Source: Myxococcota bacterium (GTDB lineage Bacteria > Myxococcota_A > SURF-8). Taken from it: a stretch of DNA of 64,000 bases. The stretch is taken from positions 1,824,001 to 1,888,000 of the forward strand of contig CAXXQS010000001.1 in the NCBI GenBank assembly GCA_963674735.2. The letters are read 5' to 3'. Under the pieces are notes generated by a model. It was not told the origin of the DNA. It did no database searches and saw nothing but the letters and a program-made list of their open reading frames with translations. Shown one piece after another: positions 1-64,000 of this stretch. Position 1 is the first letter of the stretch; each line of letters opens with the position of its first letter. The position numbers and the translations under genes were made by a program.

Positions 1-423
1 TTTCGCAAAATCCATGGATTTCGCGGCGATGCCGAACTGGGCACCTGGATCTATCGGCTCACCTGCAATGCCTGCCTCAACGAACTCAAACGACGGAAGC
101 GGCGAAATCTCCTTCACGGCCTCTGGCGGCAGAAATTGGAAAATGATACAATTCCTGAAAAAATTCAGGCTTCCGCCTTGGCACGGGAAGAGATTTCACG
201 CGTCATGGATACCGTGTCGTCAATGGATCAGCGCAAACGCGTGACATTCCACTTGTATTATGTGGAAGAACTGACGGCGGATGAAGTCGCGATCGCTCTT
301 GAGGAGAAAAAAGCGACGGTACTCAAGCGTCTTCAACGTATCCGCAACCAGTTGATCGAACAGGCCACCCGAGAAGATCAGAACAGTGATCTCACCGATC
401 AAAAACAGGTAGGTTGGACATGA
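1..423 (+). CDS. ECF sigma-70 factor (5'-truncated by window edge)
   Basis: Frame open from base 1: FRGDAELGTWIYRLTCNACLNELKRR (region 2) and LYYVEELTADEVAIALEEKKATVLKRLQR (region 4 HTH); overlaps a FecR-type gene. Confidence 0.88.
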   Translation, partial: FRKIHGFRGDAELGTWIYRLTCNACLNELKRRKRRNLLHGLWRQKLENDTIPEKIQASALAREEISRVMDTVSSMDQRKRVTFHLYYVEELTADEVAIALEEKKATVLKRLQRIRNQLIEQATREDQNSDLTDQKQVGWT

Positions 424-1640
424 CAAGCAATAAAACTCAACCCTGCCGCCCCGAACAAATACTGGATTACATTGCCAAACGGCTTGGTTCGAGTAAAGCC
501 CGCGAGATGGAACGACACCTGCAGGAGTGTGCCAAGTGTCGGCGAATTTTCGACGAATACCAAACATTGGGAAACGAGCTCGATGACCTGCGAAGCCAGC
601 GATTGGAGCCGGAAGCCAAATCGGCGATCTGGCGAAACCTACAGCCAGAGATTGAACGATCGCAAAATCGGATCCAAACGCGCTATGCATTGAATATCAT
701 AAGAAAATCTCCCAGACTAGTTGTCGCGGCCTCGTTAACGGCGTTTATCGTGACCATTGGCTTTCTCTACATGATACAAAGTCATAACAGGCCGCCAAAC
801 CCAGGAGGACGCATTACCGTTTCTCAGGAAACGAACAAATCTTTCCATTTCCCGGTTGGTGCCGACGTGTCATTTTCTCCCGAATCGACGGCGATCATCC
901 AAGCGGCAGACGAAACGAGCGGAATCATCATGCTGGAAAGCGGTTCTATCACCGCTAACGTAGACAAATTGAATAAAACAAAGCATTTTCAGGTACAGAC
1001 GGAAGACGCCATCGTAACGGTTAAAGGCACGCAATTCAGCGTGCGCAAGCTTTCGCCCCAGGCGACACGGGTTTCCGTTAGCGAAGGTCGAGTGTGGGTG
1101 GAGCCGAAAGGAAAACACCGTGAGCGCTTGGTTTTAAATGCGGGAGATTCCACACGTATTCTGGGGCAGACAGCGTATTTGGCCGATCTTAGAACGCAGG
1201 GTGAGCAAGCCATGGCCGACGACGACTTCAAGAGCGCCGCCGATTTCTTCAATCGCTACCTGCAATCGGCGGCGTCAAACAGCGGACAAGAAGTGGGTTT
1301 CTTGCTGGCCGACGCCTATGAACGAGCCGGACGCCAAACAGAGGCCGTTCAGGTCTATGAAATACTCATTCAAACACAGCAAGCTTTGCAGGCAGAGAAT
1401 GCTTTTGCCGGAATGGCCGCATTGTATGATCGCCACAGCGAAGGAAGCCGCGCCTGTGCGGTATGGAAACGCTATCTTCACCGTTTTCCTTCTGGAAACT
1501 TCCTTTTCGAAGCACTCTATCGACTGGCGAAAGAAGAGTGTCGTCATCCATCAAGGCCCCACTTTCGCAGATTCATGGAACAATTCGGCGATACCGAGTC
1601 TGGGATCGTTTTACGACGTCAGTGCCCAACCGGGAATTAA
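414..1640 (+). CDS. Anti-sigma factor: zf-HC2, TM helix, FecR domain, C-terminal TPR
   Basis: HLQECAKC zinc motif, one TM helix, FecR signature VTVKGTQFSV...VSVSEGRV, TPR-like YLHRFPSG. Confidence 0.85.
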   Translation: MDMTSNKTQPCRPEQILDYIAKRLGSSKAREMERHLQECAKCRRIFDEYQTLGNELDDLRSQRLEPEAKSAIWRNLQPEIERSQNRIQTRYALNIIRKSPRLVVAASLTAFIVTIGFLYMIQSHNRPPNPGGRITVSQETNKSFHFPVGADVSFSPESTAIIQAADETSGIIMLESGSITANVDKLNKTKHFQVQTEDAIVTVKGTQFSVRKLSPQATRVSVSEGRVWVEPKGKHRERLVLNAGDSTRILGQTAYLADLRTQGEQAMADDDFKSAADFFNRYLQSAASNSGQEVGFLLADAYERAGRQTEAVQVYEILIQTQQALQAENAFAGMAALYDRHSEGSRACAVWKRYLHRFPSGNFLFEALYRLAKEECRHPSRPHFRRFMEQFGDTESGIVLRRQCPTGN

Positions 1641-1646
1641 TGATCG

Positions 1647-2930
1647 ATGTATTCGGATATGCGCTGGATAACCTTTTTCGTTTGTCTGATGATGGTATGG
1701 TTTCTCGTATCCACCACTTCTACCGGCGCTGAAACACTCGAATTTTGTGTCACGATTTCAAGTTCATCTTCTCCAACCCAAAACGAACTGGACGACGACC
1801 AGATAAAAGATGCCATAGCCAGGCGCAACACCGGACGTTATGAAATACGCTGGTGTCAGTCTCCGGAAGCGATATCCAGCCAGCAACAAAACGGTTGCCG
1901 TTTTTTTCTTATCGCGATCGAATCCGATCGTATCGTAATCGAACGAAAGAACGGGAACGGGAAGCCGACTCCCGTCACTTGGCTGACGATCGATGGGCAA
2001 GAGTCCCCTTTCGATATCGCACAAGCTCTGTCACTCAAACTCATGCTCGCGATAGAGCGCGTGGCCGACGCGGAATCGCACCTCGCTCCCGCCTCGGGAA
2101 GAACAACTTCCACCTCACAATCGAGTAACACGGCACAGCAGAAAGAGCGGGTAATTCCAGCAGAGACGACAGCCCCGCAAACACCAGCCTCCCTCCCTCG
2201 ACCGGAGGAAGCTGTATCCATTCCAGACCAGTCTCAACCAAACGAGTCGACCCCAACAAACGAATCCCTGCCCCCCCTCGTCAGCCCCCAAATGGGAGCT
2301 AGCGCACAGCCTATTTATTTTATCGACACCTCATCCACTCCCTATCACCTTCATGTATCGACTTCTTACATGACCGGTTTTACAAAAACAGCCAACGCGA
2401 TAGGCGTCGATTTCGGTTTCGCCTACCAAGTTTATGAACCAATAGCCTTACGCCTGGACCTCGGAATCTATCCCTCTTTCGAGAATACAAAGTGGAAAAC
2501 TTCAAAAACATATTCCACTTCAATGGCTGTTTCCATGCATTTCATGTTGCTTCCAATCAGCCTTGGCATAGGCTACTTGAATTCCTTCGACGATTGGTAT
2601 GTCGGCGTATACGGCAACCTTCAGTTAATGCAAGCCTGGATCTGGAGCAAAACTGATAATCTCGATGGGACGTTATCCGCTTTCAATGTTGGCTTTTCCA
2701 TGACTTTCGAATCCGGATATAATTTCGAAGATTGGCTTTCCTTCGGTTTCTTTCTACGCCCTTCCATTCTCCCCGGCGGTATGCACAAACACGTAGTGGA
2801 ACGATTCGTCGTTTATCCTGAAGAGGTTTCAACCATGGGTGAAGTGCAAACCGTCACCGATGATGTACCCGTATTTTGGTTGCCGGTGGTGCAACTAAAC
2901 CTTGGCGCGACTGTTACGTTTCATTTTTAG
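1647..2930 (+). CDS. Exported protein with P/T/S-rich linker and C-terminal outer-membrane beta-barrel
   Basis: Signal peptide, low-complexity linker, alternating aromatic beta-strands, ends LGATVTFHF. Confidence 0.65.
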   Translation: MYSDMRWITFFVCLMMVWFLVSTTSTGAETLEFCVTISSSSSPTQNELDDDQIKDAIARRNTGRYEIRWCQSPEAISSQQQNGCRFFLIAIESDRIVIERKNGNGKPTPVTWLTIDGQESPFDIAQALSLKLMLAIERVADAESHLAPASGRTTSTSQSSNTAQQKERVIPAETTAPQTPASLPRPEEAVSIPDQSQPNESTPTNESLPPLVSPQMGASAQPIYFIDTSSTPYHLHVSTSYMTGFTKTANAIGVDFGFAYQVYEPIALRLDLGIYPSFENTKWKTSKTYSTSMAVSMHFMLLPISLGIGYLNSFDDWYVGVYGNLQLMQAWIWSKTDNLDGTLSAFNVGFSMTFESGYNFEDWLSFGFFLRPSILPGGMHKHVVERFVVYPEEVSTMGEVQTVTDDVPVFWLPVVQLNLGATVTFHF

Positions 2931-3139
2931 GCAATCTGCAATGAATGCACATAGTTTAACGATATATGCAGGTCGATTACCATTGCGCCACTGATAGCAC
3001 TTATCGAAGCCCTCCTTCCAAGACATCCAACTAATATTTTTTCTAACATTACGAAAATTTCGGCATTTTTCGGGATTTTTTGCCCATCTTAACGGCAAAT
3101 TGTGCTAGGTTGCCCTCTTTGAATTGACGAGATGAAAGG

Positions 3140-3574
3140 ATGAACATGACTATCGTGAAATCGGGAGATACGGTCCGCGTGCACTACACCGGTACACTGG
3201 CAGACGGCAGCACATTCGATTCGTCGGCCGGCCGCGATCCTCTGGAATTCAAAGTCGGTGAACATCAAGTGATTCCCGGCTTCGAATCCGCCATCGAGGG
3301 CATGACAGTCGGTGACACGAAAACCATCACCATACCGGTGGCCGAAGCCTACGGCGACTACCGTGACGACATGGTCATGAAGGTGGAAAAATCGCAGGTT
3401 CCCCCGGATGTTACGCCGGAAGTCGGGATGCAGCTACAGCTTCAAAGTCCGGAAGGCCAGGTTCTGGTCGTGGTCATTACCGAAGTCGCTGACGATTACA
3501 TCGTGCTCGACGGCAATCATCCCCTCGCGGGCAAGGATTTGACCTTCGCTCTCGAACTGGTTGAAGTGGTTTAA
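3140..3574 (+). CDS. FKBP-type peptidyl-prolyl isomerase (SlyD/SlpA family)
   Basis: VRVHYTGTLADGSTFDSS, AYG, LDGNHPLAGKDLTF. Confidence 0.95.
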   Translation: MNMTIVKSGDTVRVHYTGTLADGSTFDSSAGRDPLEFKVGEHQVIPGFESAIEGMTVGDTKTITIPVAEAYGDYRDDMVMKVEKSQVPPDVTPEVGMQLQLQSPEGQVLVVVITEVADDYIVLDGNHPLAGKDLTFALELVEVV

Positions 3575-3609
3575 GCTGTCCTACCGGCCCTCACTCAAGC
3601 AGACAATAT

Positions 3610-3644
3610 GGTCTGGACAGGCGCTTCGGTCTGTCCAGACCTTT
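3610..3644 (+). terminator. Hairpin between convergent genes, likely intrinsic terminator
   Basis: GGTCTGGACAG...CTGTCCAGACC followed by a short TTT. Confidence 0.55.
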
Positions 3645-3704
3645 CGACCATCCAAAGCGGCGAAGCCAGCCCTCCCGGCTCGGTTCTTTACGTGGGGGTT
3701 ATTC

Positions 3705-4280
3705 TCAAAAAGCCATCTGCAATTTGGCCACGAACGTCAGATAGAGCGGATCTTGGTTGAAATCGGTAACGACCAGATGAGCACGCGCTTCGATTCCGAT
3801 CGCCATCAGTGAACTAAAGGGATAAACCAGAGCCCCCATGATATGCCAAGCCGCCTGGGTATCCCAATCGTGCCCTTCGTAGCGGCGAAACAACGGCCCC
3901 ACTCCTGTTCCGATACTCGGAATAACCCAAAGAACATCAATGTCATAGTTGAATCCAAGGGCCATTTCGAGAAACCGGACTCCCGGATCACCTTTCGCCA
4001 GGCCGAACTGGCTGTAATCCAGGTCGAGTTTCAAGCTCAAACTGTCGTAAAAACGCCAGCCCGCCATCGCCCCGACTGTCGCACCATGGCTATTATCTCC
4101 ACCGTCGGTTAAATAGGCGTATCCGGGGCGCACTTCCACCCGCCATTCGCGGGCATCCCAATCGGGACTTTCCTGGGCATGAAGCATGCCACCGATAAAC
4201 AAAACAACCAGACACAGCGTCCCCATCGCCAGTTGGCGGAAACACAGAGATGGGCGGAATCGGTGATCACAATACGTCAT
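3705..4280 (-). CDS. Small outer-membrane beta-barrel protein (start uncertain)
   Basis: Signal peptide ending LHA-Q, amphipathic strands, C-terminal F; the longer ORF to 4541 overlaps meaB. Confidence 0.6.
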   Translation of the reverse strand: MTYCDHRFRPSLCFRQLAMGTLCLVVLFIGGMLHAQESPDWDAREWRVEVRPGYAYLTDGGDNSHGATVGAMAGWRFYDSLSLKLDLDYSQFGLAKGDPGVRFLEMALGFNYDIDVLWVIPSIGTGVGPLFRRYEGHDWDTQAAWHIMGALVYPFSSLMAIGIEARAHLVVTDFNQDPLYLTFVAKLQMAF

Positions 4281-4426
4281 GTTCGCCAGTGTACAACTAG
4301 AGCCGATACGAGGCAATTCAAAAGTCGCGCAGATCGCGCAAAACGCGTCGCGAGCGCTTGCATTGCCTCCCAATCCTGCTATAGTGGCGTCTCGCAATGA
4401 TGGACCGATCTTGGGATGATGAACAC

Positions 4427-5377
4427 ATGAACTTGAGTGAACGCGTTTTACAAGGCGATCTACGAGCAGCCGCACGCCTAATGCGGCTGGTGGACGACGA
4501 CTTCGAATCGGTCGTGGACGAGATGAAAGCCCTTTATCCACACACCGGTCGAGCCGCCATTCTGGGCGTCACGGGTAACCCCGGGGCGGGTAAATCTTCG
4601 TTGGTTGACCACATCATTACACGCTACCGCGAACGTGGAAACAAAGTAGGCGTGGTGGCCATCGACCCCACCTCCCCTTTTTCCGGTGGTGCGATTATGG
4701 GCGACCGCTGCCGCATGGAGCGTCACTTCACAGACGACGGTGTTTTTATCCGCTCCCTGGCCACGCGCGGCCACCTGGGCGGGCTATCCAAATCTACAGG
4801 CGAAGTGATTCGCGTGATGGAAGCCTGGGGAGCCGATCCGATCATCGTGGAAACCGTCGGTGTGGGTCAGGACGAGGTTGACGTAGCTAAGATGGCCCAC
4901 ACATCACTCGTGGTGATGGTGCCCGGTCTGGGAGACGAAATCCAAGCCATCAAAGCCGGAATAATGGAAATCGCCGATATCTTCGTGGTTAATAAAGCCG
5001 ACCGCGAGGGCGCCGAAAAAGTAATGAGTGAAATCAAAATGATGCTTGAGTTGGTCCATCCCGAAGAAGGCAATCCCTGGATCCCTCGCATTCAAAGAAC
5101 GGTGGCATTCAAAAACCAGGGAATCGACGAAGTCGTCGCGTCTATCGACGAACATCAGACCTGGCTGGCCACCACCCACAACCTGGAGACCAAACGCCGT
5201 CAAAACGCTGAATTGCAGTTTTACGATCTTTTGCTCGATCGTTTCCGACTGAGGGTGGAAGCATTGCTGGAAGCCCCCGAGTTTACCGATTGGGCCGAGC
5301 ACCTCGGCCAACGCACACTCGATCCCTATTCCCTGATCGACCGACTCGAATCCCGGCTGACGCCGCCCAAGTCCTGA
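4427..5377 (+). CDS. meaB: Methylmalonyl-CoA mutase-associated GTPase MeaB/ArgK
   Basis: GVTGNPGAGKS, IDPTSPFSGGAIMGDR, ETVGVGQDE, DEIQAIKAG, NKAD. Confidence 0.93.
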   Translation: MNLSERVLQGDLRAAARLMRLVDDDFESVVDEMKALYPHTGRAAILGVTGNPGAGKSSLVDHIITRYRERGNKVGVVAIDPTSPFSGGAIMGDRCRMERHFTDDGVFIRSLATRGHLGGLSKSTGEVIRVMEAWGADPIIVETVGVGQDEVDVAKMAHTSLVVMVPGLGDEIQAIKAGIMEIADIFVVNKADREGAEKVMSEIKMMLELVHPEEGNPWIPRIQRTVAFKNQGIDEVVASIDEHQTWLATTHNLETKRRQNAELQFYDLLLDRFRLRVEALLEAPEFTDWAEHLGQRTLDPYSLIDRLESRLTPPKS

Positions 5378-5385
5378 ATCTTGCC

Positions 5386-8043
5386 ATGGCCAAATCGTCT
5401 AAAAAAAGCCTGACACCCGCCTCAGCCACGACACCGATGATGCGTCATTTTCTCGAAATTAAGGCGGATCATCCCGACAGTCTGATTTTCTACCGTTGCG
5501 GCGACTTCTACGAAACCTTCTACGACGACGCGGTTACGGCTGCGCGCGAGTTGGACATTACTCTCACATCCCGCGATAAAAACAGCGAGAACCCCGTGCC
5601 GCTGGCGGGCGTTCCTTACCACGCGGTTCAGGGTTACCTGTCGCGCCTGGTCGACAAAGGTTACAAGGTCGCCATCGTCGAACAAGTGGAAGATCCCAAG
5701 CAGGCCAAAGGGATGGTCAAGCGCGAAGTAGTACGAATCGTAACCCCCGGCCTGGTCATGGATGGTGACAATCTGGCCGCCGACGAAAATAATTTTCTGG
5801 TATCGATTTTCGGACACGAAAAGCGCTTCGGTCTCGCTCTACTCGACATCAGCACCGGCGAATTTCGTTGCACCGAGCTGAACGACGAAGCGGAATTATC
5901 CAATGAAATGGTCAAATTGACCCCACGCGAAATCCTCTTCCCGGATGCTTGGCGCGACTCCGAAGAAATCGCTCGCTGGTTGCCCTGGAACGCCCGGCCC
6001 CTGATCGACTACCGCGCCGATGTGGAATTCGATGCCCGGCGCGCCGAGGAATTGTTGTGCCGCCAGTTCCAGACATCCAACCTGAAGGGTTTCGGAGTTG
6101 ACGGTCTACCGCTCGCCTTGCGTGCAGCCGGTGCACTCATGAGTTACGTACAGGAAACACAGCGCCAACGGGCGGAGCACATAACCGCTCTTACCCCGTA
6201 TTCATCCAAGGAATTCATGGTCCTTGACGAGGCCACCAAAGTTAATCTCGAACTTGAGCGCACCATTCTCGATGGACGTAAGCGAGGATCTTTATTAGGT
6301 ATTCTCGACCGATGCCGAACACCCGTGGGGTCACGCACACTCAAACGCTGGCTCAATTACCCGCTGATGGACGTCGCCCGTATCCGCGAACGTCACAACA
6401 TTGTGGAAGAATTCTTTTTACATGGCACCTTGCGCGCCGAGATTCGGGAACTTCTGGCCCGCGTGGGCGATCTCTCCCGCTTGTCGGGACGCATCACGAT
6501 GGGGCATGGCAACGCCCGCGACCTTGTCACCTTGAAAGAAGCTCTGCAAGCCTGCGCCGAACTGAAGGTTTTCCTCGACCAACAACGTCCCGATCTCTTT
6601 GTCGGCTTTTCTCAGGCCGTAGATCCGCTGCCCGATCTGACCGACCGGCTATGCCGAGCCATCGTAGATGAGCCTCCCGCCACCGTGCGTGAAGGACGTA
6701 TGTTCAAAACGGGTTACCATTCCGACCTGGACAGTTTGATTTTAATGTCGGAGCACGGCAAAGACGAGATTCTGCGGATCGAAGCCAAAGAGAAAAAAGC
6801 TCTTGGTGTGCCGTCACTCAAGGTACGTTACAATCGGGTTTTCGGTTATTATATCGAGCTGACGAAGTCGCATGCCGATAAAGCCCCAGCACATTATGTC
6901 CGTAAACAAACACTTACCAATGCCGAGCGCTACATCACTCAGGAATTAAAAGAGTTCGAGGACCAGGTCCTTAACGCCGAAGACCGCCGCCACGAACTTG
7001 AATACACCTTGTTCGAGGAACTGCGCCGGTTTGTCACCGACCAGACCGCGTCCCTGATGCTGACGGCCGAAACCATCGGCATTCTCGACAGCCTTTCCAC
7101 TCTGGCAGAGGTGGCCGCCCTTAACGATTACGTGCGCCCTAGCATCGACGCCTCGGATGCCATTCACATTGAAGACGGCCGCCATCCGGTTGTCGAAGCC
7201 CTCCAAAAAAACGAAAGCTTCATCCCCAACGACACGCATCTTGATTGCAGCGATCGTCAGTTGTTGCTGATTACCGGTCCCAATATGGCCGGTAAGTCAA
7301 CGGTTATCCGCCAGGTAGCCTTGATTGCCCTGATGTCGCAGATCGGGAGTTTCGTGCCGGCCCGGAAGGCCGATCTGAGTGTTGTCGACCGCATTTTCAC
7401 ACGTGTCGGCGCGGCCGATAACCTAGTGCGCGGCCTCTCGACTTTCATGGTCGAAATGACCGAAACCGCCAACATCCTGCACAATGCCACGTCCAATAGC
7501 CTGATTATCCTTGATGAGATCGGGCGCGGCACGTCCACCTACGATGGGCTTTCCATCGCCTGGGCCGTAGCCGAATATTTGCACGATCACCTGCGCGCCA
7601 AAACCATGTTCGCCACCCATTACCATGAATTGACCGAACTGACTCGCGCCAAACCACGTGTACACAACCTCAACATTTCGGTGCGCGAATGGAAAGACCA
7701 GATCATCTTTTTGCGTAAACTGATAGAAGGTCCAGCCAACCGCAGCTACGGCATCCAGGTCGGACGCCTGGCCGGACTACCCGACCCCGTTATTCAACGA
7801 GCCAAACAGGTCCTGCACATCCTAGAATCGGGCAAGCCTGACCGCCTCTTCGATGACCGTCCGTCTAAAAGAAAACCAGCATCGTCCCCCAACCAACTTT
7901 CGTTATTTTCCGTGCGCGAAGTTGAACGCGATCACCCGATCATCGATGAACTCGATCAACTTTCCCCCGAATCGCTGTCGCCGATCGAAGCTTTGACCAT
8001 TCTTTTCGATTGGAAAAAACGCCGCAGTAACGAGAATCCGTGA
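5386..8043 (+). CDS. mutS: DNA mismatch repair protein MutS
   Basis: TPMM, GDFYETF, TGPNMAGKST, STFMVEM, DEIGRGT, FATHY, SYGIQV. Confidence 0.97.
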   Translation: MAKSSKKSLTPASATTPMMRHFLEIKADHPDSLIFYRCGDFYETFYDDAVTAARELDITLTSRDKNSENPVPLAGVPYHAVQGYLSRLVDKGYKVAIVEQVEDPKQAKGMVKREVVRIVTPGLVMDGDNLAADENNFLVSIFGHEKRFGLALLDISTGEFRCTELNDEAELSNEMVKLTPREILFPDAWRDSEEIARWLPWNARPLIDYRADVEFDARRAEELLCRQFQTSNLKGFGVDGLPLALRAAGALMSYVQETQRQRAEHITALTPYSSKEFMVLDEATKVNLELERTILDGRKRGSLLGILDRCRTPVGSRTLKRWLNYPLMDVARIRERHNIVEEFFLHGTLRAEIRELLARVGDLSRLSGRITMGHGNARDLVTLKEALQACAELKVFLDQQRPDLFVGFSQAVDPLPDLTDRLCRAIVDEPPATVREGRMFKTGYHSDLDSLILMSEHGKDEILRIEAKEKKALGVPSLKVRYNRVFGYYIELTKSHADKAPAHYVRKQTLTNAERYITQELKEFEDQVLNAEDRRHELEYTLFEELRRFVTDQTASLMLTAETIGILDSLSTLAEVAALNDYVRPSIDASDAIHIEDGRHPVVEALQKNESFIPNDTHLDCSDRQLLLITGPNMAGKSTVIRQVALIALMSQIGSFVPARKADLSVVDRIFTRVGAADNLVRGLSTFMVEMTETANILHNATSNSLIILDEIGRGTSTYDGLSIAWAVAEYLHDHLRAKTMFATHYHELTELTRAKPRVHNLNISVREWKDQIIFLRKLIEGPANRSYGIQVGRLAGLPDPVIQRAKQVLHILESGKPDRLFDDRPSKRKPASSPNQLSLFSVREVERDHPIIDELDQLSPESLSPIEALTILFDWKKRRSNENP

Positions 8044-8120
8044 CACACCCAAAATAGGCCTATAAAAATTCGCTTGACTTCAACAGCCAAGAGTGATAGC
8101 AGTGACTCACGGAGGAAGGC

Positions 8121-8858
8121 ATGCCTAGCACCGAGTCGAACAAAAACCTGACCAACGCTCTTGAAGACTACTTGGAGACGATCCAACATTTCGTCGATGA
8201 AAAAGGATTTGCCCGCATTCGGGATATTTGCGATGCAAGAGGTGTCAAATCCGGATCTGCCTCTCCTGCCGTAAAACGCTTATCGGAAATGGGATTGATC
8301 CATCATCAGCAGGGAGAATTCATAACCCTGACGAGCAAGGGCGAAGCGATCGCGCGTCGTACACAAGTGCGTCACGATTTACTGGTAAGGTTCTTTAACG
8401 GTTTCCTTCGCGTCGATGCCAGCCAGGCAGAAAAAGATGCCTGTGCCATTGAGCACCATCTCTCGGATGCAAGCATGGATCAGTTGACCCGACTGTTCGA
8501 ATTTTTACAAAATTGCCCCGAGGGCCAAAATGATTTTCTGAAGAATTTCCACAATTGCCCGATCGTCAGTACGGATAATAAAGCTTGTGACCATCACTGC
8601 AAAACTCATAACCGAAAAAAAGGAGCGGCTATTTCAAAAGGGCGGCTGCTTAGCGATCTTGAGATTGGTGAACAAAGCTCGATTACCCGCGTCAATGCTC
8701 CGAACGAAATCCGTCATAAACTTCTCAATCTCGGGTTCATTCCCGGGGCGAAAGTCGAATTGGACCGGATCGTACAAGAGAAAGGAATTAGACTTCTTTT
8801 GAATAATCACCCCGTCCACTTGACTATGCAGGAAGCTCGGTCCGTAAAAGTACAATAA
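8121..8858 (+). CDS. DtxR/MntR-family metal-dependent regulator with C-terminal FeoA domain
   Basis: LEDYLETI, RHDLL, DACAIEHHLS, FeoA-like KLLNLGFIPG; GGAGG RBS. Confidence 0.9.
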   Translation: MPSTESNKNLTNALEDYLETIQHFVDEKGFARIRDICDARGVKSGSASPAVKRLSEMGLIHHQQGEFITLTSKGEAIARRTQVRHDLLVRFFNGFLRVDASQAEKDACAIEHHLSDASMDQLTRLFEFLQNCPEGQNDFLKNFHNCPIVSTDNKACDHHCKTHNRKKGAAISKGRLLSDLEIGEQSSITRVNAPNEIRHKLLNLGFIPGAKVELDRIVQEKGIRLLLNNHPVHLTMQEARSVKVQ

Positions 8859-8863
8859 TTTTT

Positions 8864-8892
8864 TTGACCTATGTGCTAGTTGCGACTAGCGC
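8864..8892 (+). promoter_or_regulatory. Putative promoter with inverted repeat (candidate DtxR-family operator) upstream of feoA
   Basis: TTGACC -35; GCTAGT-tgcg-ACTAGC inverted repeat at 8875-8890. Confidence 0.4.
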
Positions 8893-8918
8893 TGTTAGGC
8901 GCGATTGCAGGAAGGAAA

Positions 8919-9515
8919 ATGAACAAAAAAACGAAACATCATTTTGCCCCGCACCTTGGTGGAGGTGGCTATCCGCTAACCATGGCCGCTCCAGGAGAAT
9001 CGGTTGTGGTTCTTTGTTGCAACACCCGCGATCCGGACCTGAACCGACATCTGAGTGATATGGGAATCAGCCCTAGTGGAGTTCTTCAGATACTGTGCAA
9101 TGAAAATGGCCGTTTGACCGTTTTAACCGGTGATGCACGTATCGGAATCGATTCGGAGTTAGCAAGAAAAATCAATGTATCTCCCGCATGCGGCAGGCAC
9201 CATTGCCATCAGCATGAAGGTCACTGCCACAGACATCCATGTGCCTGCGGCGCAAAAAACGAAAGGAGTAAATCGGTGAAAGTTTCAATCAGTGCCGATG
9301 CCCTGATGAAAGGTCAGGAAGGAATCGTCAAACAAGTGAAAGGCGATCGAGCCGTCAATCGCCGGTTGCGAGACATGGGGTTGACGCCGGGGTCCCGCAT
9401 CCGCTGTGAAGGGAAAGCGCCTCTGGGCGATCCGATCGAGTTGGCGATTATGGGATACAAATTGACGCTTCGTAAAAGCGAAGCGGTCGGTGTTCTGGTG
9501 GAGGTGGAGGAATGA
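8919..9515 (+). CDS. feoA: Tandem FeoA-FeoA protein with His/Cys-rich linker
   Basis: HLSDMGI and RLRDMGLTPG...APLGDP...LRKSEA; linker CGRHHCHQHEGHCHRHPCAC. Confidence 0.88.
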   Translation: MNKKTKHHFAPHLGGGGYPLTMAAPGESVVVLCCNTRDPDLNRHLSDMGISPSGVLQILCNENGRLTVLTGDARIGIDSELARKINVSPACGRHHCHQHEGHCHRHPCACGAKNERSKSVKVSISADALMKGQEGIVKQVKGDRAVNRRLRDMGLTPGSRIRCEGKAPLGDPIELAIMGYKLTLRKSEAVGVLVEVEE

Positions 9516-11641
9516 GCAGCTTCACCATCGCCTTGGCAGGCAATCCCAATAGCGGTAAAACGACTATTTTCAATGCGCTGACGGGTGCCCGGCAACACGT
9601 GGGTAACTATCCGGGAGTGACCGTCGAAAAGAAAAGCGGGACGTTTATAGAAAACGGACACCCCATCGAAGTGGTGGACCTTCCCGGAACCTATAGTTTG
9701 ACGGCCTATTCGGAAGAAGAACAAGTGGCCCGACGCTTTGTTCTTGGTGAATCCCCCAACCTCATCGTTGATGTTGCCGACGCGTCCAACCTGGAACGAA
9801 ACCTTTACTTGGCGGTCCAGTTTATGGAAATGGGACAGCCGCTTGTGCTGGTTCTCAACATGCACGACGTCGCCGCAAATAGAGGAATTAAGATCGATCA
9901 TCAACGCCTTTCCTCCTTGTTAGGTGCGCCTGTCGTGCCGACGATCGCCAGCCACGGAAAAGGGCTCAATGTACTGAAATCAACCGTTCTCCACCGCGCG
10001 GAACGGGATAACAGCTTAAATTCGACAAAGCTTTCATACGGGGGCGATATCGATGCGGCACTCGATGAATTGGAGCCTCTTCTTGCAAACGATTCGTTTT
10101 GCCGGGAACGCTTCAATCCTCGTTGGCTGGCGCTTAAACTGATCGAACATGATGAAGAATTGACTGAGCTGGCACAGAACAATCTAAAACAGAGCGAAGA
10201 TGTTTTCGCTATCGTAAAACGTGTCACGATACACATCGAAAGCACCTTGGATGACTTACCCGAGAATGTGGTATCGGATTACCGTTACGGCTTTATCACC
10301 TCTGTCATCAAAGAATGCGTCACGCGTCCGGAAGTGGATCGTCGTACATTATCGGACAAACTCGATAAAGTACTAACTCACCGCATGCTGGGTCCGATAT
10401 TCCTGCTGGCGGTCATATGGGCCTTGTACGAGTTTGTCTTTACGGCCAGTGAAACTCCCGTTGGTTGGGTTGAAACTATCTTTGGCTGGCTCGGCTCTGC
10501 CGTTGAAACCGGCATGGCCGACGGTTTGCTCAAATCCATGATCGTATCGGGCGTCATCGACGGCGTCGGCGGTGTTTTGGGCTTTGTCCCCTTGATCATG
10601 TTCATGTTTTTCTTTATCGCCATCCTGGAGGACTCGGGGTACATGGCGCGAGTTGCGTTCATCCTTGACCGTGTGCTGCGTAGTTTCGGCATGCACGGCA
10701 ATTCGATGGTGGCCTTGATCGTATCCGGCGGCATCGCGGGCGGTTGCGCGGTACCCGGCGTGATGGCGACACGGACTCTGCGCGACCCGAAAGAACGACT
10801 GGCTACGATCCTCGTGGCGCCTTTTATGAACTGTGGAGCGAAGTTACCTGTGTTTGCCTTGTTGATCGCGGCTTTCTTCTCGGCACATCAGGGCACGATG
10901 ATGTTTTTGATCACGCTGCTGTCCTGGGCTTTCGCCTTGATCGCGGCTCGAATTTTGCGTGGCACGATCATCAAAGGAGAGTCTTCGCCGTTCATTATGG
11001 AGCTTCCTCCCTATCGGATACCGACCTTGCGAGGACTGCTGATCCACATGTGGGAACGAACCTGGCAATACATCAAAAAAGCGGGAACGATTATTCTGGC
11101 CGTCTCCATTCTGCTTTGGGCCTTGATGACATTCCCATCCCTGCCGGAAGAAAAAGCCACTGCAATTGAAGCCGAGACGACCCAAGGGGTTGCGGAAGAT
11201 GTCGTCGCCAACAAGCTGGCCGAAGCAGAGTTGGCACATTCCGTCGCCGGACGTGTCGGGAGAGCTTTGGAAGCGATTACCCAACCCTTGATGGGTTTCG
11301 ATTGGCGTACCAATATCGCCCTTGTCGGCGGATTTGCGGCAAAGGAAGTCGTCGTTGCAACGCTCGGTACCGCCTATTCCCTGGGAGAGATAGATCCCGA
11401 AGAGTCCGAATCACTTTCGGAAAGGCTGGCGAACGATCCTGGCTGGACACCTTTGTCCGCCTTCGCCCTCATCCTGTTTATTATGCTGTATGCCCCTTGT
11501 TTCGTGACGGTAGCAGTGATCAAACGCGAAACCCAGAGCTGGAAGTGGGCGGGTTTTTCAATGCTGTACACAACCGCAGCGGCGTTTGTCATTGCGACAG
11601 CCGTGTACCAGGTCGGCTCATTTTTGGGGATCGGAGTTTAA
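9512..11641 (+). CDS. feoB: Ferrous iron transporter FeoB
   Basis: GNPNSGKT, NYPGVTVE, DLPG, EDSGYMAR, MELPPY, FAAKEVVV. Confidence 0.97.
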   Translation: MSSFTIALAGNPNSGKTTIFNALTGARQHVGNYPGVTVEKKSGTFIENGHPIEVVDLPGTYSLTAYSEEEQVARRFVLGESPNLIVDVADASNLERNLYLAVQFMEMGQPLVLVLNMHDVAANRGIKIDHQRLSSLLGAPVVPTIASHGKGLNVLKSTVLHRAERDNSLNSTKLSYGGDIDAALDELEPLLANDSFCRERFNPRWLALKLIEHDEELTELAQNNLKQSEDVFAIVKRVTIHIESTLDDLPENVVSDYRYGFITSVIKECVTRPEVDRRTLSDKLDKVLTHRMLGPIFLLAVIWALYEFVFTASETPVGWVETIFGWLGSAVETGMADGLLKSMIVSGVIDGVGGVLGFVPLIMFMFFFIAILEDSGYMARVAFILDRVLRSFGMHGNSMVALIVSGGIAGGCAVPGVMATRTLRDPKERLATILVAPFMNCGAKLPVFALLIAAFFSAHQGTMMFLITLLSWAFALIAARILRGTIIKGESSPFIMELPPYRIPTLRGLLIHMWERTWQYIKKAGTIILAVSILLWALMTFPSLPEEKATAIEAETTQGVAEDVVANKLAEAELAHSVAGRVGRALEAITQPLMGFDWRTNIALVGGFAAKEVVVATLGTAYSLGEIDPEESESLSERLANDPGWTPLSAFALILFIMLYAPCFVTVAVIKRETQSWKWAGFSMLYTTAAAFVIATAVYQVGSFLGIGV

Positions 11642-11652
11642 GGAGAAAACAT

Positions 11653-11826
11653 ATGCTTGATTGCATTCTGATCGGTCTTGTCGTGCTTATGGCCATTTCC
11701 TACTTGGTTTTGGCTCTACGAAAAAAATGCAGGGCCGTATCGACCCCTTGTGCTACGGGCTGTAGCAACTGCAATGGCTGCTCCGTTCGGATCCAAGAAC
11801 AAAATCAAACGGATAATCGCCAATGA
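11653..11826 (+). CDS. FeoB-associated Cys-rich membrane protein
   Basis: AGGAG RBS, one TM helix, then CATGCSNCNGC. Confidence 0.8.
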   Translation: MLDCILIGLVVLMAISYLVLALRKKCRAVSTPCATGCSNCNGCSVRIQEQNQTDNRQ

Positions 11827-12023
11827 AAGTAGCTCCCGATAGCCTCGACAAGAGTTTCTGTACCAAAACCGATGAACTACGTTGTGAGTGTCATCGTCTG
11901 TTGGCGCGGATAAATGGTCACAACCTTGAGTTGAGATGTCCGCGCTGTAAACGAAAACTTGAAATTGACTTGGACGAATTAGCGAAAACGCAATCGATAC
12001 CCCTGTCGCTTCATCTCAGATAA
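11823..12023 (+). CDS. Mu Com-like zinc-finger protein
   Basis: ELRCECHRLLAR...LELRCPRCKR; ATGA coupling with the upstream gene. Confidence 0.72.
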   Translation: MKVAPDSLDKSFCTKTDELRCECHRLLARINGHNLELRCPRCKRKLEIDLDELAKTQSIPLSLHLR

Positions 12024-12048
12024 ACGACCAAAATCATTTCAGTGGTCG

Positions 12049-12071
12049 GAGACCGGTTAGAGTCCAGAGCC
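12049..12071 (+). promoter_or_regulatory. GAG(N)CC repeats, candidate Com-type RNA target upstream of an RBS
   Basis: GAGACC 12049, GAGTCC 12060, GAGCC 12067; AAGGAG at 12082; ATG at 12095. Confidence 0.45.
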
Positions 12072-12094
12072 ACGAAGCTTAAAGGAGACAAGAA

Positions 12095-12886
12095 ATGCTG
12101 AAGAGTGGACTGCGAATCGGTTTAGCCATGATGTTCATGATGATTTGCTCTGTCGCCCAAGCGGCGGACACCACTGAAACCTTCGATGTAGGAGCCACGG
12201 ACTTCGAATTTTATATGGGTCTTGATGGCGTCGGTCTGAGTAAATACAACGGAACCATTGCGGGAGAAGCCCTGATCGGTTACGGATTTATGGACCGGTT
12301 TTCCGGCTACCTGACTGCCGCCGGTGAATCCAATGAATACTTTGGGGAAGGCAGCGGAAGCCTGGCTTTCGGAATTTTCGGAACTCCCGTCGATTCCGAT
12401 CATTTCGATCTCGACCTTTTCCTCGATGCGAGTTTCTCCCCCGATGAGTTCGGTTTGACTCCGGCACTTGAGTTGAACTTCGACCTTGCTCCCGACCTTG
12501 AGGTTTGGGGAGTCTATATTCGTGTGGAGGAAGGTTTTTCCGGTCGCGACGAGTCCACGGAAGACGATCCGGCCACGGTCGCTGTCGACGAATCCGAAAC
12601 CAAGTTCGTCCTCGCGCCCACAACCGGCTTAACCATCGGAACTTATTGGACGGTTGCGGAAAATCACCAGTTGCTGCTTGAATATGATATGAGCATCGCC
12701 AACAATGCCGAAGACGGTGAAGACGCGGTGGAAATCGGCTCTGCGGCTCTGGGGTACAACGTCATGCTGTCCGACTCCATCGAAATGATCAACCAGATCA
12801 CATTCGATATTCCGCAGAACGATGAAGACTTCTCGCTCGGTATCAGCACCGGTATCATCGTCACATTACCGACAGTAGGAGAGTAA
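12095..12886 (+). CDS. Acidic exported protein, probable outer-membrane beta-barrel
   Basis: Signal peptide (AQA-A), Asp/Glu-rich, alternating hydrophobic strands; last gene before a terminator. Confidence 0.65.
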   Translation: MLKSGLRIGLAMMFMMICSVAQAADTTETFDVGATDFEFYMGLDGVGLSKYNGTIAGEALIGYGFMDRFSGYLTAAGESNEYFGEGSGSLAFGIFGTPVDSDHFDLDLFLDASFSPDEFGLTPALELNFDLAPDLEVWGVYIRVEEGFSGRDESTEDDPATVAVDESETKFVLAPTTGLTIGTYWTVAENHQLLLEYDMSIANNAEDGEDAVEIGSAALGYNVMLSDSIEMINQITFDIPQNDEDFSLGISTGIIVTLPTVGE

Positions 12887-12911
12887 GAAGCACGAAAAGG
12901 CGCCTGAAATG

Positions 12912-12940
12912 GACGGAGTCGATCGCGACTCCGTCTTTTC
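12912..12940 (+). terminator. Intrinsic terminator of the feo operon
   Basis: GACGGAGTCG-atcg-CGACTCCGTC-TTTT. Confidence 0.75.
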
Positions 12941-13030
12941 ATTTATACCTGCCACCCCGCTATCGTTTACAAACGCCATTGACAGTCATGTCAACCGGGT
13001 TTACTCTCTCGGCAACAGTCATCGAACAAC

Positions 13031-14332
13031 GTGAATGTCATGTCTTACAAGCCCGTTCATCCTCTGCTTGCCTATCTCGCGCCGATCAGGCCCGGTCATC
13101 GCTTTGCTGGACATTTCCGCCTCAACGATATCCAGGGCGAACACGACGCCGTCCTGCAATTGACGGATGAACGTAAAGGAAAAGTTTTCGCCATTCATGT
13201 TCAACCCGCCGACCGCAAGGGTGGAGCATTGATACGTACACCTCGCCTTAAACTGGCCTGGCCCAATCCCTATCCACCTGACCGTGAAACCGAGCGTCTG
13301 GTACGCGTAATCGGCCGGATTCTGGAACAAAACCTCGTTTCGACTTCCGAAGCGGAGTTCCAGGCACTCTTCACACAATCACCGGGTCCATCAGAACTTG
13401 TCCCTGTCCCCGCCGAACAGGTCATGGAGCTCTTGGTAGGATTGGAATGCAGTTCCAATTGCCTTTTTTGCTCTGATCGCCCGGACACTCGTCCCGGTCC
13501 TGAAAAAGCGCACCTCCTCGATGTCTTGCAAAAAGGTTACGAACAGGGGTTTCGCGGACTTGAATTCGGAGGACTGGAACCCACTTCACGTCGGGACTTG
13601 CACGATCTAATCGCAGCGGCTCGCAGTATCGGCTTCAAGAGCATTCAGGTTATCTCCAACGGTGAACGTCTCGCCGACTCCGGCTATCTACGAGAACTTT
13701 TCGATGCCGGATTGAGCATGCTCGTATTGTCGATCCACGCAGCAGACGAAGCCACCGAAACCACGCTCACCCGCTGCCCCGGCCTCTTCGCCAAAAAGCA
13801 GCAAGCGCTTAAAAACCTGCAGGAACTCCTCGGCAGCCGAGCGGCTCAACGTCAAACCGGTCGTTTTTTCCGCAGCAATACCGTCCTTGCTCGACCCAAT
13901 CTTGAGGGACTGCAGACTTTGATCGACTGGCTGGACACCTACGAACCCAGCGCTCTTTTTCTGCATTATCCATGGATCAACGGACAAGCCCAGCGTCACT
14001 TCGCAGAGATCGTCCCAAGCTACGCAGACGTGGAAATAGCACTCGGACCCTTGAAAGCTCGCCTCAACGACGAAAACGGTCGTCTATCGGTATTAAATCT
14101 CCCCCCCTGCATCGGTCGTGCCTTCGCTTCGCGTCAGATTACACACAAAAATATTCTGGTTAACTCGGAGAGCCGGATGAACAGCTCTTCGGATGAAATC
14201 TGCACAGATCCCATGGACAGCAGTCTTACCCACGCCGAACCCTGCCGACGTTGCCAAGCCGTCGTCACCTGCCCAGGTATCTCGCGACATTACCTATCTC
14301 GCTACGGGGCTGACGATCTCCGGCCTTTCTAA
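13031..14332 (+). CDS. Radical SAM protein, HxsC-like, with ~130-aa N-terminal extension
   Basis: CSSNCLFC, GLEP, LPPC, C-terminal CRRC-x5-CPG...YLSRYG. Confidence 0.8.
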   Translation: MNVMSYKPVHPLLAYLAPIRPGHRFAGHFRLNDIQGEHDAVLQLTDERKGKVFAIHVQPADRKGGALIRTPRLKLAWPNPYPPDRETERLVRVIGRILEQNLVSTSEAEFQALFTQSPGPSELVPVPAEQVMELLVGLECSSNCLFCSDRPDTRPGPEKAHLLDVLQKGYEQGFRGLEFGGLEPTSRRDLHDLIAAARSIGFKSIQVISNGERLADSGYLRELFDAGLSMLVLSIHAADEATETTLTRCPGLFAKKQQALKNLQELLGSRAAQRQTGRFFRSNTVLARPNLEGLQTLIDWLDTYEPSALFLHYPWINGQAQRHFAEIVPSYADVEIALGPLKARLNDENGRLSVLNLPPCIGRAFASRQITHKNILVNSESRMNSSSDEICTDPMDSSLTHAEPCRRCQAVVTCPGISRHYLSRYGADDLRPF

Positions 14333-14379
14333 ACTCGATTGAGTGTTAATATTTCAGCTGACACAGGAGGAATTTAGGC

Positions 14380-14419
14380 AAAAAAAAATGGCGAGAGTTT
14401 GGGGGAGGCCTCTCGCCAT
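14380..14419 (-). terminator. Intrinsic terminator closing the putative sRNA
   Basis: Minus strand ATGGCGAGAG-gcctcccccaaa-CTCTCGCCAT followed by a T-run. Confidence 0.85.
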
Positions 14420-14488
14420 ATCCGTTACCCCGATACTGCAGGTAACGAAAGTGCCGGTTCGAGCTAGGGGGCTTCTCGAACCAACCTC

Positions 14489-14593
14489 GTAGGGTCCAAC
14501 GATACTGCTGTCGAACTCTACGATGCGGAATTCGACGATACTGCTGCCGAATCCCACAATGCGAAACCCAACGATACTGCTGTTGAATTCCAC
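14489..14593 (-). repeat. Three tandem 36-nt hairpin repeats with invariant AGCAGTATC loop
   Basis: GATACTGCTG on the + strand at 14501, 14537 and 14573; a fourth GATACTGC at 14432. Confidence 0.9.
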
Positions 14594-14683
14594 TTGGACA
14601 GTCGCCGGTAGGGGGAACCGGCTAAATCCTTACTGAGGGCAAATGATTCAATGAACAGATCAAATCAGTCGAGCAATTGTTAT

Positions 14684-14700
14684 AGCAAACATGGTGCCAA
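14684..14700 (-). promoter_or_regulatory. Sigma-54 (-24/-12) promoter
   Basis: Minus strand TTGGCACCATGTTTGCT, exact GG-N10-GC spacing. Confidence 0.82.
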
Positions 14701-14829
14701 CTTTAGAATATTCATCACGTAATCACATGAAAACGAAATTATATCTGTCATATCAGCCATATGTAATTCCTGCAAAAATGGATCTCGACGTTATTCCTTT
14801 TCAACCAACCAACCATCCAAAGCTGGCAC

Positions 14830-14884
14830 GTGCATATTATGCACTTTCCTCCAGACGCTCTCGCACTCTGCGCAATTATTTCGC
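14830..14884. promoter_or_regulatory. Candidate enhancer (UAS) pair for a sigma-54 activator
   Basis: Perfect 7-1-7 palindrome GTGCATA-T-TATGCAC (14830-14844) and related GCGCAAT-T-ATTTCGC (14870-14884), 130-185 bp upstream of the -24 element. Confidence 0.5.
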
Positions 14885-14965
14885 TATTCCTCGCTTTTTC
14901 CTTGCTCCAACTCTTGAAAACCGCTAATCTGATTCAGGTCAGGCACAGATTTCGGAGAATCAATT

Positions 14966-16366
14966 ATGCCCTCTTTGACAAAGAAAAGGGTCCTCGTCAT
15001 CGACGATGAGGCCTTGGCACGTTCCACAATCTCATTCTATTTACAGGATGTTGGCTATGATGTAGTCGAAGCGGCCAGCGCCGAGGAGGGCTTGCGGCTC
15101 ACCCTGGAACATACTCCCCAGGTTGTTGTGTCGGACATTCGTCTGGAAGGTATGTCCGGCATTGAACTACTTGGAAAAATTAACGAAATACATCCCAACA
15201 CCTTGGTTATTTTGATTACCGCCTACGGCACCATCCAGGAGGCGGTTAACGCCATGAATCTGGGGGCTGAAAACTATCTGACAAAACCCGTGAATTTATC
15301 GGAACTTGAACTTATCGTCGACCGCGCAATCGAGAAAAGTAACCTCATTCAAGAAACGCATTATTTACGTCAACAGCTTCGTGCCACCAAGAAATTTGAG
15401 CGTTTGGTGGGTAATCATTCCAACATGCAAGACGTGTTCAAGATCATCGAACAGGTGGCTCCATCGATGGCCAACGTCCTTATCTATGGCGAATCCGGAA
15501 CCGGTAAGGAACTGGTTGGAGAAGCCATTCACCGCCTTTCCAGCCGGGCAGACGGTCCATTCATTAAAGTTAATTGCGCCGTTTTTTCAGAGACTTTGCT
15601 CGAAAGTGAATTGTTCGGCCATGAGAAAGGGGCCTTTACCGGCGCCTACACACGCCGTGAAGGACGCTTCGAAGCCGCAAACGGAGGAACGCTATTTCTA
15701 GACGATGTCAACGTCATGCCCGAAGTCACCCAGGTGAAAATTTTGCGTTTCCTCCAGGAACGCGAACTGGAGCGCGTCGGCGGCACGAAAACCATCAAAG
15801 TTGATGTGCGTGTCATCGCCGCAACCAACCGCCCCCTCAATGAAGAAGTACAACTGGGCAATTTCCGCGAGGATCTCTACTATCGCCTCAACGTCATCCC
15901 CGTGAACCTCCCGCCGCTACGCGAACGTAAATCGGACATCCCACTTTTAGTCGGTCATTTCGTCAAAAAATACGCAGAAAAGAACAACGCTAGCGTCCGT
16001 GATATCGATGACGACGCCTTGGCATTGTGCATGAATTACGATTGGCCGGGCAATGTTCGAGAACTCGAAAATATCATCGAACGAGCCGTTATCATGACAC
16101 GTGGAGAAACGATTCAGCGCAAACATTTCCCGACTCTCGAAAAAGACTCACCCAGTTCGGATGATCACGGCATCATAGTGGGTCGCACAATGGATGAGAT
16201 CGAAAAAGAGGCTGTGTTAAGAACTTTAGCTGCTTTTCAAGGAAGTACTAAAAAAGCGGCTGAGACTCTAAACGTCAGCGTACGAAAAATTCAGTACAAG
16301 TTAAAACAATACCGAAAAGAAGCCATCGCCAGCGGAGAACCGCTGGACGAAATCCTAAAAAAGTGA
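14966..16366 (+). CDS. NtrC/AtoC-family sigma-54-dependent response regulator
   Basis: Receiver domain, GESGTGKE, GAFTGA, WPGNVRELEN, C-terminal HTH. Confidence 0.95.
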   Translation: MPSLTKKRVLVIDDEALARSTISFYLQDVGYDVVEAASAEEGLRLTLEHTPQVVVSDIRLEGMSGIELLGKINEIHPNTLVILITAYGTIQEAVNAMNLGAENYLTKPVNLSELELIVDRAIEKSNLIQETHYLRQQLRATKKFERLVGNHSNMQDVFKIIEQVAPSMANVLIYGESGTGKELVGEAIHRLSSRADGPFIKVNCAVFSETLLESELFGHEKGAFTGAYTRREGRFEAANGGTLFLDDVNVMPEVTQVKILRFLQERELERVGGTKTIKVDVRVIAATNRPLNEEVQLGNFREDLYYRLNVIPVNLPPLRERKSDIPLLVGHFVKKYAEKNNASVRDIDDDALALCMNYDWPGNVRELENIIERAVIMTRGETIQRKHFPTLEKDSPSSDDHGIIVGRTMDEIEKEAVLRTLAAFQGSTKKAAETLNVSVRKIQYKLKQYRKEAIASGEPLDEILKK

Positions 16367-16462
16367 GACAATACCCATTCCCTATCGGAATTCCTATTGC
16401 GAAGGTCGGTCTTCGCTTCATACAACCGGGTTGAAGTTCCCGGATGCCGTCGGAGCAACGCA

Positions 16463-18604
16463 ATGAAAGCTAAATCAACGTTTGTCAGCGTTTTATTGGT
16501 CTCGCTGATTCTTCTGATTTCTGCCTGTGGCGGAGACGACTCTTTTTCTCCGGATCCTGATGACTCCGATGGCGATCAAAACGGAAACACCGAGACACCC
16601 GATGAAGACGAAATTTCTCCGGATGGTGACGACGTCACCCCAGACGGCGATGCAGACGATACGGGAGAAGAGGGGGAAGCCCCCCCCGAACCCGGCCCGA
16701 TCGATATCGATGAAGTAGCCGGATTGATGCATGCATTTGATTTTACAGATGATTCCTATTTGTTTTCAGCCCCTTTCCCAAACGATTTCTATATCGGGGA
16801 GGATGGTCTTGTCGATCTACCCGGTTTCCCCAACCCGAAGAACAGTTCGATGGCCAGTGACTTCATCGCAGCGGCCGAAGACCTTCTGGACGGCTTTGGC
16901 GTCAACACGCCCTCCTACTGGGTTTTCGAAGCCCCCCTCGATCTCACTTCGCTTCCCGCCGATCCAGCCGATACCCTGAGTTGGGATTCTTCTTTGCTGT
17001 TGATCAATATCGACCCCGCTTCCCCGCGTTACGGCAACCTCAACCCACTGGAATGGCATTGGAATCCTGAAGCCAATGTATACGAGGTGGCCAACATGCT
17101 GGCCGTCGCGCCCTACGATGGCTTTCCCCTTGACCCTCTGACAACTTACGCCATGGTTCTAACCGACAGTCTAACGGACGTTGATGGCAATCCGCTTGGC
17201 CGCCCCAAGCTTCTGGCTGATTTACTCTCGGGACGCGAAGACGGAGCCCTGGCCGATGCCTACAAACCGCTGGCCAACTGGCTCGGTCTCGACACCACTC
17301 CCCTCGTCCCGGAACGGGTGCGAGCGGCCACCGTCTTCACCACCCTGGATACCATCGGCGAGGTGAAAGCCATCCGCGATTATCTGGTTGATGAATATCC
17401 CAATGGAGCCGTCTCCGGGGACTTGGTCGATTGCACCTTCGATCATGCCGAAAATGGTTACCTGATCTTCAAGGGGCACTACACCGCCCCGAATTTTCAG
17501 GAAGGTGACGTTCCTTATGCCAGCGAAGGCGGCAACATCTATTTCGGTGAAAACGGCGACCCCATCGTGCAGATGACCGAAACCCTGCGTTTCGCCGTTA
17601 CCATCCCCATGAACCTCGACGTCCCAGCCGCCGGTTGGCCGATCGCCATGATCTCCCATGGTACGGGCGGGCGCTACAATTCCTACATTCGCGGTGGAGG
17701 CCGCTCCCGCTCGGTTCTCCTCACGGAAGCCGGACTCGCAACCATCGGAATCGACCAGCCGCTACATGGCGACCGTGGCAACGAAGCCACCAACGTCGAG
17801 CTGCATACCTTCAACTTTTTCAACCCCGAATCGGGCCGCAGTGTGTTCCGGCAGTCTGCCATCGATACGGTATCACTCACCCGACTCATCGTGGCAGGTG
17901 TTTTAAGGCTCGATAAATCGGTTTGCGACAGTTGGCCGACGGAAGCCGTCTATACCGGTCCCGATGAAATCGTTTTCGATCCGGAACTCATCTCTTTCCA
18001 TGGACACAGCCAAGGCGGCATGAGTGGTTCGCTGGCGGCAGCGGTGGAAGACGACGTGCAAGGTTGGGTTCTGTCGGGTGCGGGCGGTCGCCTCGCCATC
18101 ACCGTACTCGAACGCGAAGATCCGGACCTCCTGGGACTCATGACACCGATGATCGGTATCCAGGTCGAAGAAGCTCACAAACACCACCCCATCGTCGGCT
18201 TGCTGCAATGGCTAACCGAAATCACCGATATGATCAACTATGCCCCTTATTGGATCGGCTATCCCCACGACGGACGTCCCAAACACATGATGCTGACCAG
18301 TGGCTTCGTCGACCCTTATACTCCCAAAAACACAGCTTTCGCACTCGCGGTAGCCGGTCGCGTCCCGCTCCTTGAAGAAGTCCATGAAGCGATGCCCGGA
18401 CTGGAATTACGCGGTCTGAGTGCGTTCGCTCGTCCAGCAACACTGAACATCATGGCGCCTAACGGTCAACGCGCTACAGCCGGTTTCTGCCAGTACCCGG
18501 AGGATGGCCATTTTGCCGTGTTCGACAACGATGACGCAGCCTGGCTCTACCAGGAATTTCTGCGCTCCCTTTCTTACGCACAGGCACCCGTACTGGGCTA
18601 CTGA
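16463..18604 (+). CDS. Lipoprotein alpha/beta hydrolase (lipase-like)
   Basis: Lipobox ISAC, acidic DGD linker, SHGTGG, DQPLHGDR, GHSQGG, late DGH. Confidence 0.75.
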   Translation: MKAKSTFVSVLLVSLILLISACGGDDSFSPDPDDSDGDQNGNTETPDEDEISPDGDDVTPDGDADDTGEEGEAPPEPGPIDIDEVAGLMHAFDFTDDSYLFSAPFPNDFYIGEDGLVDLPGFPNPKNSSMASDFIAAAEDLLDGFGVNTPSYWVFEAPLDLTSLPADPADTLSWDSSLLLINIDPASPRYGNLNPLEWHWNPEANVYEVANMLAVAPYDGFPLDPLTTYAMVLTDSLTDVDGNPLGRPKLLADLLSGREDGALADAYKPLANWLGLDTTPLVPERVRAATVFTTLDTIGEVKAIRDYLVDEYPNGAVSGDLVDCTFDHAENGYLIFKGHYTAPNFQEGDVPYASEGGNIYFGENGDPIVQMTETLRFAVTIPMNLDVPAAGWPIAMISHGTGGRYNSYIRGGGRSRSVLLTEAGLATIGIDQPLHGDRGNEATNVELHTFNFFNPESGRSVFRQSAIDTVSLTRLIVAGVLRLDKSVCDSWPTEAVYTGPDEIVFDPELISFHGHSQGGMSGSLAAAVEDDVQGWVLSGAGGRLAITVLEREDPDLLGLMTPMIGIQVEEAHKHHPIVGLLQWLTEITDMINYAPYWIGYPHDGRPKHMMLTSGFVDPYTPKNTAFALAVAGRVPLLEEVHEAMPGLELRGLSAFARPATLNIMAPNGQRATAGFCQYPEDGHFAVFDNDDAAWLYQEFLRSLSYAQAPVLGY

Positions 18605-18640
18605 GAGATCCCGTTCTACACACGACACCTTGCGTTAACG

Positions 18641-18678
18641 AAAAACGCCCCCTTCTCGCTGAAGGGGGCGTTCGTTTT
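18641..18678. terminator. Bidirectional intrinsic terminator
   Basis: AAAAACGCCCCCTTC-tcgct-GAAGGGGGCGTTCGTTTT between convergent genes. Confidence 0.8.
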
Positions 18679-18692
18679 GCAAGCAACGTTTT

Positions 18693-20324
18693 CTACTCGT
18701 CGTTCATATGTGGATACCGGTAGCTTTTAGCCGGAACGAAGGTTTCCTTGATCGAGCGAGGCGAAGTCCAGCGCAGCATATTGAGATAGCTGCCCGCCTT
18801 GTCATTGGTTCCCGAAGCCCGTGCACCGCCGAAGGGCTGTTGGTTGACCACGGCTCCGGTGGGTTTGTCGTTGATATAGAAATTGCCTGCAGCGTTACGC
18901 AACGTCTTGAGCGCCAGATTGACTGCCCGGCGATCTTGACTAAAAACCGCTCCCGTCAACGCATAAGGACTGGTACGATCACAAACACCTAAAATCTTTT
19001 CGTACTCATTGTCAGGATAAACAAAAGCCGTCACAACAGGGCCGAAGATCTCTTCGGTCATGCTTTCGTAATCCGGTCGAAGCGCCTGGATCAGGGTTGG
19101 GGAAATGAAATAACCTTCGGAGGCATCCCCTTCCCCGCCGATAAGCACCTTCGCTTTAGGCGATTTTTTCGCGCGGTCGATATAGCCCATGATCTTGTCG
19201 AAGCTCGACCGGTCGATTACGGCACCCATGAAGTTCGAAAAGTCGGTCGGATCTCCCATTTTGATCGTTGCGATTTCAGCTTCCAGCTTTTTCAGCAAAC
19301 GCGGCCAAAGCTTCTTGGGAATGTACAGACGGCTCGCGGCCGAACATTTCTGGCCCTGAAACTCGAAAGAGCCCCGTAAAATGGCAATGGCAAGCGCGTC
19401 CAGATCGGCAGAAGGATGCGCAACGATAAAGTCTTTACCACCCGTCTCACCCACAATACGCGGATAAGAACGATAATTCTGGATATTGTTTCCCACAGTT
19501 CGCCACATACTCTGGAAGGTAGGGGTCGATCCTGTGAAGTGAATACCGGCCAGATCGGGATGCGGAAGCACTTGTTTTCCGATCATGCTTCCCGGTCCAA
19601 GCACGAGGTTGATGACTCCATCGGGAAGCCCGGCTTCTTTGAGGAGCTGCATAAGGAAATGCGCGGCGTACACACCGGTTGAAGCCGGTTTCCAGACAAC
19701 CGTGTTACCCATAATGGCAGGCGCTGTGGGTAGGTTTCCGGCGATCGAAGTGAAATTGAAAGGAGTAACCGCAAAAACGAAACCTTCAAGCGGTCGATAC
19801 TCCGTACGATCCCATATGCCGGGTGCCGATGCGGGTTGTCCCTTCATGATGTCACAAGCATACGAGACATTGAAGCGGAGAAAATCAATCAACTCACAGG
19901 CGGCATCGATTTCCGACTGAAACGGCGTTTTACTTTGCCCAAGCATGGTGGCGGCATTAAGCGTATCGCGCCACGGTCCGGCCAGCAAGTCGGCCGCTTT
20001 CAAAAATATGGCTGCCCGCTCTTCCCAAGACCAATCCGCCCAATCCGCACGCGCCTTAGCCGCTGCTTTGATCGCGGCCTCCACCTCGGCCTGTCCGCCT
20101 ACATGGTAGCGCCCTAGAAGAAGATCATGCTTGTGTGGAGATCGCATCTCGGCCAGTTTTTTGGTGCGTACGTGGCGTCCTCCTATCACTAACGGAGCCT
20201 GTATCGGCCGCGCAGCCATTCGAGCGATTTTCGACTGTAACGAACTACGCTCCGGAGTACCGGGAGCATAAGATTTAATGGGCTCGTTATCGACCTTGGG
20301 AGGAATGAACTGACCAAAACTCAC
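18693..20324 (-). CDS. pruA: L-glutamate gamma-semialdehyde (P5C) dehydrogenase
   Basis: EIDAACELIDF, PFNFTSI, ETGGKDF, QGQKCSA, NDKPTGAVV, SGTNDKAG; AGGAGG RBS before GTG. Confidence 0.95.
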   Translation of the reverse strand: MSFGQFIPPKVDNEPIKSYAPGTPERSSLQSKIARMAARPIQAPLVIGGRHVRTKKLAEMRSPHKHDLLLGRYHVGGQAEVEAAIKAAAKARADWADWSWEERAAIFLKAADLLAGPWRDTLNAATMLGQSKTPFQSEIDAACELIDFLRFNVSYACDIMKGQPASAPGIWDRTEYRPLEGFVFAVTPFNFTSIAGNLPTAPAIMGNTVVWKPASTGVYAAHFLMQLLKEAGLPDGVINLVLGPGSMIGKQVLPHPDLAGIHFTGSTPTFQSMWRTVGNNIQNYRSYPRIVGETGGKDFIVAHPSADLDALAIAILRGSFEFQGQKCSAASRLYIPKKLWPRLLKKLEAEIATIKMGDPTDFSNFMGAVIDRSSFDKIMGYIDRAKKSPKAKVLIGGEGDASEGYFISPTLIQALRPDYESMTEEIFGPVVTAFVYPDNEYEKILGVCDRTSPYALTGAVFSQDRRAVNLALKTLRNAAGNFYINDKPTGAVVNQQPFGGARASGTNDKAGSYLNMLRWTSPRSIKETFVPAKSYRYPHMNDE

Positions 20325-20489
20325 AGCGAACCTCCTTATCATACAGTTTACTTGCAATCCATAATTCAGGTCTGTGGAATATCACATCAGACCGTCAGCA
20401 TGCTAACGTAGCCCATGTGCTTCGTCAAGCCTTGTCCTGCAAGCATGCGATAAAGTTTCTTTAACTGTTTCCTCATAATTTTCGAACGT

Positions 20490-23400
20490 ATGCCATATTT
20501 TGACATGTTGGCCATGTACACTGATTCTGATAGTGAAAAGGGAATCATTGTGTTAAACTTTTACAGTCAATTCTATCATCAACAAACAGACAACATCAGT
20601 AAACGAGCCATGCAAGTCTCGAAATTCTTCAAGCACGATTATATCCGGGAAAAATGGTTCGGCCTGTTGCCAGCCATCTATCTCCTTTTGGGGATCATTG
20701 CAATTATCATCGAGCTGAACCTAACCACCGGCGCTTGTATTAATAGTTTCCGGTTCATAGCCGAAATCACCGCCGTCATCCTCACGGCCCTCCTCTTTTT
20801 TGTTTTTCTTAGAACGCTGAAAAAACAGATACAACACTCAATCTCAGCAGTCGGTGCTGCCAATCAACGATTCACTTCTCTGACAGACAGTTTAAATCTT
20901 CCCGTTATCGAAACGGATACTGCCGGCAACATCCTCACTTCGAACGACAAAGCCCAAGGCTGCCTGTCGCTTTTTAAAAACCCCGAGGAACATCCCTGTA
21001 TTTTCAATCGTTTTTACGGCTCAGATGGAGAAGCGGCACAGGCGTTTTTCATTGACTGTGTCAACAAACAGATCCCAACCTTCACCTACAACCAGTTGAT
21101 CGAGCGATCGGACGGCTTAAAGCGAACCTTTACTTTCACCCACCATCTATGGGTCGACTCATTATCTCGACAAACACGAATACTGATCAGCGCAACGGAC
21201 ATAACGGAATCACTCCAATCCAAAGCGAAACTAGACCTTCTAAACCGCATCGCCGAACAGATCGGCGAAGGTGTGGCCGTGGCTGATTTATCCGGAAAGC
21301 TAATTTTCATCAATGACGCGTGGGCCCATATGCACGGTTATACCGTAACCGAAATGCTGGGACAAAATATCGCGATCAGCCACACAAGCGAACAGATTGA
21401 AACCGATGTCCTTCCGTTCAACGAATTTGTCAACAAGTATGGCTCCCATCGCGGCGAAGTTGGACATGTGCATAGGGATGGAACAACTTTTATTACCGAA
21501 ATGACCACCACCGTCTTACGTGATGACAACGATGAAGCTTTCGGATTGATCGGTATCGCTCAGAATATATCTCAGCGTAAAAAATTGGACGCACTTTTTC
21601 AACACCGTATTCGTGTCGAACGCGCGGTTGCCCGGGTATCTAAAACATTGTCTGTTTACAAAGAAGCGGACATCAATGCCTGCCTGGCCATGCTCGGAGA
21701 AGCAGTTGAGGCTCACCGGGCCTACATTTTCACCTATCACGATGACAATCGAAAATGTAGTAACACTCATGAGTGGTGCAGCCAAGAAACTCAACCGGAA
21801 ATTGAGAATCGACAAAACATCGACATCCACAGGTTGAAGGGGTGGGACGAAGCTCTGCGGCACGATGAAAACATCGTCATCCCATCTGCAAATGAACTTC
21901 CCCAAGACCAAAAAACAATTCTTGCATTAGCAAAGAATCAACCTATCCAATCGCTGTTGATCGTACCCATGTGGTCGGACAAGCGGCTCTATGGATTCCT
22001 TGGCTTCGACGATGTCAAACAGAAGCGTCTCTGGTCTGACGACGACTTGATCTTGTTGCGTACTGCATCCGAAATCCTCATGGCACACTTCGAACAGGTG
22101 GAAGCCGCAAACCAACTACGCAACAATGAAGCCCTTTTCAGAACAGCTTTTCAGCTCATTCCAGATTCGGTCGGCCTGCAACACTTTGATAATGGTCACT
22201 TTGTTCGCATCAACGCCGCGTTCCAAGAAACATTCGGTTATGATCTTGCGGAGGTACTGGGAAAAAGCGATCTCGATATTGGAATATGGGAAAATCATGC
22301 ACAGCGCCGATCGGCGCGACAAATCATTGAAGCCCATGGCGAAATTCGCGAAATGGAAGCCGTATTTATCCGCCGCGATGGTAGCCGCTTCGTGGGCAGC
22401 ATGTCGGCTCGCAGGCTCGACCAACAGGATGGCCGATTCGTCCTTGCCATCATACGCGATATCACCGCAGCCAAAGTTTCCGAGCGTGCCTTGAGACAAT
22501 CGGAAGAAAACTATCGGTCCATTTTCGAAGCAGTTAACGATGCCATTTTCGTCCACGACCTTGAAACCGGCAAAATACTAGATGTGAACCGCAAAATGAT
22601 GGAAATGTATGGCTACAACTATGAAGAGGCTACCGGATTGGTTATGAAGAACGTGTGCGACGATCAAACACCCCATACCGCTGAAAACGCTATGACATGG
22701 ATTAAAAAGGCTGCGGAAGGCGAACCGCAGGTTTTTGAATGGCGTGCCAGGCGTAAAGATGGCTCTCTGTTCTGGACCGAAGTCAGTTTGAAACGCGCGA
22801 TTGTCGCCGGTGAAGGTCGCCTGTTAGCTTCCGTTCGTGACATTAGCGACAGGAAAAAGAACCTTGTAGAAAAAGAAAACCTCGAAATGCAACTCAGGCA
22901 AAAGCAGAAATTGGAATCGATCGGAACCTTGGCAAGCGGAGTTGCTCATGAAATCAACAACCCCATCAATGGAATTATGAACTATGCACAGTTGATTTTC
23001 GATCGTCTTGGCGAATCGCATCCTCTATCCGAATTTTCCCTGGAGATCATCCTCGAATCCGAGCGGATTGCAACAATCGTACGCAATCTACTCGCTTTTT
23101 CGCGTCAGGAGAAAGAGCCACACAACCGTTCCTCTATCCAGGAAATCGTCGATGCGACCTTGACATTGGTTAAAACACTTCTGCGTAAGGATACGATACG
23201 AATCGATGTCGAGTTGCCTTCCGACCTCCCATATGTTTATTGCCGAACCAAACAAATTCAACAGGTGCTAATGAATCTCATCACCAACGCGCGCGATGCC
23301 CTTAACGAAAAGTTTCCCGGACCTCACCAAAACAAGATCATCCGTATCAGCAGTTGTGCAGTCATGAAGCAAGGTCAACAATGGGTGCGCATAACGGCAG

Positions 23401-23606
23401 AAGATAACGGCTCCGGTATTCCACAAGAAGTACTTCCGCGTATCTTCGATCCTTTCTTCACAACCAAGTCACGCGATATCGGGACAGGACTCGGACTTTC
23501 CGTCAGCCATGGAATCATCGCCGAGCACGGCGGGGAATTCACTGTTGACAGTAAAAGGGGCGAATTTACACGGTTTTCATTCGATCTAAAAGCGGCAGAG
23601 AAATAG
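20490..23606 (+). CDS. Membrane-bound multi-PAS/GAF sensor histidine kinase (start may be 20610)
   Basis: Two TM helices, several PAS repeats, GAF (NTHEWC), GVAHEINNP, PFFTTK, GTGLGL. Confidence 0.92.
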   Translation: MPYFDMLAMYTDSDSEKGIIVLNFYSQFYHQQTDNISKRAMQVSKFFKHDYIREKWFGLLPAIYLLLGIIAIIIELNLTTGACINSFRFIAEITAVILTALLFFVFLRTLKKQIQHSISAVGAANQRFTSLTDSLNLPVIETDTAGNILTSNDKAQGCLSLFKNPEEHPCIFNRFYGSDGEAAQAFFIDCVNKQIPTFTYNQLIERSDGLKRTFTFTHHLWVDSLSRQTRILISATDITESLQSKAKLDLLNRIAEQIGEGVAVADLSGKLIFINDAWAHMHGYTVTEMLGQNIAISHTSEQIETDVLPFNEFVNKYGSHRGEVGHVHRDGTTFITEMTTTVLRDDNDEAFGLIGIAQNISQRKKLDALFQHRIRVERAVARVSKTLSVYKEADINACLAMLGEAVEAHRAYIFTYHDDNRKCSNTHEWCSQETQPEIENRQNIDIHRLKGWDEALRHDENIVIPSANELPQDQKTILALAKNQPIQSLLIVPMWSDKRLYGFLGFDDVKQKRLWSDDDLILLRTASEILMAHFEQVEAANQLRNNEALFRTAFQLIPDSVGLQHFDNGHFVRINAAFQETFGYDLAEVLGKSDLDIGIWENHAQRRSARQIIEAHGEIREMEAVFIRRDGSRFVGSMSARRLDQQDGRFVLAIIRDITAAKVSERALRQSEENYRSIFEAVNDAIFVHDLETGKILDVNRKMMEMYGYNYEEATGLVMKNVCDDQTPHTAENAMTWIKKAAEGEPQVFEWRARRKDGSLFWTEVSLKRAIVAGEGRLLASVRDISDRKKNLVEKENLEMQLRQKQKLESIGTLASGVAHEINNPINGIMNYAQLIFDRLGESHPLSEFSLEIILESERIATIVRNLLAFSRQEKEPHNRSSIQEIVDATLTLVKTLLRKDTIRIDVELPSDLPYVYCRTKQIQQVLMNLITNARDALNEKFPGPHQNKIIRISSCAVMKQGQQWVRITAEDNGSGIPQEVLPRIFDPFFTTKSRDIGTGLGLSVSHGIIAEHGGEFTVDSKRGEFTRFSFDLKAAEK

Positions 23607-23632
23607 TGGTGTGCGAAAAGATCGGCCCCGAA

Positions 23633-24112
23633 TCAGGCAACAAGTAACCCTGCCACTTTTTCCAGAAACTGTTCGTCGTCCTCGTTAAAGGCGCTCACCT
23701 CATCACCATCGACGTCAATCTGCCCCTTCACTTCTCCCGAGGAGGGATCACGGATCAAAACAACGATTTCCGAACGTGTTTTCAGGCTGCAAGCCAGATA
23801 ATTTCCGAGCTCACGCACGTCCTGCACGATTTGGTTTTCGCCGGTTGCAATCGCCGTTCCACAGACCCCCTGACCAATGGCTATACGTGTGTGTTCGGTA
23901 GCTTCACCACGATACGGGCCTAAGACCAGATGATCGCCCTGTAGCCAGTACACGCCAACCCACTTGTAGGAAGGCAGGGAGTCGTAAATAATCGCCACCG
24001 CCATGTCAGCCACAACCGTTGTATCGGTAGTGCGACTCCGTACAGCCTCTATTTTTTTTATAACACGCCCGAAATCACCTTGTGACAATTCCGCCTCCCC
24101 ACCCGTTTTCAA
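23633..24112 (-). CDS. GAF protein, free methionine-R-sulfoxide reductase (MsrC)-like
   Basis: WVGVY, LGPYRG, GQGVCG, YLACS, SEIVV. Confidence 0.75.
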   Translation of the reverse strand: MKTGGEAELSQGDFGRVIKKIEAVRSRTTDTTVVADMAVAIIYDSLPSYKWVGVYWLQGDHLVLGPYRGEATEHTRIAIGQGVCGTAIATGENQIVQDVRELGNYLACSLKTRSEIVVLIRDPSSGEVKGQIDVDGDEVSAFNEDDEQFLEKVAGLLVA

Positions 24113-24130
24113 GGAGAGCTAAAGCCCGAT

Positions 24131-25699
24131 TCAGTGCAGCAGACCACCAATAATCTGACTCACCCCGCGCACGCGCTGCGCAAGCTTTCGGCCGAACAAA
24201 ACTTTTACCCCGCCCAACAGAGCGCGGTACATTTTATCCGAGTAAGGGTGCCAAAACGGACTCGCTGGCGGATGAATCAGGTTTTCCTCGTTGATATGAT
24301 AAGGATAGCACAAGTCGACCAAGCCCTGGTCGGAGTGTACCTTGCCGGTTCCACTTAACTTAACACCCTGCCAAGGCGTCTCGGGCAAACCGTGGGTCAG
24401 CAGAACTTCATTAACCATCACCGTTCCGGCTTCCAGTCGCTGGGCGATTTCGCGTCCCCGTTGACGATCACGGGTGAAAATAGACGCCGTGAGACCATAG
24501 ATGGAATGGTTGGCGCGCTCGATGGCTTCTTCGTCGGAACGAACCTTCATAATCGGGATCACCGGGCCGAAGGTTTCATCCCGAATGACCTCCATATCCT
24601 CCGTCACATCCACGAGAACGGTCGGCTCGAAGAAGTTCCCCGGACCGTCGATTCGTTTCCCGCCGGTGAGCGCCTTGGCACCATTGGCCAGAGCATCCTT
24701 AACCTGGTGTTCGACGATGCGTAGCTGATTCTCGTCGACCATCGGCCCCATATCCATTTCACCAAGCTGTGGATCACCGACACGAAGCGCCTGTACGCGC
24801 TCGGTTACTTTCGCTACGAGCTCATCATATATTGACTCATGCGCATACACCCGTTCGACCGAAGCGCAAGTTTGACCGGCATTGCACAATCCGCCCCACG
24901 TAATGGCGCCAGCCGTATAATCCAAGTCGGCATCGGCCCGCACGATAACGGGATCCTTGCCGCCCAGTTCCATGCTGCTGGGTATCATCAGGCGACCACA
25001 CAACATCGCCACCTGACGTCCGACTTCGGTAGAACCGGTGAAGTTAACGTAGTCCACACCCATCTCGATCATCTGCGAAGCAATCGATCCCGAAGTCGTA
25101 ACGACTTGGAATAAGTCGCGATCCAGGCCTGCTTCATCCATCAACTCGCGCATTTTGAGCGCAATCAGGGGGGTCAGGCTGGCCGGCTTCTGGATAACTG
25201 CGTTACCGGCTAGAAGCCCCATGACAATGGCTCCGGCAGGAATCGTAAGGGGATAATTCCAGGGAGAAATCACCAACATCACGCCACGTGGACGGTATTG
25301 AATGAAACTGCGTCGATGCTTGAGAAGATGCATCCCGATCGTCTTGTCGGCCAGAATTTTTTTCGCGCGTTTCGCGAAATAAGCCGTCAGATCGATCACC
25401 GGCAGAACTTCCGTAACCATGGCTTCCTGCAATGGCTTGCCGTTTTCCTTTGAAATCAACTCACAAACTTCGGCAGCCCGTTCGGTTAGGATATGCTGAA
25501 AGCGGCGTAAAACCGTAATGCGATCATCCAAGGATTGTGACGCCCAGAGTTTCTGGGCCGTTTTGGCACGATCCAAAGACTCACGGGCTTCTTCCAGTGA
25601 GAAAAATGGGGCTTCTCCGATAACGTCACCGTTGGCAGGATTGCTGCTGATGATCGATCGAGGGATCGTGGCTGAATCCGGGACCGGTTTAAGCGACAT
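24131..25699 (-). CDS. Aldehyde dehydrogenase family protein
   Basis: SPWNYP, FTGS, ELGGKD, NAGQTC, ETFGP. Confidence 0.93.
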   Translation of the reverse strand: MSLKPVPDSATIPRSIISSNPANGDVIGEAPFFSLEEARESLDRAKTAQKLWASQSLDDRITVLRRFQHILTERAAEVCELISKENGKPLQEAMVTEVLPVIDLTAYFAKRAKKILADKTIGMHLLKHRRSFIQYRPRGVMLVISPWNYPLTIPAGAIVMGLLAGNAVIQKPASLTPLIALKMRELMDEAGLDRDLFQVVTTSGSIASQMIEMGVDYVNFTGSTEVGRQVAMLCGRLMIPSSMELGGKDPVIVRADADLDYTAGAITWGGLCNAGQTCASVERVYAHESIYDELVAKVTERVQALRVGDPQLGEMDMGPMVDENQLRIVEHQVKDALANGAKALTGGKRIDGPGNFFEPTVLVDVTEDMEVIRDETFGPVIPIMKVRSDEEAIERANHSIYGLTASIFTRDRQRGREIAQRLEAGTVMVNEVLLTHGLPETPWQGVKLSGTGKVHSDQGLVDLCYPYHINEENLIHPPASPFWHPYSDKMYRALLGGVKVLFGRKLAQRVRGVSQIIGGLLH

Positions 25700-25755
25700 A
25701 GTATACTCCTTTTCTATATCATCCTAAAATCCCAAGGACATCTGATAGAGTTCTA

Positions 25756-27051
25756 TCAGCCTGAATCTCTTCCATTTTCCGGATGAAATCGTCGGTCGAT
25801 CACCGCGGCACCGACACTGTCTCCCCAGACATTCGTAGCCGTGCGAAAACGATCAAGTAACCAATCGACCGACAACAAAATCCCGATGCCCTCAACCGGC
25901 ACGTTGACCGCCGTAAGAACCATGACCATTGTAACCAATCCCGCCTGGGGAATCGCTGCAGCACCGACAGCCGCCAAGGTCGCAGTAAGCAACACGACCA
26001 CCAACTGCACGCCAGAAAGCTCGATTCCGTAAGCCTGCGCAATAAACACCGCCGCAACAGCCTCATAAAGAGCGGTGCCATCCATGTTGACAGTCGCACC
26101 CAGCGGTAAAACAAAGCGACTGCTTTCGGGTGACAGGTTTGCATTTTCTTCCGCGTTGCGGATCGTGATAGGCAAGGTCGCGGCACTTGATGCCGTGGAA
26201 AAAGCGGTCAAGACGGCTTCGGAGAAATGGGCGGCATGGCGCAATGGATTGCGACGAGCCAGCAACCATAATAGCAAGGGCAACACGACAAAGGCGTGAA
26301 AACCGAGCCCGGCCAGCACAGTGATGAAATATCCGGCCAACCGGCTCAACTCCGTCCAAACCGCCTGTCCACCTCCGGCCTGCCCCACGCGGTCGGCTAC
26401 CAACCCGAGAATGCCCAAAGGAGCCACCCAAACCACACCACGGACAATACGCATCAAGATATCGTTGACGGTCGACGTCAATTCCACCAGTTTTTTCCCG
26501 CGTTCGCCCAAGGTGTTTAGCAACCCGCCGAATATCAAGGAAAAAACCAGCAATCCCATAATCCGCCCATCGGCAGCGGCCTTGAACAGGTTTGGCGGAA
26601 CAAGTCCTCGCACCATGTTAAACAAGGCATCATACCAGGCAAGAACCGCCACGGTGGGCGCCTGCCCCGATCCGGTCAAGCCCGATCCGAGTCCCGGTCG
26701 AAAAGTAGAAACAAGAAACAACCCGATCCCAACCGAGATCAAGGTCGTAACGAGGTAATACCCGAAAGTGAAGGTGAAGATCGAACCGATACGACGGCGT
26801 TCGCCCAGAGCCGCCATCCCCACAATCATGCTGCAGACAATCAGCGGAACGACGACCATCTTCAGCATGTTCATGAAAAGATCGCCTAAAAGGCGCAACA
26901 GACCGGTAAACACAGGCCAATCGTTCGCCGTCCAATGCTCCCCCCACACACCACCAATGACGAACCCGAGCGCCGCACCCGACATCAGCAACAGGGGCAG
27001 AAGAGACTGAGAAACCAGACGATTAGACGTAATCCGATTGGCGGATATCAT
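25756..27051 (-). CDS. Dicarboxylate/amino acid:cation symporter
   Basis: TASSAATLP, GATVNMDG, DWLLDRFRT. Confidence 0.93.
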   Translation of the reverse strand: MISANRITSNRLVSQSLLPLLLMSGAALGFVIGGVWGEHWTANDWPVFTGLLRLLGDLFMNMLKMVVVPLIVCSMIVGMAALGERRRIGSIFTFTFGYYLVTTLISVGIGLFLVSTFRPGLGSGLTGSGQAPTVAVLAWYDALFNMVRGLVPPNLFKAAADGRIMGLLVFSLIFGGLLNTLGERGKKLVELTSTVNDILMRIVRGVVWVAPLGILGLVADRVGQAGGGQAVWTELSRLAGYFITVLAGLGFHAFVVLPLLLWLLARRNPLRHAAHFSEAVLTAFSTASSAATLPITIRNAEENANLSPESSRFVLPLGATVNMDGTALYEAVAAVFIAQAYGIELSGVQLVVVLLTATLAAVGAAAIPQAGLVTMVMVLTAVNVPVEGIGILLSVDWLLDRFRTATNVWGDSVGAAVIDRRFHPENGRDSG

Positions 27052-27090
27052 ACAGATCCTGCAAGCTATGTACCGCTAAACGGCACGGGT

Positions 27091-27690
27091 TCAGAATGTC
27101 ACTTTCGGAGTCGCTTTGGCCGCTTCTTCGATTTCCAAATATTCGGCGGTTTGAACCCCGGTCATGGAAGCCCACCACTTACCGGGGATCCCGCGAATGT
27201 AGGAATTCAGTTCCTTGACCGCATCGTTATAACGTTTGCGCTCCACGGCAATTCGGTTTTCCGTTCCTTCAAGTTGATCCTGCAAGCGCAAAAATCCCTG
27301 ATTGGCTTTTAGGTCAGGATAAGTCTCTTTAAGCAAAAGAAGCCTGGAGAGCATGTTTTCCATCCCCTTCGCAGCTTTTATTTTTGCGTTGCGGTCGGGA
27401 GCACTGAAGTAAGACTTGCGCACTTCGGCAATCTGCGTAAGCAGTTCTTTCTCGTGTTTGGCGTATCCTTTAACCGTTTCCACCAGATTAGGAACTAAAT
27501 CGTAGCGTCGTTTAAGTTGAACTTCCACCTGGGCCCATTGCGCACTGACGGTCTCTTCCAGCGCGATGGTTTTGTTGTAGCCGCAACCGCTTAGCGACAA
27601 CAGCAAAAGCAGGATGGCCATTCCGATCGAAACGGGGTAACGATTGAAACGAAACCCTCGGATCACACGCTGCGTTCGACTATCAAACAT
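27091..27690 (-). CDS. lemA: LemA family protein
   Basis: SGCGYN, RRYDLVPNLV, YPDLKAN, LEGTENRI. Confidence 0.93.
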   Translation of the reverse strand: MFDSRTQRVIRGFRFNRYPVSIGMAILLLLLSLSGCGYNKTIALEETVSAQWAQVEVQLKRRYDLVPNLVETVKGYAKHEKELLTQIAEVRKSYFSAPDRNAKIKAAKGMENMLSRLLLLKETYPDLKANQGFLRLQDQLEGTENRIAVERKRYNDAVKELNSYIRGIPGKWWASMTGVQTAEYLEIEEAAKATPKVTF

Positions 27691-27738
27691 GGTCTTGCTC
27701 CATTACCGAAATAATACGTGATTGTTGTTTTCCATAAT

Positions 27739-28584
27739 CTACCAGCTTCCCCCGGCTCCACCGCCACCAAAGCCTCCGCCGAAGCCGCCGCCGAACGATC
27801 CCAAGCCGCCCCCCGAACCGCCGAAACCCCCGCCTCGGTATCCGCCACCGCGCATTCCGGACCCGGCACCCAGCAGAAAGAGCCAGAAAGGAACATTTCC
27901 ACCACGCCAGCGGCTCGCTCCGTAGCGCGAACGCCTGAAAAAACCGCCGATCATGGATGAAAACATAAACAGCATAAAGATAATTCCACCGATGCTTCCA
28001 CCCCAGGACGGTCGGCGTCGCATGGATGGCAGCTTCGGCATTCCACTGATTTCCACCTGGTAATGCTGGGCCAGAGTTTGGACAATTGTCAAAACCGCAA
28101 CCGCAATTCCCTGAGATGCATCACCCTTTTTCATGTACGGCAACATGCGTTCCCGTGCCACCGAACCCAGATATCCATCGGGTAGTACGCCTTCGAGACC
28201 ATACCCCGTTTCGAAACGATACTGGCGATCGGCTTTGGACAACATGAATAACAGTCCGTCATCTTTGCCTTTGTGTCCCAGTTTCCACTTCTCAGCTAAC
28301 CCCAAAGTGAACTGTTCTTTGGGAATACCTTCCAGGCTCGGGGTTGTAACCACAAGGAATTGGACCGCGGTCTTCTGTTCCAACTCTTGCAAAAAGCCAT
28401 TGAGCGCCCGCTCCGTATCATCACCAATCATGTCTCCCCGATCAGTGACATAGCGCGCCGGCTTGGAGGGCCATCCCGCGAGAAACCCGTCTTCGCCGGC
28501 AGAAGCCAACCAGCTGGCGAAAATACCCAGAATAATCAAGACAACCAGCCAGATCGTCCGTGGTTGACCGCTTCTACAACGCAT
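27739..28584 (-). CDS. TPM domain protein with Gly-rich tail
   Basis: WKLG..KDDGLL, ETGYGLEGVLPD, FGGGGAGGSW. Confidence 0.9.
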   Translation of the reverse strand: MRCRSGQPRTIWLVVLIILGIFASWLASAGEDGFLAGWPSKPARYVTDRGDMIGDDTERALNGFLQELEQKTAVQFLVVTTPSLEGIPKEQFTLGLAEKWKLGHKGKDDGLLFMLSKADRQYRFETGYGLEGVLPDGYLGSVARERMLPYMKKGDASQGIAVAVLTIVQTLAQHYQVEISGMPKLPSMRRRPSWGGSIGGIIFMLFMFSSMIGGFFRRSRYGASRWRGGNVPFWLFLLGAGSGMRGGGYRGGGFGGSGGGLGSFGGGFGGGFGGGGAGGSW

Positions 28585-29326
28585 CGATTGTCTCCACCAG
28601 TTTTCCGACCGAAATCAGCCAGGCTTCGAAAACACGTCTAACATCGGCCCTATCGATGGTCTTACCGGCTTTGTGCCGCTCCCATACAGTGATAAAAGCA
28701 TCCCCATCGATGGGAGCGAGACTCACCAGCCGTTTCACCGTATCGGTGTTTCCGGCATAGGCATCACCTCCCAAAAGATCCAGACTGGCCCTAAGTACGG
28801 GAAAAACATCCGTTACCCGTTCTTGAAACCACTTGGCCAACCAGGTTTCGTCACCAGCGGCGCGAAGATAGTTCTGTCTGAGTTGAACCCGCCAGGTGCG
28901 TAGTTCACGCTCAACTTGTAGGCGTAGATGCTCGCGATCAACCAAGATGTCGGCCAACTGATTCGCCCCGTAAAGACAGATGTGCGCCCGGCTAAGATCC
29001 AGAAATTCCATCGGAAAGACGTCTTGCCCACCACTTAGGTAATCAAGCGTCAGAAGCAAAGGAGCCCGCAAGCCTTTCGAACCAAAACGTTTCCCCAAAG
29101 CGGCTATGCCATTAAGTAGATCGATCGAAATCGTCTCGTAGATAAGAACCAGCTGAATATCTGGGTTATTATCGAGGTACTCGCCGCGCGCAGCCGGACC
29201 AATAAGATAAGCCGAAATCAGGGAGTCTTTTTCTTCACCCGAAATACCGATCAAAGCCTCACAAAACGGTTCGATGCGCGAAGCCACCTGTTTGTCGACA
29301 CCGGAGAAGTCAAACGATTGCGACAT
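28574..29326 (-). CDS. Nucleotidyltransferase-like protein of the lemA/TPM operon
   Basis: YLIGPAARGEY...DIQLV, DVFPMEF, LRLQVERELR. Confidence 0.6.
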   Translation of the reverse strand: MSQSFDFSGVDKQVASRIEPFCEALIGISGEEKDSLISAYLIGPAARGEYLDNNPDIQLVLIYETISIDLLNGIAALGKRFGSKGLRAPLLLTLDYLSGGQDVFPMEFLDLSRAHICLYGANQLADILVDREHLRLQVERELRTWRVQLRQNYLRAAGDETWLAKWFQERVTDVFPVLRASLDLLGGDAYAGNTDTVKRLVSLAPIDGDAFITVWERHKAGKTIDRADVRRVFEAWLISVGKLVETIDAL

Positions 29327-29505
29327 ACATTCCTCCCAAGGGCTCAGGCCCCGTATTCCGAGTTCATACCCCCAGCCGGTCCAAGACCGGCGGTGTTGTC
29401 AAGCGCGAACAGTTAAACACGAATCCACTGGAATTTCAAATCTTTCCGAGAAAAGACGCCTACTCGAAAGTAGCCTGAAATCGCCCGGTCAAAATACACC
29501 GAGTC

Positions 29506-29549
29506 AAAAAATAAAGGCCCTCGTCCTGGAGTAGACGAGAGCCTTTTTT
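29506..29549 (-). terminator. Terminator downstream of peroxiredoxin
   Basis: AAGGCCCTCGTC...GACGAGAGCCTT flanked by A- and T-runs. Confidence 0.6.
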
Positions 29550-29583
29550 CCTCACAAAACGGTGTTAAAACACCATCTTCAGA

Positions 29584-30180
29584 TCAATAATGGGACTTGC
29601 CAAACGCCTTCAGGCCTTCGGGATCGGCCTTCATCGTGTCGCCACCCGGTTGCCAGTTGGCCGGACACACTTCGCCGGTTTTCTTGGTGGTCTGGAAAGC
29701 CTGGATGGTACGCAGAGTCTCATCTACACTGCGACCCACGGCCAAATTGTTGATAGTAGCGTGCTGGACAACTCCCTCTTCATCGATCAGGAACAGGCCA
29801 CGCAGCGCAACCCCGCCACTCAGCACACCGAACTTGTCGGCGATATTCTTGTCGATATCGGCCAGCAAGGGGAAATTGAGCGTTCCCACGCCACCGTTTT
29901 TCCGGTCGGTTTCCGTCCAGGCCAAGTGAGAGAACTGGCTGTCCACCGAAACACCGTAAACTTGCACACCCAGCTCGCGAAACTGATCGTTGGCGTCGCT
30001 GAAAGCGATGATCTCCGTCGGACAAACAAAGGTGAAGTCGAGCGGATAAAACAACAGCAAGGTCCATTTACCATCGGTCTGCGGCAAGGTGTATTCCTTG
30101 AAACCACCATTGATAACGCCGGTAGCAGTAAAGTCGGGGGCTTTTCCTCCAACCAAAGGCTTATTCGCATCACAACTCAT
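29584..30180 (-). CDS. ahpC: 2-Cys peroxiredoxin (AhpC/TSA)
   Basis: [27 protein letters not shown]. Confidence 0.93.
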
Positions 30181-30240
30181 CAGAATTTCCTTTCCTAAAG
30201 TTTTCAGAATTCTATGTAAAGGGGTGCTTGGCACCGTCAT

Positions 30241-30255
30241 CTAAAATCATTTCAA
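30241..30255. promoter_or_regulatory. Candidate PerR/Fur-type box upstream of peroxiredoxin
   Basis: Imperfect 7-1-7 CTAAAAT-C-ATTTCAA. Confidence 0.35.
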
Positions 30256-30434
30256 ACAAGATGCACAAGTAGTCTGTTCTATTCCTACCATTTTAAATGT
30301 TTTTCATAACGCCCCAAGAAACACCTCAGAAAGTGATAATAGATATAAGTAGCTGTTATATTAACGTTTTTGCAGTCTACTTAATTGACAAGCCAATCGG
30401 CTTCCAGTAGCATGGCATCGTTTAGGAGTCACCG

Positions 30435-31118
30435 ATGAACGCATTTACAGTCTGTATCGATGGACCAGCGGGATCAGGAAAAAGCACCGTCGCCCGCCAA
30501 GCAGCCAAAGAAATCGGTTTCCTGTACCTTGATACGGGGGCGATATACCGCAGTCTGGCTCGATTGGCGCATATACGGAACATCGACTGGGAAGATGGCG
30601 ATGCCTTGGCCGAATTGGCTTCCAATCTCCCTATACGCTTTTTCCCGGGGCCGGACAACCAACGGGTGCTAGTAGATGGCGAGGATTTCACTCAGATCAT
30701 CCGCAGCCCGGAAATCAGCACGGGAGCCTCGCAAGTCAGCCGCCATCCGGCAGTTCGCAACGCGTTGCTTGATTTGCAGCGACGCATCGGACACTCCCAT
30801 AATTGCATAGTCGAAGGCCGCGATACCGGCAGCGTGGTTTTTCCTGAAGCCCAGCTGAAGGTTTTTCTTATCGCGGATGTTGATGTTCGTGCAAAACGGC
30901 GAATGCTCGAGCATCAACAACGAGGGGAATCAGTGAGTTTCGAAGACATCCGTGCAGCCGTCATCGAACGGGACCGGTGCGATACGGAACGAGAAGCGGC
31001 CCCCTTGGTCAAGGCTCATGACGCCGTCGCCATCGACACCACGGACCTGACACCCAAGCAGGTTGTGGCGCATATTATCAGGCTTATCGAGGAAAAACGT
31101 GGCGAGAAAACCGTTTAA
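30435..31118 (+). CDS. cmk: Cytidylate kinase
   Basis: IDGPAGSGKST, DTGAIYR, EGRDTG. Confidence 0.96.
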   Translation: MNAFTVCIDGPAGSGKSTVARQAAKEIGFLYLDTGAIYRSLARLAHIRNIDWEDGDALAELASNLPIRFFPGPDNQRVLVDGEDFTQIIRSPEISTGASQVSRHPAVRNALLDLQRRIGHSHNCIVEGRDTGSVVFPEAQLKVFLIADVDVRAKRRMLEHQQRGESVSFEDIRAAVIERDRCDTEREAAPLVKAHDAVAIDTTDLTPKQVVAHIIRLIEEKRGEKTV

Positions 31119-31647
31119 ATTCAAGTGCACAGCCTGCGGGCGGTGCTGTCAATGGGGCGGCTGGGTCTGTCTCTATCCTGAAGACGTCCGGCGTTTGGCG
31201 CAATTCTTCAATCAATCGCTGCAAAGCTTTGTCGATCAATACACCAAACATGTCGCCGTCGAGTTTCACTCCAACCGTGAATCCATCGTCATTCCCTACC
31301 TGGCGCTTAAACCGGGTAAAACCGGCTGCATTTTCCTGGTAGACAAGCTTTGCACCGTCCACGAGCAAAAACCGGTTCATTGCAAAGCCTCGCCCTTGCT
31401 GGCGGAATTTTTGCTCGATCAGGAAGGTTGGGAAAAATTCACGACGGAATGCGAAGGAGTCGGCCAAGGTCCGGTCATTACACGACCCGAAATCGACAAA
31501 GCCCTGCAAGAACAAGCGGAACGCGATATGGCTTACGAAGCCGCATTGGAAGAGGCAGGATGGAACCTTGGCCAATTACTGGGTGTAACGCTGCCCGAGC
31601 CGGAAATCCTGCCGGATTTTGGAATGGAAGTCGAGATCGAAGAGTAA
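31099..31647 (+). CDS. YkgJ-family cysteine cluster protein
   Basis: FKCTACGRCC, CIFL, CTVHEQKPVHC, CEG. Confidence 0.82.
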   Translation: MARKPFKFKCTACGRCCQWGGWVCLYPEDVRRLAQFFNQSLQSFVDQYTKHVAVEFHSNRESIVIPYLALKPGKTGCIFLVDKLCTVHEQKPVHCKASPLLAEFLLDQEGWEKFTTECEGVGQGPVITRPEIDKALQEQAERDMAYEAALEEAGWNLGQLLGVTLPEPEILPDFGMEVEIEE

Positions 31648-31678
31648 AATCGAGTTTCCTCCGATGATTCAACATAAA

Positions 31679-31712
31679 GAACGGGCGGCACAAGGCCGCC
31701 CGATTTTATTTC
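31679..31712. terminator. Intrinsic terminator between convergent genes
   Basis: CGGGCGGC-acaag-GCCGCCCG-ATTTTATTT. Confidence 0.75.
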
Positions 31713-31727
31713 ACTGAACTCTCGACG

Positions 31728-32204
31728 TTATTTGCGTTCAAGAAACTTCAAGATGTATTTCCCGTCTTTCACTTCCTTCAACTCTCCAACCACCTTGTCA
31801 CCCTTCTCCATGAAGAAGATACCGACGTGCGGAACATTTTCCTGCTTTTTCATGCAGGGTTTGCCGTCCTTGTTGAGCGCCCAATCCACGCTGAATTCGT
31901 AAACCTGACCTTTTTTAAGTTCTTTATGCGGGGCTTTTTTGGCAGACGGAGCCTTGGTAATCTTCACTTTCAGCTGTTTGACATTCGGAAAATCTTTCTC
32001 GTTCTTAACGATCGCTTGAACACGGCCTTCGAAAGTTTGCGGCGAGGCTTTCTTCTTGGCTCGAATCGAAGATGCACCGTCCGGAGTTCCCAATCCCGAA
32101 TCCTCTCCACCGCCAAGACCGGCAAACGGATCATCCTGCGCGTAGCCAATACTCAGACCCAGAGCACAAAGCATAACCAAAGAAAGCAGTAGTACTCGTT
32201 TCAT
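31728..32204 (-). CDS. Secreted Lys-rich hypothetical protein
   Basis: AAGGAGAGG RBS, signal peptide. Confidence 0.65.
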   Translation of the reverse strand: MKRVLLLSLVMLCALGLSIGYAQDDPFAGLGGGEDSGLGTPDGASSIRAKKKASPQTFEGRVQAIVKNEKDFPNVKQLKVKITKAPSAKKAPHKELKKGQVYEFSVDWALNKDGKPCMKKQENVPHVGIFFMEKGDKVVGELKEVKDGKYILKFLERK

Positions 32205-32269
32205 CGTCCCTCTCCTTTATCGTGTTGTTTGAGGCTCTTTTACCTGTTTTCTTTCGATCAACCGAGTTA

Positions 32270-32830
32270 TCAATTACCTGAAAGAATACGAAACTTCTTC
32301 ACTTTGATCTGGTTGTTTTTCATCGTGCCGGTCACCCAGGCACGACCACCATTCTCCGCCGCATTTTTCAGCAGCTCCAACACTTTGGAATTTCCCGTCA
32401 ACCGGATCAAGTCACCGGCGTCGCGCAGCTTGAGCAAAACAGATTCACCCTGGATCTGTAGCAGGCCGAAATAAGGTTTGACCCCTTTACCGATATCCAG
32501 GATTTCAAAGTCGATCACCTCATAATGCTTGTAACCGATCCTGTTTCCCTTGGCGACCGCTTTCACCTTCAACGTAACTTTCTGCAGCCGCTTCAGCTCG
32601 TTTTGAAACTCGCCTCCCAAGCTGACTTTGTCACCGCTATCCAGCGTGAACTGGATCACGGGAAAATGCGAAGTACCCACCAGCAAAATCTTTCCCGTCA
32701 TTTCCTCGACGACCGGAGCCGCCGGAGCTTCGTCTTTGCCTGCGGGAGCTTTTTCTCCGGCAAAGGCGAAAGAGGCGACCGCCATCAAGAACAAAACGAG
32801 AAGCCATGAACTCGAATGTTTCTTGTACAT
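32270..32830 (-). CDS. Secreted hypothetical protein
   Basis: Signal peptide (AFA-G); co-oriented with the peptidase gene. Confidence 0.65.
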   Translation of the reverse strand: MYKKHSSSWLLVLFLMAVASFAFAGEKAPAGKDEAPAAPVVEEMTGKILLVGTSHFPVIQFTLDSGDKVSLGGEFQNELKRLQKVTLKVKAVAKGNRIGYKHYEVIDFEILDIGKGVKPYFGLLQIQGESVLLKLRDAGDLIRLTGNSKVLELLKNAAENGGRAWVTGTMKNNQIKVKKFRILSGN

Positions 32831-32845
32831 ATCACTTTCCCCTGC

Positions 32846-34477
32846 TTACTTGATGCGAACGATACCGAATTGGACACCATCCTCCTCCGCTTCGGTATCG
32901 ATGAAGACCTCCCCTTCCCCTTCGACCTGAACGCATCCGGCACCCGTCGCGTAGAGCACGCCGTCGTATTCATCCTCGAAAGGCTCACAGTACAACCCCT
33001 CGAAAAGCACATCATCGCCCATGGCGTTGGTGCGGGTACAATTGGTGCAGATACCGATCTGCTGGCCACTTATGGGATCGTCGTAGAGATCCATGTACTG
33101 ATACTTCGGATCGTTGGCGATATCCAAACCATCAAGACTCACGGCCGCCAACCAATCGAAGAAATGATCCTTCCAATCGCTGCCCAAGCTGGTGTTGAGT
33201 GCATCGAAACCGACTTCGTCCGTTTGGATCAAGGACGTCAGGAAGCTCGCGCCACCACCATCGGTCAACGTCGAACCCGACTCGCTGTCGTATTCCACCG
33301 CGCCCTGCTGCTCGAACAGGTAGCGCAGGAACAAAAAGCCCATACCCCGCGCCTCGACGTCGTCACCGCTGAAAGCCAGCGAATAGTCGGGCACCGCGTC
33401 CAGGTAGGCTTTGGCCGTGTCGATATTGTCGATACCGAATCCCGAGGAATCCTCAGCCAGGTGCGCCAGGCTTTCGTTGAGCCACAGCGTTTCATCGCCC
33501 TGGAACTTGACTCGCTTCACCCCGAACATGATCATGTGGAAGTACTCGTGTGCGACGGTTCCGAATACGGAATCCAACGGATTATCGTTATCGGGCACCA
33601 CCACCCACAGAATGTCGGCGTCATTGAGCGCATCCGGAACAAAATCGTTGGGGTTGAACAAGCCCACCGCTCCGGAGTCGTTAACGAGGTGAGTCAGAAC
33701 GATCAGATGCAGGCCATCCTGGTCGCGGTCAGTGTAATCGACACTATCGATCACCGGGCTTCCATAGAGGAAATGATCGCGCGGATAGATCACGTTGTCA
33801 TACCGATCGACGATCTCGTCGATATCGCTTTGGGTAACGCTATCCTCGATATCGACCGCCACCGCAACCGTAGATCCTTTTCCTTTGATTTCGACCGTAA
33901 TATCCGAAATGTTCCCATCGAAATCCATGAATTTCAGGTCGAGCTGACTCAGGCATTCGTCGCCGCGCGCCACTTCCAGATCTCCACATTCTTCCGACTT
34001 CTTCGCACGTAGTCCTCGCCGCTCAAACAAGTCGGGTGTCACCAATCCCTGTTCGAAAATCTCTTTTTCGCGAAGTCGCATCTTGCTGTCCCAAGCAAAC
34101 CGTTTGAGCATCCGGTGGTAGCGACTCTCGGTCATCCAGACCGGCTTCACCTGAGAAAATCCCTGATGTAAGCGCAAACGCGAACTCGGCTCCTCGCCGT
34201 CTTCCGCTTCGTCATCGCCTTCATCGCCGCTATCGGCTTTGTCTTCGGTGGCCGTCAACGTATAACCGGTGCTCGAATCTTCGTCCAAGGTCCACAACGG
34301 AATGATGCGGTAAGCTTCACCACCTTCCTCGAAAGCGAGTTGAATCTGATCTCCCGCTTGAACGATATCGATCGAGGCAGGGACGATTTCGTCTTCCCCC
34401 TCATCGCTGCAGGCGGGTATCACGACAAGGCTGACGGCTAAAAGTAGAATTAGAACGAGTAGCTTGGACTGACACAT
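32846..34477 (-). CDS. Lipoprotein zinc metallopeptidase (gluzincin, M30-like)
   Basis: Lipobox IPAC, TVAHEYFH, WLNESLAHLAE; AAGGAG RBS. Confidence 0.75.
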   Translation of the reverse strand: MCQSKLLVLILLLAVSLVVIPACSDEGEDEIVPASIDIVQAGDQIQLAFEEGGEAYRIIPLWTLDEDSSTGYTLTATEDKADSGDEGDDEAEDGEEPSSRLRLHQGFSQVKPVWMTESRYHRMLKRFAWDSKMRLREKEIFEQGLVTPDLFERRGLRAKKSEECGDLEVARGDECLSQLDLKFMDFDGNISDITVEIKGKGSTVAVAVDIEDSVTQSDIDEIVDRYDNVIYPRDHFLYGSPVIDSVDYTDRDQDGLHLIVLTHLVNDSGAVGLFNPNDFVPDALNDADILWVVVPDNDNPLDSVFGTVAHEYFHMIMFGVKRVKFQGDETLWLNESLAHLAEDSSGFGIDNIDTAKAYLDAVPDYSLAFSGDDVEARGMGFLFLRYLFEQQGAVEYDSESGSTLTDGGGASFLTSLIQTDEVGFDALNTSLGSDWKDHFFDWLAAVSLDGLDIANDPKYQYMDLYDDPISGQQIGICTNCTRTNAMGDDVLFEGLYCEPFEDEYDGVLYATGAGCVQVEGEGEVFIDTEAEEDGVQFGIVRIK

Positions 34478-34717
34478 GGTTTTCTCCTTATCATACACGG
34501 GAAACTCCTCCCTCATTCGACTGATATCAAGACTTTTCAAGTGTAGCCAACCTTCTGACGATGTCAAGCCGGGTGTTAATCATTCCCAAAAAAAGTCTAA
34601 TGATTACAAAGCCATTAAAGTTGACGCCCATCCAGGGGCTCTGCTATGATGCCTCCACACTCTCACCATTGGTGAGTAAAGACTAAAACAGAAACGCAAG
34701 GAAGGGAAAACCGCACC

Positions 34718-36565
34718 ATGCAGCGGATTGATAGGATCGGTGTTTTTGCCTTTGTTGCTTGCTGGATTCTCTTGATCCTGATTTCACTAGGCGAGCCGAA
34801 CACAGCACATGCTCAAAGCCAAGACGAAATGGATCTGCTCCAGCAGTTGCAGCCCTACTCGGCCGACGAACTGGATACGCTTCGCTTCCTCTATGAATCG
34901 CTTACACCCGAACAGCTTGAAGCGAAAAAACAGGAGTTGGCCCGTCGTCAACTCGAATTGAATCAACAGCTCAATCATCCGCGAAATCAACAGGAAAATC
35001 GGCGTAAAGCTTTGCAAATCGGCATCCGCCGGATTCATCAGGAACAGGATGCTCTCAACAACCTCGGTAGCCCCAAAATCAATGTGGAACATCTTCTCGA
35101 CCAATACCGTGACTATCTGTTGGTCGGCGGTGGGGCGTTGGTGATGTTGATCTTTTTCGGCTTGCTATCGCTGAGACGCAAACCCGTAGCAACAGTCGAA
35201 ACGCCCGGCCATTCAAACGCAGAATCGAATTCAATTCCCGGTGACTCTGATAGTGGAGAAGGCATCCGAGCCGTGGATGCTGTTTCACCGATTGTCATCG
35301 AGGAATCAAGTTCTGCTCCGAAGCCGGTCTCCGGTATCGCCATTCCGCTTCAGGATTTGCAGTCACATATCGACAATCTCCTGCTTGAGCACCCCAATTC
35401 CTACAACAGCCTGGTCGATCTTCTTTTCCAACAAGCCATCTTCTGGCATTCCAGCGACATCCATATGCAACTATCGGGTGGCTGGTTCGAAGTTAAATTC
35501 CGCATCGATGGCAAACTTTACGACGCTTGCGTACTCGACAAATACCGAGAACGCGAAATCATCAACATCATCAAGGTGATGACCAAGCTGAAAACGTACG
35601 AGCAACGCGCCTCGCAAGAAGGTCGCCTGGAATACGAAATCGAAGGCCGCTGGTATGACTTCAGGGTATCGGTGGTGCCGATCATGAACACCGAAAAGGT
35701 GGTCATCCGTATATTCGGGGATGAAGAAATCACCTATGATATCGACCGGCTGGGCCTCTCGATCGATACAACCGAGAAGTTGAAAACCCTTCTGAATCGC
35801 CGTACCGGCCTGCTGCTGCTGGTCGGGCCCTCCGGTTCCGGCAAAACGACCACGATTTACAGCTCCTTGAATTATGTCAATAAGATCACCGGGGGCGTAA
35901 GCATCATCAGCCTGGAAGATCCGGTTGAACATATTCTGCCGGGCGTCACCCAGGTACAGATCAATCCGGATAAAAATCTGACATTCGAGTCAGGATTCGC
36001 CAACTTGCTGCGTCAGGATCCGGAAGTCCTGATGATTGGCGAGATCCGCGAAACCAACGTCGCGAAACTGGCCATTCAGGCAACGCAGACCGGTCACCTG
36101 GTTATCAGCACCGTTCACAGCCCGACAACCCTCGGCGCAGTCGACCGGATGATGAATCTCGGGGTGGACAGCTACAGCCTGCACAGCCTACTGGTGGGCG
36201 TCTTGTCACAACGACTGGTTCGCAGCGTGTGTGTTCACTGCCTGCAACCCTACGATCCCGACCCGGAACTGGTTAAAAAGGCCATCGCCATCACCGGTTT
36301 GCGTGATATGGAATGGCGCCATGGCGTCGGTTGTGAACAGTGCCTTGGACGCGGTTTCCACGGGCGAATCGTTTTAGATGAACTGCTCGTTTTTTCCAAC
36401 AAAGAACGCGACGCCCTCATGACCATGGAAAACCGGGCCGAACGGCGAAATTTCATGATGGAACGCATCAACCACAGCTTGTGGGCAGACGGTATCGCCA
36501 AAGCGGCGGCCGGATTGACAACACTCGAAGAAGTGTTCACCGTGGTTGACGATAACACCATTTAA
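34718..36565 (+). CDS. GspE/PilB-family ATPase with N-terminal signal peptide and TM helix
   Basis: SDIH, FRIDG, GPSGSGKTTT, LEDPVE, LRQDPEVLMIGEIR, TGHLVISTVH, two CxxC motifs, GLTTLEEV. Confidence 0.9.
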   Translation: MQRIDRIGVFAFVACWILLILISLGEPNTAHAQSQDEMDLLQQLQPYSADELDTLRFLYESLTPEQLEAKKQELARRQLELNQQLNHPRNQQENRRKALQIGIRRIHQEQDALNNLGSPKINVEHLLDQYRDYLLVGGGALVMLIFFGLLSLRRKPVATVETPGHSNAESNSIPGDSDSGEGIRAVDAVSPIVIEESSSAPKPVSGIAIPLQDLQSHIDNLLLEHPNSYNSLVDLLFQQAIFWHSSDIHMQLSGGWFEVKFRIDGKLYDACVLDKYREREIINIIKVMTKLKTYEQRASQEGRLEYEIEGRWYDFRVSVVPIMNTEKVVIRIFGDEEITYDIDRLGLSIDTTEKLKTLLNRRTGLLLLVGPSGSGKTTTIYSSLNYVNKITGGVSIISLEDPVEHILPGVTQVQINPDKNLTFESGFANLLRQDPEVLMIGEIRETNVAKLAIQATQTGHLVISTVHSPTTLGAVDRMMNLGVDSYSLHSLLVGVLSQRLVRSVCVHCLQPYDPDPELVKKAIAITGLRDMEWRHGVGCEQCLGRGFHGRIVLDELLVFSNKERDALMTMENRAERRNFMMERINHSLWADGIAKAAAGLTTLEEVFTVVDDNTI

Positions 36566-36621
36566 ACGGCAATAGGAACCGGATGCCGTCCTTTCGGCGG
36601 CAGAGACCGGAGGAGAGTCCC

Positions 36622-39600
36622 GTGACCGATTCCAACGACAATACCCAACCGACTCCGGAATCCAATGTGACCCCATCGTCCGATTTCAAAAGATCGTGGC
36701 CACGTCGTATTCTGAGCGTTCTCTTGCGATTTTTAAAGTGGACCACCATCCTGGTATGTCTTCTGCTCGTTCTTGTCGTCCTGCTACTCGCGTTTTTCCC
36801 GGCCAATTGGGTAAAGGAACCCGCCCTCGATCAAGTGCGCGCCCTGCTCAACCAGGATATCGAGGTTGACGATATCGGATTTTCGGCTTTTTCCGGTCTG
36901 CACTTGCGTTCTGTCCGACTCGGCCCCCCAAAAGGTTACACCAAGGATGTTTTCACCCTGAAGGAGTTGCGGCTCGATTACAGTCTGTGGAGCCTTTTGG
37001 GTGGGGAATTCGTCATTAACGAAGTTTTGATCGATTCGCCGCGCGCCCAAATCGAAACCATCGACGGCAAAATGAACGTTCAGGCCATGCTCGACAACAT
37101 GGCAACCAAAGAAACACCGAAGGAGGAACTCGAGCCCGAACCCGAACCGGAAATCGAGGAACCGGGCGAACCCTCCGATTTCAAAGTGATTCTCAGACGC
37201 TTCGCTCTGCAAAATCTCACGGCTTGGGTGGACGATGGCAATCATGTCATCGACTTCGACCATCTGGATGTCGAAATATCCGGCTTTTATAGCCAGATAG
37301 ACAGCCATTTCGACGTACACGTCGGCATCCAGGGGCAAGAACCGGAAACGGCCAACTTATTGTTCTCACAAAAAGATCCCCTCCCCGTCGAAGCGGAAAT
37401 TCTGTTAGCGTTGGGGATCGATATCGCCGCCGACCAAGTCATCACACCCAAATCCACAGTGGACGTGAATCTGCGCGTGGCCACCCAAAAACTCGAAACC
37501 CAATGGCCACTCGATCCGGTGGATCTAAAAGTGGCGCTCAAAGCCACTGCCGACTTACCGGAAGACACCGCGCAAGTGGAGTCTCTCAACATTCATTTCA
37601 ACGATACCCTGCTACTCGATCTACAGGCCGGACTTGTCGGTTTGATGGAGCAAAAGCAGGTGGCGCTGCTACTTAAAAAACTCGATCTACCGCTCGATTT
37701 GTTCGCCCCTTATGCCAAAGCCTTTGTCAAAGATGTGGACTTCGGAGGCCATATACGAATCGAAAACCTGGATGTCAAAGGCGATGTCCCCAAGCTGTTG
37801 GCCCAAGGCCTGCCGGATCTGAACGGGGTTCTGCTTATCGACGAAGTTTGGGCCGACTATGGCCCGGCCAATGCAAAGTTGAACGGTCTCAACCTCAAAC
37901 TCGATCTACTGACCCGACCCGTGGAAAACGCCAATGGTCTTGAAGAACCGGCACTTTATGCCGGGGGATGGCTCACGCTGAAATCAGCGCGTGTACCGCA
38001 GGCGACGATCCGAAATCTGAGGCTGGATCTCGACACCCGTGCCGATGGTCTCGCTATCGAACAAGCCTTGGCCAAAATCAAGTTGGCGATTCCGACTATT
38101 GAAGTCGACGATCCCGGTATCGGACACGCCGTTCTCGCGTTTTCCACCGACATCGAAGCGGGGGGCAACCTGGCGGATGGACAGTTTACGGTCGATCATG
38201 TGAACGTCAACATCTCCGACACGATCAAGCTGCACGTGGACGCCGATGCCCAATTAAACATGGAAACTCAGGCCATCGATCACTATCGGACCGCCATCCA
38301 ATTGCAACCGATCGACTTCAAAAAAGCGCTGGCGCTTGTCCCCAGCGGTATTCGCAAACAGATACCCAAAATGAAACTCGCTGGTTCGCTTGGACTGGAC
38401 GTCAAATCCGAGGGGCGCATCCCGGCTCAATTTTCGGATCCCATGGCTCTACCGGTCACGCTGGACGCACTGATCACGTTGGCCGACATCAACCTCGACT
38501 ATCCCGACCAGCAACTCACCATCCACAATTTCGGCGGCACACTGCAAGCGAAAGGAAAGCCTGCGGATATGGCGGTCACCGGATTGTGGACACTCGCGCA
38601 ATTGGACAAGCTCGATCAGTTTGCCTCGCTTTCCGGCTTGCGCATCCCACTCGACATCCGTGTGACTCCCGAACAAGCCAAATTGGATATGGGCGTCCAA
38701 ATCGACCAATTGAAGAAGGAAGATCAAGCCGCCAAGATGAACGATCTGGCGCTATCCGTCAGCGCGACAGCAAACGGCAAACTGCTCAAACAGACATTCG
38801 ATAAGCTGGCGGGACAAATCGATCTGACTATCGCGGATATCATCTACGCCAAGGAAGTCACAACTAAAATCCAGGATGAACACATCCGAGTTCGATTCGA
38901 TTACCTGCAAAACCGCAAGACCGTTTCGTTATCCCTCAACCTCGGATTCGAGCAGTTAGAAGCCCCTGAACAGCAGGTTCGCTTGGATGGCTTCGATTTC
39001 ACCATCGATACCGAAGTGCAAGGAGTCGATATTCCTCTGGTTCCCAACCCCGACCAACATGCGGAACTCGTCTGGGTCACGCTGGCCATGGATCTGGCGG
39101 CAATCCACAAAAGCGATATTTTCAAAGAACCACTGACCGGTACCAATTTGCGCTCCAAACTGACCTTGCACGACATGCGCGATGCCGATCTTGAAACTTT
39201 CGCCTTCGCGATACCCACACTTGGCGTTCGGGTCGATATGAGCGGTAAGGTTTGGGGCATTCTTGACAAAAAGCTCCAACCCCCCGATTTTAAGACAAAT
39301 TTCCCGGAATTCGACGTGCAGTTGTTTGCCGGGCTGGATATCTCACCCAAGCGCCGCCTGATCGAAGGAATCGAAGCACAAGGTCTCGCAGGGATTCGCG
39401 CCCGCGCACGTTCCCTACCCGACAACTTCGCCCGCCTGGAAGGCTTCATCGTCGGGGAAAATTTCAGTTTGTGGCAAACATCCAAAGAAGAGCGCGAAAT
39501 CGACGATCCCGATCGAAAAGGAAAAACCATCAAAATTCCGGTGGAATCCCGCCTGCATCTCGATGACTTCGATGCCGACGTCCCGTTGATTCAGATCGTC

Positions 39601-40416
39601 AACCTCGAAACCTTGCTCCCGGTCGAAGCCAAGGGAAACATTTTCGAGGAATCCTCCCGCAACGTGCTTTACGACACCATGCGCACCTACTTAAAACAAC
39701 AGTCGAACTTCCATATAGAAGGTATTACTTTCACACAGAAAATCGACCAAACGAAACGCAAGGTTGAAATCGACGAAATAGCGATGGATATGCTTTATAC
39801 CGATAACACCTTCGCCATCAACCGCCTCTATGTGGATCTGCTGGGAGGTGGCATCTCAGGGTCGCTGCAAGCGCAGATCACGGCCATGCCACCGGCTCCA
39901 TTCGACATGCGTCTGCATTTCGAAAACCAGATCACCGGCGTCAATCTGGCCCGGTTGACCCAAAACGACCCATCCAAAGTAAGCGCCGAAACCGAATTGT
40001 CTTCCCTGGTCAATCTCGATTTCGGTTTACGCGACCTTTACGTGGACGGCCGTATCGATATTACCCGGCTCTCCCTGGCCCAGTTGGACAAAGTTCTGGC
40101 TTTTCTCGATCCAGCCGGAAAAGATCCGAGCGTGCAGCAAAACCGGGCTTTGATCAACAGCTGGTATGTCGACATGATCAACCCGCAGGTCAAGTTGGTC
40201 TCGATGTGGGTGAAGTACGGCAACTTGAATATGGATATTATCATGGACGCCTGGTTCTTCGTTGGCGACATCCTGAACAATACGCTTGAGAAAAGCCGTG
40301 TGCGCCGCCTCAACATCATTCCAATTTTGAAAGCTTTCATCCCAACAGCCGAAACAGACCCGGATTCGACAACCGAAATCGCTCAGTCGGGCTCCGGCGC
40401 GGGCGTGACCCCATAA
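36622..40416 (+). CDS. Large AsmA/YdbH-like protein
   Basis: Single N-terminal TM, AsmA-like start (LRLDYSLWSLLGGEFVINEVLIDSP), ~1200 aa of repetitive beta-strands, followed by a YdbL-like gene; GGAGGAG RBS before GTG. Confidence 0.7.
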   Translation: MTDSNDNTQPTPESNVTPSSDFKRSWPRRILSVLLRFLKWTTILVCLLLVLVVLLLAFFPANWVKEPALDQVRALLNQDIEVDDIGFSAFSGLHLRSVRLGPPKGYTKDVFTLKELRLDYSLWSLLGGEFVINEVLIDSPRAQIETIDGKMNVQAMLDNMATKETPKEELEPEPEPEIEEPGEPSDFKVILRRFALQNLTAWVDDGNHVIDFDHLDVEISGFYSQIDSHFDVHVGIQGQEPETANLLFSQKDPLPVEAEILLALGIDIAADQVITPKSTVDVNLRVATQKLETQWPLDPVDLKVALKATADLPEDTAQVESLNIHFNDTLLLDLQAGLVGLMEQKQVALLLKKLDLPLDLFAPYAKAFVKDVDFGGHIRIENLDVKGDVPKLLAQGLPDLNGVLLIDEVWADYGPANAKLNGLNLKLDLLTRPVENANGLEEPALYAGGWLTLKSARVPQATIRNLRLDLDTRADGLAIEQALAKIKLAIPTIEVDDPGIGHAVLAFSTDIEAGGNLADGQFTVDHVNVNISDTIKLHVDADAQLNMETQAIDHYRTAIQLQPIDFKKALALVPSGIRKQIPKMKLAGSLGLDVKSEGRIPAQFSDPMALPVTLDALITLADINLDYPDQQLTIHNFGGTLQAKGKPADMAVTGLWTLAQLDKLDQFASLSGLRIPLDIRVTPEQAKLDMGVQIDQLKKEDQAAKMNDLALSVSATANGKLLKQTFDKLAGQIDLTIADIIYAKEVTTKIQDEHIRVRFDYLQNRKTVSLSLNLGFEQLEAPEQQVRLDGFDFTIDTEVQGVDIPLVPNPDQHAELVWVTLAMDLAAIHKSDIFKEPLTGTNLRSKLTLHDMRDADLETFAFAIPTLGVRVDMSGKVWGILDKKLQPPDFKTNFPEFDVQLFAGLDISPKRRLIEGIEAQGLAGIRARARSLPDNFARLEGFIVGENFSLWQTSKEEREIDDPDRKGKTIKIPVESRLHLDDFDADVPLIQIVNLETLLPVEAKGNIFEESSRNVLYDTMRTYLKQQSNFHIEGITFTQKIDQTKRKVEIDEIAMDMLYTDNTFAINRLYVDLLGGGISGSLQAQITAMPPAPFDMRLHFENQITGVNLARLTQNDPSKVSAETELSSLVNLDFGLRDLYVDGRIDITRLSLAQLDKVLAFLDPAGKDPSVQQNRALINSWYVDMINPQVKLVSMWVKYGNLNMDIIMDAWFFVGDILNNTLEKSRVRRLNIIPILKAFIPTAETDPDSTTEIAQSGSGAGVTP

Positions 40417-40430
40417 ATGGAGGAAAAAGC

Positions 40431-41000
40431 ATGAGCTTGCAGCGGATGACTGTCGTCTTTGTTATCACGGCCATCACCTTGGCCACGTCTGGCTGTATCA
40501 GCCTGAAGATGGTATCGGTCGACGAAATGACCCAACTAGAAAACCAGATCCTGGGATCGTTCGACGAACTGCAGAAAGACATGGTCATGATGGCCTCGGT
40601 GCGCGGGGAAGCCCATGAAAAAGGGAAATTGCCGCCGGCCAAACGAGAAGCATTGATGGCCATGATGAATCGTCAGTTCAACCTGGACGACATCGACGAT
40701 CTCAAAGCTCGCGGAATAGCCGGTGAAGGACGAGACGGCATGCTGGCCTATTTCGATACCGAGCGAACACGAAACGATCCGCAATTCACGCAGCAAGCCA
40801 AGCAGTTGATCAAGCAGGAAAACCAAGATCGGATGATTATTTTGCAACGGGTAATCAATATCAACCCCAACCTGTCCAAGAAAGATCTCCCCGATCTCCA
40901 ACGCATGCTTTACAAGCTGAACGTGGAAAACAGCGCACCCGAAACAAAGATCCAGGACGCGGACGGCAACTGGAGCATCAAACCCCAACCCGTCGAATAA
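40431..41000 (+). CDS. YdbL/DUF1318-like lipoprotein
   Basis: Lipobox TSGC, LKARGIAGEGRDGML, ENQDR, QDADGNW. Confidence 0.75.
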   Translation: MSLQRMTVVFVITAITLATSGCISLKMVSVDEMTQLENQILGSFDELQKDMVMMASVRGEAHEKGKLPPAKREALMAMMNRQFNLDDIDDLKARGIAGEGRDGMLAYFDTERTRNDPQFTQQAKQLIKQENQDRMIILQRVININPNLSKKDLPDLQRMLYKLNVENSAPETKIQDADGNWSIKPQPVE

Positions 41001-41009
41001 GGCTTCCCG

Positions 41010-44000
41010 ATGCTTAATTCAAAATACGGATCTGTCTTTCGTCCGGCACTTACCACCTTGCTTCTAACCATCCTGTGCATAAGTTGCAGTGGGAAAGGCG
41101 GAAGTTGGTTCGGTCCCGATACCGTTCTCGACGATTTCACGCTGAAACCGTTCGAAACCGAAATGGGTCACCCCGTGGAACTGACCCGCTTCACCACCGA
41201 CGAAATGGGCGGGCATCTCAGTCCGGACGGACTGTTTCTTGTATACACCAGCAATCAAAAAGGAAATCTGGACATCTGGCTGAAAGACCTCACGACCGGT
41301 ATTCCCGAACAACTAACCGAACATGTGGCCGTCGATACACAACCGACGTTCAGCCCGGACGGCGAAAGTATTGCTTTCATTTCCATGCGTGACGACGTAA
41401 AGGGCGATCTCTACCTGATGGAAATCGGCGACGACCCGATAGCACTTACCGACCGCCAGACCGCCGACGCTTATCCCGTCTTTCACCCGGATGGCGAAAG
41501 CATCATCTTGGCATCCGGGCCGGAAGGTAAAACCCGCATTGTCCAGTTGTTCCTGGACCCGGAAGATCCCGCCAAGCGCATCCGCACTCTAACCGATCCA
41601 GGCGCGACCCAGCCCGCCGTGAGTCCGGATGGAAAGTACCTGGCCTACATCCTGCGCGGGAAAGATCGTATCAACCGGCTCGTCATCCAGCGTTTGTGGG
41701 ATAAACGCAAGCGGATCGTGACCCCGTCAGGCTATCACTGCGGTTTCCCAAGCTTTTCACCCGACGGAAAAAACCTGTATTTCGTCCAGTTCTACTACGC
41801 ACACCCCGACCAGCCGCTCTCGGGCAGCGAAAACGGCGTGATTTTCAGTATTCCTCTCAAGGAAGCCCTGCACGCCTCCGGCGACCGCCTGGTCACCCAA
41901 ACTCATCAAGTCAGTTCGGGGTGTCATACCCATCTATTTCTACAAGCGCATCCCTCGGGTTTGCTCTATACCACTGAAGAAAACGGTAACTTAGATATCT
42001 GGATGGAGTCGTTTGACGGCCGCATCCCGGAATTCGAAACTCCTGAGAAACAACTCGCGTTCGCCTTGGAACTGGAAAATGACTACGACCGCCTGCTCGC
42101 CTTCGAACGACTCAAGCGCTTCCCCGATTCGCTGGAGTATCGGCAAGCCCTTTATAAAAGCGCACAGTTGGAAAACAGGCGAGGTTGGTATTTCAAGCAA
42201 AAACATCACCTGCAAACTTTGCTCGATTTGCCGGATTCCTCGTCCGTCTGGCAAGGTCTCGCCGACGTCGATATGGCGGTGTGGGAAGCCGAAAAGACCC
42301 AAGGTCTGGCCGTTGAAACCGGTATCCGGCTGTCACCTGAAACGGTTCGCACCGCGCTTGAAAAACTGGAGCAACTAGCCGTAGCCGAACAAGCAAACGA
42401 AGGTCGAGTATCCGCCTATATAGCCTTGCGTCGTGGCGACATGCTGCGCCTGATCGATCGCAAACTGGAAGCCATGGCGGCCTATGAACGCGTGCTGCAA
42501 GGATTCCCGCGCCAGCGTGAAGAAGGGGTCCAGGCCAAAATCCGGTTGGGAGAAGTTCTCAGTCGCTTGGAAACGCACGATCTGCAGGTTGGTTACTACC
42601 TCACGGTTTTCGAAAAGTACCCCGAGTTCGAAAAATGGCAACGGCAGACGATCGAAAACATCGTCGACGAACTTCGGCGCGACCTCAAGCGCCAACCCAC
42701 CATCGAAAACCTGCTGAATCCACCGGAATTCGGTGAAAACCGCAAACGGATCCCCGAAGCCCAGCGACAGGAGCAAATTGCAAAAGGGAAATTCCTACTT
42801 GAAGAACACCTGGTAGACCGTCTGCGGCAGGTCATCGACTCGAATCCGGATAAAGCCCTTTTAGGGGCCGTCCTGCAACTGCGCGTCGGCGAAATCTACG
42901 CCAAACACCAACGCCTCGATCTGGCGATCCGCGCCATGAAACGTCTTCTGGATCATTATCCGGATCAACTCGCAGAGGTCACCACCGCCACATTCGCCCT
43001 CGGCCGTCACTCTCTTGAACTTTCCAAGCAGTTGCGCGCCCAGAAGCGCTTCACTGAGGCGGGCAGGTACTACGATGATGCTCTCAGTTATTTCGAGAAT
43101 CTCACGAAAGTTCTTCCGCCCAACCATGAAATGCATCGCCGGGCACAACAACAATTCATCGCCCTGGCTTTGTTGAAAGCCGCTCAGGAAGAGCAGGACG
43201 GCGATATCGAGTTGGCGAAAGCCAGCTACACGCGCATTCTCGCCTTCGACCCCAATGTGGTGCAAGCCCATCGCAAATTGATCGCTTACGGCGTCAAAGA
43301 AGGCCGTTACGACGAATTGGAAGATCGCTACGATGACTTGGTTGATGCCGACGAATCGAGCTTTATCGGGCACTACGGCCTTGGTTATCTCATTACCTTC
43401 CGCGAAGATTTGAGCAAAGGCGACCTAAAAAAAGCCGAGAAAGAACTCCTGTACGCCCTCGGCCTCAATTCACAAAGCCCTTATGTACACATGACGCTCG
43501 GCTGGGTCTACGAAATGCGCGAATTGTATCTGGGCGACTTCACTTCCGGCTGGATCGAAGAAGCCATCGACAGTTACGACAAGGCCTATCGCCTCAACGA
43601 TCGTGGCTCCGATTTGCAAACCGAAGCGGATCTTCTTCTGAATCTGGGAAACGGTTTCTCGCAGTTGGGTAACGCCTGGCATTATGCTCATCGTTTCTAC
43701 ACGGATCGGACTGAGTTGAATGTCGCGTTTCTGAGCGTGAAACGCGAGGCGCTTTACTATCGCAGCTTCGGACGCGCCGCGTTCAATCTAAAGCGCTTTG
43801 AGGAGGCATCCAGTCATTTCGAGCGTTCACTCGAACTGGCTCGCCGCCTCTATTGGGTCGATTTAGAAGCCGAGTTGATTGCCCGGCTGGCTTTGAACTA
43901 TCAGCAACAAGGGGATTACGACACCTCCACCGCCTATTTCGAAAAATCGTTGAAGATCTTCGAATCGGTCAATCAGAAAAATGCACTCGCGGCCCTCAAA

Positions 44001-47000
44001 CGGTCCATCGCCTTGAATTATCTCATGAAAGGCGAACGGAAAACCGCAATGAAAATGTTGGATGAAAGTCTGGAATCGCTGAACCGCCACGGGACACGTT
44101 CTCCGGGCGACTTCATCCGTTTGGCGTTGGCTCCCGATCGCTCTCTAGCCCCACGAGGTTTCGACAAACAACGGGAAGAAGAAGTCAACAATTCCTTGCG
44201 CAATCTGATCCTGGAAGACATGCAGCGGTTTAGCCAGGCGGCAGATCCCCTGCAAAAAAAGCTAGACACGCTGGAAACGATACTCGAAGAAAACGACGGA
44301 ACTTATCCCGATCTGCAGCGAGAGATTTCAACCATCCAGAATCGACAAGCACGTGCCCGCTTCGGCCGTGGAGAATCCATTGAAGCTCTGGATGCCTTCA
44401 AACAAGCCTACCTGCAGCTTGAGCGCATTCAATCCACCGAGCTCGATCCCGAGAGTCCGCAAATCCTGGCCGCCGATACCCCCGAAAAGCTCGACCCGCT
44501 TTTAGCCGAAGCCAGCGATGGTCAGATGATGTACGTCTTCTCGTCGACCGACTTCGAACGGCAGGTCATCAACGCCGTCTCGGCTGCCGAGTTGGTCTTG
44601 CGTCAGATCGCGGAAGAGCGCCCGGCATTGGAGCGCCGCATCCCGGAACTTGTCACACGCCTCGACCGCATGGCGGCTCGTCTGGCAGCAGCCATGCCGG
44701 AAGGTTCCGAGCCGGTAATCCGCCGTGATCTGCTATGGCGCTTTTATAACGCCTTGGGCTTGTTGTCTATGCGCTACGCCGCAAACATCGCAAACGCCCC
44801 CATACTCCCCGGGATGGACGCGGAAACGACGTTCAAACGCATGATGATCGAAGCCGAACACTTCACCAAAGGCTACCATCTGCTGCGACGCATTATAGAA
44901 GAAACCCCCCCGCCGGAAACGCTTGAAGATGCCGAACGGCCCGAGGATGGTGTTCCGTCCTTGATGCGCATCCGCAGCCATGTCCAGGCGCTGGTAAATC
45001 TATCCGAATTCCTTGCCTATTTCGAGGAATCCGGCAACTTGCAAAACCCCGAAACTCGCTCATCCCAAGCTCTCGCACAGGCACTGGACATCTGCCAAAA
45101 ATACGAACTGGGCGAGATTTGCCTAAATGCCCGCATGATCCAGGCGGAACGAAATCGGGACATCAAAGAGGCGGATAGAATCATCAACGCATACCTGCTT
45201 CTACCCGCCGATCTTCTCGGTGATGCCTACAAAAAGGTTTCCGACCCCGCCCGGCGTCGCATTTTTTCAGGCGCGATCGAGTTAGCACTTGAAGCCGATG
45301 ATTACGTCAAAACATGGACTTACGCCGAGCAGGAAAACAGACGCCTGATTCAGGACGAGATCTTCCGAACCCGTTATGGTGCGGCTGCACCCGAGCTTCG
45401 GAAAGCCCTCTCCGACATGGCAGCTATCGCGACATCTTATAGACAGCAGGTGGAGGGGCAATCTTTCTATGAAGCGGATGAAGCACGCCAAATCCGTCTG
45501 AAGAATATCCTTGATTTGAGAAAGGCTTACACCACCGCTTTTTCGAAATTACATGGTCTCTCTCCACGCTTCTATCGCCTCATGACGATCGGTAAGATCG
45601 ACGTTAACGGATCCAAAGACTTGTTGCGCAAAGGCGAATCTATTGTCTCCGTCCTGACGCACCGCGACCGCGTCCATCTGCTGCGGCTCGATTCAGACGG
45701 CGTGTCGGGGCGCCTACTGAAAATGCGACATCATGTCGTGAACCGCCATATCGATCGCTATCTTGATTTCGCCAACCCAGACGCGGATATCCGGAACAAA
45801 GCTCGGACCAAACTTCAGGCTGGACTCGTCAACGAACTATCCGAATTGATCCAGACACAACACCTGCTCTACCTGGATATCGACCGCCTCAATCCACGTC
45901 TTCCCATTCAATCACTGTTGCACCGGGTTGGCCGCAAAAACCTCCAGATCGTCAAGTTCGCCTCCTTGATGGGCTTGCACGAAAGTTATGAAAATCGAAA
46001 TCTTTACAAAAACAGCGGTCTGGTGACACTCGATGTCGTCAACGGCTATCGGGCTTCAGCCGCCCAAACATTGAAAGCCACCGCAAAGGCGACAAAAGGC
46101 TGGGAATTCGCGGTTACTCCGCAATTGACACTCGCCCAGACTATGCCGGTCATTGAGAAAAGCGGCATTATGTTCCTCAACCAACCCCTGGTTTTCGAGG
46201 GACAATCACCCGCCAATATTTGGCTGGATTTCCAGCCGGTGGCACTGGGGATGGGTCATTACTCGTTTGTCGAGAATCTCGATGGTTTGTGGCGTAGCAA
46301 TCTCGTGGTTTTCACCGATATTCGTCATACGAAACGAATCCGGGAAGAACGCCTACTGCTCGAACACTTCATGAATGCCTACCGCGTACCGGGTTTTGCT
46401 GTTTTGGACGCTGAGTTGGCCCCGACTCCCGCCATGGCTCTATGGTTCCAGAACGCGGCCGGTTTATGGCAGAATCATTCACGGGCGGAGGCCCATCATC
46501 TGGCCATATCCAAAACCCAGTTCCAAGCACCTTTCATCCTCGGCGACGGCATCCAGCTTTATGGTTATGCAGGCATGAACGCTGAGCAGGCGATGACCTA
46601 TGCAAAGCAATCCCTGATGCCGACCGTCAAACGGGCCATCGATTTGCAAAAATCGGGTTCCTCGCGTGCCGCCGTCGAACTGTACGAACAGGCTCTGACG
46701 TTCATTGATCACAGTGGCGAGGCGAAGTTCCTCGATAAAGTCCTCGACATGCTGATTTCGCAGTCGGCCAAAATCCAAGATTTCGAACGCGCCATCCGCT
46801 ATCAGAACCGTGTGCTCGAACGTGCGCAGACCGCGTTTGAAGCCGATCCGAAACAGATAGTGGCGCTACTCAACGCCAAAGAGAAACTCGCGGACTATCA
46901 TGCTCAGGCAAAGCAATATCCAATCGCACTGCGTTACAATCAAGAGATTCTCGACACCTTGCTAAAAGCGAGTCGCCGCAGCCTTTGCGCCCCTTATTAC

Positions 47001-49562
47001 AACCAGCGCGGACGTATCAATGAATTTGCCGGCAACTCAAATGAGGCTCTTGCCAACTACGAAACCGCCTATCACATCTATACGGACGCAAAGAATTCCA
47101 AAGGCCGTATCGAACAGGCGACGAATGCCGCTCGGGTGCTGCGCCTGCGTTTGTCGGATTACCGCCGCGCCAAACAATATCTCACCACCGCTCTCAGTTT
47201 GTCGGCCAACGCCGCCCCTCTCAACCGTCTACGCCTGGAACTGGAGCTGGCACGCGTCGAGCAGGCTCAAGGCAATTACCAGACGACCGTCGACCTGACC
47301 CGCAAGCTGGTAAGCGCCACAGAATCGATGAGCGCTCAATTCATGCAACAAGCACGCGGCGTCGCGAAGAATGCCAAACTGAAACCCGATGCCAAACGCG
47401 ATCAACTGATATCACTGAAAAGCCAAATGGATCTGGCAGACAATTTGCGGATCCAAGCTTACCTCGATTGGGTCAACACCCTCTGGCTGCAGGGCGATTA
47501 CGCTCAGGCGTTGTCTTTGCAAAAAGAAGGCTCCGATCTGGCAATCAAAAAGAAAAACCGCCGTTTCCTCATCATGTTCAACAATGTAAAAGGGCTCATC
47601 TACGCCGACCTGGGGAACACCGAGGAAGCCGTTGAAAGTTTGAATGTGTCGCTGGCCATCGCCCGCGAACTCGGCGATCGCGGTGAGCAGGCCAACACAT
47701 ACAACAACCTCGGATCGGCTTACCGCAAGGCAGGCCGTTTTTCCGAAGCTCGCAAGGCGTTTATGGAAGCTATGCGCATCGACCGCAGCATGGCCTTCAA
47801 ACTGGGACTGGCTTACGATTACGCCAACCTCGGCCTCGTACTGGAAAACTTGCAGAAGTTTTCCGAAGCCATCGACAACTTGGAACGCGCCATCGCGATT
47901 TCACGCGAGATCGACAATCCCTTTAATGAAGTGAAATCACTTTTAGCGTTAGGCCGTATTTTCATTGCACGAAAAAAACCGGCGAAAGCAAAGACCTTTC
48001 TTGAAGAGGGCTTGAAAATATCGGAAAAATTGAGTTTGGCCGACTGGGACTGGAAGTTCCATCTCCATTTGGGGCGTCTGGATATGGCTCAAAACGAAAT
48101 CGAATCCGCCCTGGATCACTTCCGTGCAGGTATCGCTACCATCGAACCGCAACCGGCCAGTGTCCGAGCGGCCGCAACCGGCTTGTCGCTTGAAGAAACC
48201 AAGTCCGATCTATACGACGCGGCACTGTCCGCCCTGGCCCGTCTCAACCGTCCGCAGGAAGCATTCCATCTCGCCGAGCGCTACCGTTCCCGCGCCTATC
48301 TCGATCTGGTCGGTGCCGCGAGACCCACATTCGCCAAGGCCGGTGCAGCCGAGTTGCTTTCGCAAGAAATGAATCTGCGGAACGAACTCCGTTCAGCTAC
48401 CAGCGCTCTGCACAAAGCACCCGAATCCGAGAGAGATCGTGCAAAAGCCGACTTGGACACCATGCGCAGCCGCTACGATCAGGTGCTGGTCGATTTGGCG
48501 GCTATCGACCCGGAATTACCCAGCTATGTAACGGTCGACGCCCTTCCCTACTCGCAATTGGCGACCAAGCTCCCTGAAAATGCCGCCGTCCTCAGCTATT
48601 ATCAAACCAACGACCAACTCCTGATCTGGGTCGCCACCCGCACGGACCTTCATTTCGCGACCATACCGATTTCTCGGGAAAACATGGAAAAGAAAGTCGG
48701 TCTGTTCCGTGAAGCCATCGCCCACTTCCACGACACGACTCAAAGCGGAAACGACCTCTACCGAGACGTGATCGATCCCATCATCGAGAAAATCCAGGGA
48801 CAAACAAAGCTGGTGATCGTCCCCCATGGATCGTTGCATTTCATTCCCTTCGCCGCACTTGAACACGAAGATAAATTATTGGCCGATCGGTTTTCCATCC
48901 AATATCTGTCCAGCGTCAACCAATTCCGCTACCTGCGGGAGGGTCCGGCGCTGCCGACCCAAGCACAGCCCTCACGACTCGCCATGGGATGGCCCGTGGA
49001 AGACGGATTTAATGAATTGGGACGCTTGCCGTTTACCCGGCACGAACTGGACGCCTATCGCCAAACCTATCCCCGGGCAACCGTCCTAACCGCCGAAAAA
49101 GCGAGCGAAAAAGCCTTTAAAGCCAAGGCCTCCCAGGCGTCCGTTCTCCATTTGGCGACTCACACGGATTACAACATGATGAACCCACTCGACACTGCGT
49201 TAACCCTGACGGCTGGGGACAAAGAAGATGGTCGGTTGACATTGCACGAGATTCTGGCAATGGGACTCAAAGCCGACCTGGTATCCCTTTCAGCCTGCAA
49301 TACGGCCCTTGGACCCATCACTCAGGGGGATGATATCGTCGGCCTCAATCGGGCTTTCCTCAGCGCAGGGGCCAGGCGTGTTCTCTCCAGCTTATGGCGG
49401 GTTTCCGATCTCGAAACGGCCGTCCTGATGAAACGGTTCTTCCGACACCTGAAAACGCTCCCGCCCGCCGAGGCACTCCAGGCCGCCCAGCACGATGTCC
49501 GCAAACGCTACCCCCATCCGGCTTATTGGGCCGGTTTCAAACTGGAGGGTCGTTTGGATTGA
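41010..49562 (+). CDS. Giant lipoprotein: TolB/PD40 propeller, TPR arrays, CHAT (caspase-like) protease
   Basis: Lipobox CISC, repeated PxFSPDG, many TPRs, IVPHGSLHFIPF, LHLATH, VSLSACNT, SSLWRV, HPAYWAGF. Confidence 0.88.
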   Translation: MLNSKYGSVFRPALTTLLLTILCISCSGKGGSWFGPDTVLDDFTLKPFETEMGHPVELTRFTTDEMGGHLSPDGLFLVYTSNQKGNLDIWLKDLTTGIPEQLTEHVAVDTQPTFSPDGESIAFISMRDDVKGDLYLMEIGDDPIALTDRQTADAYPVFHPDGESIILASGPEGKTRIVQLFLDPEDPAKRIRTLTDPGATQPAVSPDGKYLAYILRGKDRINRLVIQRLWDKRKRIVTPSGYHCGFPSFSPDGKNLYFVQFYYAHPDQPLSGSENGVIFSIPLKEALHASGDRLVTQTHQVSSGCHTHLFLQAHPSGLLYTTEENGNLDIWMESFDGRIPEFETPEKQLAFALELENDYDRLLAFERLKRFPDSLEYRQALYKSAQLENRRGWYFKQKHHLQTLLDLPDSSSVWQGLADVDMAVWEAEKTQGLAVETGIRLSPETVRTALEKLEQLAVAEQANEGRVSAYIALRRGDMLRLIDRKLEAMAAYERVLQGFPRQREEGVQAKIRLGEVLSRLETHDLQVGYYLTVFEKYPEFEKWQRQTIENIVDELRRDLKRQPTIENLLNPPEFGENRKRIPEAQRQEQIAKGKFLLEEHLVDRLRQVIDSNPDKALLGAVLQLRVGEIYAKHQRLDLAIRAMKRLLDHYPDQLAEVTTATFALGRHSLELSKQLRAQKRFTEAGRYYDDALSYFENLTKVLPPNHEMHRRAQQQFIALALLKAAQEEQDGDIELAKASYTRILAFDPNVVQAHRKLIAYGVKEGRYDELEDRYDDLVDADESSFIGHYGLGYLITFREDLSKGDLKKAEKELLYALGLNSQSPYVHMTLGWVYEMRELYLGDFTSGWIEEAIDSYDKAYRLNDRGSDLQTEADLLLNLGNGFSQLGNAWHYAHRFYTDRTELNVAFLSVKREALYYRSFGRAAFNLKRFEEASSHFERSLELARRLYWVDLEAELIARLALNYQQQGDYDTSTAYFEKSLKIFESVNQKNALAALKRSIALNYLMKGERKTAMKMLDESLESLNRHGTRSPGDFIRLALAPDRSLAPRGFDKQREEEVNNSLRNLILEDMQRFSQAADPLQKKLDTLETILEENDGTYPDLQREISTIQNRQARARFGRGESIEALDAFKQAYLQLERIQSTELDPESPQILAADTPEKLDPLLAEASDGQMMYVFSSTDFERQVINAVSAAELVLRQIAEERPALERRIPELVTRLDRMAARLAAAMPEGSEPVIRRDLLWRFYNALGLLSMRYAANIANAPILPGMDAETTFKRMMIEAEHFTKGYHLLRRIIEETPPPETLEDAERPEDGVPSLMRIRSHVQALVNLSEFLAYFEESGNLQNPETRSSQALAQALDICQKYELGEICLNARMIQAERNRDIKEADRIINAYLLLPADLLGDAYKKVSDPARRRIFSGAIELALEADDYVKTWTYAEQENRRLIQDEIFRTRYGAAAPELRKALSDMAAIATSYRQQVEGQSFYEADEARQIRLKNILDLRKAYTTAFSKLHGLSPRFYRLMTIGKIDVNGSKDLLRKGESIVSVLTHRDRVHLLRLDSDGVSGRLLKMRHHVVNRHIDRYLDFANPDADIRNKARTKLQAGLVNELSELIQTQHLLYLDIDRLNPRLPIQSLLHRVGRKNLQIVKFASLMGLHESYENRNLYKNSGLVTLDVVNGYRASAAQTLKATAKATKGWEFAVTPQLTLAQTMPVIEKSGIMFLNQPLVFEGQSPANIWLDFQPVALGMGHYSFVENLDGLWRSNLVVFTDIRHTKRIREERLLLEHFMNAYRVPGFAVLDAELAPTPAMALWFQNAAGLWQNHSRAEAHHLAISKTQFQAPFILGDGIQLYGYAGMNAEQAMTYAKQSLMPTVKRAIDLQKSGSSRAAVELYEQALTFIDHSGEAKFLDKVLDMLISQSAKIQDFERAIRYQNRVLERAQTAFEADPKQIVALLNAKEKLADYHAQAKQYPIALRYNQEILDTLLKASRRSLCAPYYNQRGRINEFAGNSNEALANYETAYHIYTDAKNSKGRIEQATNAARVLRLRLSDYRRAKQYLTTALSLSANAAPLNRLRLELELARVEQAQGNYQTTVDLTRKLVSATESMSAQFMQQARGVAKNAKLKPDAKRDQLISLKSQMDLADNLRIQAYLDWVNTLWLQGDYAQALSLQKEGSDLAIKKKNRRFLIMFNNVKGLIYADLGNTEEAVESLNVSLAIARELGDRGEQANTYNNLGSAYRKAGRFSEARKAFMEAMRIDRSMAFKLGLAYDYANLGLVLENLQKFSEAIDNLERAIAISREIDNPFNEVKSLLALGRIFIARKKPAKAKTFLEEGLKISEKLSLADWDWKFHLHLGRLDMAQNEIESALDHFRAGIATIEPQPASVRAAATGLSLEETKSDLYDAALSALARLNRPQEAFHLAERYRSRAYLDLVGAARPTFAKAGAAELLSQEMNLRNELRSATSALHKAPESERDRAKADLDTMRSRYDQVLVDLAAIDPELPSYVTVDALPYSQLATKLPENAAVLSYYQTNDQLLIWVATRTDLHFATIPISRENMEKKVGLFREAIAHFHDTTQSGNDLYRDVIDPIIEKIQGQTKLVIVPHGSLHFIPFAALEHEDKLLADRFSIQYLSSVNQFRYLREGPALPTQAQPSRLAMGWPVEDGFNELGRLPFTRHELDAYRQTYPRATVLTAEKASEKAFKAKASQASVLHLATHTDYNMMNPLDTALTLTAGDKEDGRLTLHEILAMGLKADLVSLSACNTALGPITQGDDIVGLNRAFLSAGARRVLSSLWRVSDLETAVLMKRFFRHLKTLPPAEALQAAQHDVRKRYPHPAYWAGFKLEGRLD

Positions 49563-49583
49563 TTTTTTCAGAATGGCAGAGGT

Positions 49584-51365
49584 TTAGGATTCGCCGAACT
49601 CGCTCCACCCAAAGCGGCTAACGTATTCGCTCCAGACGCCTTCGCAGCCTTCACGCAGACGGCAAGCTTCGCAAGGTGGACCGTAAGTCTTGTCGCGATC
49701 CACCCGCATTTCCCACAGCAGTCCCGAACGCTGGTCCATGGTTCGGATCGTCGAACGGGTTCCCAAGGCTACGGCGGCATCCTGCATCAGACACGGCGGC
49801 AAGCTATCAACCAGGATGTCCACATCATCCAAACAGCCCTCGGCGCTCAACCGCGCAAAGATTTCCTCCAGGGAAGCCGCCACTTCACTGTAACGGGGCA
49901 CCAGCTGTTGAAAATTCTTCAGGGCATTTCCTTTAGGTTCGATGACCCCCAAACCAATCCAGCTGAAATCGTGCCGAATAAACCAACGAATCAGCGAATC
50001 CAACGTGGGAAGGTTGAGCCGATTGATCACCGCTAAAGCCACGGTTTGGATCGGATAGGCGGTTTTCAGGCGATTCAGGTTGTCGATAGCCTTTTGGACA
50101 TCCCGAAAGCTTCCCTCACGCCGCGTCAAACGGTCATGCATGGCGGCGTCGGGACCATGGATCGAGAGCCGGAATTCACTCACACCGTGCTGAATCAGAC
50201 GTTCGCAGGCGGAATACTCGATCAAGCCCGATCCGTTACTTGTCAACGTGACACGCATCGCTCCATAGCGCTTGGCCAAATCGATGTAATCGATCAGAGC
50301 CGGGCTCGTCGTCGGCTCCCCGTAGGATAGAAAAACCCATTCCGGCCGCCTGGCTGCCAACAGCTTTTCGGCTTCTTTCAGGCTCATCGGCTGCCGTGAA
50401 CCCTGCCCCACTTCGTTGCAGAAAATGCAGTTGTTGTTGCAGTGCGTCCCGATGAGCAAAGCCGTGTCAGTTGTCGTATGACACGAAGATGACTCGCCCT
50501 TCCCTTCCTGCACGACGGGTTCGAGTTCATCCGTCCCGTAACGTTCCACATAACGGGTCCAGAGTCCATCACACAACGAATCCCACCTGCAAAGGGAACA
50601 AACAGATCCTTTTTCTTTCTGATGGTGGGGCTTGAACGGCCGTTTTTTCTGAATATCCGTATACTTATCCGCAAATCGCTCATGCTTTTTCAAAAAGCAT
50701 AAGGGAATCCCGCATACGTCCGGGACATGCATATCGAGCCCCAGTTGCTCGCCCACCAATAACGCTTTCTGCAATTCGTCTTGAATGGAGGAAATACGCG
50801 GAATGACCTTCGGATGATTCCAGGCATCGTGGAACGGATTCACGAAACTGAACACGACTTCCAGCCCCGAACCGAAACGTTCCCGCACAAAGCGGACATA
50901 TTCGACGAGTCGCTTGCGGTTCGCTTGGCAAATCACGCAATTTACGGCAACCGTCACTCCCGCATTCAGCAGGTTTTCAATACCGCGAACCGTCAAATCG
51001 AAACTGCCGGGCGTGCGCGTGATGGCGTCGGACAAACGAGCATTGGGCGCATGCAAGGAAACAAAGACCTGGGTCAACCCCGCTTTGACCAGAGTCTCGA
51101 CAACTCGGGGTTGCGCACAACGCATGGCGTTTGTCTGGAGACTGATCCGCCGCTTCCGGCTGCGGGCAAAGGCCAGAATCTTGAGTAAAACCGGCGACAG
51201 AGTGGGTTCGCCACCGGATATCTCAATGATATCTTCCGGCGCGCTTTCGGCGATCTGTCGAAACAGCTCCCCCTCGTCGAGAACGAAATCCTGCTCGTTT
51301 CTTGGATCGACCCCGCAAAACAGGCAGTGCTGGTTGCATTGTTTGACAATCCGAATCAGGGGCAT
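49584..51365 (-). CDS. Tandem double radical SAM protein (two HxsC-like domains)
   Basis: CNQHCLFC and CNNNCIFC, each followed by GEPT, PxC and CxxC-x5-CxG...Y...G. Confidence 0.85.
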   Translation of the reverse strand: MPLIRIVKQCNQHCLFCGVDPRNEQDFVLDEGELFRQIAESAPEDIIEISGGEPTLSPVLLKILAFARSRKRRISLQTNAMRCAQPRVVETLVKAGLTQVFVSLHAPNARLSDAITRTPGSFDLTVRGIENLLNAGVTVAVNCVICQANRKRLVEYVRFVRERFGSGLEVVFSFVNPFHDAWNHPKVIPRISSIQDELQKALLVGEQLGLDMHVPDVCGIPLCFLKKHERFADKYTDIQKKRPFKPHHQKEKGSVCSLCRWDSLCDGLWTRYVERYGTDELEPVVQEGKGESSSCHTTTDTALLIGTHCNNNCIFCNEVGQGSRQPMSLKEAEKLLAARRPEWVFLSYGEPTTSPALIDYIDLAKRYGAMRVTLTSNGSGLIEYSACERLIQHGVSEFRLSIHGPDAAMHDRLTRREGSFRDVQKAIDNLNRLKTAYPIQTVALAVINRLNLPTLDSLIRWFIRHDFSWIGLGVIEPKGNALKNFQQLVPRYSEVAASLEEIFARLSAEGCLDDVDILVDSLPPCLMQDAAVALGTRSTIRTMDQRSGLLWEMRVDRDKTYGPPCEACRLREGCEGVWSEYVSRFGWSEFGES

Positions 51366-51371
51366 AGGACC

Positions 51372-52436
51372 TCAGCTCTTGAGCGCGGCGAATTCTTCAT
51401 CGCCGTACATTTCGATGTAATTGGTCCACGCGCCTCCGCAGACTCCCCGCCAGGTACATCCTTCACAAGCGGCGACAAAGCTTTTCAACTCGTCCATCTT
51501 CAGATCCTGCCAAACGAAACGCTGCCGGCCGGTGCCGTCGGTCAAATGACTTTCCTGATTCCCGAAAGTCGAAACGAAGGTCCGGCGATCGGTATATTCG
51601 CCGATGTATTGATGGCGGCGCGCCACATCGGCAAAAAAGCTTTCGGGAAAGATGCAATACGGAATTTCGCCGAAGGTGAGACGGATCTTGAATTCGCGCT
51701 CGTTCAAATCCACCAGTTCCATCAACTTCGGCATCGCCTCGCGATAGGTCGACACGATTTCTTCGTTGTTGCGCGCCCGACCTTCGGGACGAATGAAGTT
51801 CAAACGGATGTCGTGAATCCCGAGGTGCTTGAATAAGCGTATGAAACGGTCCATCGTGGGCAGGTTCAAGCGGTTGAGAACCGCATTGAGCGAAATAACC
51901 GCATCCACCACCCCCTCTTTTCGCAGATGGGTGATGTTTCGGATGGCCTGCATTTTCCGAATCAAGGCTCCTTTGTGGTTGCACAAGTAGTCCTCGATTG
52001 CCGGATCTTCCGAATGAAGCGAAATACAGTAGCGATTGATGCCCTTCTGGGCGGCCATTCGCGCAAATTCCATATCGGCCAGGCGGAAACCATTGGTATT
52101 GATCGTGATTTCGCGATAGCCCAGGTCCTGTGCCATCCCCAGAGCCTCTTCGATCCAAGGATACAAAGTCGGCTCTCCGCCCAATAAACCAAGCTGCGTC
52201 ACACCCTTTTCCTTGGCGTAAAACGTCAGTTCTTTCTTTAGTTTATCGAGCTTGACCCACCGTTTCTGATCGATACCCGATTCCCCCTGCATGCAGAACA
52301 GACAGCGGTGATTGCAGGCATGACCGAGATTGATGTCGACTCGCTGGCCTTCACCTTTCCGTGACGCTTCAGGTGCATCGATACCTTCTCGACTAGGTGC
52401 CACTTTTACAACTACTCCTTCAGGCTTTGCTCTCAT
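51372..52436 (-). CDS. Radical SAM protein, HxsC-like
   Basis: CNHRCLFC, GGEPT, IPYC, CEGCTWRGVCGG...YIEMYG. Confidence 0.85.
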   Translation of the reverse strand: MRAKPEGVVVKVAPSREGIDAPEASRKGEGQRVDINLGHACNHRCLFCMQGESGIDQKRWVKLDKLKKELTFYAKEKGVTQLGLLGGEPTLYPWIEEALGMAQDLGYREITINTNGFRLADMEFARMAAQKGINRYCISLHSEDPAIEDYLCNHKGALIRKMQAIRNITHLRKEGVVDAVISLNAVLNRLNLPTMDRFIRLFKHLGIHDIRLNFIRPEGRARNNEEIVSTYREAMPKLMELVDLNEREFKIRLTFGEIPYCIFPESFFADVARRHQYIGEYTDRRTFVSTFGNQESHLTDGTGRQRFVWQDLKMDELKSFVAACEGCTWRGVCGGAWTNYIEMYGDEEFAALKS

Positions 52437-53487
52437 CCATGAAACGAGCTTCCCTCAACCGATCCGGGTGATCGATCCGAGAACCTGCTACCGGTCTGAA
52501 TTCGGCAAATCCACGTCGCCGGACATATTCTTCATGAACGCCTTCGCAAACCGGCTCATAGCGGCAATCCATGCAACCGGGGTGTTTGACTTTATGATGC
52601 CCCTTGGTAACCCAGGTCGCCTGCAAACCAGTGGCGTTATCGGGATTGTCGGATTTCCGTTGCACACGCCGATCCACACTTCCCTCTTCCCAATACAACT
52701 CATCAACATGGGCCTCGTATCCCTGCATCCGACACAGCGGAATATGCCCGACTGTCCAGGGGATCCCGGTTTCCCGCGCGAGATCGAGCGCCACCCTCAA
52801 CGGACCATCCAAAGCTTCGAATGTCGGGACCAGTTGGTCGAATCGTTCACGTCCACCCCCGATGGGGCGCACGAAGGCCCAATATACCCGGCGCGGCTTC
52901 CAACTTGCTTGGAACTCTGCAAGCTGTGGAAGTTCCTTTAGGTTCATCGTCGAGATGACGGAGGTCAAGCTAAATGGAATTGCCAATTCCTGCAGATTCG
53001 CGAGAGCTTTCCGTAGTTGGGTAAAAGCTCCCTGTACCTGAACGGTGCCGTCATGAATCGCGGCCGTTGGACCATGCAGCGAAAGGACGAGGTGGGTTAG
53101 ACCGGCTTTCGATAAAGCCTCGGCATACGTTCGATTCGCCAGCATGCGGCCGTTGGTTGTTAAAAGAACAGGATCGAAACCTGTGCAATTAGCCCAATGC
53201 ACCAAGTCGATGAAATCCCGGCGGATGGTGGGTTCTCCACCGAGAAAAGTGAGATGGCGGGCGCCCGCTTGATACAAGTCCGTGATCTGACGTTTCAGTG
53301 CTTCCGTCTGATCCATCCCGGCTGTCTTCAGGTCGCTCCGATGCTCCTGCTCCGAACAGAAAAGACAACGATTGTTGCAGGCATAGCCCAGGTTGATCTC
53401 GGCACGCCTGGACGAAGCAGGCTTGCGAGGCACCGATGACGGCGTCCCAGTCGTCGATCGACCGTCTTTGTACTGTTCAGTGGCCAA
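52420..53487 (-). CDS. Radical SAM protein, HxsC-like
   Basis: CNNRCLFC, GGEPT, IPLC, CMDCRYEPVCEG; probable TTG start with GGGAG RBS. Confidence 0.85.
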   Translation of the reverse strand: MATEQYKDGRSTTGTPSSVPRKPASSRRAEINLGYACNNRCLFCSEQEHRSDLKTAGMDQTEALKRQITDLYQAGARHLTFLGGEPTIRRDFIDLVHWANCTGFDPVLLTTNGRMLANRTYAEALSKAGLTHLVLSLHGPTAAIHDGTVQVQGAFTQLRKALANLQELAIPFSLTSVISTMNLKELPQLAEFQASWKPRRVYWAFVRPIGGGRERFDQLVPTFEALDGPLRVALDLARETGIPWTVGHIPLCRMQGYEAHVDELYWEEGSVDRRVQRKSDNPDNATGLQATWVTKGHHKVKHPGCMDCRYEPVCEGVHEEYVRRRGFAEFRPVAGSRIDHPDRLREARFMDESKA

Positions 53488-53581
53488 GCGATGTAAACTC
53501 CCAATAAACCTAGACCATTTACGATGATCATGACGCTGGCCATGCAAAATGTCAAGGAAGCAGCGCAATTCCTCAGGGCGC

Positions 53582-53610
53582 TTGCAATCTTCCCATTGTC
53601 ATGCTATATA
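53582..53610 (+). promoter_or_regulatory. Putative sigma-70 promoter of the KamA-family gene
   Basis: TTGCAA-17 nt-TATATA with an extended TG. Confidence 0.5.
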
Positions 53611-53791
53611 AAGATATTGATACGGTCCTCACGGGGGTGTTGGAGGCGCGCCGTCGCTTCTTAGCTCCATTTTGTGCGCGGGTTTTTGCCTCGCCTTCAT
53701 CATCCGCTGCTGCATTTTAGGCGCCACACAATTTGATGTCGTCCGACTTATTGCAATAAGTACCGGCCAGGCAGAATTACGGAGGCATGTC

Positions 53792-55639
53792 ATGTTCGAT
53801 AGTCATGCATTTAGTCAGACCAAAGGGCACCATATAAGCCAGCGCTCTGCGCAGAATAACGATTTTGACCATCAATTCGGCATTGAACGCTTTAAAAAAG
53901 TTGGAAAAACACTTCTAAGCTTGCTGAAACCCTGCACGGATCTCGATCAGGCTCGCAACATCATCCACGACTATGCCTACTCTCAAGAGCAACGATTGGA
54001 CGACTACCCGGGGCTATCGGTGGTTCACCGTGCCATTATTCAAGATTGCGTCAATGTTTTCCAGACCTTCATACATGCCGATTCGGAAGCGCGTAGTGGT
54101 TTTAGCGTGGCTCAAGCCCTGTTCGACCTCGCTAAAGGAAAAGAACGCCCCGATCTCCAACTCGGTTTCTATGCTGAAATGATTCAGCTTATTCTTGGCA
54201 CGGAAGGACAGCTCAGCATTCGCCTCTTCGACGATTTCCGTCCCGATCCCGATCTGACCGGCCGCGAAGCGGCGATCAACCGCTCTTACCAGCTCGATCA
54301 GCTTTGGGAACTCGCCGATAATTGGATGTGCCGCTATCGACATGGCCTCGACCCCGACTCGATCCAACGGCGCATCGAACGCCGGGACCACATATTAGAC
54401 ACGTTGGGCGGCAACCTTGACGACTGGAACGACTGGCACTGGCAAGTTCGAAATGTCATCAAAGATCCGAATATCCTCGAAAACCTGATCACGTTACCCG
54501 AGCAAACCCTGAAAACCATTCGGGATGCACGCCGAATCAAACTTCCCTTCGGCGTTACGCCCTTCTATTTGTCCCTGATGGACGATGACGGAGCCTTCGA
54601 TGCGGCCTTGCGGGCGCAAGTGTTTCCACCAGCAGATTACGTGCGCGCCATGCACCAGCACCGGGGCGAAATCGACTACGCCTTCGATTTCATGGGTGAA
54701 CACGATACCTCGCCGATAGACTTGATCACCCGTCGTTATCCCGGCATCGCCATTCTGAAACCCTACAATACCTGTCCGCAGATCTGCGTCTATTGCCAAC
54801 GCAATTGGGAAATCGAAGACGCCATGGCTCCCGGAGCGCTTGCGTCCCCCGAGGAGTTGGATAAAGCCATCAAATGGCTGGCCAAACACCCCGCCGTTCA
54901 TGAAGTCCTGGTAACGGGCGGCGATCCGATGGTTTTAAGCGACGACCGCTTGAAAGACCTGCTTGAACGTCTTTGCGCCATCGATCACATCGAGCGTATC
55001 CGCATCGGAACACGCATGCCGGTCACCCTTCCCCAGCGCTTCACGCCTGAATTGATCAACCTTCTCGGGCAATTCCGCCGTCCCGGATACCGCAGCGTGG
55101 AACTCGTCACCCACGTGCAGCATCCCTACGAAATCAACCCGGATATGGTGACGGCCATCGATCGCTTGAAACGCGCCGGAATCGGCGTTTACAATCAGCT
55201 CGTCTTTACCTTCTACACGTCAAGACGCTTCGAAGCGGCCAGCCTGCGCCGCCTGTTGAGACGAATCGGCGTAGACCCCTACTACACCTTCAACACCAAG
55301 GGTAAAGAAGAAACGGACAGTTACCGCGTGCCCATCGCCCGCCTTCTCCAGGAACAAAAAGAAGAAAGCCGCTTGTTACCCGGTCTGGCCCGCACCGACG
55401 AGGCCGTCTTCAACGTTCCCCGTCTCGGAAAAAACCATCTCCTGGCGCGCCAGCACCGACGCCTGCTGAGCATCGCTCCCAATGGATCCCGCATCTACGA
55501 ATTCCATCCCTGGGAGAAGAATATCGCCAAACAGCAAACCTACGTCGGCCATGATGTTCCGATCGTGAATTACTTGAAGCGCCTACGTGCGTTTGGGGAA
55601 AACACGGAAGATTACAACACGATTTGGTATTATTTCTAG
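53792..55639 (+). CDS. KamA-family (lysine 2,3-aminomutase-like) radical SAM protein with long N-terminal extension
   Basis: WNDWHWQ, VTPFYLSL, RRYP, CPQICVYC, TGGDP, RIGTR, PYY, PRLGK; GGAGG RBS. Confidence 0.88.
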   Translation: MFDSHAFSQTKGHHISQRSAQNNDFDHQFGIERFKKVGKTLLSLLKPCTDLDQARNIIHDYAYSQEQRLDDYPGLSVVHRAIIQDCVNVFQTFIHADSEARSGFSVAQALFDLAKGKERPDLQLGFYAEMIQLILGTEGQLSIRLFDDFRPDPDLTGREAAINRSYQLDQLWELADNWMCRYRHGLDPDSIQRRIERRDHILDTLGGNLDDWNDWHWQVRNVIKDPNILENLITLPEQTLKTIRDARRIKLPFGVTPFYLSLMDDDGAFDAALRAQVFPPADYVRAMHQHRGEIDYAFDFMGEHDTSPIDLITRRYPGIAILKPYNTCPQICVYCQRNWEIEDAMAPGALASPEELDKAIKWLAKHPAVHEVLVTGGDPMVLSDDRLKDLLERLCAIDHIERIRIGTRMPVTLPQRFTPELINLLGQFRRPGYRSVELVTHVQHPYEINPDMVTAIDRLKRAGIGVYNQLVFTFYTSRRFEAASLRRLLRRIGVDPYYTFNTKGKEETDSYRVPIARLLQEQKEESRLLPGLARTDEAVFNVPRLGKNHLLARQHRRLLSIAPNGSRIYEFHPWEKNIAKQQTYVGHDVPIVNYLKRLRAFGENTEDYNTIWYYF

Positions 55640-55676
55640 AATTGACTTGATGTTTTATTGGCTTCGTTTGATGGAC

Positions 55677-56789
55677 TCACTCCCCCTTTGCGCGCAGAAT
55701 CCCTCGCAGTCCGGGTGTCATGATCGCCCTGATTTCGGCTTGCATATCGTTCGATTTTTTCGAGGGTTGAACCAGATACAGAACGTCGAAATCGTGCCGA
55801 CGCGCCATTTCCAGCCCTTTCTCCACGCCAAGGACCGTCAGCGCCGTAGCCCAGGCATCCGCCCGTGCATTGGCCCACTTCGATCCCGACATGACGACCG
55901 TTACCCCCAGAATGTCGGAAGGTAAAGGACGGCCGGTTCTCGGGTCGAAAATGTGATAGTAAGTGGTCTCTCCAATTTGTATCGGCTGACGATAGTTGCC
56001 ACTGGTTGAATAGGCCACTTCGGAATCAACTCCCAGAGAGCCGTAAATCGCCTCCATATCGAAAGGATGCTGAATCCCTATCTGCCACGTGTTTCCGCTC
56101 TCATTTCGGCCCCAGGTGCGAATCTCGCCACCAATTTGCAGCATGGCATTCTGCACACCCAGGCTTTTTAAGGTCCAGGTCATCCAATCCACCGCATACC
56201 CTTTGGCAAGCCCCCCCAGATCGAACATGGTCCCCGGTTTCTTCAAACGAAGGCTTCGCCCACTTAAAACCACATTCTCCAAACCCACATTTTTCAACGC
56301 AGCCCGGTACTCCTGCTCCGATGGAATGGATTGCCGCTTTTTCGCTTTGGACCAAAGCTGTTTGAGAGGCCAAACGGTCGGATCGAAGGCTCCCTCACTC
56401 GCCGAATATACTTCATGCGCCACATGAAGAGATTCAGACAACTCTCTTGACATCTCTACGTCTTTTTTCTTTCCAAGTCGATTCAACAACCCAACTTCGG
56501 ATGTCGGATCGAAAGCATTGAAGCATCGATCAACTCGCTTGAAAATTTCCTGCAGCTTCAAGCGCACCACATCGGATTCCAGATCCTTCGGCAAAGTCAG
56601 TTTCGCCCGAGCCGGAATTCCATGGAAAACCGACCAGGAATAGTCTACCCAGCGAAGTGTAATCCGCTCGTTCGTTGCTTTTGCATGGGTATCCGCATTG
56701 TCCGTGCCAGAGTTCGAACAAGCGATTAAAGCCACCGCAACGATGAAGACTAAATATTGACAGAATCCGCAGTTCGTGTTTTTCATCAT
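55677..56789 (-). CDS. apbE: FAD:protein FMN transferase lipoprotein
   Basis: Lipobox LIAC, GAFDPTV, DLGGLAKGY, STSGNY, HIFDPRTG, ADAWATA. Confidence 0.93.
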   Translation of the reverse strand: MMKNTNCGFCQYLVFIVAVALIACSNSGTDNADTHAKATNERITLRWVDYSWSVFHGIPARAKLTLPKDLESDVVRLKLQEIFKRVDRCFNAFDPTSEVGLLNRLGKKKDVEMSRELSESLHVAHEVYSASEGAFDPTVWPLKQLWSKAKKRQSIPSEQEYRAALKNVGLENVVLSGRSLRLKKPGTMFDLGGLAKGYAVDWMTWTLKSLGVQNAMLQIGGEIRTWGRNESGNTWQIGIQHPFDMEAIYGSLGVDSEVAYSTSGNYRQPIQIGETTYYHIFDPRTGRPLPSDILGVTVVMSGSKWANARADAWATALTVLGVEKGLEMARRHDFDVLYLVQPSKKSNDMQAEIRAIMTPGLRGILRAKGE

Positions 56790-56827
56790 ACACACCACGC
56801 ATTATCGAAATCTTTGAATCAAACAGC

Positions 56828-57658
56828 GTGTTGGCATCATATGCTACCGGTGCTATAGTATGCCAGTTTTTCCGTTACGCCAACTCGTCCGCCACCTACT
56901 CGGACTCGATAATTGGGAGAGCGAGCATCCAAACCAGCCCTTTTAAACACCGCTGGGATCTGTCCACCACTGAGGCGCGCGAGGTCCAACGTAAACTGGC
57001 AACGGCGGTTGTTTCACAAGGAGACCCTCGCGGTGTCCGTCTGATTGCGGGTGTCGATTTGGCTTTCGACAAAGCCTCCAATCAAGCCATTGCAGCACTG
57101 GTGATGCTTTCATACCCGAATCTCGATATCGTCAATAAATACACGGTAACCCGAACGATTCCCTTCCCTTACGTGCCGGGCCTGCTTTCGTTTAGGGAAG
57201 GCCCCGCGATCATGGATTTATTCGAGTGTTTACCCGACATGCCCGACCTCATCATGTTCGATGGCCAAGGGCTGGCGCATCCCCGCCGATTGGGTATCGC
57301 CTCACACCTGGGTGTCCTCTTGAACATTCCCAGCATCGGGGTCGCCAAATCCCGGTTGATCGGGCAGCCAGCCGCCGAACTGCCGGTCGAAAAAGGCGCA
57401 AGGGTCGATCTCATAGCCCCTGAAGGTGATATTATCGGGCGATTGTTGCGCACGCGCAGCCATGTATCGCCCGTTTACGTGTCTGTCGGACACCGCATCG
57501 GTCTGGATGCGGCTTGTCGCTGGGTCATGAACTGCACGACCGGAACCCGTATCCCGGAACCGACCAAGCAAGCCGACCGACTAGCCGCCAGCACCAAGAG
57601 GATCGTGACTGGCGACACAATGCAAGCAGATCGTAATGGCTGTAAGAAACCGGATTGA
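56828..57658 (+). CDS. nfi: Endonuclease V (true start uncertain)
   Basis: AGVDLAF, FPYVPGLLSFRE, DGQGLAHPRR, GVAKS, RIPEPT. Confidence 0.93.
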   Translation: MLASYATGAIVCQFFRYANSSATYSDSIIGRASIQTSPFKHRWDLSTTEAREVQRKLATAVVSQGDPRGVRLIAGVDLAFDKASNQAIAALVMLSYPNLDIVNKYTVTRTIPFPYVPGLLSFREGPAIMDLFECLPDMPDLIMFDGQGLAHPRRLGIASHLGVLLNIPSIGVAKSRLIGQPAAELPVEKGARVDLIAPEGDIIGRLLRTRSHVSPVYVSVGHRIGLDAACRWVMNCTTGTRIPEPTKQADRLAASTKRIVTGDTMQADRNGCKKPD

Positions 57659-57674
57659 AAAAGGAGATTTTTGG

Positions 57675-58817
57675 ATGTCTGGAAACAAGTTAGGCGTTCT
57701 AATCATCATCGGGTTGCTTATTTCCACCTTATCGATTTCCAATGCCTCTGCGGAAGAAACGGAATTGACGATCAAAAGCTTCGATGGCTACGCCCTTCAA
57801 GCCAAACTGAATCAGCCCAATCCGACTGTCAGCCACCTGATCATTCCGATTCACGGCTCGGGTCCGCAAAGCATGGATGAAGACTTGACGCCGGTCACGA
57901 AAAACAAGCAACCTAATCCATTCTTCAAAGATTTATCTGAAAGTCTGGCGGCAAAGGGATTCGCCGTTTTGCGGTATAATAAACGATCCTACCAAGTCTC
58001 CCAAGCCATTGCCGCCCAACCCGATTACGTCCAATCCAAGGCCTATAAGGATTTTGCCGCAGCTCCTTTGCGTCACTTCCTTGAAGATGCACTGGCGGTG
58101 GTTCAATTCGCCGCCGACCGCTTTCCAAACGTGAAACTCTACTTACTCGGACACAGCCAGGGGGCTTATATCGCCGTACAGGCCGCCCAGCGTCTTCGTG
58201 ACAGCGGTCACCTGGATGGAGTGGCCCTGATCGGATTCCATCTTTCCACCTTGGATACGCTGGTTTTTGAACAAACGATTTACCGTCCCTTGCATCACTT
58301 CACCAAGCTGGATGCCAATCACGACGAGCGCCTGACCGATACGGAGCTTGCAAACGGCAACCCGATCGGGCACGCCTTGGCCGCGCAAAAGCCGCTCCTG
58401 GATCTGGATGGCGACGGCTGCATTTCCTTATCCGAATTCCAGGCCGGGAATGCATCGAACCTGCTCCTTCGAGATCCAATGGATATCGCTTATCGGCAAG
58501 AAGAGGCGCAGATGGACCGTTTGGCCGCGATCCTGCCGACCCTGACCATGAAAGTCGCTTTTTTACAGGGTTTGTGGGACAATCAAACACCGGCTTACAA
58601 TGCTCAAGCCGTTGAAATCGCGAACAAAGCCGTCTGGAAGAAACCGTATTTCAAGTTCTGGTATTATCCGAAACGCGGCCATGCATTGGACTCACGAGAT
58701 TCCTACAACGACCTCTATTACTCTCCCTTGGATGCCGCGACCAAACAGGATGTCGCACAAAAACTTTCTGATTTCTTTATGGAAAAACCGAGCCAGGAAC
58801 CCGTTAGGCTTCGCTGA
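57675..58817 (+). CDS. Secreted alpha/beta hydrolase with EF-hand-like insert
   Basis: Signal peptide, HGSGP, GHSQG, DANHDERL and DLDGDGCISLSE, RGH. Confidence 0.8.
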   Translation: MSGNKLGVLIIIGLLISTLSISNASAEETELTIKSFDGYALQAKLNQPNPTVSHLIIPIHGSGPQSMDEDLTPVTKNKQPNPFFKDLSESLAAKGFAVLRYNKRSYQVSQAIAAQPDYVQSKAYKDFAAAPLRHFLEDALAVVQFAADRFPNVKLYLLGHSQGAYIAVQAAQRLRDSGHLDGVALIGFHLSTLDTLVFEQTIYRPLHHFTKLDANHDERLTDTELANGNPIGHALAAQKPLLDLDGDGCISLSEFQAGNASNLLLRDPMDIAYRQEEAQMDRLAAILPTLTMKVAFLQGLWDNQTPAYNAQAVEIANKAVWKKPYFKFWYYPKRGHALDSRDSYNDLYYSPLDAATKQDVAQKLSDFFMEKPSQEPVRLR

Positions 58818-58883
58818 ACTTGTCCATTTGGATTTAACGGCGCACACGAAGCCATACGAATAAGACAGGAGTATAACGGCGTT

Positions 58884-59687
58884 ATGACACGCAAAATACG
58901 GTTGAAAATCGAATACGACGGCACCGCCTATGCCGGTTGGCAGATTCAGAAGCAGGGCGAGTCGACCATCCAGCAAAAATTACAGCGTGCACTGCAGATC
59001 GTAACCAAAGTCCCCGGCCATATTCAGTGTGCGGGTCGCACCGATTCGGGCGTTCATGCCGCCGGACAAGTCGCTCATTTCACGACGGATTCTTCGATTC
59101 AAGACTTTCAGTTCCGCGAAGCGCTCAACGCCAACCTACCTCCCGATATCACGATTTTGGAATCACGGGAAGTAGCACCGGAATTCGACGCGCGTCGACA
59201 CGCCCGTGGCAAGATTTACCGCTACCGCATTCTCAACCGCCGGGCCAGAAGCTCGCTTCTCCGCCACTATACCTGGCATATCAAAAACAAATTGGACCTG
59301 CAAGCCATGCAAAAAGCAGCCGGATATCTGCAGGGCGAGCATGATTTCAGTTCCTTCCGGGCCAGCGGCTGCAACGCCAAGCATCCAGTTCGTTACCTCT
59401 ATTTGCTGGATATCCACGCCAACGAAAAAGACCAGATCACCATTGATGTCTTCGGTAGCGCTTTTCTCAAACAGATGGTGCGCAACATCGTCGGCACACT
59501 GACGCAAATTGGCCTCGGTCGACTCACGCCCTCCGATATGAAAGGAATCTTGGATGCCCGTGACCGTAGCGTAGCGGGACAAACAGCCCCCGCCTGCGGA
59601 TTGACCCTGATCAAGGTGTTCTACCCCGACGATCCACCGCCGCCGGACCTACTCAAGCTCATCCCCGAATCGCATCGTGTTTCTTAA
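58884..59687 (+). CDS. truA: tRNA pseudouridine synthase A
   Basis: EYDGTAYAGWQ, AGRTDSGVHA, HDFSSF, FLKQMVR, TAPACGL. Confidence 0.96.
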   Translation: MTRKIRLKIEYDGTAYAGWQIQKQGESTIQQKLQRALQIVTKVPGHIQCAGRTDSGVHAAGQVAHFTTDSSIQDFQFREALNANLPPDITILESREVAPEFDARRHARGKIYRYRILNRRARSSLLRHYTWHIKNKLDLQAMQKAAGYLQGEHDFSSFRASGCNAKHPVRYLYLLDIHANEKDQITIDVFGSAFLKQMVRNIVGTLTQIGLGRLTPSDMKGILDARDRSVAGQTAPACGLTLIKVFYPDDPPPPDLLKLIPESHRVS

Positions 59688-59725
59688 AAAAGGAAGCGCC
59701 GGATGACCCGACGAATGATTGAAGG

Positions 59726-61546
59726 CTATTCCCGAGTGGCGTTAGACAAAATCTCACGCGTTTTCTTGAGATAGGTTTCCAACTCAACCATTTGCTGAAG
59801 ATCTTCAGACTCGATAGCGGATTTAGCGGTACCGACCACCTTACGAATCCGGTCGAACGCTTTGCGGCTCTCCTCCGATTTGTCGAACTGATCCGCCAGG
59901 TTCGGCATAACGGTCTCGATGTAATAGACCATGGATTCCACATTGGAGCGCACGCGGCTAAGCTGGTCGTCGTATTCTTGTTCCAGAGCATATTCGCGAT
60001 TGTCTTCGATCATACCCTGAATTTCTTTATCGGTCAGATAACTATAAGCGCTCACGGTGATGGACTGCTGTTCTCCGGTATCCATATCCCGTGCGGAGAC
60101 CTTGAGCGTCCCGTCCGCGTCGAGTTCGAAGAAAACTTTAATGCGTGTCTCACCACGCAATGCACGTTTCAGATTCGAAAGCGTAAACTCGCCCAAAACC
60201 GTGTTTTCGGTGGCCGCATCGGCTTCACCCTGCAAGACAACGATTCGGGCCGTTTCCTGATAATCGATTTCGGTGGTGAAGATATGACTCTTCGAAATCG
60301 GAATCGGCGAATCTTTGGAGATGATTTCCTTGAAATAACCGCCCGTTATCGCTATTCCTAGCGGATGCGGCGTGAGATCCAGCAGCAACATGTTCTGCGA
60401 CTTGGACTCCAGCAGCATATTCCCTTGAATCGCAGCACCCAGAGCCACCGCTTCATCGGGATTCAAGCTCTTTTGCGGCGTATTCTGGAAAAACTCGGTT
60501 ACGGCATTCTGAACCATCGGCATACGAGTCTGACCGCCGACCAACAGAATCGTATCGATATCCTCCGCTCTTAACTGAGCATCGCGAAGAGCGCGCGAAC
60601 TGATATCGATGGTTCGCTCCACCAAGTCTTCCACCATCTCTTCAAGGTCGGTACGCGTAAGTTTCTTGTGAAGGTGCAAAGGCTCCTGCTTATCATCGGT
60701 GGAGATAAACGGCAAATTGATTTCCGTTTCGGAAACCGTCGAAAGCGAGATCTTGGCCGTTTCCGCCGCATCCTTCAGGCGTTGGATCGCCATCTTGTCT
60801 TCGCGCAGATCCAACTCGTGTTCCTGATAAAACTCGTCGAGCAACCATTCCATCACGCGACTGTCGAAATCCTCACCGCCAAGGAAGGTATCGCCATTCG
60901 AGGTTACCACCTCATAGACGCCTTCGTTGATTTCGAGGATGGAAATATCGAAGGTACCGCCGCCGAGATCGTACACGACAACTTTCTTATTGATCGATTT
61001 CCCGAATCCATAAGCCAAGGCGGCTGCAGTGGGTTCGTTGATGATACGAATCACGTCCAGCCCGGCGATTGCACCGGCATCTTTGGTTGCCTGACGTTGC
61101 GGATCCTTGAAATAGGCCGGGACGGTAATGACGACTTTCTTGACGGGCTGACCTAAGTGTTCCTCGGCGATTTTGGCCATTTCGGCCAGAATCATCGACT
61201 GAATCTCCGGCACGGAGTAAACCTTGCCATGCAGTTGAACACGAACATCCTTGTGCGGTCCTTCGACCAGTTCAAACGGGCTGGAGATCATGGCCGACTG
61301 CACACTGGGCGAGTCGAAATTACGTCCAACCAGACGTTTGGCCGAGAAAACGGTGTTCGTGGGATTCGTGATGGCCTGACGCTTAGCTGCGTATCCGATC
61401 AGCCGCTTACCGGAAGCGGTGATAGCCACAACGGAAGGCGTAATTTTATAGCCGGACTTATTCGGTATGACAACCGGAACCCCCTCATCGATATATGCGA
61501 CACAGGAGTTTGTCGTCCCCAAATCGATTCCGATTACATTGCTCAT
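59726..61546 (-). CDS. Hsp70/DnaK paralogue
   Basis: GIDLGTTNS, TVPAYF, INEPTAAA, DLGGGTFD; divergent substrate-binding domain. Confidence 0.93.
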   Translation of the reverse strand: MSNVIGIDLGTTNSCVAYIDEGVPVVIPNKSGYKITPSVVAITASGKRLIGYAAKRQAITNPTNTVFSAKRLVGRNFDSPSVQSAMISSPFELVEGPHKDVRVQLHGKVYSVPEIQSMILAEMAKIAEEHLGQPVKKVVITVPAYFKDPQRQATKDAGAIAGLDVIRIINEPTAAALAYGFGKSINKKVVVYDLGGGTFDISILEINEGVYEVVTSNGDTFLGGEDFDSRVMEWLLDEFYQEHELDLREDKMAIQRLKDAAETAKISLSTVSETEINLPFISTDDKQEPLHLHKKLTRTDLEEMVEDLVERTIDISSRALRDAQLRAEDIDTILLVGGQTRMPMVQNAVTEFFQNTPQKSLNPDEAVALGAAIQGNMLLESKSQNMLLLDLTPHPLGIAITGGYFKEIISKDSPIPISKSHIFTTEIDYQETARIVVLQGEADAATENTVLGEFTLSNLKRALRGETRIKVFFELDADGTLKVSARDMDTGEQQSITVSAYSYLTDKEIQGMIEDNREYALEQEYDDQLSRVRSNVESMVYYIETVMPNLADQFDKSEESRKAFDRIRKVVGTAKSAIESEDLQQMVELETYLKKTREILSNATRE

Positions 61547-61593
61547 CGATAGTCAACCTTACAGGAAGGCAAATTCCGTTAATCCACTGATCC

Positions 61594-62814
61594 TTAAAAC
61601 CACTTTTTGGCTTCTTTGTAGAGGGCTTTTGCCTGGGCGTTTTCGGGATCCCGCTTTAGGACAGCCTCAAACTGTTCAACCGCTTCATTCTTCTTTCGCA
61701 ACTTTAACAGAATCTGCCCCAACAACAAGCGAAATTCCATATCTTGCGGATCACTCTGGACTGCACGTTTAGCGTAGGGAACGGCCTTGTCGAGATCGTT
61801 CTGATCTACGTACATCCTCGCTACCTTGGCGTTGAATTCACTTCCTGACGGATACGTGTCCGCCGCTTTGATATAAGCCTCGAAATAGCCATCCTGGCCG
61901 TAGGACTCTAAAACCGATCCCCGTTGGAACAGCCGTTCAGCCGTCGCTTTGTTGGCAAGATCCTTTACTTGGTCGGCTTTGGCTTTGTAAAGTTCGTTAT
62001 AGGGGTCATAGGTGATGGCCAATTTGAAATTCGTCGATGCAGACAACCAAGCCTGCTTTTCGATATCCGCCATCCCGGCTTCGAAAAACTCACGGCCTTT
62101 CTCGACACGAGCCATCATAGGATTGTGCTTGACGCGGCTCTCTTTTCTTTCCTGATGAATCCGCCGTTTGCGAGCTTCGGGGTCTTCTTCAAGATCCGTT
62201 TCATCAGGCGTCAGTCGCCCCTCTTCGATAAGCTGTTTGCGGTATTCCCGCCGTTCACTCGAATCGGTCAGCGTACTATGGGCTACCCCAAGTGCATTAT
62301 ATATTTTATTGAGTTTACTTTTATAAGATCCCAACTGCTTGCGAAAGTAATTGTCTGGATGAAATCGCCGAGACAATCGAACAAACGCCTTCTTGATCTC
62401 ATCGACGGTGGCCAGAGTTGAAACGTCCAGGAGTTCGTAATAGGTACACTCATCCAACTTACTGTAAAGGAAAAGAATTTCTTTCTTCTCCTCCATCGTG
62501 ATTTCCACATCTTCTTGAATCTCAGCAGGATTGAAAATAAAACCGCCGTAATCTCGCTGAGCTTCCGAAGATTGTTCTTTTGCTTTGTTTTCTTCAGGAT
62601 TGGTGATTAAAAGCACCCCTTGATCAACCAACCGCTTGATGATTGTTGCCGTGGCCTCACGATTGAGAAGACTGACCTGATAGACTTCCTTGACGGTGCT
62701 CTTATTGTGAATCCGAGAGAGAATAAACCCCTCTTGGGCCGTGATGTTCAGCTGTGTAACATCAACCCCCAATCTGATTTGGACAATCGAATCTTCCTGG
62801 ATCATCTTCGACAT
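61594..62814 (-). CDS. J-domain (DnaJ-like) plus TPR protein
   Basis: YYELL...RRFHPD, C-terminal TPRs; upstream of the Hsp70 gene. Confidence 0.88.
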   Translation of the reverse strand: MSKMIQEDSIVQIRLGVDVTQLNITAQEGFILSRIHNKSTVKEVYQVSLLNREATATIIKRLVDQGVLLITNPEENKAKEQSSEAQRDYGGFIFNPAEIQEDVEITMEEKKEILFLYSKLDECTYYELLDVSTLATVDEIKKAFVRLSRRFHPDNYFRKQLGSYKSKLNKIYNALGVAHSTLTDSSERREYRKQLIEEGRLTPDETDLEEDPEARKRRIHQERKESRVKHNPMMARVEKGREFFEAGMADIEKQAWLSASTNFKLAITYDPYNELYKAKADQVKDLANKATAERLFQRGSVLESYGQDGYFEAYIKAADTYPSGSEFNAKVARMYVDQNDLDKAVPYAKRAVQSDPQDMEFRLLLGQILLKLRKKNEAVEQFEAVLKRDPENAQAKALYKEAKKWF

Positions 62815-63010
62815 GGGTAAAAACGGTCACCCTTCCCAAATACAGCCAAGTTGTTTGTAACTCATCTTGTCTTCCAATAGGTCTCGCGATATTACCCCCA
62901 GCCTACACAAAAGTCAAGGAACCATGAAGGCTTGCCTTGCATCCGACAAGAGGGAATGATAAGCTTTACTCACTATTTTGCAAACTCCGCCTTTGCAAGT
63001 ATTGGAATAT

Positions 63011-63742
63011 ATGGAAAATAACAAACTCCGCATCGTTCAAAAAAATCAATCTTTCAAGCAAAGAACCGAGCCTCGTGTTTGTTATCGACTTGAAGCCGAC
63101 AATAAAATCAGCTCGGAAAATCGCAGCATCAGTAAGATTGGGGGACTCCCATACTGGCCTGTTTCAGAAGCATGGCCGTTATGTTCCGGTTGCGGCGATC
63201 CTCTGAGCTTCATTGCACAATTACGTAGCGATGACGCCTTTAAAATCTCTCCCACATTTCCGCGTTTTCTTTGTTTTTTCTACTGTTTTCGATGCGCTCC
63301 CTGGTGGGACGTAGCCAATGAAGGTTTTTTGCTGCGCTGGATGTCGATACGGACGGATGTCGAGTTGCTACCGGCCAAAGCAACGCCCCTACCGGCCCCC
63401 AATTCTCCACCCCCGGTTGCGTTAACGACAACTCAATGCTCAGACTATCCCGATCTGCATTTTCTTATGAGTGAACGAAATTATGAAGCGGCATCCGCAC
63501 AAATTGCTTTGGCTCATCAGCCTAATTTGTCGACTTCGAAGTTGGGGGGCTACCCGACCTGGATCCAAAAGCCGGACATCCCGCTCTGTCGCAGTTGTTC
63601 AGCCCCCATGCGATTTCTCGGACAGTTAAATACGGGAAAAGGAGAGTTCCTGCCTGGCTGGGAAACCGGGCGGTTCTATTTCTTCGGTTGCAGCCAATCA
63701 TGCACCACCGACGCACTTTCCATCGTTATGCAGGCAGATTGA
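63011..63742 (+). CDS. YwqG/DUF1963-like protein
   Basis: SKIGGLPYWP...WPLCSGC...FIAQL and KLGGYPTWIQ...CRSC...FLGQL. Confidence 0.7.
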   Translation: MENNKLRIVQKNQSFKQRTEPRVCYRLEADNKISSENRSISKIGGLPYWPVSEAWPLCSGCGDPLSFIAQLRSDDAFKISPTFPRFLCFFYCFRCAPWWDVANEGFLLRWMSIRTDVELLPAKATPLPAPNSPPPVALTTTQCSDYPDLHFLMSERNYEAASAQIALAHQPNLSTSKLGGYPTWIQKPDIPLCRSCSAPMRFLGQLNTGKGEFLPGWETGRFYFFGCSQSCTTDALSIVMQAD

Positions 63743-63752
63743 CGGAAACCAC

Positions 63753-64000
63753 TCATTCCCGGTTGTAGCGGTTGTTGATGCGAGAGGTTTGCCCCCCCCG
63801 AATATTGATTTTTCGAACATCATGAATATTGAAATCCGGATTGATGAGCTTCAATTCATGCTGCCCGACCGGCAGCTTGATATTCATGGCCGGTGAATAG
63901 CGACCGGTAAAACGGCCGTTGATATAGATCTTGGCCTGAGGATCGGTGAAAACGGTCAGCCAACCGTAGTTGAGTTTGGTTTCTTTTCGCGAAGGAGATT
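63753..64000 (-). CDS. PEGA-domain C-terminus of a gene extending beyond the window
   Basis: Translated by hand: GWLTVFTDPQAKIYINGRFTGRYSPAMNIKLPVGQHELKLINP...RE*. Confidence 0.7.
   Translation of the reverse strand, partial: SPSRKETKLNYGWLTVFTDPQAKIYINGRFTGRYSPAMNIKLPVGQHELKLINPDFNIHDVRKINIRGGQTSRINNRYNRE

Follow-up and report, generated by a model that had tools for sequence, protein, structure and literature searches.

A predicted sigma-54-dependent small RNA of an uncultured myxobacterial lineage with two kinds of conserved hairpin loop

The stretch of DNA analysed here, a 64-kb window (64,000 nucleotides), very probably holds an undescribed regulatory small RNA (sRNA) of an uncultured myxobacterial lineage, with two conserved kinds of hairpin loop. 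That the locus is a genuine gene is held with high confidence, and homologous loci indicate that the RNA represents an undescribed family, which spans a single order of Myxococcota known only through metagenome-assembled genomes. The full explanation preferred here, with a probability of roughly one half, is a trans-acting sRNA of ~295 nt driven by sigma-54 and a regulator, whose C-rich loops would silence mRNAs and whose GCAGUAUC loops would pair with RNA.

The sRNA gene and its predicted transcript

Two elements bracket the predicted RNA on the minus strand (Table 1): a consensus sigma-54 promoter and an intrinsic terminator whose tail of nine T ends at 14380. An earlier note on this DNA, made from its letters, had claimed this promoter, this T-tailed terminator and a span of ~295 nt, and all three were found as described. 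The pattern TGGCAC-N5-TTGCW matches the 64-kb window only once, at the sRNA promoter, with 0.07 matches expected and at least one match in 7 of 100 shuffled sequences. The genome encodes rpoN and contains 17 intergenic consensus sigma-54 sites, among which the sRNA promoter alone has no same-strand gene within 17 kb; with over 17 kb to the next gene on its strand, the RNA is not an mRNA leader. The terminator was not flagged by a simple scanner because its 12-nt loop exceeds the upper limit of the 3–8 nt that such a scanner allows. Its stem shows compensatory changes in 6 of 10 pairs across nine genomes, with the C-run remaining in the loop.

Table 1. Positions of the predicted sRNA gene, its parts and its neighbours in the window
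Feature	Positions	Strand	Remarks
Radical SAM protein gene	13031-14332	plus	left neighbour; converges on the sRNA terminator
Predicted primary transcript, ~294 nt (about 295)	14380..14673	minus	bounds set by promoter and terminator; strand-specific fold
Intrinsic terminator	14380..14419	minus	10-bp stem (14419-14388), 12-nt C-rich loop GCCUCCCCCAAA, nine U
Hairpin SL-D	14421..14449	minus	unrelated 10-bp stem, loop GCAGUAUCG
Hairpin SL-C	14453..14485	minus	C-rich loop AAGCCCCCUAG
Three tandem 36-nt units	14486..14593	minus	each with 12-bp stem, AGCAGUAUC loop and 3-nt spacer
Hairpin SL-A	14604..14622	minus	C-rich loop UCCCCCU; RNAfold; compensatory changes in 6 of 10 stem pairs in the family alignment
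Conserved 5' segment GUUCAUUGAAUCAUUUGCCC	14637..14656	minus	best-conserved stretch of the six-genome family alignment
Sigma-54 promoter TGGCAC-N5-TTGCT	14684..14699	minus	14699-14684 reads TGGCACcatgtTTGCT; -24 GG at 14698/14697, -12 GC at 14686/14685; predicted start ~14673
Candidate enhancer (UAS) palindrome 2, GTGCATAATATGCAC	14830..14844		~165 bp upstream of the predicted start
Candidate enhancer (UAS) palindrome 1, AGCGAAATAATTGCGCA	14869..14885		~205 bp upstream of the predicted start
NtrC-type response regulator gene (receiver, sigma-54 AAA+, Fis-type HTH)	14966..16366	plus	divergent from the sRNA

The fold of the region depends on the strand. When both strands were folded with RNAfold, as the earlier note had proposed, a strong structure appeared on the minus strand only (−118.5 kcal/mol, z −5.39, none of 100 shuffles as good), the plus strand giving −90.3 kcal/mol (z −0.68, 20 of 100 shuffles as good). 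No Rfam 15 family matched the window or any of nine homologous loci at gathering thresholds. With E values up to 10 a single match was obtained, to HIV-1 SL4 (15.9 bits, gathering threshold 31), which falls outside the sRNA and is attributed to chance. The reading of the locus as an unannotated, non-coding sRNA gene of sigma-54 type is supported by the promoter, the minus-specific structure and the lack of an Rfam match. The locus was met in four sequencing runs, none of them recorded as RNA, in contigs that hold identical or fragmentary DNA only; the transcript described here is a predicted one.

Hairpins and tandem repeat units

RNAfold places nine hairpins in the sRNA. The seven counted in the earlier note are the strong ones, and the program adds two weak ones near the 5' end. 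For SL-A, RNAalifold returned no consensus over nine genomes because the alignment used, made with MAFFT, was not structural.

The centre of the RNA is occupied by the three tandem units, which Tandem Repeats Finder reports as a repeat of period 36 with 2.6 copies and 76% matches. In their stems 35 of 36 positions pair, nine of them as G-U, and a recount agrees with the figures first given; the opposite strand pairs at just 27 of 36, so the claim that the G-U pairs work on the minus strand only also stands. Among the three units 13 of 24 stem columns vary, all by transitions, as against 0 of 9 loop columns (hypergeometric P 0.0044), and three pairs show double compensatory changes, in agreement with the invariant loops, differing stems and pair swaps that had been described. 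Changes that preserve pairing have let the stems drift, and the unit loops are under constraint. The fourth stem, of unrelated sequence with the same loop motif, is present as SL-D, as had also been claimed. The word GCAGTATC occurs six times in the window (0.85 expected; none of 100 shuffles reaches six), and four of these copies lie inside the sRNA locus.

These features bear on whether the locus might be something other than an RNA gene. A minus-strand ORF (14593-14354, 79 aa, GTG start) is open across all three units and 36 is a multiple of 3, so the units could be taken for a 12-residue repeat of a small protein; yet no Shine-Dalgarno sequence precedes the GTG, the ORF reads through the terminator hairpin, Pfam finds nothing in it, and the changes between units suit base pairing (35 of 36 paired, transitions only, nine G-U), all of which makes a coding function extremely improbable. 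The homologues speak in the same direction. Hairpin number and length differ among them, and the closest pair, at 91% identity, is set apart by transcript indels of 1, 2 and 2 nt; conservation of codons rather than base pairs, which the earlier note had named as evidence against an RNA, is not what these indels and the pairing-compatible unit changes show. A DNA-level element with no dedicated RNA gene, such as a REP- or MITE-like palindrome cluster, a CRISPR-like array or a set of protein-binding repeats, would account for the presence of tandem palindromic units, and another genome (G228) has a 19-nt DNA repeat containing GCAGTATCGAT beside a gene start. Such an element is nonetheless very improbable, given that the genome has only one such locus, that G-U pairs function on one strand only and the fold is asymmetric between strands, that a promoter and a terminator flank the locus in nine genomes, and that no spacers separate the units.

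Homologous loci across the order

A BLAST search with the sRNA among 61 relatives matched only the terminator, in one genome (G004), and homologues were therefore sought through the regulator gene. Orthologues of the regulator are present in 9 of 9 other genomes of the order (59–73% identity), comprising all five other genomes of the family (65–73%) and four genomes of the order outside it (59–67%). A search of genome contigs with the regulator returned one close relative, at 73% identity, the other 53 loci being at most 50% identical. The regulator and a divergent sigma-54 RNA occur together in 9 of the 10 genomes of the order searched. At the loci of the five other family members, a divergent sigma-54 promoter is followed by a multi-hairpin RNA of 210–240 nt and then a terminator; a divergent sigma-54 RNA is also present in three of the four other genomes, and in the fourth (G007) none was found within 1.5 kb of the regulator. 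An equivalent sigma-54 promoter stands at 8 of 8 homologous loci of the order.

The earlier note had proposed a covariance model and a search of relatives. A model of the promoter and the 5' third of the RNA (R1), run over 151 genomes of the phylum, recovered exactly the six family loci, with E values of 1e-19 to 1e-24. One further R1 match was rejected since it lies inside an ORF of more than 1000 aa. Outside the order the regulators reach no more than 55% identity. Of these, 21 loci (50–55%) were inspected, and a comparable RNA was absent from each: promoter-like matches were seen at four and C-rich-loop RNAs at none. Metagenome scans gave no match to a 20-mer of the terminator and five matches to a pattern of the 5' motif, none of them sRNA-like.

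The divergent regulator and candidate enhancer sites

Pfam assigns the domains Response_reg, Sigma54_activat, AAA_lid_14 and HTH_8 to the product of the divergent gene. Among the homologous loci the regulator is the sole conserved neighbour of the sRNA, and no kinase gene adjoins the pair at this locus. The spacer between the two genes contains two palindromes (Table 1). A palindrome resembling GCGAAA-N4-5-TTKCGC, read by eye, occupies a matching spacer position in 9 of 9 sRNA-bearing genomes, and a tally of 7-mers found TGCGAAA or GCGAAAA in six of the nine spacers; a second palindrome with an AT-rich core, also read by eye, lies 30–45 bp promoter-proximal to the first in the homologous spacers. 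Two such palindromes are what enhancer sites for the regulator would be expected to look like. Because the pairing of regulator and sRNA recurs in 9 of 10 genomes with conserved palindromes upstream, the regulator is likely to be the activator, as linkage and motifs suggest. Joint control of the sRNA by sigma-54 and the divergent regulator is considered probable, and in the proposed mechanism sigma-54 RNA polymerase would transcribe the sRNA when the regulator binds the palindromes ~165 and ~205 bp upstream.

C-rich loops

Across the nine RNAs the stems differ, yet every run of at least four C sits in a loop, and the MFE folds leave 32 of 32 such runs without pairing. The RNA described here has three C-rich loops and each of its eight homologues in the order has three to six. 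The feature constant throughout the order is the C-run (four or more) in hairpin loops, the terminator loop included. The earlier note had laid its emphasis on the GCAGUAUC loop; this needs correcting, as the C-rich loop is the one conserved in 9 of 10 genomes and the GCAGUAUC loop is a lineage-specific addition.

Action of the C-loops by base pairing is, by a modest degree, the favoured possibility. By analogy with sX13, 6C, RsaE and RNAIII, the C-run loops would most likely base-pair to G-rich sequence in the ribosome-binding regions of several mRNAs, whose translation they would repress. Hfq, not found in the genome assembly (94% complete), would not be required for this repression. TAGGGG, which is complementary to the CCCCUA loops, was counted in 23 start regions and in one control window. 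This enrichment is inflated because an in-frame TAG is impossible in coding control windows, so that the control is biased against TAG; GGGGG is not enriched at start regions (77 against 68 in controls). The gene starts used in these counts come from a crude ORF caller that made demonstrable errors. Annotations were obtained for 17 of the 23 TAGGGG genes (motif at a Shine-Dalgarno-like distance) and reveal no clear common theme in function. The genes include those for CheA, AcrB, a type II/IV secretion ATPase and FliP, as well as an O-antigen ligase, a PMT-type glycosyltransferase and an FHA protein.

The GCAGUAUC loops within and outside the order

Within the order the GCAGUAUC loop occurs only in the genome described here (G000), and arrays of it were found only in this genome and in one genus (g126) of another family. 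The pre-terminator hairpin of the relatives has GYNGUAY loops, for example containing GCGGUAU, CUAGUAU or UUGUAC, which suggests that the 36-nt units are a lineage-specific amplification of an older GYNGUAY-loop hairpin. The RNA of G004 holds five AGUA-containing copies (GCAGUAU, GUAGUAU, GUAGUAC and others) in large loops and linkers, and of the nine RNAs just two show an enrichment of AGUA, those of G000 (P 0.006) and G004 (P 0.003).

The array outside the order came from a pattern search of 401 genomes of the phylum, which otherwise returned mostly short coding repeats and one 19-nt DNA repeat. In G165, a genome of g126, three hairpins stand in tandem at an intergenic locus (fold z −7.81); each has the loop AGCAGUAUC with a closing C-G pair, and their stems bear no relation to the G000 stems. 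The array is preceded by a C-rich-loop hairpin and followed by a hairpin whose loop shares CCUCCCCCAA with the terminator loop of G000, and then by a terminator. Such a locus is present in 4 of 4 genomes of the genus, and BLAST did not find it in 39 other genomes of that family. The hairpin units of g126 are 24–25 nt long, and the most distant genome of the genus carries the loop variants UGUUGUAUC, UGCAGUACC and AGCAGUACC. The locus lies downstream of a uvrD/pcrA-like gene and has a conserved sigma-70-like promoter with no regulator nearby; the link between sigma-54 control and the GCAGUAUC loop is therefore not general.

Over the 12 units of both lineages, 95.2% of cells pair, against 76.2% in shuffles (reached in 0 of 500), with double changes in six of seven stem pairs; controls slid out of register pair at 31–45%. 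All nine loop bases and the closing pair are invariant in G000 and three g126 genomes. A covariance model of the unit (R2) scored the three G000 units at 29.8–31.3 bits and the next best site of the genome at 19.7. In 150 other genomes, the reach of the R2 scan, it made seven matches, all rejected since they fall in stop-free frames of 338–890 aa; the pattern searches covered about 400 genomes. Judged by these searches, the hairpin module appears to be rare yet not unique.

Candidate partners and alternative explanations

In this genome, tandem duplication would have raised a hairpin type whose loop is (A)GCAGUAUC(G) to four copies, its loop held constant and its stems drifting through G-U intermediates. 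Such constancy implies that the GCAGUAUC loops are a second recognition element, and a multivalent one. Each GCAGUAUC loop would then, most likely in the manner of NrsZ, make a kissing or seed pairing with the complementary RNA RAUACUGC, and the hairpins may be processed into single units before they pair. Pairing of these loops with RNA is put forward tentatively, and binding of a protein by them is nearly as likely.

The scan of 5' regions for the loop complement that the earlier note had proposed gave no enrichment: the exact complement GAUACUGC is in one of 3987 start regions, defined by the crude ORF caller, against 3, 4 and 0 for control words. Extended complements number 10 genome-wide, with 10.04 expected under uniformity, and predicted duplexes of −12 kcal/mol or better number six, as against a mean of 5.6 for 30 shuffled seeds. 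All candidate complement sites that were inspected lie in coding sequence. Two sites with an 11-nt complement were set aside as such, a tandem complement at C1:790649 belongs to a repeat in the coding sequence of a lipoprotein-like gene, and other genome hairpins with a GCAGUAUC loop are inside ORFs. The 16S rRNA gene has one 8-nt complement, which is at chance level. A single target, as in the case of NrsZ and rhlA, would leave no enrichment signal. The earlier proposal of a new multivalent sRNA acting as a sponge or through a repeated seed stands as regards the sRNA and the constraint on its loops; neither complement enrichment at translation starts nor a partner protein was found.

The absence of an RNA target signal from the complement searches is one of several points that favour a protein sponge, in which the four GCAGUAUC loops (and five YAGUA copies in G004) would titrate an RNA-binding protein in the way of CsrB/RsmZ and CrcZ, and the C-rich loops may still pair with RNA. 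Identical sites are displayed in several copies on stable stems whose sequences are unrelated, the motif has been multiplied differently in at least three lineages (the 36-nt array of G000, the copies of G004 and the array of g126), and a short degenerate core, GYNGUAY, survives across lineages. The sponge is held to be possible but doubtful all the same. No candidate protein was identified, and no RNA-binding gene is linked to the sRNA locus or to the g126 locus; CsrA, which the genome encodes, is not an obvious partner of loops without GGA, and Hfq was not found in the assembly; nine invariant loop bases with their closing pair make up a footprint that is large for protein binding and typical of seed pairing; and wherever the variants alternate between C and U, pairing with a target G is preserved. 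It might be asked whether the hairpins need a specific partner at all, for they could stabilise the RNA, space the C-loops or serve processing by RNase, and owe their conservation to recent duplication. The units are indeed tandem duplicates 76% alike, and the core of the family works across the order without them. Recent duplication, however, cannot explain 13 stem changes against 0 loop changes (P 0.0044), and the same 9-nt loop recurs on unrelated stems in another family and in SL-D, which leaves this account improbable.

A wider reading, rated as unlikely, takes the GYNGUAY loops for recognition sites of an unknown Myxococcota RNA-binding protein or conserved RNA and the sRNA for a two-channel regulator. 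If so, the C-loops would silence G-rich ribosome-binding sites while an expandable second array titrates a separate partner, this array having expanded separately, and behind different promoters, in two or more families. Were the partner a protein, it would be a new sponge system comparable to CsrB/CsrA.

Relation to known small RNAs

Each element of the design has precedent; what is new is the union of two loop classes on one scaffold and the independent amplification of the second class in two families. The earlier note had called the sRNA new; the RNA matches no Rfam family, but NrsZ, in the account available, offers a precedent for the design (PMC4253122). A limited literature search found no description of this sRNA family. 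The family would show an sRNA gaining a recognition module by tandem hairpin duplication, with purifying selection on the loop visible inside a single gene, and that an unrelated locus in another family has an array of this loop speaks for a partner that is conserved. With one promoter, one regulator and two loop types, the locus is a compact test case in which base pairing and titration would be separable by loop mutation.

NrsZ of Pseudomonas is, as far as its description drawn on here extends, the closest known design. It is sigma-54/NtrC-dependent, adjoins ntrC and undergoes processing into hairpin units of about 40 nt (PMC4253122). The primary transcript measures at least 226 nt. Depending on the species, it is built from one to six stem-loops that are almost the same and all present an invariant loop motif, for which a kissing interaction with the leader of an mRNA has been proposed; rhlA is a target (PMC4253122). 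A sigma-54 consensus promoter, an adjacent gene for an NtrC-type regulator and repeated hairpins with an invariant loop are common to both RNAs. The loop motif, however, is ACAGGCAG in NrsZ and AGCAGUAUC here, and the present RNA does not carry the NrsZ motif. As described, NrsZ lacks C-rich loops, has spacer stem-loops between its units and is arranged tail to tail with ntrC; the present sRNA has C-rich loops and 3-nt spacers and is divergent from the regulator. Processing and a target have been shown for NrsZ; for the present RNA both are hypothetical. The two RNAs belong to different phyla and no sequence relationship is visible, nor did any Rfam family match the present RNA at E up to 10.

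The C-rich loops have their counterparts in sX13 of Xanthomonas, which has three such loops, is Hfq-independent and acts on G-rich motifs near translation starts (PMC3771888), in RsaE and RNAIII of Staphylococcus (as cited in PMC3771888) and in 6C of actinobacteria (PMC6486639). Like these RNAs, as they are described there, the one reported here has several stable stems, apical CCCC or CCCCC loops and a short unstructured 5' end, and it has at least two apical loops with a run of at least four C; the sX13/6C/RsaE type is a functional class and not one homologous family. In the accounts consulted, these sRNAs are 100–115 nt long with two or three loops, are not reported to be sigma-54-dependent and have no second repeated loop type, whereas the present RNA is ~295 nt long and has one. 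Their targets are proven, whereas those of this RNA are only inferred.

The sponges CsrB/RsmZ and CrcZ hold many copies of a short motif in loops or single strands. CsrB and RsmZ titrate CsrA, and CrcZ, which is sigma-54/CbrB-dependent, titrates Hfq/Crc. Many GGA motifs characterise the CsrB/RsmZ type, whereas none is present in the nine predicted hairpin loops of this RNA, which excludes a sponge of CsrB type. An A-rich stretch of CrcZ type was not seen in the sRNA sequence.

Within the phylum the nearest comparison is Pxr of Myxococcus xanthus, a multi-stem-loop sRNA with a predicted sigma-54 promoter and an upstream enhancer region, which adjoins the gene of an NtrC-like response regulator, pxrR, that controls its synthesis (PMC5684412). 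Phylum, sigma-54 promoter and adjacent NtrC-like regulator are shared with the present RNA. In its published description Pxr has three stem-loops (conserved SL1 and SL2, and SL3 with an 8-bp stem) and is encoded downstream of pxrR in the same orientation, next to the kinase gene pxrK, whereas seven to nine hairpins, a divergent arrangement and no adjacent kinase are found here; the two are set apart by size, orientation and architecture, as described. No other Myxococcota sRNA was met in the limited literature search, and the locus would be, by prediction, a second Myxococcota sRNA family besides Pxr under sigma-54 and response-regulator control.

Sigma-54 Promoters and Loop-Motif Repeats Elsewhere

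Two further intergenic consensus sigma-54 promoters are found on contig C2 of G000, the genome from which the window derives. Downstream of both lies a structured sequence of 190–390 nt with terminator-like hairpins at its end, and the distance to the next gene on the same strand is 563–590 nt. These promoters may belong to additional sigma-54-dependent non-coding RNAs or to long leaders. The sigma-70-like match upstream of the sRNA occurs at chance level (1 observed versus a shuffle mean of 1.5).

Features in and outside the window
Feature	Location	Strand	Remark
Ferrous-iron uptake cluster	window 8121–11826		2.5 kb from sRNA
Sigma-70-like match, ATTACA-18-TATAAT, 10/12	window 14738–14767	minus	40 bp upstream of sigma-54 promoter
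735-aa protein gene	window 16397–18604		directly 3' of regulator
30-nt coding repeat (peptide TEQDTADGDL)	G000:C1:790600–790700 (L003 1440–1560)		lipoprotein-like gene
Intergenic consensus sigma-54 promoter	G000:C2:1240624	plus	outside window
Intergenic consensus sigma-54 promoter	G000:C2:1333063	minus	outside window
19-nt direct repeat containing GCAGTATCGAT	L159 (G228:C17), about 1500–1640	minus	another family

The 19-nt direct repeat in G228, a genome of another family, is present in about seven copies adjoining a gene start. No hairpins form in this array, which may therefore be a DNA-binding array. The coding repeat of a lipoprotein-like gene in G000 happens to include, in two places, a sequence exactly complementary to the sRNA loop.

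Neighborhood of the sRNA

The 735-aa protein encoded next to the NtrC-type regulator has no match in a Pfam search, and its NCBIfam match, to VolA/Pla-1 phospholipases, is weak; a counterpart with 53–56% identity also lies 3' of the regulator in two relatives (G001 and G003). The ferrous-iron uptake cluster is preceded by mutS (5290–8043) and encodes, in order, a fusion of a DtxR-type repressor with FeoA, FeoA, FeoB, and a small protein that may be FeoB-associated. Its position beside the sRNA is not conserved in relatives.

Sequencing run X3 contains a 238-nt contig matching window positions 14550–14661, at a depth about fourfold that of its other pieces. Over this stretch the contig shows no difference from the 5' third of the sRNA, but the sequence flanking it on either side is unlike that of the window. 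It may come from another strain in which the locus is rearranged, or it may be a chimera of the assembly.
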